31,921 bases of DNA from a virus (Duplodnaviria > Caudoviricetes), in IMG/VR virus record IMGVR_UViG_3300012017_001163, positions 1 through 31,921 of that record. One strand, given 5' to 3'. Under the pieces are notes generated by a model that saw nothing but the letters and a program-made list of their open reading frames with translations, did not search any database and was not told where the DNA came from. The position numbers and the translations under genes were made by a program. Of this stretch, positions 1 through 31,921 are shown one piece after another. Every line of letters begins with the position of its first letter. The stretch's first letter is position 1.

Positions 1-578
1 ATAACAGGCATACAAGGACCAAGTTCTTTGAAAAAAGTGTAGAGCATATCGTACTCTGAGGGAAACTGCTTGTATTTAAATGTCCATTCGTCTCCAGTTC
101 TTGCGAAATATGAATTTATTTTTTTGTAAATACTGGCTTGTTGCTCAGAAGTAAGAGGATCAAGACCAAGAACTATTATCTTATTCTTGTCAGTGGCAAT
201 CCCTATAGAAAGAACCCGATTTCTTGCGTTTTCTGTATCTAAGGCTGCTGCCATATCCTCTGTTATTTCAACCTCGATATCGACAAAATATTTTCTGGGT
301 GTTTGATATTCCCAAAGTGGCTTAGTTAATTCTTCAGGAGAATCTATAAGTATTTGGGCCATTCTATACTTATTGTATTTCTGGGTCTTAGTTTTTTTTA
401 CTGCTTCCCCCATCCAATTGGTCCATTCTTTATCCCTTTTTGGATCATGTGGACTGCACTTCTCCCAGATAAATCTATCCTCCTCTTTAATTGGAACTTC
501 CATAAAAGCTAATTCCCCCTCTTCATTAAAGTGTGATACCTTTAAATAACTACCTTTATTTTCTATGTCTATGATCAT
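1..578 (-). CDS. Family B DNA polymerase, N-terminal/3'-5' exonuclease region (partial, runs off left edge; absent from ORF track)
   Basis: Manual translation from ATG at 578 is open to the window edge: MIIDIENKGSYLKVSHF...RKYFVDIEVE (ExoI DxE)...RVLSIG...FPSEYDMLYTFF...PCMPV, the usual PolB lead-in to the ExoII (ITGWN) motif. T4 gp43-like. Confidence 0.8.
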   Translation of the reverse strand, partial: MIIDIENKGSYLKVSHFNEEGELAFMEVPIKEEDRFIWEKCSPHDPKRDKEWTNWMGEAVKKTKTQKYNKYRMAQILIDSPEELTKPLWEYQTPRKYFVDIEVEITEDMAAALDTENARNRVLSIGIATDKNKIIVLGLDPLTSEQQASIYKKINSYFARTGDEWTFKYKQFPSEYDMLYTFFKELGPCMPV

Positions 579-649
579 TTAAAAAGAGATTTTCTTATTT
601 GTTCTATCCATCTATCTTTCTTATGTTCCAGGTGAATATATACTATTAG

Positions 650-952
650 ATGAAAAATTTAAAAAATTTCGACAATTTCATATTTGAATGGCTAGATTCT
701 CCAGGAAGCGTTGATGTACCCGGACAAAGCACGGAGATTAGAGTAAATTCTAGAAATTACACTTCAGCAAATCCACAAATGCCTGAGATTATCGATGCAA
801 TGTATGAGACAGCAGAGGTAAATATTTTTTTAGATAACGAAGGAAAATCTGAAAACTTTAACAAGTTTCTTAGTAAAAAGAAAAGAACGGGAACAGAGGT
901 AACCGATTATATCAAGGAATCTTTTAGGGAGAAAGCAAAATCTAAAAAATGA
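650..952 (+). CDS. Hypothetical protein with capsid-targeting-like leader (MKNLKNFDNFIFE)
   Basis: 100-aa ORF preceded by AATATATA (635-642); overlaps next gene by ATGA. Confidence 0.75.
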   Translation: MKNLKNFDNFIFEWLDSPGSVDVPGQSTEIRVNSRNYTSANPQMPEIIDAMYETAEVNIFLDNEGKSENFNKFLSKKKRTGTEVTDYIKESFREKAKSKK

Positions 953-1401
953 GGCATCTTGTATTATTCGAAAATTACCAATCTACTGAATTAGATCTAG
1001 ATCCAAAGATCAGAGAAGAATATATTAAGAAATTAGAGGATCTGGTAAGCTTTCCTGATCTTTACCAGAACGATTTTGAAACATGGATGGCAGTTATAGA
1101 CGATGTGTCATATAAATATTTGGATGCAGAAGATATGTCTATCTCCAAACAAGAATATAATAACTTTCTAAAAGAATATAAAATGGTAAGGAATGCTAAT
1201 TCTAGCCAATTTCTTTTAGATGGGTTTCTTATCGGTATAAGCGGGGAGGTACCGGATACAGATTATGAGGATCTAAACGAAAAACCAATAGAATGGTGGT
1301 TAAAAGAGTTATCAGTATTTCCTAAAGAAATTGCTTATATGGCTAAATCTGTATGGGATAATATTAACATCTTTCCTATAGAATTTATCAGAATTAAATA
1401 A
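949..1401 (+). CDS. Acidic hypothetical protein with leader MRHLVLFENY
   Basis: 150-aa ORF translationally coupled to 650..952. Confidence 0.75.
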   Translation: MRHLVLFENYQSTELDLDPKIREEYIKKLEDLVSFPDLYQNDFETWMAVIDDVSYKYLDAEDMSISKQEYNNFLKEYKMVRNANSSQFLLDGFLIGISGEVPDTDYEDLNEKPIEWWLKELSVFPKEIAYMAKSVWDNINIFPIEFIRIK

Positions 1402-1432
1402 TATTCATGATGATATTTTCATACCAAATTTC

Positions 1433-2047
1433 TTATCCGATTTGCGTATCCGGTTGAAATACAATACTTATAGTTAAAGAACCATATTCTTCGATAGAAG
1501 GGCAAGGTATTATTATAGAAAATGAGGGAATATCTTTATCTGATTTTCCGTCTAAAGTTTTTATTACTTTATCTATTCCTCCTTTTAAGGCTTCTTTAAA
1601 TTTATCTATTCTTCTAATTTTTGTTCCTCCTCCCCATTCTTTTTTATTTTTAGCAGCAAAATCAGCTGGAATAATATAATCAAATGTTAAAATACCACTA
1701 TTGACTTTAAGATTTTTAAAATCCGGACTCATTTTTGCTTTGTCTAGGTCTAAAGTTAATCCTTTCAAAAGAGATAGATTTAAACTAGCAGAAAGGGTTT
1801 CTCCTATCTCATAACTTCCCTCGTCGGAAAGCATAAATTCTATTGAATCTGCTTCTATAAAAATATCTTTTGCTCTATACTTATCATCTATTCCGATAAC
1901 GCTTTTCTCTGATTCATCATTAATTGTAAAAGTCTTTTGTAAAGACGGTTTTATTCTTCCGTCGACTGCAAGGATTTTTTCAATATCTACAAATTCATTG
2001 AAAGCTTCTCCGATAAATTGTTCAAATAATTTAATATGTTTTTTCAT
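1433..2047 (-). CDS. Hypothetical protein with leader MKKHIKLFEQFIGE (putative internal head protein)
   Basis: 204-aa ORF; leader is the closest match to T4 internal-protein CTS (MKTYQEFIAE); GATATATA upstream. Confidence 0.75.
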   Translation of the reverse strand: MKKHIKLFEQFIGEAFNEFVDIEKILAVDGRIKPSLQKTFTINDESEKSVIGIDDKYRAKDIFIEADSIEFMLSDEGSYEIGETLSASLNLSLLKGLTLDLDKAKMSPDFKNLKVNSGILTFDYIIPADFAAKNKKEWGGGTKIRRIDKFKEALKGGIDKVIKTLDGKSDKDIPSFSIIIPCPSIEEYGSLTISIVFQPDTQIG

Positions 2048-2074
2048 TTTATAGTTTTTAAATTTAATTTATCT

Positions 2075-2082
2075 TATATATC
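2075..2082 (-). promoter_or_regulatory. GATATATA motif, putative phage late promoter
   Basis: Exact 8-mer on the coding strand 27 nt upstream of ATG 2047; recurs upstream of at least six other genes. Confidence 0.55.
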
Positions 2083-2118
2083 AAAAAAAAAAACATATTC
2101 ATAGTTTAATTGATTCTC

Positions 2119-2517
2119 TCAAACCTGTTGGGTTCCCAAGTAACTTATTAATTTTTTATCGGTTGGGATAACAGATAGATCGCACTCTATAAAAATATTC
2201 CATGAATCTACCCCATATTTACCAATCCCTGGTAACTGACCTACATGTTCAAATCCATCAACCCATTTCTGACTTAACTTTATTATCCGGGATGCTTTTA
2301 CATTCTGAAATCCGGTTGTTTTTATGACCGCTGCCAGCCTTTCCGGATCACACCCAATAGTAGATACGGGATTTGGAATAAGTTCAAATACGGAGCTTAA
2401 AATAGGTCTAACTTGTTTATTATTAGTTTGATTTAAAAGAATACAGCAAACAAGCATTTTCCACGGGGAATTAATGTACTCCTCTTGTATAAGAATCTCT
2501 CTTCCTTTAATTTCCAT
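2119..2517 (-). CDS. MBD4-like HhH-GPD DNA glycosylase (minimal catalytic domain)
   Basis: LIQE...PWKMLVCCILLNQT, HhH motif LPGIGKYGVDSWNIF and PTDKKL (catalytic Asp), matching the MBD4 glycosylase pattern. The likely start is ATG 2517 (MEIKG), not the GTG at 2568. Confidence 0.8.
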   Translation of the reverse strand: MEIKGREILIQEEYINSPWKMLVCCILLNQTNNKQVRPILSSVFELIPNPVSTIGCDPERLAAVIKTTGFQNVKASRIIKLSQKWVDGFEHVGQLPGIGKYGVDSWNIFIECDLSVIPTDKKLISYLGTQQV

Positions 2518-2666
2518 ATTATAAAGATAATGAATCAATGCGTATATTAAAAATAAAAGCGCACGCACGTATAAAATATTTTTTTAAAAATTTTTAGTGT
2601 TTTTATTTTTTTCCCCGAGTTACTGTTCTACATTTACCTTATAAATCAATTAAAAAAATAGAAATT

Positions 2667-3140
2667 ATGAAAACAGAAAACAAGTTTAGCAAAGTAACAG
2701 GATTGGTAATCGCTCTTACTTTTTTCTTCAACACTTCATATGCAAACGGAGGTAACGGGGATAAAATCAAATCAGTTCAAGACAGCATCGAATCTGGATT
2801 CGAAAAAGCATACGGTTCTGACATTAAGCTAGATGCAACTTTGAAAAACGGTTGCTACAACTATCTGAAAGAATTCCGAACCGGTACGTCCCAAGGATTT
2901 GTACAGAATCAAGGACACATCTCAACCGTATTGAATGCTTCTAATATTACAGGTAATGCAATCAAGGGGGTAGACCTAATCGACACCTACGGATATGAAT
3001 TCTTCGTAGAACGAGCATTAAACACTCTTACTACCAGTGAGTTTAAATCATATTTCAACCGATACGGAAGTCCTAAGAAATTCTGGGTAGAACAGATCGA
3101 AGAAAACGGGGTATACTACGTGGTTATCTCTTTTGACTAA
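2667..3140 (+). CDS. Secreted/periplasmic hypothetical protein
   Basis: Sec-type signal: basic N-terminus, hydrophobic VTGLVIALTFFF, SYA cleavage site; isolated plus-strand gene followed by a terminator. Confidence 0.75.
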   Translation: MKTENKFSKVTGLVIALTFFFNTSYANGGNGDKIKSVQDSIESGFEKAYGSDIKLDATLKNGCYNYLKEFRTGTSQGFVQNQGHISTVLNASNITGNAIKGVDLIDTYGYEFFVERALNTLTTSEFKSYFNRYGSPKKFWVEQIEENGVYYVVISFD

Positions 3141-3157
3141 TAAAAAACAAACATCAC

Positions 3158-3188
3158 AAAAAAGGAGGTCCTAGGACCTCCTTTTTTT
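3158..3188. terminator. Bidirectional intrinsic terminator
   Basis: Perfect 30-bp palindrome AAAAAAGGAGGTC-CTAG-GACCTCCTTTTTT (3158-3187) between convergent genes, with U-tracts in both directions. Confidence 0.9.
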
Positions 3189-3201
3189 ATGTGCTATTGT
3201 T

Positions 3202-4467
3202 TTATGCATTGTCTATATCTAAATAAGCATAGAAGCTAAGAGTAATTTGATATAATCTGTATTGGTCTGCCTTTATAGTTTTATTCTGTGCAACATACTG
3301 AATCACGTCAGAAGCTGGTTCTACTGCACTTAGAGTACCAGTTACATTTAACGTAACTTTTCTCCAAGTTTTAAGATCTTCAGTACTTTCTAAAGGCTGG
3401 ATGTTAGTTTCTTTAGAAGCTGTGATAGATGCTCCTGGGATCAATGTTTTAAGAAATTCAACTACCGAACCAGCTCTATCTAAACAAAGCTTCTTATTGA
3501 AAGCCTCGTCGCCTTCTTTAGAAGCACCACCAACTACTTCTACTGAGGTAACTGAGGTAAAGTTAGTTTGAATAGCGTTGAAGATGTTTCTTTTACCATC
3601 CTCTAGCAATTCAGATTTAGCTTTTACGAATAAAGTTCCGTTATCTTGGATATCTACAGCTTTTTCTGTTGTTCCCCCACCTTTCTTAATTGTAATAGGA
3701 ACAATTTCACTTACTGATACGCTACCTCCCTTACCTTTCTGCACATCTTGAACTCCATAAAGAGTTAATTTTACTCTTAAAGCATCATCTGAGGAGTACG
3801 AGAGGCTTGGGTCAGCAAAACCAGATAATGGCCTAATCGTGTTTGCTTCGGTATTTTTTTTCCATTCGAGCTTAGAATCACCATTGGTTATATAAATCTG
3901 ATTATCACTATCAGCGTTAGGTGTAGCTGTGCCCTTCTTTCCCAGACGGACAAAATCTAAGTCAGCTCCTTCTTTTTTCTGTGTCCAATATTTTTTATCC
4001 TTTCTTGCTTCGGTATTATATAGATTTATTCCTGTAAGAATTCCCTCTAATGGTACTTTATTATCGGTAACCGCCACGGTTTTAACTGAAGTAGCAGGAA
4101 CCTCGTCGCAGAATACTTGACCAGCTACTACGTTGTTAATAATCACTCGGTCAATACAGATTTCTGTGTCTGCTACATTAAGTTCCATTTTCTTATTCTC
4201 CAAAGAAACATTTAGCATATTTCCAAGAGCATCACCTAAAGCTTTAACTACTTCTTCTGAAACTCCTTCAGCCATTTTCTCAATTGCAGCTATTTGGGTT
4301 GTTGTAATGGCTTTAATGTTAGATTTAAATTCCGACTCCTCGGCAACTGTTGAGGCTTTAATGTATTGGGATAAAATCTCTTTAGCCTGACTAAAGCTAT
4401 ATCCCTCGTTAATCATTCTTGCAGACTCTATCAGGAAATCAGCAAATGTTAATACTGGTCTTTTCAT
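3202..4467 (-). CDS. Protein with C-terminal OmpA-C-like (peptidoglycan-binding) domain and capsid-targeting-like leader
   Basis: LFVKAKSELL...VEVVGGASKEGDEAFNKKLCLDRAGSVVEFL...WRKV matches OmpA_C-like N-x2-L-x3-RA-x2-V-x2-[FY]-L; N-terminus MKRPVLTFADFLIESARMINE; no signal peptide. Confidence 0.75.
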   Translation of the reverse strand: MKRPVLTFADFLIESARMINEGYSFSQAKEILSQYIKASTVAEESEFKSNIKAITTTQIAAIEKMAEGVSEEVVKALGDALGNMLNVSLENKKMELNVADTEICIDRVIINNVVAGQVFCDEVPATSVKTVAVTDNKVPLEGILTGINLYNTEARKDKKYWTQKKEGADLDFVRLGKKGTATPNADSDNQIYITNGDSKLEWKKNTEANTIRPLSGFADPSLSYSSDDALRVKLTLYGVQDVQKGKGGSVSVSEIVPITIKKGGGTTEKAVDIQDNGTLFVKAKSELLEDGKRNIFNAIQTNFTSVTSVEVVGGASKEGDEAFNKKLCLDRAGSVVEFLKTLIPGASITASKETNIQPLESTEDLKTWRKVTLNVTGTLSAVEPASDVIQYVAQNKTIKADQYRLYQITLSFYAYLDIDNA

Positions 4468-4499
4468 AATGGTAGTTTTTATTTTATTTTTAAAATTGT

Positions 4500-4511
4500 T
4501 ATTTATATATC
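4500..4511 (-). promoter_or_regulatory. GATATATAAATA, putative late promoter (contains T4 late consensus TATAAATA)
   Basis: Reverse complement of tatttatatatc upstream of ATG 4467. Confidence 0.6.
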
Positions 4512-4545
4512 ACCAAAGAATATGAAAATCTACGTGTTTAACGAA

Positions 4546-4926
4546 TTAGGTGATTTGTATTTTTTTTGATCCTTTTTTTGATCTTTCCGGAATTTTTATT
4601 TCCAATACCCCGTTTTTCATTTCAGCTGAGGCTCCATCAGTATTAAATTTTTCAGATATTAGGTATGTCTTTATATCTTCGACATTCCAATTATTCGATC
4701 TGTTTATTTCTAGAGTCAGTTTATTGGCTTCAAAAGAAACAGAGATATCTTCTCTGGCCAAACCAGGTAAAGAAAATTCAATATTAAGCTTTCCGTCTTT
4801 TATTTCAGACTTGTGGGTATCATTAGATAACCCAGATTTAGCTGATACAACGCTATCCAAAAAGGAATCACTCAAGGTAGATGATAGGATAGTGGGAAAC
4901 ATGTTTCTAAATTCTTTTGTGTTCAT
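4546..4926 (-). CDS. Small heat-shock protein (Hsp20/alpha-crystallin)
   Basis: IEFSLPGLAREDISVSFEANKLTL...ASAEMKNGVLEIKIP, the canonical Hsp20 motifs. Confidence 0.92.
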   Translation of the reverse strand: MNTKEFRNMFPTILSSTLSDSFLDSVVSAKSGLSNDTHKSEIKDGKLNIEFSLPGLAREDISVSFEANKLTLEINRSNNWNVEDIKTYLISEKFNTDGASAEMKNGVLEIKIPERSKKGSKKIQIT

Positions 4927-4973
4927 AATATGTTTTATTTTTTACTTATTTTAGTACAAAAACAGTTCCATAT

Positions 4974-5000
4974 AAAAAAAGAAGACTAAATGTCTTCTTT
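4974..5000 (-). terminator. Intrinsic terminator after 5045..5515
   Basis: AAAGAAGAC-taaat-GTCTTCTTT hairpin with an adjacent A-run, which reads as a U-tract on the minus strand. Confidence 0.6.
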
Positions 5001-5044
5001 CCCTATATTTATTATAATACTAATTGCCAAAATAGTAAGCCGAT

Positions 5045-5515
5045 TTATTTTTTTCTACTTTTTATAAAATCTATATAAGAAATAAGATTTTTACCTTTTT
5101 TACCTTTCTTACGTGCAGCTGCAGTTCCTGCATTTAATGTGGTAAATTTATCACCACTTCCGGTTTTGTTTAAATCATTAAAACCAGCATTTGTTCCATC
5201 ATTGGAAGGTGTGCTTGGATTACCCATACCTGGGACATTTCCTAATGTTGCAAGACCTGGAGCGGGAGCGGAGGTAGGAGCTGGTGCAGCATCCATATCT
5301 TCCATTATTTTTTCCTCGTTACATCCCATTTCTTTAAGATATTCTTTAAGCTGCCATTTTTCAACGCAGTAGTTTTTTTCATTTAACCATTTTCCCATGC
5401 ACTCTGTCATGCAAGACTCATTGCACTTATTAAGGGTTTCGTTAATTTCTTTTTTCTCGTCCTCCATGCAGACTAGACATCTTCCTTTAGTTGTATTTCC
5501 AGTTGGATAAAACAT
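5045..5515 (-). CDS. Hypothetical low-complexity protein (Cys/Met/Glu-rich N-half, Pro/Gly/Ala linker, basic C-terminus)
   Basis: 156-aa ORF in a tightly packed minus-strand run; multiple x-N-E sites; C-terminal KNLISYIDFIK. Confidence 0.7.
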   Translation of the reverse strand: MFYPTGNTTKGRCLVCMEDEKKEINETLNKCNESCMTECMGKWLNEKNYCVEKWQLKEYLKEMGCNEEKIMEDMDAAPAPTSAPAPGLATLGNVPGMGNPSTPSNDGTNAGFNDLNKTGSGDKFTTLNAGTAAARKKGKKGKNLISYIDFIKSRKK

Positions 5516-5519
5516 AAAT

Positions 5520-5750
5520 TTAATCTAATATTTTTTTTATATTATGGGGAAATATTCTAACTATGTTACCCCCTTTATTTTTTGTTATATAACCTATAAT
5601 ATCATTGTATATATCGTATATGGGACCTTGAACTAAAAGTTCCCTATCTAAATTATCAAGAATCCATTTATTGTCTATCTGGCTGACCTCTTTTGCTCCT
5701 TTTCTTGAATTTAATGATTCTGCAACGCTATATCCTCCGCAATCACACAT
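5520..5750 (-). CDS. Hypothetical protein
   Basis: 76-aa ORF fills the gap between neighbours; AATATATA upstream (5765-5772). Confidence 0.65.
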   Translation of the reverse strand: MCDCGGYSVAESLNSRKGAKEVSQIDNKWILDNLDRELLVQGPIYDIYNDIIGYITKNKGGNIVRIFPHNIKKILD

Positions 5751-5770
5751 ATCTATTATTTTATTATATA

Positions 5771-6184
5771 TTATCTATAATCTTTCCTATCTTCTTTCCT
5801 TTTAAGGTACTGCCATAAATAGTTTAACCCTTTCTTATAATCTGCTATGTTCTTAAAAGGCTCCACAAATTTCTTGATGTCGTTTCCGCTTCCCTCTGGT
5901 GTTTCTTTAGATCTTATAGGATTATATCTTCTAACTGTTCCTGTCGGGTGAATTGTATAAAAAACATCCCCGTGGCCTTTCTCCCTTTGTTTGTTCTCTG
6001 TCCTAATAAACTTCATAGAGTTATTCAGCTCCTGCTGGTGTGATGTTTCCTCTTCAAATCCCAGATCCATGATTCTTTTATATTCTATTGATTTTCTTAT
6101 CCTATCCAAATTAATGGCTCTACGAGAATCTAATTTATACTCGTCCGATGGATCATATTCCTCAAAGATTACAACATGTTTCAC
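5771..6184 (-). CDS. Hypothetical protein with leader MKHVVIFEEY
   Basis: 137-aa ORF with GTG start directly after the GATATATAAATA motif. Confidence 0.7.
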   Translation of the reverse strand: MKHVVIFEEYDPSDEYKLDSRRAINLDRIRKSIEYKRIMDLGFEEETSHQQELNNSMKFIRTENKQREKGHGDVFYTIHPTGTVRRYNPIRSKETPEGSGNDIKKFVEPFKNIADYKKGLNYLWQYLKRKEDRKDYR

Positions 6185-6196
6185 TATTTATATATC
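6185..6196 (-). promoter_or_regulatory. GATATATAAATA, putative late promoter
   Basis: Same 12-mer as at 4500-4511; abuts the GTG start at 6184. Confidence 0.5.
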
Positions 6197-6216
6197 CTGA
6201 TTTTATTATCCTATTT

Positions 6217-6600
6217 TTAAGATTGTTTTGTGTTTATCCAGTCCCGATAATCCTTAAGATTTTGGAGGTTACCCTTTCCTCTTTTTTTTTGTTTAGCATC
6301 AGGATCAAGGAAAGGAATTATCTTTCCTGGTCCCTTCGGGTGAAACTGTGGTATTTTATCAGACCCAACCGGTTCTAAACTAACTGAAAGATTACCAATG
6401 ATATCCTCATCAATATGATGTGGTAAATTTTTATGCTTTGTTGAAGCATATTTTTCAAGCTCAGCTTTAGTCATTTCTTTAGCAAGTTTTAAAATATTAG
6501 CTCGGTATTTAGGATTTAGATCTTCTGGTTCCATTGCACCTATCTTTATAGCATAGGCCTGACCCATTAATCGTTGTTGTGCTGTACTAACTGCTGGCAT
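6217..6600 (-). CDS. DUF3008-like protein with C-terminal extension
   Basis: MPAVSTAQQRLMGQAYAIKIG...MTKAELEKYASTKHKNLP follows the DUF3008 pattern (MPAxSxAQQ...ASTKxKxLP). Confidence 0.75.
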   Translation of the reverse strand: MPAVSTAQQRLMGQAYAIKIGAMEPEDLNPKYRANILKLAKEMTKAELEKYASTKHKNLPHHIDEDIIGNLSVSLEPVGSDKIPQFHPKGPGKIIPFLDPDAKQKKRGKGNLQNLKDYRDWINTKQS

Positions 6601-6626
6601 ATTTTTATGATTTATTTCTGAACTTA

Positions 6627-7409
6627 TTACCTATTGATGCTTCCTCCAGTGGGTTTTTTATGTCTATTTTTATAATTTCTCTCGTAATCATATAAAACTT
6701 TTGGATTAGCTTTAAGATAAGCTATTTCTTTTCTTGTTTTTGGTAGAAGCTTATTAGATAAATCATTTAAGCTATTAGATAAAGAAACAGTAAATTGTGG
6801 GGTATTCCTGTATGTTGAAAAATAATCTATAAATCCAAGTAACTTTGCTGGATGTTCCGCATTGTCTTTTGATATGCTAGGGTCCGCAAACTTTCTCGTT
6901 ACTATAAAAGTTCCATAGCCTTCCCTACTGCCATCTATAGGATTTGCATTACCTTCTATTCCTGTCCATTCTTTTTTTTGTTTATCCACCGATAAAATTA
7001 TTCCAGTGTGTCCGTTTCCTGGATAGCCCCCCGTTTTTTTATCCTTACTAAGGTAGCAAAAAATCATTCCTGGTAAAACAGAGTTTATATCCAAATTTGG
7101 TTTATTAATCACTTTTTTTCCTTTTGTGGTATTCCATTGATTTTGAACTGAGCCTGTCTTAGCAATTTTATTTTTTATTTCCTGAGAAAATAGTGTTTTT
7201 GATAAAACACCATATATGAAAGCTGCACACCACGGATCGCCTGGATTTATATTAACTCCCCCCTGTAAGACTTCAACATTTGGTCCTTTATTGCTACCTC
7301 TAGGGGATTCCTCAGCATTGGTATCCGAGATTGCCTTTTTAAAGCTATCAATTACAGATTGATTGGTATTTTCAAATAAATATTGGCTAAAAGTTAATAT
7401 TTTTCCCAT
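6627..7409 (-). CDS. CHAP/NlpC-P60-like peptidoglycan amidase with capsid-targeting-like leader
   Basis: E-x-P-x-GSN, PWCAAF (catalytic Cys), GHTGII (His), IEGN; N-terminus MGKILTFSQYLFE. Confidence 0.85.
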   Translation of the reverse strand: MGKILTFSQYLFENTNQSVIDSFKKAISDTNAEESPRGSNKGPNVEVLQGGVNINPGDPWCAAFIYGVLSKTLFSQEIKNKIAKTGSVQNQWNTTKGKKVINKPNLDINSVLPGMIFCYLSKDKKTGGYPGNGHTGIILSVDKQKKEWTGIEGNANPIDGSREGYGTFIVTRKFADPSISKDNAEHPAKLLGFIDYFSTYRNTPQFTVSLSNSLNDLSNKLLPKTRKEIAYLKANPKVLYDYERNYKNRHKKPTGGSINR

Positions 7410-7430
7410 TATACAAATTATGTTTAATTG

Positions 7431-7438
7431 TATATATC
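7431..7438 (-). promoter_or_regulatory. GATATATA motif, putative late promoter
   Basis: Exact 8-mer 21 nt upstream of ATG 7409. Confidence 0.55.
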
Positions 7439-7470
7439 AAAAAAAAAGACCTATTTTAAATATAGGTCTC
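7439..7470 (-). terminator. Intrinsic terminator overlapping the stop codon of 7451..7702
   Basis: AGACCTAT-tttaaat-ATAGGTCT stem with a 9-A run (U-tract on the minus strand). Confidence 0.55.
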
Positions 7471-7702
7471 TTTGTTTTTTATCCCATTGTTTCTGGGTAA
7501 TTTGTTTTGAAGCAATATCCCAATTGGTATCGGGATCTATGATCTTCTTTTTTCCTTTCTGCCAGTCTGCAAACGTCCAAATAAATCTATTATACCCTTT
7601 ACCTACAATTTTAAATCCGGTATCCCCGGGTTGTATGGCAACTGGTGATTGCGGTGGAGCATAAAAACTGGTTTCAGCGGAATTAGAGGAGCTGCTCTTC
7701 AT
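7451..7702 (-). CDS. Hypothetical protein
   Basis: Probable start ATG 7702 (MKSSSSNSAE...), overlapping the end of the upstream gene; the longer 7795 start would overlap that gene extensively. Confidence 0.6.
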   Translation of the reverse strand: MKSSSSNSAETSFYAPPQSPVAIQPGDTGFKIVGKGYNRFIWTFADWQKGKKKIIDPDTNWDIASKQITQKQWDKKQRDLYLK

Positions 7703-7919
7703 ATTTGTCTTTGTTGTATATAACGGCTTCGATTTTTGTTTTTGTAACCTGAAAAGATTCGTAGCCTCCAACGGTACCGTCCATATACTCTGCAACTTTT
7801 TTTTCTACTTCGATGACAGAGTCACCAGCAACTAGAAATTCTGCTTTTTTATAAACCGGATCTCCGTTTTTTTTTACCTCTCCTGATTCGAATTTTGTTT
7901 TAACTACCCAATAGCTCAT
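7683..7919 (-). CDS. DUF4494-like small protein (Bacteroidota-type)
   Basis: W-x2-K-x-K-F...KKNGD...EFLVAGDSVIEVEKKVAEYM...VTKTKIEAVI resembles the DUF4494 N-terminal pattern. Confidence 0.6.
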   Translation of the reverse strand: MSYWVVKTKFESGEVKKNGDPVYKKAEFLVAGDSVIEVEKKVAEYMDGTVGGYESFQVTKTKIEAVIYNKDKYEEQLL

Positions 7920-7937
7920 TTATTAATGTTTTAGTGA

Positions 7938-8114
7938 TTAAGATTTATTTTTTATTTCCTGAATTTCAATTCTTAATTCCTGAGCTAGATTTTTTAACTC
8001 CTGCATAGCTTTTCTTACTCTAGTTCCTGCAGTTACATTTCTTTTAGCTGAGAATTTCTCAACGTCACCTTGTGTTTGCTCAATTAGAGCTTTAATTTGT
8101 TCGAATTTTTCCAT
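7938..8114 (-). CDS. Histone H1-like protein (Hc1 family, Bacteroidota type); missed by ORF track
   Basis: Manual translation, 58 aa: MEKFEQIKALIEQTQGDVEKFSAKRNVTAGTRVRKAMQELKNLAQELRIEIQEIKNKS, containing the N-x2-AGTR-x-RK-x3-EL-K signature. Confidence 0.85.
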   Translation of the reverse strand: MEKFEQIKALIEQTQGDVEKFSAKRNVTAGTRVRKAMQELKNLAQELRIEIQEIKNKS

Positions 8115-8166
8115 TTTATTTTTTTTTATTAGTTTGTAATTATATATGTTAATTTAAAAAAGTTTC

Positions 8167-8709
8167 CTATCTGCTTATAATTAATGTCATTTTAGATGAT
8201 CCTTCTTGGACGGACCAATTTAATCCCAGTTCCGATAGAGAAATTGATTTCATATATTCCAAATATGTTCCCTTGCCGTCATAAATTAAATTATCTTGTA
8301 TCTCGTCATATATTCTAATAATCTTTGGATTAATCTGAAGGTAATCGTTTACGCATTTATAAACGTACTTCATTGTTCTAGATAATTCACCTGAACCCAT
8401 TTTAAATTTTTGTGAGTTCATTCCCGGGATATCCTCCTTTTCGGCTGCAATATCTTCTATTATCTCTGGTGATATCTCGTTTATTGTTAATACACAATAT
8501 GAATTTTTAGGACCCTCTATTACTTCTCTGTCTGAATATTTACCGATAATTAGGTGATATGCTTCGGTGCCACCATTTTCCTTATCTAAATTAAAGAAAT
8601 AATGGTAGATATCGGATTCTTTTTTCCTTAAAAATTGGGAAGTTCCGAATCCATCACTCTCATTAACCTTAAATTTAAAATCGCTAAGTTTAGTTACAAA
8701 TCTGTTCAT
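8167..8709 (-). CDS. Hypothetical protein, last gene of the nucleotidyltransferase operon
   Basis: 180 aa; starts 2 nt after the stop of the 665-aa gene; leader-like N-terminus MNRFVTKLSDFKFKVNE. Confidence 0.75.
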   Translation of the reverse strand: MNRFVTKLSDFKFKVNESDGFGTSQFLRKKESDIYHYFFNLDKENGGTEAYHLIIGKYSDREVIEGPKNSYCVLTINEISPEIIEDIAAEKEDIPGMNSQKFKMGSGELSRTMKYVYKCVNDYLQINPKIIRIYDEIQDNLIYDGKGTYLEYMKSISLSELGLNWSVQEGSSKMTLIISR

Positions 8710-8711
8710 TG

Positions 8712-10709
8712 TTATTTATTTTTTTCTAATTTTTCCGTTATTAAATTTTCGGTAATTTGTCTGCCTTTTTTAGAAGAGACCATTTGCTGATAGAATGAAG
8801 ATATTGACTGGGGGACTGACTTTTTAAAAGCCAGGAAATCCTCCTTATCTAGGTAATCCCTTATCTCGCTTCCACTATTTTTTCTTGGGGTTTCTATTAA
8901 CTCCATTGGTTCATGAAAATCGGAACCAATCTTTTTTAGAAAATCTAATTGTTTATTATAATCATCAGATTTATCTTCCCCGCTTCCAATAGAAACTGGA
9001 AGATACCCAAGCTCTTTAGCCCTGCTGCAAATCGGGCCTAATAGTCCCTTATTGACGATAAAATATCCTTGTATTCTCTGAGGAAATTCCATGATTAAAC
9101 TTTCCATATACTTAGAAACCAGATTTAGATCAAAAGGAGAATCTTCCGATTTATCGTTTCCTGAATGAACTACTGCTACTATAGAAGGAAGCTCGTTTTT
9201 GTCCCTTAATACATCAACCATTTTCATATGACCGTTATGAAATGGTTGAAAACGGCCAACTATAAGATTTACTTTCTGGGGATCTCCTTTTTTAGCTTTA
9301 CTGTTATCTTTAACCGATTTATCGTCTATTGGCTTTGTATCAACCTTAGGTTTATCTACAGAATCAATTGTTTCTAGAGCTGTAATAAAGTCATTATAAG
9401 AATAGAAATGATCATCAAAATTTTCATCTGCCTCGTCACCTTCTAGTGTTAAGTGATCTAAATTTACAGGATCTATATTATTCTTTTTAAAATCTAGAAA
9501 TGATGGTATATTAGATTCGTTAGTCTTAACCAATTTCTTTTTTCTAACAGCAGTATCTATATTAGAAACTAGCATATTAAATTGATCAATTATGCCAGGT
9601 GTTATAATTCCATCAGTTCTTTTCTTAATTTTTCTGAATGAATTCAGAATAAGCTTAAATAAAGATTCATAGGAATCGTCATCCTCGATCCATTTCATAA
9701 CTCTAGGATCAGCAATCATATCCCTATTTAGTCTAAATTCTTCCTTCTTTAAATAATCTGGCTCCTGAAAATTAGCACCTTTATATTTGTATCCGTATTC
9801 TTCTAAAAATTTAGAAAAAACATCCGATATAAATGAAATATATCTTTTATCTTCAGAGTCACCTTTAACTTTAAAATTTTCTATTCCTCTATCCAAAATG
9901 AAATTCATTACATCGAGAATGGTAATGCCTAAAAAATCACTAGGAATCTCTTCAGATTTTTTACTAGATCGGGATTTTGCTATCTCAGTAAATACCGGAT
10001 CTACCATTTTAGAAAGTATAACATCTCCTTTATTATTGGAATCCGAGCTAAATCTAAATACTATCCCCTCTATTGGTTTATCTAAATCGTTATTTAATGC
10101 GCTGCTCTTTATCTCCGGATTAAGGACACCAAGTATAAATCTAACAAAACTCTTTGTTTTATATTCGTTAACTAGCTTATCAAAAGGTGTTCTAAGAAAA
10201 TCTAGAATCATACTTTTCTGTTCAGCTGATAAAATTCCTTGAAAAATTATGGGTGGGATTTCAACCCCTATCAGATTAGCCCAGACATCAAGTTTTTTTT
10301 TATCTGTAATTTGCTCAGAATCGGAATCCTCTTTAGGCTTAACATAAGAAAGAATTAAATTATTCTTAGGAATTCTGTCATAAGCAATTTCTACCGGGTT
10401 AGGATTTGAAAAATATTCCAATCCAAATTTCCACCCTCTAGGTATTTCTTTGATGATATGTATAGGTAAAGATTCTATATATAATATAGGCTTTTCGTAA
10501 TACTTCATTAAAGTCCTATCCACCATGGTAATAGGATTTCGCTGATCCCTTTTATAAAAAATAAATTTACCAGTCTCTACGTCTCTTTCAAACATAAATG
10601 CTGACCCGTCCATCTTTTCATTAACGGTCACGTAAGAATTAAAAAGATTTTCTACAAAATCCTTTCCCTTCTTATTATAAATGTCGTATAAATGACTTAT
10701 TCCTGACAT
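8712..10709 (-). CDS. Fusion: ATP-dependent RNA-ligase-like nucleotidyltransferase (N-term) + HIGH-motif cytidyltransferase/NMNAT-like domain (C-term)
   Basis: Motif I VNEKMDGS, III FGLEYF, IV IEGIVFR, V LSKMV; C-terminal LIVGRFQPFHNGH (HIGH), SPF and SGSEIR (SxSxxR). Confidence 0.8.
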   Translation of the reverse strand: MSGISHLYDIYNKKGKDFVENLFNSYVTVNEKMDGSAFMFERDVETGKFIFYKRDQRNPITMVDRTLMKYYEKPILYIESLPIHIIKEIPRGWKFGLEYFSNPNPVEIAYDRIPKNNLILSYVKPKEDSDSEQITDKKKLDVWANLIGVEIPPIIFQGILSAEQKSMILDFLRTPFDKLVNEYKTKSFVRFILGVLNPEIKSSALNNDLDKPIEGIVFRFSSDSNNKGDVILSKMVDPVFTEIAKSRSSKKSEEIPSDFLGITILDVMNFILDRGIENFKVKGDSEDKRYISFISDVFSKFLEEYGYKYKGANFQEPDYLKKEEFRLNRDMIADPRVMKWIEDDDSYESLFKLILNSFRKIKKRTDGIITPGIIDQFNMLVSNIDTAVRKKKLVKTNESNIPSFLDFKKNNIDPVNLDHLTLEGDEADENFDDHFYSYNDFITALETIDSVDKPKVDTKPIDDKSVKDNSKAKKGDPQKVNLIVGRFQPFHNGHMKMVDVLRDKNELPSIVAVVHSGNDKSEDSPFDLNLVSKYMESLIMEFPQRIQGYFIVNKGLLGPICSRAKELGYLPVSIGSGEDKSDDYNKQLDFLKKIGSDFHEPMELIETPRKNSGSEIRDYLDKEDFLAFKKSVPQSISSFYQQMVSSKKGRQITENLITEKLEKNK

Positions 10710-10748
10710 ATTTTCTTTTAGTAATGTATATTATATTTATTATATCTA

Positions 10749-11678
10749 TTAAATCCTATTTATTTCGGACGGAACGTCCAAACCGCATCTTTTTAGATAT
10801 TCTTTAAATTTATCTTTGATCTCTTCCATGTTATCATATAATTCAAAAGAAGGGTTATTTATTATTGAAAATACCTGCTCAAATGTTTTTACTTCCTCTA
10901 ATGTATATCCTGGTCCCAGAGTAAAATCTATAAACTCCTGTGGATTTCGAGTAACAAATCTTTCGCTTCCTTCTATTTTTTTAGGATTCTTAAGTCTATC
11001 TTTAATCTTTCCTGCATAAGATTTGGTGTGCCAGAATAAACCGTCGCTAAGCATTATAACGGGGGAATCGTAATCCAATACCTGTCCGTCAGGATCTACC
11101 CTAGTAATTTTTCTTCTTGATGCTAATATTGCTGTTAGTAACCAATTTCGGTGAGCTGATTTATATTTACTCTCCGTTATTTTATAATTAGGCGAATAAT
11201 AAATAAATTTGGCCCATTCCATGCTAGATACCGCTATTAAATCTAATTGAACTATACCTTTATTAAAATCTCCTTGTATTGGCCAACCTAAACTAACTAT
11301 ACCTAAACCTTTCATATGTTTTATCTCCGGGTCGAATCCTAATTTTTCCGGGAGAGATTCCAAGATTAATTTATAAACTTCAGATGAACACTCCTTCGGA
11401 GTAATTCCATGTTCTCTAGAAAACCAACTGCTGTCGTATCCTATATCAAGATCGCCTGACGTATCTTCTGGGTTTTTCTTTTTCCCAATACTACCGATTA
11501 CAAGATATTGAGATCCCTCCTTGATTTGATTTATACCTAAGATAGGAAATAAAATAGATTTTATACTATCAAAGGTTTTAGGAAACTCGTCCTCTCTAAT
11601 ACTTCTTGATGTTTTTATAGCTGCTCCCCCTTCAAAAACTCTAGAGAATCCTGAGAAATCCATAATTTTATTTATCAT
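10749..11678 (-). CDS. Pol-beta superfamily nucleotidyltransferase
   Basis: VIGSIGKK...SGDLDIG (GS + DxD), third Asp in VQLDLI; leader MINKIMDFSGFSRVFE. Confidence 0.75.
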   Translation of the reverse strand: MINKIMDFSGFSRVFEGGAAIKTSRSIREDEFPKTFDSIKSILFPILGINQIKEGSQYLVIGSIGKKKNPEDTSGDLDIGYDSSWFSREHGITPKECSSEVYKLILESLPEKLGFDPEIKHMKGLGIVSLGWPIQGDFNKGIVQLDLIAVSSMEWAKFIYYSPNYKITESKYKSAHRNWLLTAILASRRKITRVDPDGQVLDYDSPVIMLSDGLFWHTKSYAGKIKDRLKNPKKIEGSERFVTRNPQEFIDFTLGPGYTLEEVKTFEQVFSIINNPSFELYDNMEEIKDKFKEYLKRCGLDVPSEINRI

Positions 11679-12213
11679 ATTTGGATGTTCTTTTATAATA
11701 TCTTTCCATCACGCCATTAATATAATCGGTGTACATTTCTTCGTCGTTGTTTTTAGGTTTTGTCGGGTCGTAATTAGGGCCAAAGAATTTTTTACCCTTA
11801 AGAATTCCCGATTTATAGAATTTTTCAGCGTCAGCTTCTGTGGTATTTGATTTAATGTTGTCCTGTTCCCATTTATCTATGATCTCTTCTTTTTTATTAC
11901 TAATATCTTCTTTGGAATATTTGGATACTGTATCCTTATTATCTCCTTTAGTAAAAAAATCAGATATTGCAGCACCTGCACCTATAATTAATCTAAAAGC
12001 TCCTGGGATTAAAGCTATTGCCTTATTTGCTGATACGAATTTATCAGTATTTGGGTCAGAATACCTACTATAGTATTTAGTACTATCGGTCTCAGTCTTA
12101 ATTCTGTCATTTACTCCTCTTAACCATTTACTAAATTTGTTTTTACCCTCTTTAGTTGACGATTCCTCATTTAAATTTTCCGATATAAACGAATCAAATT
12201 TTTTAATTCCCAT
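11668..12213 (-). CDS. Hypothetical protein with leader MGIKKFDSFISENLNE and a central hydrophobic/Gly-Ala helix
   Basis: 181 aa; AIALIPGAFRLIIGAGAAISDFF segment; overlaps the NTase start. Confidence 0.75.
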   Translation of the reverse strand: MGIKKFDSFISENLNEESSTKEGKNKFSKWLRGVNDRIKTETDSTKYYSRYSDPNTDKFVSANKAIALIPGAFRLIIGAGAAISDFFTKGDNKDTVSKYSKEDISNKKEEIIDKWEQDNIKSNTTEADAEKFYKSGILKGKKFFGPNYDPTKPKNNDEEMYTDYINGVMERYYKRTSKYDK

Positions 12214-12230
12214 GGAAATAGATTTTTATG

Positions 12231-12238
12231 TATATATC
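12231..12238 (-). promoter_or_regulatory. GATATATA motif, putative late promoter for the 12213-8167 operon
   Basis: Exact 8-mer 17 nt upstream of ATG 12213. Confidence 0.55.
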
Positions 12239-12248
12239 CCAGTTTAAA

Positions 12249-13787
12249 TTAGAGTTTTATATTATAAATCTTATATTCAAATAATTCTTTTTTATAAATT
12301 TCTATTCTTTCCCTGCTGTGCTTTAAAAGGTAATTCTGGTATTTTCCACTAGAAAAATCGTCGACGAAATCTATAACATTAACCTTTTCCTTCCCCTCCA
12401 TTTTTCTCATTCCTCTTCCTAAACTCTGTTTGATTAAAATTTCACTTTTATATGATTCAACAAGAAAAATATTGTGTATATTATTTATAGATATTCCGGT
12501 AGAAAAGGTACCATATGTTGCTACTAGAACTTTATTCTCCCCTGATGACATTCTAGTCTTATATTCCTCCCTTAGATTCTCATTAGTATCCCCGTCAACG
12601 TAAAAAACCTCCTTATCCCCGTTTTTTTCTCTAAGATTGTTCCATATTTGCTTTCCGTACTCGTCTTTAACTGATTGAAAAAGAACTAATGAATTCTTAG
12701 ATCCCTTACTTATAAAATCAACAATATAATTTAGTCTTTTTTTGCTTTCAACAACAAGCTTTCTCTCTATATTGTATATTTCATTCCCCTCAATGTTATT
12801 TGAGTTTGTTTTAAGTTCAGCCAGCTTATCCTTATATCCCTGTTCGAGCCAGTCCATAATAATAACTCGTATTGAAACAGGTGTAGCATAATTATTATCG
12901 AATAAAAAACTTGGTTGGATTTCAACAACAAGTGGACCTAAAAATTGTTGTATGGTAAGATAATCAGCAGTTTCTCTTTTAGTTAGTGTTCCTGTTAATC
13001 CAAATCTCCATTTAGATAGTGTACAATGCGCTACAATTTTCTTTATAGACATACTGTTAGTATGGTGTGCCTCGTCAATAAAAACTGCATCTATCTCTTC
13101 ATAGAAATCAGATTCCTGCTTAACTAGAGATTGAAAAGTTCCTATTATTAAATCACAGCCTTCCCTGATTTTACTTCCTCCTCCTATCTGTTGAATCTTA
13201 ACTCCAAGCCTATCCAACCCGTAATCTACAAAGTCATCACTACCCTGAAAAACAAGATTTGTATTAGGGACAACCATGAGAAATTTTCTGATCATGCCTT
13301 TAGATTTTAAGTAGGCAAATATCATAAATGAGATTAACGTTTTTCCTGATGATGTTGCAACCTCTGAGACTGAATATCTATACCTAATAATCTTCCACGC
13401 CGTCTCTATTTGATAATCCCTCGGTTTTTTATTAATATCACCATTTATACCATCTCTAAAAAAATCATCAACCCATTTAGTGAAATCGGCCAAAGAAAGA
13501 TCATTAATTATAAGATCTTCGATACCTTTAATTGATATTTCTATCTTGTATTTCTCACCTATTTCAAGTAATTCCCTCCATAATCCTATTGGTATTTTCC
13601 ACATACCACCTTTTTTCTCTATAAAGCATATACTCCCATCCCATATTTTCTTCTTAACTAGCGGATGAAAATAAAAGTTATGGATTTTTTGTGTTAATGA
13701 AATGTCTATCTGTTTTTTTTCTACCTCGTCAATAGACTCTATTAATATCATCCATTGTTGATCCTCGGAAACTTGAAATCTTAACAT
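12249..13787 (-). CDS. uvsW: UvsW-like SF2 DNA helicase
   Basis: WDGSI (T4 UvsW WDGxI), PRDYQ, ATSSGKT (Walker A), IDEAH, GLTGT, ATYGTFSTGISI, QSLGRGMR. Confidence 0.92.
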   Translation of the reverse strand: MLRFQVSEDQQWMILIESIDEVEKKQIDISLTQKIHNFYFHPLVKKKIWDGSICFIEKKGGMWKIPIGLWRELLEIGEKYKIEISIKGIEDLIINDLSLADFTKWVDDFFRDGINGDINKKPRDYQIETAWKIIRYRYSVSEVATSSGKTLISFMIFAYLKSKGMIRKFLMVVPNTNLVFQGSDDFVDYGLDRLGVKIQQIGGGSKIREGCDLIIGTFQSLVKQESDFYEEIDAVFIDEAHHTNSMSIKKIVAHCTLSKWRFGLTGTLTKRETADYLTIQQFLGPLVVEIQPSFLFDNNYATPVSIRVIIMDWLEQGYKDKLAELKTNSNNIEGNEIYNIERKLVVESKKRLNYIVDFISKGSKNSLVLFQSVKDEYGKQIWNNLREKNGDKEVFYVDGDTNENLREEYKTRMSSGENKVLVATYGTFSTGISINNIHNIFLVESYKSEILIKQSLGRGMRKMEGKEKVNVIDFVDDFSSGKYQNYLLKHSRERIEIYKKELFEYKIYNIKL

Positions 13788-13798
13788 AAATCTCTATT

Positions 13799-14245
13799 TT
13801 ATTTTACTGTTGATCCCCGGAGGTAATCTTCAAGAGCTATTCTCTGTCGAATCCCATATAACATATGATCAATCGTTTGTACCGTTTGGTCGATATACTT
13901 TCTGTGGCCCTCGACTAATTCTATTTTTTCCGTTATTTCACTAATATCACCTTCAATTAAAACATTTTTTTCGTTTGCTCCGTATCTAATATCACTTTTT
14001 TCCGAATAGTCTTTTAGTTTTTTTGATTTTTCAATTCTATATTTGGAATTTAATTTAGAAACTATCGAGGCTAATTTATAACTGTACTCTAAAAGTACTT
14101 GTCTCTGACTGAATAAATCAACTTGAGCTTTAGCGAGAGTCTTGATGTCTTTCATCTCTAATGCTAAAATTTGTATCTTCTCCTTCCAATTGAATCTTTC
14201 GGTCTCAAATAATTTATTAAAATCTGCTTTCTCTGAATTTGACAT
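13799..14245 (-). CDS. uvsY: UvsY-like recombination mediator
   Basis: 148-aa helical protein adjacent to uvsW; C-terminal pattern IEGD...KIELVE...YIDQTVQTI...YGIRQRIALEDY resembles UvsY. Confidence 0.65.
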   Translation of the reverse strand: MSNSEKADFNKLFETERFNWKEKIQILALEMKDIKTLAKAQVDLFSQRQVLLEYSYKLASIVSKLNSKYRIEKSKKLKDYSEKSDIRYGANEKNVLIEGDISEITEKIELVEGHRKYIDQTVQTIDHMLYGIRQRIALEDYLRGSTVK

Positions 14246-14484
14246 TAAAATAGGTTTTTGTTTTTATTTTTTTTCTTTGTAATATCTACAACCTTAAAAG
14301 ATTGTGATGTGGATTTCCTAATATTTTTCTTAGGCGGATCTATCGAGGGTTCTATAAATTCAATATTCACTTTTAATATATCTTGCTCTATTATCTTGAT
14401 GGGATATTTTAATTTGGGCTTCAGCTCTGTATTTATACTGGATTCCCATTCCTCCATTTTTTTATCTATTTCATCCTCACTCAT
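14245..14484 (-). CDS. Hypothetical protein
   Basis: 79-aa ORF overlapping both neighbours (translational coupling). Confidence 0.6.
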   Translation of the reverse strand: MSEDEIDKKMEEWESSINTELKPKLKYPIKIIEQDILKVNIEFIEPSIDPPKKNIRKSTSQSFKVVDITKKKNKNKNLF

Positions 14485-15541
14485 TAATAAAATATCTTAA
14501 ATCCAATACATCATCAGTAAAATAGTCATCCAGCCTTTTTATTTTTTTTCCTGTTGATCTGAGGTGAACAACAAGGTCATTTAAATCCCATTTTTTATTT
14601 TTAGTGATATTATTTTCCTCTAAAAATTTTCCCCAATTAAAAACAATAAATCCTTTACTTAATAAGTCCATGCTTTTCTCTATGCCAGATTTATCCCAGT
14701 CGTACCAATATCTAATCCCCTCTACTTCAAATGGAAATTTATTTTCTATCGAACATAAGCCAACAGAATTTTTCCAAAACCAAGAATCCATTGGGCCTTC
14801 AAAAACAGTAATCGAAGAGCTAAAATCTAAATTTCCTATATTAAAAACATGGGAAATTGGATCAACCTCCCTAGCACGTGTTAAAATTTCTGCGTCAGTA
14901 ATTTTAAGAAGTTTCTCATAGATCCCACTCAATTTATATGTTAAATATTTAGACCCCCCTTTAACCGATTGCATATTTCTTACCTGAAGTCCGATTATTT
15001 TATCATCGGGGGTAAGATTAAATAAAAATATCTTTTCTTTCTTTGGGTCCCAAGCAAATCTATTATCAGTTTTTTGTTGTCTTCTCTGGATGTATCTTTG
15101 TATTGTAGATCCAAAAACGTTACTGAGCCCTAGCTTTTCCATAAATTCAGATCTACTAATCAGGATTTCATTTATGTCATTTTCGAAAAATAGAGAAAGA
15201 TCAACGTTTCCATATACACTCTTTCTTTTACCTTTATTCTCATCTAGTATTGATCTAATCTCGCTTTTTTCATTATTAGATAATTTCGAATAAAGTGAGA
15301 AATCCTTAAAGAAACTTAAAGAATCTTTATAAATACCACATCCTCCATTGTAACATTTATAAGCTAATGTATCTAGATAAAAATTTCCCCTTTTCTTTCT
15401 TGAGTCATTTGAATCACCACAATAAGGACAAGATACATTAAGTCTGTTTCCAGCTTTGTATACTATCTGCTTTCCTGGATTAGCAGGAAATTGCCTAATA
15501 AGTACTTCCCTTACTAAAGATTCTATTTTTGATATTTCCAT
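14477..15541 (-). CDS. T4 gp61-like DNA primase
   Basis: Zn-binding CPYCGDS...KKRG...CYNGGC; TOPRIM VFEGPMDS, YDWD (DxD), KWDLND. Confidence 0.9.
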   Translation of the reverse strand: MEISKIESLVREVLIRQFPANPGKQIVYKAGNRLNVSCPYCGDSNDSRKKRGNFYLDTLAYKCYNGGCGIYKDSLSFFKDFSLYSKLSNNEKSEIRSILDENKGKRKSVYGNVDLSLFFENDINEILISRSEFMEKLGLSNVFGSTIQRYIQRRQQKTDNRFAWDPKKEKIFLFNLTPDDKIIGLQVRNMQSVKGGSKYLTYKLSGIYEKLLKITDAEILTRAREVDPISHVFNIGNLDFSSSITVFEGPMDSWFWKNSVGLCSIENKFPFEVEGIRYWYDWDKSGIEKSMDLLSKGFIVFNWGKFLEENNITKNKKWDLNDLVVHLRSTGKKIKRLDDYFTDDVLDLRYFINE

Positions 15542-15546
15542 GATAT

Positions 15547-15583
15547 AAAAATTGGGGACAAGTTAATTAATTGCCCCCAATTT
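15547..15583 (-). terminator. Intrinsic terminator after the ssDNA-binding protein gene
   Basis: Minus strand reads ATTGGGGGCAA-ttaattaac-TTGTCCCCAAT-TTTT (one G-U pair). Confidence 0.8.
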
Positions 15584-15594
15584 ATAATTTTTAA

Positions 15595-16566
15595 TTAAAG
15601 ATCTGCGTAAAGATCATCCAGTGATGCAGAAGAAGATGTAGAAGAAGGTGTAGAAGGAGCTTCTGGTGAAGGTTCTTCTCGTGTTTGTCCCCCAACTTTA
15701 GTATTAGAAACATCTTCTAACATTTGAGAAGATGCACTAGATTGCTGAACCGGATTTGGTTTAGAAGCAGCCGAGGTAACTCCGCCAACTATTTCGTTTA
15801 TGATTCTTTGTTCAGGTACAGTGTTTCTAATCACTGACATAACTTTATCGGTTACATCATCATCCCAATCCTTATAATCGAAGGCTGATAAGTTTCTCGG
15901 ACCACTATTTAAATATTCCAAGATTTTATCCATATCCTCTTGGTTTTTTTTCATTTGAGCTCCCTGAATTTTTATAGGGGTTCTCTCACCAACGAACGAG
16001 CATAAATCATAATTATTCCATTCGCCAACCTTTCTTACACTAATAGCAAATTCTCTTCCCTCAAAAAGATCATAAGGATTACAAGCATCTCCATACTCTG
16101 GTTGAAGTTGAGCTTCAATCATTTCGTTTATTTTCTTCCCGAATTTAAAGATCATAATTTTTCCCTCTAAATCTGGATTGTTCTTATCTTGTACAATTTG
16201 AATTAACGAATAGAAATCTTCTTTTCTAGAAAAACTCTTTGCCAATTCCTGATCAGCTGCCGAATGGGAATTTTTTAATTTCCAAAAAAGATCCTTAAGA
16301 ATTGATCTTTTACCAACTGTTGAAGGGCAATCTACTGCAAATCCGTTTCCACTTACTGGATCATTCAAATACACATAATATTTATGTATTTTAGATTTTG
16401 CTGGATTTTCGGAGTTTGGTATTAATCGGATTAATGATTTATAAACTCCATCCTTTCCGTCTTCTGGATAAGGTTTGTAAAATTCGAGGTCTTTCAATCC
16501 CCCTGTTTGGTTAATCTTTGTTACAAATGACTCTGCGTCTAAGTTAAAAATGTCTAAATTACTCAT
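15595..16566 (-). CDS. T4 gp32-like single-stranded DNA-binding protein
   Basis: LIRLIP, CPSTVG, RKEDFYSLIQIVQD-x2-PDLEGKIMIFKFGKKI, NPYDLFEG, NYD and acidic tail LDDLYADL. Confidence 0.92.
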   Translation of the reverse strand: MSNLDIFNLDAESFVTKINQTGGLKDLEFYKPYPEDGKDGVYKSLIRLIPNSENPAKSKIHKYYVYLNDPVSGNGFAVDCPSTVGKRSILKDLFWKLKNSHSAADQELAKSFSRKEDFYSLIQIVQDKNNPDLEGKIMIFKFGKKINEMIEAQLQPEYGDACNPYDLFEGREFAISVRKVGEWNNYDLCSFVGERTPIKIQGAQMKKNQEDMDKILEYLNSGPRNLSAFDYKDWDDDVTDKVMSVIRNTVPEQRIINEIVGGVTSAASKPNPVQQSSASSQMLEDVSNTKVGGQTREEPSPEAPSTPSSTSSSASLDDLYADL

Positions 16567-16640
16567 GTTTTTTAAATTAATTTTAGTTTTTATTTAAATT
16601 TTTATTTTTTGTTCCAATTATTAGGGAAATTGGGTAACCC
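16567..16640 (-). promoter_or_regulatory. Putative gene-32-type translational operator (structured element + unstructured A/U tract)
   Basis: mRNA GGG-UUAC-CCAAUU-U-CCC-UAAU-AAUUGG followed by 47 nt containing no G up to the AUG. Confidence 0.5.
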
Positions 16641-16700
16641 ACAATAAAATTGATTGGCCCTATGGTCCATCCCTGAGATTTATAATATTCCGTGATTTTT

Positions 16701-16708
16701 TATTTATA
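16701..16708 (-). promoter_or_regulatory. TATAAATA, T4-type late promoter consensus upstream of gp32
   Basis: Exact match in the intergenic region, correctly oriented; chance is possible in AT-rich DNA. Confidence 0.4.
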
Positions 16709-16723
16709 ACGATGCCGAGTATA

Positions 16724-17434
16724 TCAGATCGTAGAAGAAGCTTTTTTAGTTTCCAAATTTCTCTCAATTTCATAAATTCCTTTTAATTCCTTTTTTAAAT
16801 ACAAGTTAATCCAAGTGGCATCGACAATATCATCAATGGGTTTATTTACCTGTTTGGCTTTAGTTACCCATTCTTCTTTGTTGTGTGCTAGCATCTTAGT
16901 AAATACATCTAAATTTGTTTCATCTTCTTTAAAATTACATAGAGCTTCATAAAGCTCATCTTTTTTAGCATTGCCCTTTAATGCAAACTTTTTTATACTG
17001 GTTGGCGAGAAAACATAAAAAGAATTTACTCCGATATCTTTAATTATTCTTTCCCTTAGTAACGAAGTTGCCATAGAAATATCTATTAGGGCATTCCCGT
17101 TTGAGGAGAAACTTAAACCCTCCATAGCCACGCTAAAATTTGAATCCCCCATTATTCTCTTAACGCTATCCCAGAGCTCGTCTACGATGTTTAAAAAGTA
17201 ACATATCTTCATTCTTTCCCTTCCGCTGTAGTCATCAGGTAAATCTTCTTTCCCTATAAAGGTCAGAATAAAATTAGGATCACAATCTAACCAGTAATAT
17301 GGTTTCTTTGTATTTTTAATAAGTGATTCCATTGATCTCTCTGATCTAGTCACTGATCCCCATGTATATACACCATCTTTAAAACAACAGAAAGCGGGTG
17401 AATTAATTGAAAAATCTATCCCTACTAAATTCAT
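16724..17434 (-). CDS. RuvC-like (RNase H fold) Holliday junction resolvase
   Basis: LVGIDFS, VAMEG, PTSIKKFA-x-KGNAKK, DDIVDA: the RuvC acidic tetrad pattern. Confidence 0.8.
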   Translation of the reverse strand: MNLVGIDFSINSPAFCCFKDGVYTWGSVTRSERSMESLIKNTKKPYYWLDCDPNFILTFIGKEDLPDDYSGRERMKICYFLNIVDELWDSVKRIMGDSNFSVAMEGLSFSSNGNALIDISMATSLLRERIIKDIGVNSFYVFSPTSIKKFALKGNAKKDELYEALCNFKEDETNLDVFTKMLAHNKEEWVTKAKQVNKPIDDIVDATWINLYLKKELKGIYEIERNLETKKASSTI

Positions 17435-17439
17435 TAAAA

Positions 17440-17679
17440 TTATAGACTAGGAGGAACTATTTTCTGACCGGTGCTTCCAGTATAACCATATACTTGGGAA
17501 AGCTTATCGTAGCACTTCTTCATCTGTTCGTCACTTAAACAGTTAACTAGATCGTTCAAAACTCTTTGGTCGTTTCCTGATGCTGCTACTAATAAATTTT
17601 TCATACGATCCTTTTCCGTGAAAAGCGGTTGGGCGTATTTCATTTCATTCATTTCCTGTAATTCTGAATACTTTTTCAT
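17440..17679 (-). CDS. Hypothetical protein with leader MKKYSELQEMNE
   Basis: 79 aa; GATATATA upstream. Confidence 0.7.
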   Translation of the reverse strand: MKKYSELQEMNEMKYAQPLFTEKDRMKNLLVAASGNDQRVLNDLVNCLSDEQMKKCYDKLSQVYGYTGSTGQKIVPPSL

Positions 17680-17697
17680 TTCTTTCCTTATTTGATC

Positions 17698-17705
17698 TAT
17701 ATATC
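17698..17705 (-). promoter_or_regulatory. GATATATA motif, putative late promoter
   Basis: Exact 8-mer 18 nt upstream of ATG 17679. Confidence 0.55.
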
Positions 17706-18254
17706 TTACTTAGCTTCCAATTTTATATCTAGGTAATTGAACTTAAAGCCCATTGTAAAATTAGCATCCTGAGCTGAATTTGAAGTGTAAGCAAACTGAA
17801 GCTCTGAAAAAGAAGATAAAATTGGCTTCTGAAATGTTGCGGAAACCACTATGTTTCCTTCGCTGTCCATAATTCTTAGAGGAAGATCCTGTATAAATAC
17901 CTGTTCTTGTGAAAAATTAACGTACCATAGAATCGTATCTAGGAGAATAAAGTAATTTATAAACCCATCAACTAATCTAAATTGCACGCTAAGATCATTA
18001 GTAAACAAATCCTGGATAGGAGTAGATCCTCTATAAGTGACTTTTTTACCCAAAGGCCTTATTTGTTCTACCGAATCTAGCTGTAATCCAGGGAAGCTAA
18101 TAGTTTGAATAGTGCTATTAACATACTGAGTTAAACTATCATATGGGATTGGTTGTTTCTTAAGATAGGGCAAATACTTATTAACTATAATTTCAGGAAA
18201 AAATCCTTTAGGAAATTGAAAGAAAAAACTATTTTGTTTTGGATTAAGTAGCAT
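17706..18254 (-). CDS. T4 gp3-like tail tube terminator / tail-tube-fold protein
   Basis: IQTISFPG...DLSVQF...LRIMDSEGNIVVSATFQKPILSSFSELQFAYT resembles the T4 gp3 C-terminal half (LYILDN...INFYKPWVSDLSEVEFSYT); similar length. Confidence 0.65.
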   Translation of the reverse strand: MLLNPKQNSFFFQFPKGFFPEIIVNKYLPYLKKQPIPYDSLTQYVNSTIQTISFPGLQLDSVEQIRPLGKKVTYRGSTPIQDLFTNDLSVQFRLVDGFINYFILLDTILWYVNFSQEQVFIQDLPLRIMDSEGNIVVSATFQKPILSSFSELQFAYTSNSAQDANFTMGFKFNYLDIKLEAK

Positions 18255-18267
18255 GCTTACCTTTTTA

Positions 18268-20493
18268 TTATATATTATTTAATGTTGCTGGTAAAAGAAT
18301 TCCATATGCAGCTTTTTTAAACTCTTCCCTGGTTAATCCAGGATATTTGGCGAACCCCGGTTCAAGAGGATTTAAGAAGTAATTAATAATGAAAGCGTCT
18401 GACTTTCCGCTATCATGAAGTCCTAATATATCTGCAGATAAAGCGATTATTTGCGCATCGCTCAATGCTGCGTTTATTGGGTTTTTGATGGGTACCTTAG
18501 TATCAGAAGCTGGTTTAATCACCTTAATTGAAGGGGTAGCAGGTGATTCTAATTCTTTAGTAAATACTATACCACTAGTTTCAGGTGTGGGAGTTAAAAC
18601 TGTTGTTCCTCCGGTTGCGCCTGTTAAGAAATCCTCCTCTCCCTCTTTCTTCCAGTAACCCCAATACATAACAGAACTTGTGTTATTTGTTGAAGCCTTT
18701 ATATTATTACCATTTTCAAATACCGATTTAATTGCTTTTTGTACATTTTTTTTCAAATCAATATTAACGGCTCTTCCTTTATTATTTGTAATTTTTTCCG
18801 GAGGGTTTATTGTAGTTCCGTTGGTAATAAAGAATCTCCTATCTATTACTTGAAGTATTTGTGTTGATATGGATTCATCTATTTTAAAAGCTAATTCACC
18901 TTTAACTGGATTAGCTAAATTCTTATCATCCAATGAAGGAACTTGTATTTTATTTCCTTTCGGATTAATAAAAGAAATATTAAATTTACCGGAATTACTA
19001 AGATCTATCTCAACTGGATCTCCTGATGGCCCGCTTTTTACAAAAGAGAACTTATAAAAGTTATCAAAAGGAGATATGGAAAATGTTAATTTTCCAGTAC
19101 CATATGCTGTAGTTTCGCCAGCACCTTCCTCAGAACTTAATTTATTATTAACAAATTTTAGACTACTTGCTGTTGCTGTAACAAAATTTTGATCCACGAA
19201 AATATTCACATATTTAACTATTTCTTTAGCTCTAATATTTGTAGATCCACCGGATACATTTATTTGCGGTTGACTATAAACTCTATTGTATATTTTCTGA
19301 ACCTGCGGAAAATTACTAAGCTGTAACGGGGTTATATTTGTGCCCCATTGTGAAGGATTGTTTGATGTGTAGGTAGATATTCTGGTAATTCTAGATTGAT
19401 TTATGCTGTTTATTAAAGACATAGTATATCTCAGCATAAAACTAACAGCAACTCCTGCATTTTTAACAATAGGTCTATAGTAATTAGGTGAGTCATATGC
19501 TGTAGTCTGAATTGATTGAAACTGCGATGTTTTTATTAAAGCTGCTCCAATTTGCTCAAGTACCTCTATCTCGTGGCTGATATAATATCCATTTCCTATT
19601 GAGTTTTGAAAAAGTATAAAATCTTCAACGAACCCCTCGTTATCAGTTGCATAATACTCAAAAAATTGACCCTGATCAGATTCCTTTATTTCTGCTCCTA
19701 TATTAGAAAATGGGTCTTCCTGTTCTAAAGATAAAGTAGATATTTTGGCAGTGTTATATCTTTCGTAGCCATTAAAATCAACAATATTTTGAATCTGCCA
19801 TGCATTTATTCTAAGTGGAGCACCATATACAAATCCTTCTCCGCTTTTGCTTATTAAAGAAGCTAGTGTCTGAGTTTTAAATGCACCGGAAGCAACTAAG
19901 TACTTGTCCCCCATATCTTTGAGATTAGGTATTTTAATCTCAAAGTATTTGTCGTAAATATTTGCTCCTATATTTATAGGGCTTGAATTTAAAACATAAA
20001 ACTGCTGAGATCCTTTTTTAATTACTATTTGAGATACAGTAACATAAGATAAATCCTGGTCTTGATATTCTATAGACATGACAATTCCGTCTATATTGTT
20101 TAAGTTATAACCTGCTCTTATGTGATACCTTACCGTATCATAAACAATAAACAAATTAGAGGGAAATGTTATAGGAAGTCCCGATGTATTAGTTAATTCG
20201 TCACTATAGTCATTAAAGGGTATGATAAGATTAGAATCCAGAGTTACAAAAGAGGATTCGCTTATTTTAACAACACTGTCATCTGCAGTATTATGGGTAA
20301 TTGAATAATCAACACCTGGATTAAAAATTTGGATATTATTGTTTAAGTATCCGTTCACTAGTTTTTCGTAGCCCACCGTGGTTGTTCCCGTATTTACAAA
20401 GTAAGATTCAGGGGTAGGTTCATCAGCATACATATACTCCATTAATAAATACGGGGTAATTTGAACAAATTTAGATGTTGTAGTAAAAGCCAT
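18268..20493 (-). CDS. Putative virion structural protein
   Basis: 741 aa, beta-rich composition, within the tail gene block; no recognised motif. Confidence 0.6.
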   Translation of the reverse strand: MAFTTTSKFVQITPYLLMEYMYADEPTPESYFVNTGTTTVGYEKLVNGYLNNNIQIFNPGVDYSITHNTADDSVVKISESSFVTLDSNLIIPFNDYSDELTNTSGLPITFPSNLFIVYDTVRYHIRAGYNLNNIDGIVMSIEYQDQDLSYVTVSQIVIKKGSQQFYVLNSSPINIGANIYDKYFEIKIPNLKDMGDKYLVASGAFKTQTLASLISKSGEGFVYGAPLRINAWQIQNIVDFNGYERYNTAKISTLSLEQEDPFSNIGAEIKESDQGQFFEYYATDNEGFVEDFILFQNSIGNGYYISHEIEVLEQIGAALIKTSQFQSIQTTAYDSPNYYRPIVKNAGVAVSFMLRYTMSLINSINQSRITRISTYTSNNPSQWGTNITPLQLSNFPQVQKIYNRVYSQPQINVSGGSTNIRAKEIVKYVNIFVDQNFVTATASSLKFVNNKLSSEEGAGETTAYGTGKLTFSISPFDNFYKFSFVKSGPSGDPVEIDLSNSGKFNISFINPKGNKIQVPSLDDKNLANPVKGELAFKIDESISTQILQVIDRRFFITNGTTINPPEKITNNKGRAVNIDLKKNVQKAIKSVFENGNNIKASTNNTSSVMYWGYWKKEGEEDFLTGATGGTTVLTPTPETSGIVFTKELESPATPSIKVIKPASDTKVPIKNPINAALSDAQIIALSADILGLHDSGKSDAFIINYFLNPLEPGFAKYPGLTREEFKKAAYGILLPATLNNI

Positions 20494-20501
20494 TTTTTAA
20501 T

Positions 20502-21335
20502 TTATTTTCCGAATTGCAAAAATCTAGGAGAGTAATGAAATCCAATACCAACATAAATTCCTGTGTTTATGCCGCTGACTCCTAGATTAGCACCATATCC
20601 TATATTTAATCCTAATCCAAATTGTTTTCTAGAAGATTTTATTAACTTTCTAGTTTCAGGATTATCTGTAATGTCGAATGAATTAATCTCACTAAAAGTT
20701 AAATTAGGGAATGTAGTGCTTACCCTTGTCATTATTCTTTTAGTTTTTGGCTCCATATAAACACCGGTAACTATATCAATACTTTGTTCTATATCTAGAG
20801 TTGTTCCGCCCGGGATTATCTCTGCAAAATATTTTGTTGAATCTATAGAATCTTTTAATATATTAACAGAATATGGTACTTTACCTGAGATCTTCAATTT
20901 ATTTTTTCCTTTTAATTCGGGATTATGTAAAAAAGTAATAGATTCACTTCCATCTGGATCCTTTTCCACCGTGGAAGCTATATTATTAATTACTTCCCTG
21001 TACTCAACAATATATTGAATAACCGTCTTTGGTGTTGTTCCTCTCCCGTTGCTATTTAGATCCAGTTGTTTAATCGTATTCTTTTGGTCCTGCGTCAATT
21101 CACTAACTTTTACCTGAAAAGCTGATTTCTCATATATTGCATGATCCCTTTCCTTTTTAATTGTTCTGACCGAATCTATCGAAGCTAAATAATTATTATG
21201 CTCTCTTTTAGCTTCTTTTTCTGCATCGTTAGCCACACCACATTGTCTTAAAAAAAGTAGGATTAAAACAACTATTGCTATTAGCATAAATCCCCTCGAG
21301 GTTATAAAATCTGTTATTTTTTTAATTTTTTCCAT
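20502..21335 (-). CDS. Membrane-anchored coiled-coil protein with C-terminal Gly/aromatic beta-hairpin (spanin-like candidate)
   Basis: Hydrophobic FMLIAIVVLILLFL followed by RQC, a coiled coil, and C-terminal FGLGLNIGYG...GIYVGIGFHY. Confidence 0.6.
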   Translation of the reverse strand: MEKIKKITDFITSRGFMLIAIVVLILLFLRQCGVANDAEKEAKREHNNYLASIDSVRTIKKERDHAIYEKSAFQVKVSELTQDQKNTIKQLDLNSNGRGTTPKTVIQYIVEYREVINNIASTVEKDPDGSESITFLHNPELKGKNKLKISGKVPYSVNILKDSIDSTKYFAEIIPGGTTLDIEQSIDIVTGVYMEPKTKRIMTRVSTTFPNLTFSEINSFDITDNPETRKLIKSSRKQFGLGLNIGYGANLGVSGINTGIYVGIGFHYSPRFLQFGK

Positions 21336-21336
21336 T

Positions 21337-21600
21337 TTAAACTATTTCTTTTTTTTTGTTATCAACCCTCCAATTTAAAGTTAGCGGATCTAATATTCCT
21401 TCCCCGTATTTATCGGAGAGAGTAGAAATGAAAAGATGCTCTACTTCTCTGCAAGATTCTAGCTCCTTTATAAGGGAAGAAGCTTCCAATTTTAGATCAT
21501 TAATCCTTCCTTCTATTTTAATTATTTTCTGGTGTATATCCACGAATTTTTCAGATATATTAATTATTTTTTCTCTCTCCTTATTAGTTAAATTTTTCAT
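21337..21600 (-). CDS. Small coiled-coil hypothetical protein
   Basis: 87 aa, heptad pattern ending in LSDKYGEGILD; TATAAATA at 21603-21610 upstream. Confidence 0.7.
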   Translation of the reverse strand: MKNLTNKEREKIINISEKFVDIHQKIIKIEGRINDLKLEASSLIKELESCREVEHLFISTLSDKYGEGILDPLTLNWRVDNKKKEIV

Positions 21601-21627
21601 AGTATTTATATTTAAATTAGTTAATTA

Positions 21628-23301
21628 TCATGCTGATGTACTTGCAGGTGGAGTTGATGTCGGGGGTGAGGTTATTGCATAAACATTACCCATATTTACG
21701 TATCCGCTAGTCCCGTTACATGTCTTATAAAAAATTCTAGGATTTGGGTTATATGAATTAGCAGGGGGAAGATATGTGATGTCAACGAATCTACAGTTCT
21801 GATCAGATGTTGGATTAAAATTAACATATTGATAACATCCAGTAGATGCTGTGTTAGAATAATAAAAAACTATTCCCTTTATAAATAGCGTTAAGGGGTT
21901 AGCACTTAAATCATCTAATATTATCCTATAAGGATTGACGTGAGATGCAGAATAGATACCTTCCAAATTCGATAAATATGAAGATGGAATTTCTAAATAG
22001 ATTGAATTTAGAGATGCATTAGTTCTGGATGTCGGTGATATAACAGTAACGTTATTAGCGAATCTAATAATCTGAAAAATATTCTGTATTGTCGATGGTG
22101 TTCCTGTACAATTGTTTTGTGCAGTCCTAACACTTGACCTAGATGTAGTCGCGGATTTTGAAAGGGATACTTTTGATACATGATAAGTATAAGGACCAGC
22201 GGTTGCACCAGCGGATGATCCGGTTGAACCGAATATTGTCTGAGCCATATCTCCCGCAGTACTAGATGATGATGAAGGTCTTGCAGATAAAACAGCAGAA
22301 CCGGAGAGATCTTTTAATTGGAAAATTCGATCAGCCTGACCTCCCGAAACCTCTAATTTTATTCCTCCGTTTTCGATGATGCTAGCGGGACTAGAATTTA
22401 AGGCGTACCCCCCGGTAGATCCGAAGTTATATGTTCTTATATAAAAAGACGAACTTGCTATGAATTGAGTTGTTGTAATACTCAATCTACTAGAATTAAC
22501 TATCAAAGAAGAACCAGCCCCAATTGTCGTATTTGCATTAAAACTTAAATTCCCGTTACCAGTAAAGTATGCTCTGCTTTGTGAATTTATTATTGCCTTG
22601 TATGAATCTAATAATATTCTTCCATTTGTTGCGGTATTAACCTTTAATGAGAGATACGAAACAACATTTAAATTACCAGCCGATTCTAGGATTAAATTAT
22701 TTGAATTACCAAGGGAATCCCAGTAGAATGAAGGAAAGCCAGAAGAAGAAGATCCAGATTTCAAAAAAGAAAATAAGGGTCTAGTTACTTGATCAGCAAC
22801 AGAAACAACTAGCTTAGATTTATTTGGGTTCGAATCTAGTGTAGATAAGGAGGAATCGCCGACAACAAAAGAATAAGCAGAAGGTAAACCAGGTAAAGTA
22901 TCCTTAAATCCTATGACATATTTATCAGTAACCCCTGCTGGACCTTCTATCCCGTTATATAGTTTAAAATATAATGAATTATAAAAATTAAATCCTGTAA
23001 AATTCCAAGATCCAGTTGCGCTATAAGAATCCAGGTCTCCGTCATCTTTTATCCATAGGTCATATTCTACAGATTCATAAGGTTGGTTCCCCCCTGAATC
23101 CCATTTATTACCTCTAGGTCCGCTTAATCCAGTTGCTCCTTTTTTACCAGCAGGCCCAAATATACCGGTAGCCCCTTTTGGTCCCATATGTCCATCAGGA
23201 CCGACACCAAAAGATAATATCTGATCGAAATTATAATTGACCTTATTAATTACCTCATTTTTAGAGTCATCCTGAAATATTTGTTTAGTATTAAGTTTCA
23301 T
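21628..23301 (-). CDS. Tail fibre-like protein with collagen-like segment (paralogue 3)
   Basis: KVNYNF, 11 Gly-X-Y triplets, then RGNKW; Ser/Thr/Gly-rich beta body. Confidence 0.7.
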   Translation of the reverse strand: MKLNTKQIFQDDSKNEVINKVNYNFDQILSFGVGPDGHMGPKGATGIFGPAGKKGATGLSGPRGNKWDSGGNQPYESVEYDLWIKDDGDLDSYSATGSWNFTGFNFYNSLYFKLYNGIEGPAGVTDKYVIGFKDTLPGLPSAYSFVVGDSSLSTLDSNPNKSKLVVSVADQVTRPLFSFLKSGSSSSGFPSFYWDSLGNSNNLILESAGNLNVVSYLSLKVNTATNGRILLDSYKAIINSQSRAYFTGNGNLSFNANTTIGAGSSLIVNSSRLSITTTQFIASSSFYIRTYNFGSTGGYALNSSPASIIENGGIKLEVSGGQADRIFQLKDLSGSAVLSARPSSSSSTAGDMAQTIFGSTGSSAGATAGPYTYHVSKVSLSKSATTSRSSVRTAQNNCTGTPSTIQNIFQIIRFANNVTVISPTSRTNASLNSIYLEIPSSYLSNLEGIYSASHVNPYRIILDDLSANPLTLFIKGIVFYYSNTASTGCYQYVNFNPTSDQNCRFVDITYLPPANSYNPNPRIFYKTCNGTSGYVNMGNVYAITSPPTSTPPASTSA

Positions 23302-23303
23302 AT

Positions 23304-24971
23304 TTAAGCTGTAGCATTATAAGTTGAAAGAACCCCACATTTGGCTCCGGTTAATCCACCTCCCCATGCAGAGTAATATGCTTTAAACCATCTTCTTGTT
23401 CCGGATGTTCCACCTGTTCCTTGTATATTAACTATAGTAAAATCTATTGTGGAAGCACCGACGAAGCTACTTCCAGTTAAATCTGCATATGAGTAATTAG
23501 AAGATGCAGTATTATTCGGAGCTAAGGCTTGATTTTCTGATGTATTTAGACCAACATATCTAAAAAGTTCACCCGTAGCTGCTGAGTTATTTGCATGAAC
23601 TCTTAGATTTATAGCTTCTCCACTTTCTAGTAGATTAAGCCAGCCTTTATTATAAATCGAACCAGTTCCGCCGGTTGCTGGTGTCCATAGACAAACCCCC
23701 CGTTGATTACCAGTCGATGATGTTCTAGCTGTAGGTATATCACTTCCCCTATTAACCCAAACATAATTTCCGGTCCCGACTGAAGTAGCAACAGTAGGGA
23801 TTAGAGTTATCCAGTCTATAGTAACAGCGCTAACGATGGAGGTTACTGTGGAATTTAGAGTTTGTGTATTTTGTATCGTATTCACTTTACGGAAAAGATA
23901 AACTAATCCATTCCCATATACATTAAAGATATCACCTTGACCTGATATCTGTCTCACGTTTATTAAAGTTGCAAGAGATGTACTTGATCCTGCGTAATAA
24001 TATCTAATCCCATTATCATAAAAATTATCACATTGTATAGTGAGTGCTGGTAGATTAGAATTAGTTTGGAAATTAAGTTGAAGTGGTATTGTAAATAGAT
24101 TACCATTATAGGAAAAGTTATTAGTCGAAAAATATGCTGTTCCTGTCCCCGTGTTAAATGTTATACCATTTGATAAATTAAAAATTAGTTGATCTTGAGT
24201 GGATGATGAATTTATATTTATACCAGTAGAACTAAATTCAACAGATCCCGATGTGGATCGAAATAATGAATCCGCAGTTGTTCTAAATGTTGTGCTTCCT
24301 CCGTTTTTAAAACCTAAACCATAAGATCCTCTTTCTGCGGTAGCCCCTTGTAACCAATAAAATTTTGGTGTTCCTGAACTATATAAAACAGAAGATTGAT
24401 ATATTCCTTTATTAAATTCCATAATATTCTTACTGGCATCATTACCGTAAATAGATACGACCATCTTAGTATATTGTGGATTTGATACAGTATTAGGGGA
24501 TGCTAGATTTCCGCTAACTATCGTGGCATCACTTAAAACCATTGTATAAGATATAGGTTCACCGGAGAAAAGAAAATAGCCATACTTTGTAGATGGACCA
24601 GAAGAAGTATTTATAGGTCCAATAACATCAAATAAATCATTCGATAAAGCATAAACACCGTATAAGGACCATATATCATTAGAAAAAACATATACTGCGT
24701 TATTATCATCAGTGTTCATCCAATAATCACCATTAATACCAGAGCTAGGTTGGGATGGGCCTATCGTCCAAACAGATCCTCTTAATCCTAGATCTCCGTA
24801 TGATCCAACAGGACCAACTAATCCATTAAATCCCTGGGGACCTTCAGATCCAATTCTTCCATATGGTCCACCCCCATAGGCTAAAATCTCCTGGAAGTTG
24901 TAATTTACCTTATTGGAAATATTCTTTTGAGAATCCCCGTCCTCTATTCTAAGAAGTTTTAATTCAGGCAT
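23304..24971 (-). CDS. Tail fibre-like protein with collagen-like segment (paralogue 2)
   Basis: KVNYNF, 11 Gly-X-Y triplets, then RGSVW...GDYW. Confidence 0.7.
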   Translation of the reverse strand: MPELKLLRIEDGDSQKNISNKVNYNFQEILAYGGGPYGRIGSEGPQGFNGLVGPVGSYGDLGLRGSVWTIGPSQPSSGINGDYWMNTDDNNAVYVFSNDIWSLYGVYALSNDLFDVIGPINTSSGPSTKYGYFLFSGEPISYTMVLSDATIVSGNLASPNTVSNPQYTKMVVSIYGNDASKNIMEFNKGIYQSSVLYSSGTPKFYWLQGATAERGSYGLGFKNGGSTTFRTTADSLFRSTSGSVEFSSTGININSSSTQDQLIFNLSNGITFNTGTGTAYFSTNNFSYNGNLFTIPLQLNFQTNSNLPALTIQCDNFYDNGIRYYYAGSSTSLATLINVRQISGQGDIFNVYGNGLVYLFRKVNTIQNTQTLNSTVTSIVSAVTIDWITLIPTVATSVGTGNYVWVNRGSDIPTARTSSTGNQRGVCLWTPATGGTGSIYNKGWLNLLESGEAINLRVHANNSAATGELFRYVGLNTSENQALAPNNTASSNYSYADLTGSSFVGASTIDFTIVNIQGTGGTSGTRRWFKAYYSAWGGGLTGAKCGVLSTYNATA

Positions 24972-24992
24972 TTTGTATTTTTTTTACTATAT

Positions 24993-25000
24993 TATATATC
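24993..25000 (-). promoter_or_regulatory. GATATATA motif, putative late promoter
   Basis: Exact 8-mer 21 nt upstream of ATG 24971, overlapping the previous stop; precedes a structural gene. Confidence 0.55.
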
Positions 25001-26561
25001 AAAGTACGAAAGATCCTCCACTTCCACCAGCAGATCCATAAGCTTTATAATAGACGCTGGTTGATGATGCCCCAGTAACTCCCCTAGATATAGTAAAATC
25101 TATAGAGATCGCATTAAAGGGAAGGGAAACAACATTAGTAACACTTGATATTGAGGTTGTACTTTTTCCGATATATTTTATACCATCCGAATAACCCGCC
25201 TGTGTTGAATTAGGCGAAAAATAAACGCTAACGTCTATTGATTCATTGTTCTCTATTCCCCCTGTAGTACCTAGTCCATTCGATAATATATTAGAAATTC
25301 CGATACCTATATAATTATTAACTGGTGTACCATACGGGGTAATAACTACAGTATTTCCTCTTGTTAATGGTACACCGTTTGATGAGAAAGGCGGAGTAAT
25401 AGTGTACCATCTAACTTGATTTCCGCCAACTGACCCAGTAGCTGATGAAGTTATATTACCGTAAGTTACTGGGGAATAAATCTTTCTAGTCATTACCTTA
25501 CCCTTAGTATTTACGTAAAATTGCTTTGCCGAGGAATTCTCTAACGAAATGTGATAGACATTATGAGATAATTTATTAAAAGTATCACCCAATCTACTAG
25601 TAACCAAAGCATCTCCTGTTGATCCTGAATAAAGATATACCGAAGATGGACTGCTAGAAGATGGAGAAGAAGACATGGTGGTAATAACCGGGCTATTCAT
25701 AGAACCAGAGGGTCCAGTTACATTAAAATATGGGCTAATAAATTCAAAAGTACCCGATGGTGAATTTATATTAATTCCTCCAGTTGCATAAATTTCTGAG
25801 CCAGCTGTTGTTCCGTAATTAACATCAAATTTATTTGTACTAGATGATATAGTTAGTAAATTTGATATTGATTTAAATCCACCAGAAGCACCAATATAAA
25901 AAGCTCCTCCTGGGATCTGCAGTAGTATTCCTTTATCTGATGATGCAAAATTTAGCCACTCAAAAGTTGGATGTAAAGAGTAATCCGCTATTGTACCATT
26001 TTCTAAATCAGTTTTTGAAAATTCAAGGAGGGGAGAATCGTTTACTGTGGTGTCTGAAGATATAACAAATTTGGCAAGATTTTCATTTAAGATCCCAAAG
26101 CTTGATGCAACATCAGCCAGTATAAAAACATAATTTTCCGGAATAACTTGGTCTAGTAAAACAGATTCACCGGTTCCCCCTGCGATTTGTGATGATTGAA
26201 CCGATGTGAAAATAGAAGAGCCAGAAGATATTGAATATCCCGTATTTAACCATCCATTCTCGGTAAATTCATAAATGTCACCAGATGCTGTTTCTACCCA
26301 AAAATCACCCTCTGTTACCGTGTTTCCGCTTCCCAGAGGCTGAGTACTCTGAGCAAACCATCTATTACCTCTAGGTCCGGATACTCCGGTTGGTCCGGGG
26401 GTTCCTGAATCTCCAAATGCCCCTATTGAACCAGTAGGACCAGGAATTCCTTGAGATCCTCCTTTGATCTCTATTATTTCATCAAAATTACTATTTACCT
26501 TATCGATGAATTCTGATTCATCATCACTACCGTTTATATACTGAATATTAGTTATTGGCAT
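24999..26561 (-). CDS. Tail fibre-like protein with collagen-like segment (paralogue 1)
   Basis: KVNSNF, 11 Gly-X-Y triplets, then RGNRW...GDFW. Confidence 0.7.
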   Translation of the reverse strand: MPITNIQYINGSDDESEFIDKVNSNFDEIIEIKGGSQGIPGPTGSIGAFGDSGTPGPTGVSGPRGNRWFAQSTQPLGSGNTVTEGDFWVETASGDIYEFTENGWLNTGYSISSGSSIFTSVQSSQIAGGTGESVLLDQVIPENYVFILADVASSFGILNENLAKFVISSDTTVNDSPLLEFSKTDLENGTIADYSLHPTFEWLNFASSDKGILLQIPGGAFYIGASGGFKSISNLLTISSSTNKFDVNYGTTAGSEIYATGGININSPSGTFEFISPYFNVTGPSGSMNSPVITTMSSSPSSSSPSSVYLYSGSTGDALVTSRLGDTFNKLSHNVYHISLENSSAKQFYVNTKGKVMTRKIYSPVTYGNITSSATGSVGGNQVRWYTITPPFSSNGVPLTRGNTVVITPYGTPVNNYIGIGISNILSNGLGTTGGIENNESIDVSVYFSPNSTQAGYSDGIKYIGKSTTSISSVTNVVSLPFNAISIDFTISRGVTGASSTSVYYKAYGSAGGSGGSFVL

Positions 26562-26564
26562 CCC

Positions 26565-29500
26565 TTATATTTTATTTATTCCAAGATTAAACAGCATAGA
26601 GTAGTTATAGTTTCCTTCTAAATCATACTCAAAATTATAGATTAGATTTGTTTGTTTGGTTAACTTATAATTTGGCTCTAGGAAATAACCAAGATTAAAT
26701 CTATCTGATGAATCTATATCCCCCCTGACTATAAGATCGTTTGTGTAAAAATTACTATCATTTGATGTACTTTTACTAACAAATAAATCAAATAAATTCC
26801 CTTGATATAAAGGAAGTATATTAATATCTATATAATTATTAACATCATCATTTATAGAATCGGGATCGCCAACACCAAATTCAGAGATCATATTATCTAT
26901 AAAAACCTCTTTTATTCCAGAATTAAGAAGGTATCTTCTTAGAATTCTATCTAATCTTATTGTTCCTTTTATTTGTTTGGACAGAGGGAAATATTGCCAA
27001 GTTATCTCTGCGTCTTTAAATATGCCAGGATCTATTTTATTATAATCAACCCCAGAAAGATAAGGTCCAACTGATCCTATTCCTTGAGCTGAATTTATTG
27101 GAGTTATATATTGAATCGGTTTTATATAGCTAGATATACTTTGGTTAATAACATTAGAATTAATATTACCAGAATCCCTTGATATTTGAAGAGTTATATA
27201 ATTTCCCGAAGATATGTTATCCGGGGTTTTCATTATTTTGGAGCCAAGAAAAGTCTTATATTCTTTCATTGATCTAGTTCCAGCAACTAAAGTAAAATTA
27301 CTAGAATTTGAGAATCTCTGATAATATCCAGGATCCCACGAAGATGAGAATAAATTAAAGTTTTTAGTAGATATTGGGGATTGCCCAACTAAAGGATAAA
27401 CTGCTCCCTCGGGAAGTTTTTCTGTTGGATTTAATATATTATTAGACAAAGAAACCTTAGTAAAAGAAAGATTTCTAGAAATTCCAAAGTATTGTTTATT
27501 TGGGGCAAAGTTACAATTTCTAAAAGAAAGATCTATTGTAGGATCTCCGTATAACGTATCAGTTTTATCCTCGTCAAAATGAATTATTTTTCTAAACAAA
27601 GGTGAATACCCGCCAGAGTATCTTAAAAGTGTAGAAGGTAAATTTTGGTTTTTCTCTATAATATATGAAGTTGGACTGTTATTACCAACTGTTACTGGTC
27701 CTCCAAAAAATTCAATTGTTCTTGATCCCCTACTTTTTATTATTCTAGTAGGTTTTTGTAGATATAGCTCAAATGAATTATTATATAATTCAGTAGTTAA
27801 ATTTTCGGAATTCCAAGTGTATGTTTTATATGAGATATAAGGAGATCCTAAATTAACTTTTTTTGCTATGTCAGAAACAGATGTCCTCTTCATAATAAAG
27901 TTATAATACTTCTCCCCACCTTCTATTTGAAAAACAGGTTTACCTTTATAAACAGAGGATGGTCCTACGGGGACTGTTACAGGATTAGACGTAGAGAATG
28001 GTATATTAAATGTATAAGGTGCAGACCCGGTAGCAATCTTTCCGAATTCTATAATGTTTTTAGATGCCCCAGTAGGCCAGGGATATGTAGTAGCAAGATT
28101 GGTCACATAAAAACTTCCCTTCCCAGTAGGAGATGTACCTGATGTTGCACCTGGTGAATTTTGCTGGTAATAAACGCTAATCTCCTCTCTAAGATCAGTA
28201 TCATAAAGAGTATTTGGTATCGAATATATTAACCCCGGATATAATGTTTCATTTACTATACTACCTGATGCTAGAGATAAATCTAATCCGCAGCTTAATT
28301 TAATATCACCAACCGAATAATAGCTATTCCCGTTTATCAATGGGTAATTTAATTTTTCCTTGTTATTAAGAGAATAAAGTAAGGTATAGTCTAAAATAGG
28401 ATTACCCCCAGTTGATCCGGTGTGGCCTAAAGAAAATGATTTATAATCATCAATTAAAACATAGCATATAAATAAAACAAACTGTTGCTCTGTGTTCTCT
28501 ATTATTTCATAAGAAACTGGTTCTTGTATTAATGTATCATCTTCCTCTATCACTCTAATTATAGCTGCGAACTTATATTTCTCATATCCTCTATAGGCAG
28601 GAATATATTTATCTAAAGAATCCTCCTCTGTGTTGGTTAAAGAAGACCTCTTTTTAAGAACAATTTTAATTCCTCTAAATAGTGTTTCGTAAAATCCAGA
28701 AGATTCATTATAAATAAATGATGTAAATAGCTCTTTTGTATAAGAGGTAGGATCTCTAAAATCGGAAGTATAATCGGAAGGCTCCACCGTGAAGAAAGAA
28801 GAAAGATAAAGATAATCATCCGGATTTGCACTCCTTGCTTTATCTAGATCTATTTTCTGTGGTAAATAGCTATTTTGATCCTGCATACTATTTACTGGAA
28901 ATTGTCTAGGCGGGGATTCTAATAAAAACCACTCGTGGGTTAAATATCTTGGATCTGCAGAATCCCTATCTAAACTCGGAGAAAAATTACTTGGGGTAAA
29001 TGCAGGACTTGAATTAAGTCGGTATAGATTTCCCCTGGCATCAGTCCCTGAGGTGTATCCCCATTTATTAATATATGGAACTATCCTAGATAAATTGGCC
29101 CTGGCGGGGGTGTAATTTTCCTTAAGATACTCATATTCAGTAGCCAATTTCCCTTTATTAAATACTTGTATTTTAGATGCTGTACTTGGTAGAGGATTTG
29201 TATCTCTACCCTGTATTCCTATAAATCCATTAAACGTGTTTAAATCATCGTTATAATCGATCGTAGAATATGCAATTGGGGTAGAACTATAAGGTATTTT
29301 TGAATATTCAGCAGGTAACACCACAACCGGAACGTTTGGATTTGGATTTGAATTATTAAACGATCCATATCCAGTAGCACCATAGAAAATGCTTCCTTGC
29401 GAATAAATATAATTAGCATAAGAAATTTCTCCCTGCTTTATTATATAAGGAATGTTTGGAATTATCGATCCGGATGCTCCTGCTTGAATCTGAAAGTATT

Positions 29501-31921
29501 TATAGGTTTCTGGTGTTGGTGTATATCCGTAGTTTGAACTAAGAAAATCAAAATCAAATTCCTTAATATCAAAAAAACTAAATACTCCCAAATATAAGCT
29601 AGCCGATTTATAAACATTAAAAGACTTATCCGAGCCAAATTCTACGACAGAATTTATATCTTCCAAAACTGCAACGCTTAAATCTGAATAATTCTTAAAT
29701 CCTGTTATTTTTTTAGTAGCAGCATTTATTATAGGCTCGTCAACATATTTATTAATGCTAGCAATTTTAGTTTTACCGGTTTTAGTTAAAATAAAATCCC
29801 CTTTATTAACAAATCCATCGTAAGTTGATGGGTATAAAATTCTATTATTAGGTAAACTTGTCCCCCCTTTAAAATATACTAGACTATTAATAGTCGATGC
29901 TTCCTGCCCGTTAATTTTTAGATATCCAGAACTAGAAAAAGTGTTATATGAATTCCAGGAGCTGGATACAGCAGGTGAATCGTTGAAATTTCCTGGCGAG
30001 GGCACAGAAACGGTATTTATGGATTGATAATAATTATCATTATAAATAACTATACTATCTATAGAATATGCCGATGTGTTATCCCATTCCCCCTGAAAAT
30101 TTCCGCTAAAATAAGAATAGTTATCAAAAACACTGACACTATAAGATGTATTACCATATGTTCCATGATCTTTAAGTCTAATGACAGAAGATGATAAATT
30201 AGTTCCAGCATCCCAGGTTGCCGAATTTATTGTATCCACTAAGTTTGAAAATGCTAATGCAATTGAAGATGTTTCTAAAGCAACCGCATTAAAAAAGTTG
30301 GTATTTCCACTACTATAATAAGATCCATCTATCCATTGTATAATCGACGAAAGGTCTTCAGATTGAGCTATATCATATCTTCTTGTGCCCTCTTTATAAT
30401 ATCCATTAGGCCAGTATATTTTAAATGTTATTTGTCCATTTAGTTCATACGATTTTAGAAATTCCACTTCTAAATAAGATCTACCAGAAACCGACGGGAT
30501 AGACCCAGGTACAGTTGCAACCTTGTCGCTAATACCAGTGAAATTTAATAGATCTGTTTTTTTATTCTGAATAACCAAAGACCCCGCAGTTGCCCCGGTC
30601 GAACCAGTTGCTGAAAATTGTCCACTAGAATAATCAAAAGGACCATAGCTATAATCGGGGGAATTTCCTCCTAAATTGGTATATTCATTGTCCCTTTTAA
30701 GACTATAGAAATTAGAATTCTTATCAGATAAATAATAGAGCTTGCTCGGATCGTATAAATTTACATCATTTGATCCAGGCATAAATCCAGAGGCATTCTC
30801 GTAAAATAATCTTATTCCACTATCAGCTGTTACCCCATATGATGTTGTATCATAATAATAGCCAAACTCATTTCTTGTTGGTTTTGGCAGATCATTATTT
30901 CCATTAATATCCTTATATTCATAAAAGAAATCGCCATTTAATCTGAAGTTTGCTATGTCATTTCGGGAAACATAAAATCCCATATACCTGTTAATCGTAT
31001 ATTCATCCGAATCGGAATCATCAAAAGCAAACTCAAGATTTAGTAAGTTTGGACATATAATATTGTTTCTGTAAAATCCATTGGTAATATAAGATTCAAA
31101 GTCTATCATGGAATCTGAATCATCCTTAGAAAAATAAGGAGAAAGTAGCTCTGCTTTTTTAGTAAAAACCCCATCAGAAACAGAGATTCCTTTATAGTAA
31201 CTATATGAATTTCTTCCCCAATTTACATCTATAGGAGAATTAGAAAAATTAGGGTCATTAAAGATACTTCTGATGTATTTTCCTATATTGCTATTTTCAG
31301 TTAAATCATAGGTCTGTACAACAGCACAATTAGGAAGTATTTTTTCATTAAATGTTTTTTCTATATCATTAACAAGATTTAAGTTACCTAATTCACTAAA
31401 AATAACAACAGATCCATCCCCACTGAGAATGCTATATGTTGTTTCCTGATTGTTTCCTGTAAAAATATCTCCATCTCTATATTCGATTAAATTATTTAAT
31501 TGGTCCACTCCATATGCTATTACAAAATCAGCACTACTTGTATATTTCTGTACTACCTTATATTTAACTCCGGGAGATATTGAAGTCTGGTTTGTGGAAT
31601 AGGGATAACTCATTGGTCCTGGAACCTTAAGTATTACAAAATAATCAGGTATTTCGTTTTTTATCCAAAGAGGAGCAAAATAACTAAAACTTTCAGAATA
31701 ATTTTTATCGGGTAAAGCAGAAGCTCCACTTGCATAGAAGAAATCATATTGCTCATCGAATTTTGTAGCTGCTTGAGATTGTCCATTTGTGAATCTACCA
31801 ATCTCGAAAATTATCTCATTAGAAAGATTACCCTCATTAAAATATTGGTATATGTCCTGGGCAAATGTATTTTGCCCTGTTATATTAAATTTCTTATATC
31901 TGTCATTACTCAGTATAAGAT
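26565..31921 (-). CDS. Very large putative baseplate/tail structural protein (5'-partial, >1780 aa)
   Basis: The frame stays open for 102 more codons upstream of Met 31613, to the window edge (...YFAPLWIKNEIPDYFVILKVPGP-MSYPY), so the true start lies outside the window; contains a CBM5/12-like motif. Confidence 0.75.
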   Translation of the reverse strand, partial: LILSNDRYKKFNITGQNTFAQDIYQYFNEGNLSNEIIFEIGRFTNGQSQAATKFDEQYDFFYASGASALPDKNYSESFSYFAPLWIKNEIPDYFVILKVPGPMSYPYSTNQTSISPGVKYKVVQKYTSSADFVIAYGVDQLNNLIEYRDGDIFTGNNQETTYSILSGDGSVVIFSELGNLNLVNDIEKTFNEKILPNCAVVQTYDLTENSNIGKYIRSIFNDPNFSNSPIDVNWGRNSYSYYKGISVSDGVFTKKAELLSPYFSKDDSDSMIDFESYITNGFYRNNIICPNLLNLEFAFDDSDSDEYTINRYMGFYVSRNDIANFRLNGDFFYEYKDINGNNDLPKPTRNEFGYYYDTTSYGVTADSGIRLFYENASGFMPGSNDVNLYDPSKLYYLSDKNSNFYSLKRDNEYTNLGGNSPDYSYGPFDYSSGQFSATGSTGATAGSLVIQNKKTDLLNFTGISDKVATVPGSIPSVSGRSYLEVEFLKSYELNGQITFKIYWPNGYYKEGTRRYDIAQSEDLSSIIQWIDGSYYSSGNTNFFNAVALETSSIALAFSNLVDTINSATWDAGTNLSSSVIRLKDHGTYGNTSYSVSVFDNYSYFSGNFQGEWDNTSAYSIDSIVIYNDNYYQSINTVSVPSPGNFNDSPAVSSSWNSYNTFSSSGYLKINGQEASTINSLVYFKGGTSLPNNRILYPSTYDGFVNKGDFILTKTGKTKIASINKYVDEPIINAATKKITGFKNYSDLSVAVLEDINSVVEFGSDKSFNVYKSASLYLGVFSFFDIKEFDFDFLSSNYGYTPTPETYKYFQIQAGASGSIIPNIPYIIKQGEISYANYIYSQGSIFYGATGYGSFNNSNPNPNVPVVVLPAEYSKIPYSSTPIAYSTIDYNDDLNTFNGFIGIQGRDTNPLPSTASKIQVFNKGKLATEYEYLKENYTPARANLSRIVPYINKWGYTSGTDARGNLYRLNSSPAFTPSNFSPSLDRDSADPRYLTHEWFLLESPPRQFPVNSMQDQNSYLPQKIDLDKARSANPDDYLYLSSFFTVEPSDYTSDFRDPTSYTKELFTSFIYNESSGFYETLFRGIKIVLKKRSSLTNTEEDSLDKYIPAYRGYEKYKFAAIIRVIEEDDTLIQEPVSYEIIENTEQQFVLFICYVLIDDYKSFSLGHTGSTGGNPILDYTLLYSLNNKEKLNYPLINGNSYYSVGDIKLSCGLDLSLASGSIVNETLYPGLIYSIPNTLYDTDLREEISVYYQQNSPGATSGTSPTGKGSFYVTNLATTYPWPTGASKNIIEFGKIATGSAPYTFNIPFSTSNPVTVPVGPSSVYKGKPVFQIEGGEKYYNFIMKRTSVSDIAKKVNLGSPYISYKTYTWNSENLTTELYNNSFELYLQKPTRIIKSRGSRTIEFFGGPVTVGNNSPTSYIIEKNQNLPSTLLRYSGGYSPLFRKIIHFDEDKTDTLYGDPTIDLSFRNCNFAPNKQYFGISRNLSFTKVSLSNNILNPTEKLPEGAVYPLVGQSPISTKNFNLFSSSWDPGYYQRFSNSSNFTLVAGTRSMKEYKTFLGSKIMKTPDNISSGNYITLQISRDSGNINSNVINQSISSYIKPIQYITPINSAQGIGSVGPYLSGVDYNKIDPGIFKDAEITWQYFPLSKQIKGTIRLDRILRRYLLNSGIKEVFIDNMISEFGVGDPDSINDDVNNYIDINILPLYQGNLFDLFVSKSTSNDSNFYTNDLIVRGDIDSSDRFNLGYFLEPNYKLTKQTNLIYNFEYDLEGNYNYSMLFNLGINKI

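Follow-up and report, generated by a model that had tools for sequence, protein, structure and literature searches.

Organization of the operon

The stretch of DNA analysed here (31,921 nucleotides in all, hereafter the window) derives from a large, uncultured, T4-like phage, and it carries a conserved operon of four contiguous genes behind a promoter-like motif (Table 1). This layout had been described in the initial annotation, and both the open reading frames and the motif were confirmed, as were three intact sets of nucleotidyltransferase residues in the 309-aa and 665-aa products and a capsid-targeting-like leader (F-x-x-F, then hydrophobic-x-Glu) on three of the four proteins, the 665-aa fusion being the one that lacks it. 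Structure models also support the three different nucleotidyltransferase folds that had been claimed, here assigned as PolX-like, Rnl2-like and NMNAT/PPAT-like.

Table 1. Features of the four-gene operon, with positions in the window.
Feature	Position	Strand	Basis or remark
GATATATA, probable late promoter driving the four genes	12231-12238	minus	motif; ATATATA at 35/35 orthologous loci
181-aa ORF	11668-12213	minus	contiguous with the other three genes; F-x-x-F leader and L-N-E site (sequence)
309-aa ORF, minimal polymerase-X-like nucleotidyltransferase (palm and thumb)	10749-11678	minus	contiguous with the other three genes; D76, D78, D146; model
Polymerase leader, 16 residues, ending V-F-E16	11631-11678	minus	predicted removal by prohead protease
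Gly17-Gly18, predicted mature N-terminus of the polymerase	11625-11630	minus	fixed across the family
665-aa ORF, ligase-like and HIGH fusion without N-terminal leader	8712-10709	minus	contiguous with the other three genes; sequence and model
Rnl2-like nucleotidyltransferase domain, residues 5-243	9981-10697	minus	K32, D34, R54, E98, E214, K234; model
Linker, low confidence, residues 392-475	9285-9536	minus	structure model and sequence
HIGH nucleotidyltransferase domain, residues 478-650	8760-9278	minus	H491 and H494; NMNAT/PPAT fold
180-aa ORF	8167-8709	minus	contiguous with the other three genes; leader and V-N-E site (sequence)

The operon had also been called late-expressed. The number of GATATATA copies is not above chance (8 observed against 4.6 expected, with 11 of 100 shuffles reaching 8); their placement is non-random, since 10 of 12 [GA]ATATATA sites fall at most 45 nt upstream of a start on the same strand, a zone that makes up 2.4% of positions, and ATATATA lies within 50 nt upstream of the 181-aa gene in all 35 non-redundant orthologs. 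Motifs of this type precede tail genes and leader-bearing genes and are absent from UvsW, primase, gp32 and RuvC, and it is from this set of genes that late timing is deduced; the position of the motif thus stands as an observation and the timing as a probable reading of it.

Neither small protein matched a family in profile searches, and their best ESM Atlas scores (0.88 for the 180-aa and 0.78 for the 181-aa protein) serve as leads only. The 181-aa gene is the fastest evolving of the four; its product is likely head cargo, and nothing was found that ties it to the enzyme pathway. In one relative (L042), the 180-aa protein is fused to the ligase-HIGH protein in a chain of 855 aa.

A minimal polymerase-X-like enzyme

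The 309-aa protein carries G62-S63, D76, D78 and D146, the three aspartates being invariant in 28/28 and 10/10 alignment rows. In VIA, X-family DNA polymerases fill the first eight places for its model (Z 9.1-9.6 over 164-202 aligned residues); among them, ASFV PolX aligns over 164 of 176 residues (Z 9.3, rmsd 3.4), while RNA-tailing enzymes rank lower (Z at most 8.0 over about 100 residues) and protein-modifying nucleotidyltransferases rank low. Residues 24-266 align with the palm and thumb of ASFV PolX and Pol beta, including the C-terminal thumb of the X-family type; neither a lyase nor a fingers domain appears in the structural matches. Foldseek returned nothing at E <= 0.001 for this model, and Pfam, PHROG and NCBIfam profiles gave no match for the protein, for which reason we describe it as predicted to work like an X-family DNA polymerase rather than file it as a member. 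With ASFV PolX, Pol beta, lambda and mu, TdT and Thermus PolX it shares the palm and thumb, the G-S...D-x-D motif and the third Asp; differently from them, it is phage-encoded, has a leader predicted to be cleavable and a fixed Gly-Gly start, and is only 11-18% identical in sequence. On its model, the enzyme is closer to X-family DNA polymerases than to RNA-tailing or CCA enzymes, and this likeness favours nicks or gaps in a duplex as the substrate, at the expense of tRNA end repair. The Pfam RlaP family gave no match at E <= 0.1 for this protein or three homologs from cultured phages, nor was it matched in the scanned polymerase polyproteins. The polymerase-X-like family comprises about 950 sequence clusters.

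The ligase-HIGH fusion

The 665-aa protein contains K32-M-D34-G, R54, E98, E214-G-I-V and K234 in its first part and RFQPFH491NGH494 and SGSEIR in its last. The residues K32/D34, R54, E98, E214 and K234 we take to be ligase motifs I, Ia, III, IV and V. Read in this way, the sequence has the motifs of Rnl2/Rnl5 ligases, with a Lys for adenylation, and the model has their nucleotidyltransferase fold, with no OB domain predicted; a helical region follows, up to residue 389. T4 Rnl2 provides the three best Foldseek rows for the ligase domain (E 4.6e-7 to 1.5e-6) and matches it in VIA with Z 8.5; the fungal tRNA ligase fold is also among the structural matches, and no capping enzyme occurs among the 50 matches that each of the two fold searches with the 665-aa model listed. 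The motifs, the fold and the missing OB domain are shared with T4 Rnl2 and Deinococcus Rnl5. Differently from these, the operon ligase has one Lys in motif V, is fused to a HIGH domain, scores below the gathering cut-off of PF09414 (16.1 bits against 27, a cut-off that one ortholog marginally reaches) and has a sister clade that has lost the motif I Lys. Ligases of the Rnl2/Rnl5 type, as presented in PMC5397189, seal nicks ending in a 3'-ribonucleotide, for which a "ribo-patch" model has been published, and whether they repair DNA, RNA or both is there an open question. A canonical RNA ligase is encoded elsewhere in all five complete relatives, which sets the operon ligase apart from the usual cytoplasmic RNA ligase.

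The HIGH domain has the HxGH motif and Rossmann-like fold of its superfamily and exceeds the PF01467 cut-off (26.6 bits against 21). Archaeal NMNAT and NadM match it best, both in structure (Z 15.1) and in sequence (E 4.5e-5), with PPAT nearly as good structurally (Z 13.5); it stays far below the cut-offs of the NCBIfam NMNAT families (30.6 against 127 and 22.6 against 181), and sequence alignments with NMNATs are limited to the ATP-binding start and the S-G-T end. Cyanophage "cytidylyltransferases" (phrog_395, phrog_3041) are related to it (E 4.6e-9; S-SZBM1 gp140, E 3.5e-6) and likewise adjoin a KxDG gene. That gene, however, encodes DUF6267, a KxDG family separate from the operon ligase for which a literature search by name found nothing, and, differently from the operon, S-SZBM1 has no detected polymerase.

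Head targeting and processing

The three leaders resemble those of T4 internal proteins and Alt, which are short, N-terminal, have two aromatic anchors and end in an L/I-X-E-like site. T4 gp21 is described as cleaving after L/I-X-E and removing capsid targeting sequences, and Alt as an injected modifying enzyme (PMC9026906). The cargo differs, consisting here of predicted nucleotide-transfer enzymes, and cleavage would create a conserved N-terminus. The 16-residue polymerase leader is modelled with low confidence (disordered), and Gly-Gly or Ser-Gly directly follows either a Glu, as in a protease-type site, or Met1 in 121 of 126 aligned polymerase relatives, so that the predicted mature start is fixed. 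Two invariant glutamates of the ligase-HIGH linker, E398 (T-N-E-S) and E423 (L-E-G), are probable sites of internal cleavage by the protease. Leader-like motifs at linker positions 401 and 435 (6.0 and 4.5 bits) exceed the 99th background percentile; real leaders, however, have their 10th percentile at 10.4, which neither motif reaches, and the folded domain itself contains a higher-scoring site (8.8).

Packaging of the operon products into the head, as initially proposed, can be compared with published virion proteomes of other phages that encode homologs. Atu_ph07 gp65, a polymerase homolog of mass 32,160, was detected with 10 peptides covering 36.8% (PMC6102473, Table S5), and cyanophage HIGH homologs have been found in virions. 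The ligase partners are absent: Atu_ph07 gp66 from a table that lists gp53-65 and gp67-69 (PMC6102473, Table S5), S-SZBM1 gp141 from 30 virion proteins and the S-CREM2 DUF6267 product from 52. The proposal is thus supported for polymerase and HIGH homologs and not supported for the ligase partners in three proteomes; since purified particles contain homologs of two of these enzymes, the phage likely carries part of the set into the cell.

Linkage of the three enzymes across phages

Co-occurrence of the genes in related phages was borne out, extending to distant phages and to single-chain fusions of all three enzymes. Among 31 long polymerase relatives, six combine ligase-like and HIGH domains with the polymerase in one chain, eight carry HIGH only and three a ligase-like domain only, so that 17 of 31 involve exactly HIGH and/or KxDG, the KxDG domains coming from three or more unrelated families; 14 have neither partner. 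In Xanthomonas phage BUDD and Stenotrophomonas phage Mendera, the polymerase, a gene of no known function, a KxDG gene and HIGH stand in a row, and in Phosso and Atu_ph07 a KxDG gene adjoins the polymerase. In BUDD, Mendera, SRILMA and S-SZBM1, the module is adjoined by genes for proteins of 314-445 aa, which by eye resemble PD-(D/E)xK nucleases and have no Pfam support for this. Orthology of the distant KxDG families to the operon ligase was not borne out, as they align at the motifs only (hhalign probability about 1%). None of 80 loci that encode the distant GG-type ligase, many of them on short contigs, has a polymerase gene nearby, and no polymerase was found in five of five complete records with ligase-like genes by a search run without a positive control; in Lak-B2 and CP220 the polymerase is present and no ligase-HIGH relative was detected. 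Prediction of a complex between the ligase (2-392) and the mature polymerase (17-309) scored 0.00, which speaks neither for nor against an interaction.

Catalytic residues are kept together with a polymerase gene in 67 of 79 related loci. Of nine loci without that gene, L038 is intact, L068-L070 have lost HxGH, L073-L075 have lost the ligase Lys, and L079 is not judgeable, its contig ending 638 nt upstream. In a second search, ten of ten loci lacked both the ligase Lys and the polymerase gene, two of them on contigs already counted. On a UvsW tree these second-search loci group as a single clade, though only 22 of the 31 rows intended for that tree were in it (L038 and L069 being among those missing); this leaves two or three co-decay events at most, too few for us to accept co-decay as proof of one pathway. 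Whole-record polymerase searches in these lineages were empty, in records that are fragments 5-81% complete. Since the parts also occur alone and many phages keep only one or two of them, the single pathway put forward initially is not supported as an obligatory one.

Possible functions

We tentatively favour, at a probability of roughly 0.4, a virion-delivered fill-and-seal repair kit, in which the polymerase would add ribonucleotides at a nick and the ligase would seal it. Late transcription would start from GATATATA; the polymerase, like the 180-aa and 181-aa proteins, would be sent to the prohead by its leader; there, by analogy with T4, the head protease would cut after Glu, leaving a polymerase that starts at Gly17-Gly18, and a cut in the linker would probably part the ligase from HIGH. 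Loading into the head would be at least partial, with the trimmed proteins delivered along with the DNA. In the cell, the polymerase would extend a 3'-OH at a duplex nick or short gap, most likely with ribonucleotides, as its fold and the ribo-patch precedent suggest, and the ligase would seal the 3'-ribo nick via Lys32-AMP, a fill-then-seal logic like that of the ribo-patch model as given for Deinococcus Rnl5 (PMC5397189). Phage DNA that host nucleases have cut on entry, ahead of phage gene expression, would be the likeliest substrate. The HIGH domain would transfer an NMP to a phosphorylated acceptor and is taken as an accessory travelling with the kit.

Rather unlikely, to our mind, is a role in mending RNA, tRNA included, after cleavage by anticodon nucleases of the host, the polymerase restoring a lost nucleotide and the ligase rejoining the halves, as proposed for RlaP with an RNA ligase (PMC7824862). 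That system also links a Pol-beta-fold nucleotidyltransferase with an ATP-grasp RNA ligase in jumbo phages, and the Rnl2 and fungal tRNA ligase folds suit it. So do fused partners in 24 long GG-ligase polyproteins (a PNK/Zeta-like kinase in eight, a CCA-adding enzyme in three, an HD domain in one) and the CCA-adding domains of the polymerase polyproteins P0192 and P0212, which point to tRNA and against DNA fill-and-seal. The fold of the polymerase, nearer to duplex-acting X-family enzymes, its PolX-type thumb, the lack of a Pfam RlaP match and the separate canonical RNA ligases speak the other way, and a HIGH partner and head tags fall outside the description of RlaP in PMC7824862. We also regard as unlikely that the products are independent head cargo sharing a late promoter and a protease tag. 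Fusion within cleavable head polyproteins can mean co-packaging only, and this reading would account for parts that occur alone, for the 14 relatives without either partner and for ligases not seen in virions; moreover, the block from primase to DUF3008 is syntenic as a whole, so that synteny within the clade tells little. It is countered by fusions that involve exactly HIGH and/or several unrelated KxDG families, and by polymerase-less loci that usually have degenerate ligase or HIGH motifs, albeit in so few events.

Restoration of NAD+ against NAD-depleting defences had been raised initially; in a form in which HIGH acts as an NMN adenylyltransferase and the other enzymes are unrelated to it, this is quite improbable. 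Although archaeal NMNAT and NadM are its best matches, cyanophage papers propose this activity, Nudix or kinase domains are joined to HIGH in some polyproteins, in the manner of NadM and NadR, and HIGH is the sole PF01467 match in two complete relatives with a phosphoribosyltransferase, the scores remain far under every NMNAT family cut-off, PPAT is nearly equal and the sequence match is confined mainly to the ATP-binding start. An NMNAT-fold domain in a phage recalls the NARP1-3 pathways of NAD+ reconstitution (PMC13464706). Differently from NARP2 and NARP3, no Nampt, PnuC or RNK/NR kinase partner occurs among the 29 scanned genes of the window; the phosphoribosyltransferase is missing in two of five complete relatives and lies far from the cassette in the other three, in one case next to a PRPP-synthetase-like gene, an arrangement that recalls NARP1, which by the account in PMC13464706 needs no NMNAT. 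With no NAD salvage partner at the locus, this variant is not supported. Least probable of all is that the enzymes tag RNA or proteins by capping or NMPylation while the host is taken over, the acceptor being a host protein or the N-terminal amine that processing would free. The fixed Gly-Gly start, three NMP-transfer chemistries and the precedent of T4 Alt, as covered in PMC9026906, favour it; the low rank of protein-modifying nucleotidyltransferases for the polymerase model counts against it, as does, short of an exclusion, the lack of capping enzymes among the 50 matches listed per fold search of the 665-aa model.

A bolder and more doubtful form of the fill-and-seal kit would make its polymerases widespread phage zymogens. 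The head protease would arm the packaged polymerase X by freeing a Gly-Gly alpha-amine active in the chemistry, which might stand in as a nucleophile for the absent lyase domain, accept an NMP or switch the enzyme on as in trypsin. Armed polymerase, RNA-type ligase and HIGH enzyme would be injected as a ready-made ribo-patch system, and the phage genome, once cut by restriction or CRISPR, would be resealed before any of its genes is expressed.

Biological implications

A HIGH "cytidylyltransferase" recurs in the virion proteomes of T4-like phages without a known function, and the module described here links it and an Rnl2/Rnl5-type ligase to the polymerase-X family. Cultured carriers (Atu_ph07, Phosso, BUDD, Mendera and SRILMA) make packaging, N-terminal processing and nuclease rescue directly testable. 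If the proposal is true, the injected kit would counter host defences by reversing the damage rather than by blocking the nuclease.

Operon, Promoter-Like Motif and Leaders

The four open reading frames, the catalytic motifs and the promoter-like site ([GA]ATATATA) of the initial annotation were all found in the window. The 31.9 kb also carry T4-like genes (UvsW-type helicase, primase, gp32, RuvC-like resolvase, tail tube and tail fibres), complete relatives have genomes of 290-435 kb, and the Hc1 and DUF4494 genes presumably hint at a Bacteroidota host. The number of promoter-like motif copies in the window is within chance expectation; their placement is non-random, with 10 of 12 sites at most 45 nt from a same-strand start, and the motif is kept at 35/35 orthologous loci. 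Three of the four operon proteins begin with a leader (F-x-x-F, ending in hydrophobic-x-Glu) resembling the capsid targeting sequence of T4, in which gp21 cleaves after L/I-X-E (PMC9026906). The 665-aa ligase-HIGH fusion is without such a leader and has a low-confidence linker (residues 392-475) with an invariant E398.

Other leader-bearing genes stand behind the same motif, among them those of a CHAP-like peptidase and an OmpA-like protein, both of which would be unusual as head cargo (see the table of coordinates). The host-type, histone H1-like Hc1 gene has its own ATATATA site and is conserved across the clade. An HhH-GPD DNA glycosylase-like gene, 5.6 kb from the operon and without a leader, is a possible base-excision partner.

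Predicted Folds

The model of the 309-aa protein has a pLDDT of 90 (below 50 for residues 1-17), and its best structural matches, filling the top eight rows, are X-family DNA polymerases (Z 9.1-9.6 across 164-202 residues), against Z of at most 8.0 over about 100 residues for RNA-tailing enzymes; Foldseek ranked the same families, none at E ≤ 0.001. In the 665-aa model (pLDDT 72) the N-terminal domain resembles T4 Rnl2 (E 4.6e-7; Z 8.5 across residues 5-243) and residues 478-650 match NMNAT, NadM and PPAT (Z 13.5-15.1); this HIGH domain scores above the PF01467 cut-off and below every NMNAT cut-off checked. Family-profile and structure-atlas searches assigned no family to the 180-aa and 181-aa proteins.

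Conservation and Decay Among Close Relatives

Synteny is weak evidence here, because close relatives share gene order along the entire stretch from primase through DUF3008. The best 80 of 91 confirmed relatives gave 79 loci, 67 of which hold the ligase lysine, HxGH and the polymerase gene together; three others are cut by contig ends, and nine have no polymerase gene in the available DNA, the ligase lysine or HxGH being degenerate in most of these nine. A second search yielded 10 loci with a Lys-less ligase, and the polymerase gene in 0/10. This joint decay reflects two or three events and is not a statistic.

A degenerate motif I (ENLDG, ENIQG, EMIDG) is seen in ligase relatives of phages of up to 735 kb. 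Such copies persist, and at L082 and L238 they stand directly behind an intact KxDG gene of the GG type (a distant ligase-like family), an arrangement that suggests a non-catalytic or step-3-only role. At L041 and 30 other loci, in the clade's more distant half, a no-family gene of 135-160 aa separates the polymerase gene from the ligase-HIGH gene; absent from the window, it persists where the polymerase gene is lost. In the Lys-less clade three genes, resembling by eye a metallopeptidase, a vWA protein and an AAA+ ATPase, are inserted between the ligase-HIGH and 180-aa genes (L079), with inserts of similar size at L263-L265, L267, L269 and L270. L042 has ligase-HIGH and the 180-aa protein in a single 855-aa ORF that retains the second leader internally. 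Note also that UvsW is broken up or flanked by ORFs of 256-289 aa, probably introns or homing endonucleases, at L016, L017, L019, L030, L032, L033, L042, L265 and L271.

Coordinates of features in the window and in related loci (L, loci of relatives; P, polymerase-profile representatives)
Source	Position	Feature
Window	650, 949, 1433, 3202, 5771, 6627 (within 650-7409)	further leader-bearing genes behind the motif
Window	3202-4467	OmpA-like protein
Window	6627-7409	CHAP-like peptidase
Window	2119-2568	HhH-GPD glycosylase-like gene (E 2e-9)
Window	7938-8114	Hc1 gene (PF07432, E 8e-22), immediately downstream of operon
L041	5549-5998	gene of 135-160 aa
L042	6001-8568	855-aa ORF
L079	2675-6149	three inserted genes
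L073, L074, L262-L271		catalytically degenerate ligase relatives
L082	7001-8962	degenerate ligase relative
L083	6908-8263	degenerate ligase relative
L084	6962-8323	degenerate ligase relative
L238	8416-11721	degenerate ligase relative
L274	3251-5701	NARP1-like pair (PRPP-synthetase-like gene and NAPRTase), complete relative
L086	4138-5139	PD-(D/E)xK-like protein
L089	6911-7855	PD-(D/E)xK-like protein
L090	9944-10738	PD-(D/E)xK-like protein
L094	4324-5643	PD-(D/E)xK-like protein
L256	2538-3875	PD-(D/E)xK-like protein
P0148, P0179, L238		PD-(D/E)xK-like proteins
Atu_ph07	51340-52173	gp65, polymerase homolog

A Predicted Mature N-Terminus Kept Across the Family

Gly17-Gly18 is aligned in 126 of the best 150 of 947 polymerase representatives, 24 being unaligned there. 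The 126 starts (94 E/GG, the slash marking the predicted mature start, 9 E/SG, 16 M/GG, 2 M/SG and 5 other) come from a ranking by a profile that includes E-G-G and thus favours E-G-G, but not the Met cases. E/GG is kept by polymerase domains internal to polyproteins; among cultured phages four, Atu_ph07 and Mendera included, start with M-G-G, Lak-B2 with M-S-G, and CP220 reads I-L-E/G-G. The Met removal rule provides a route to a free N-terminal Gly, and, judging from these sequences, protease cut and Met removal would alike give a free amine at the same polymerase residue. Chemistry of an N-terminal amine has precedents in T4 endonuclease V, Fpg and trypsin activation. As a caveat, a fairly conserved dipeptide follows the Glu of the 180-aa family too (S-D in 19/35), unlike in the 181-aa family (commonest, 6/45); GG-type ligases show E/GG in 34 of 41 distinct contexts.

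The Module in Distant Relatives

Cultured phages carry the parts in varying order: polymerase, unknown, KxDG gene and HIGH in BUDD and Mendera; polymerase, then a KxDG-HIGH fusion, in SRILMA; KxDG gene and polymerase in Phosso and Atu_ph07; a HIGH-KxDG fusion, in reversed order, in Mel-JY01; and DUF6267 (a separate KxDG family of cyanophages) with HIGH in S-SZBM1. Some phages have single parts on their own. The polymerase profile retrieved 947 representatives at E ≤ 0.001, and 31 of the best 150 are at least 440 aa long, comprising 6 with HIGH and ligase-like domains, 8 with HIGH, 3 with a ligase-like domain and 14 with neither. The co-occurrence proposed for the operon enzymes extends beyond the window, with the parts rearranged in cultured phages and the polymerase fused to one or both partners in 17 of the 31 long polymerase relatives, and the module is real, conserved and beyond chance adjacency.

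Two of the ligase profiles used for the fusion count were built from six of the same long proteins, and therefore independent ligase calls matter: Pfam DUF6267 was called in P0172, P0198, P0170 and P0230, PF09414 (E 6.8e-6) in P0228, P0166 was supported by alignment A4, and the ligase-like domains of P0197 and P0214 were found by a profile that excluded both. The KxDG families gave no alignment beyond the motifs with each other or with the window ligase, so what connects them is a shared fold rather than orthology. At 80 GG-type ligase loci, HIGH lies within the same ORF in 38 and a polymerase nearby in 0, many loci being on short contigs; 24 long GG-type proteins, picked for a start inside the contig, include 8 with a PNK/Zeta-like kinase, 3 with a CCA-adding enzyme and 1 with an HD domain.

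Two or three tandem polymerase domains, mostly each preceded by its own E/GG site, occur in polyproteins P0122, P0138, P0155, P0197 and P0214, with a Nudix domain additionally in P0122 and P0214. Proteins recurring beside or fused to the module have what we take to be PD-(D/E)xK-like motifs, without Pfam support.

Virion Evidence

Atu_ph07 gp65 is a polymerase homolog with aligned motifs (E 2e-3 from the window polymerase, 2e-11 from P0230), whose computed mass of 32,160 agrees with its entry in the virion table of PEG-purified phage (10 unique peptides, 36.8% coverage; PMC6102473). A leader is unnecessary for gp65, since it lacks one and is in that table. HIGH homologs were reported from virions of S-CREM2 (3 peptides; PMC10665884), S-SZBM1 (2 peptides; PMC9146016) and S-SCSM1 (PMC9602691), carry-over being possible according to the authors of the cyanophage work (PMC9602691). 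Head packaging, suggested at first for the operon as a whole, is supported for homologs of the polymerase and HIGH parts but not for the ligase partners: the KxDG protein gp66, encoded next to gp65, is absent from the Atu_ph07 table entries, which include gp53-65 and gp67-69 (PMC6102473), and DUF6267 proteins from those published for S-SZBM1 and S-CREM2 (PMC9146016, PMC10665884). Virions probably deliver part of the module.

Possible Function and Alternatives

The modelled polymerase-X-like enzyme and OB-less Rnl2-like ligase would fit a ribo-patch scheme in which the polymerase adds ribonucleotides at a nick and the ligase seals it. Rnl2/Rnl5 ligases seal nicks with ribonucleotides at the 3'-OH end, and a ribonucleotide-adding repair polymerase of Deinococcus is proposed to generate such ends (PMC5397189). 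Delivery in the head would let the kit act ahead of phage gene expression. We give head-delivered ribo-patch repair by polymerase and ligase a tentative probability of about 0.4.

That the enzymes repair tRNA instead seems unlikely; a canonical RNA ligase is encoded elsewhere in the genome in 5/5 complete relatives. Only slightly less credible is that they travel as independent cargo. NAD synthesis is improbable: a phosphoribosyltransferase is present in 3/5 complete relatives, but distant from the cassette and with no HIGH gene adjoining, and once it adjoins a PRPP-synthetase-like gene, which is the NARP1 layout (PMC13464706). Tagging of proteins or RNA is more doubtful still.

An RlaP-ligase model (PMC7824862), NAD systems (PMC9503650) and remarks on a cytidylyltransferase in virions are in print. 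In the literature searched, mostly non-subscription, no description of the three-fold module or the Gly-Gly start was found, although the PMC7824862 supplements may name such proteins, and the main text of PMC9226535, on prokaryotic PolX, nowhere contains 'phage'. We regard the module as a newly seen variant of known polymerase-plus-ligase repair modules.
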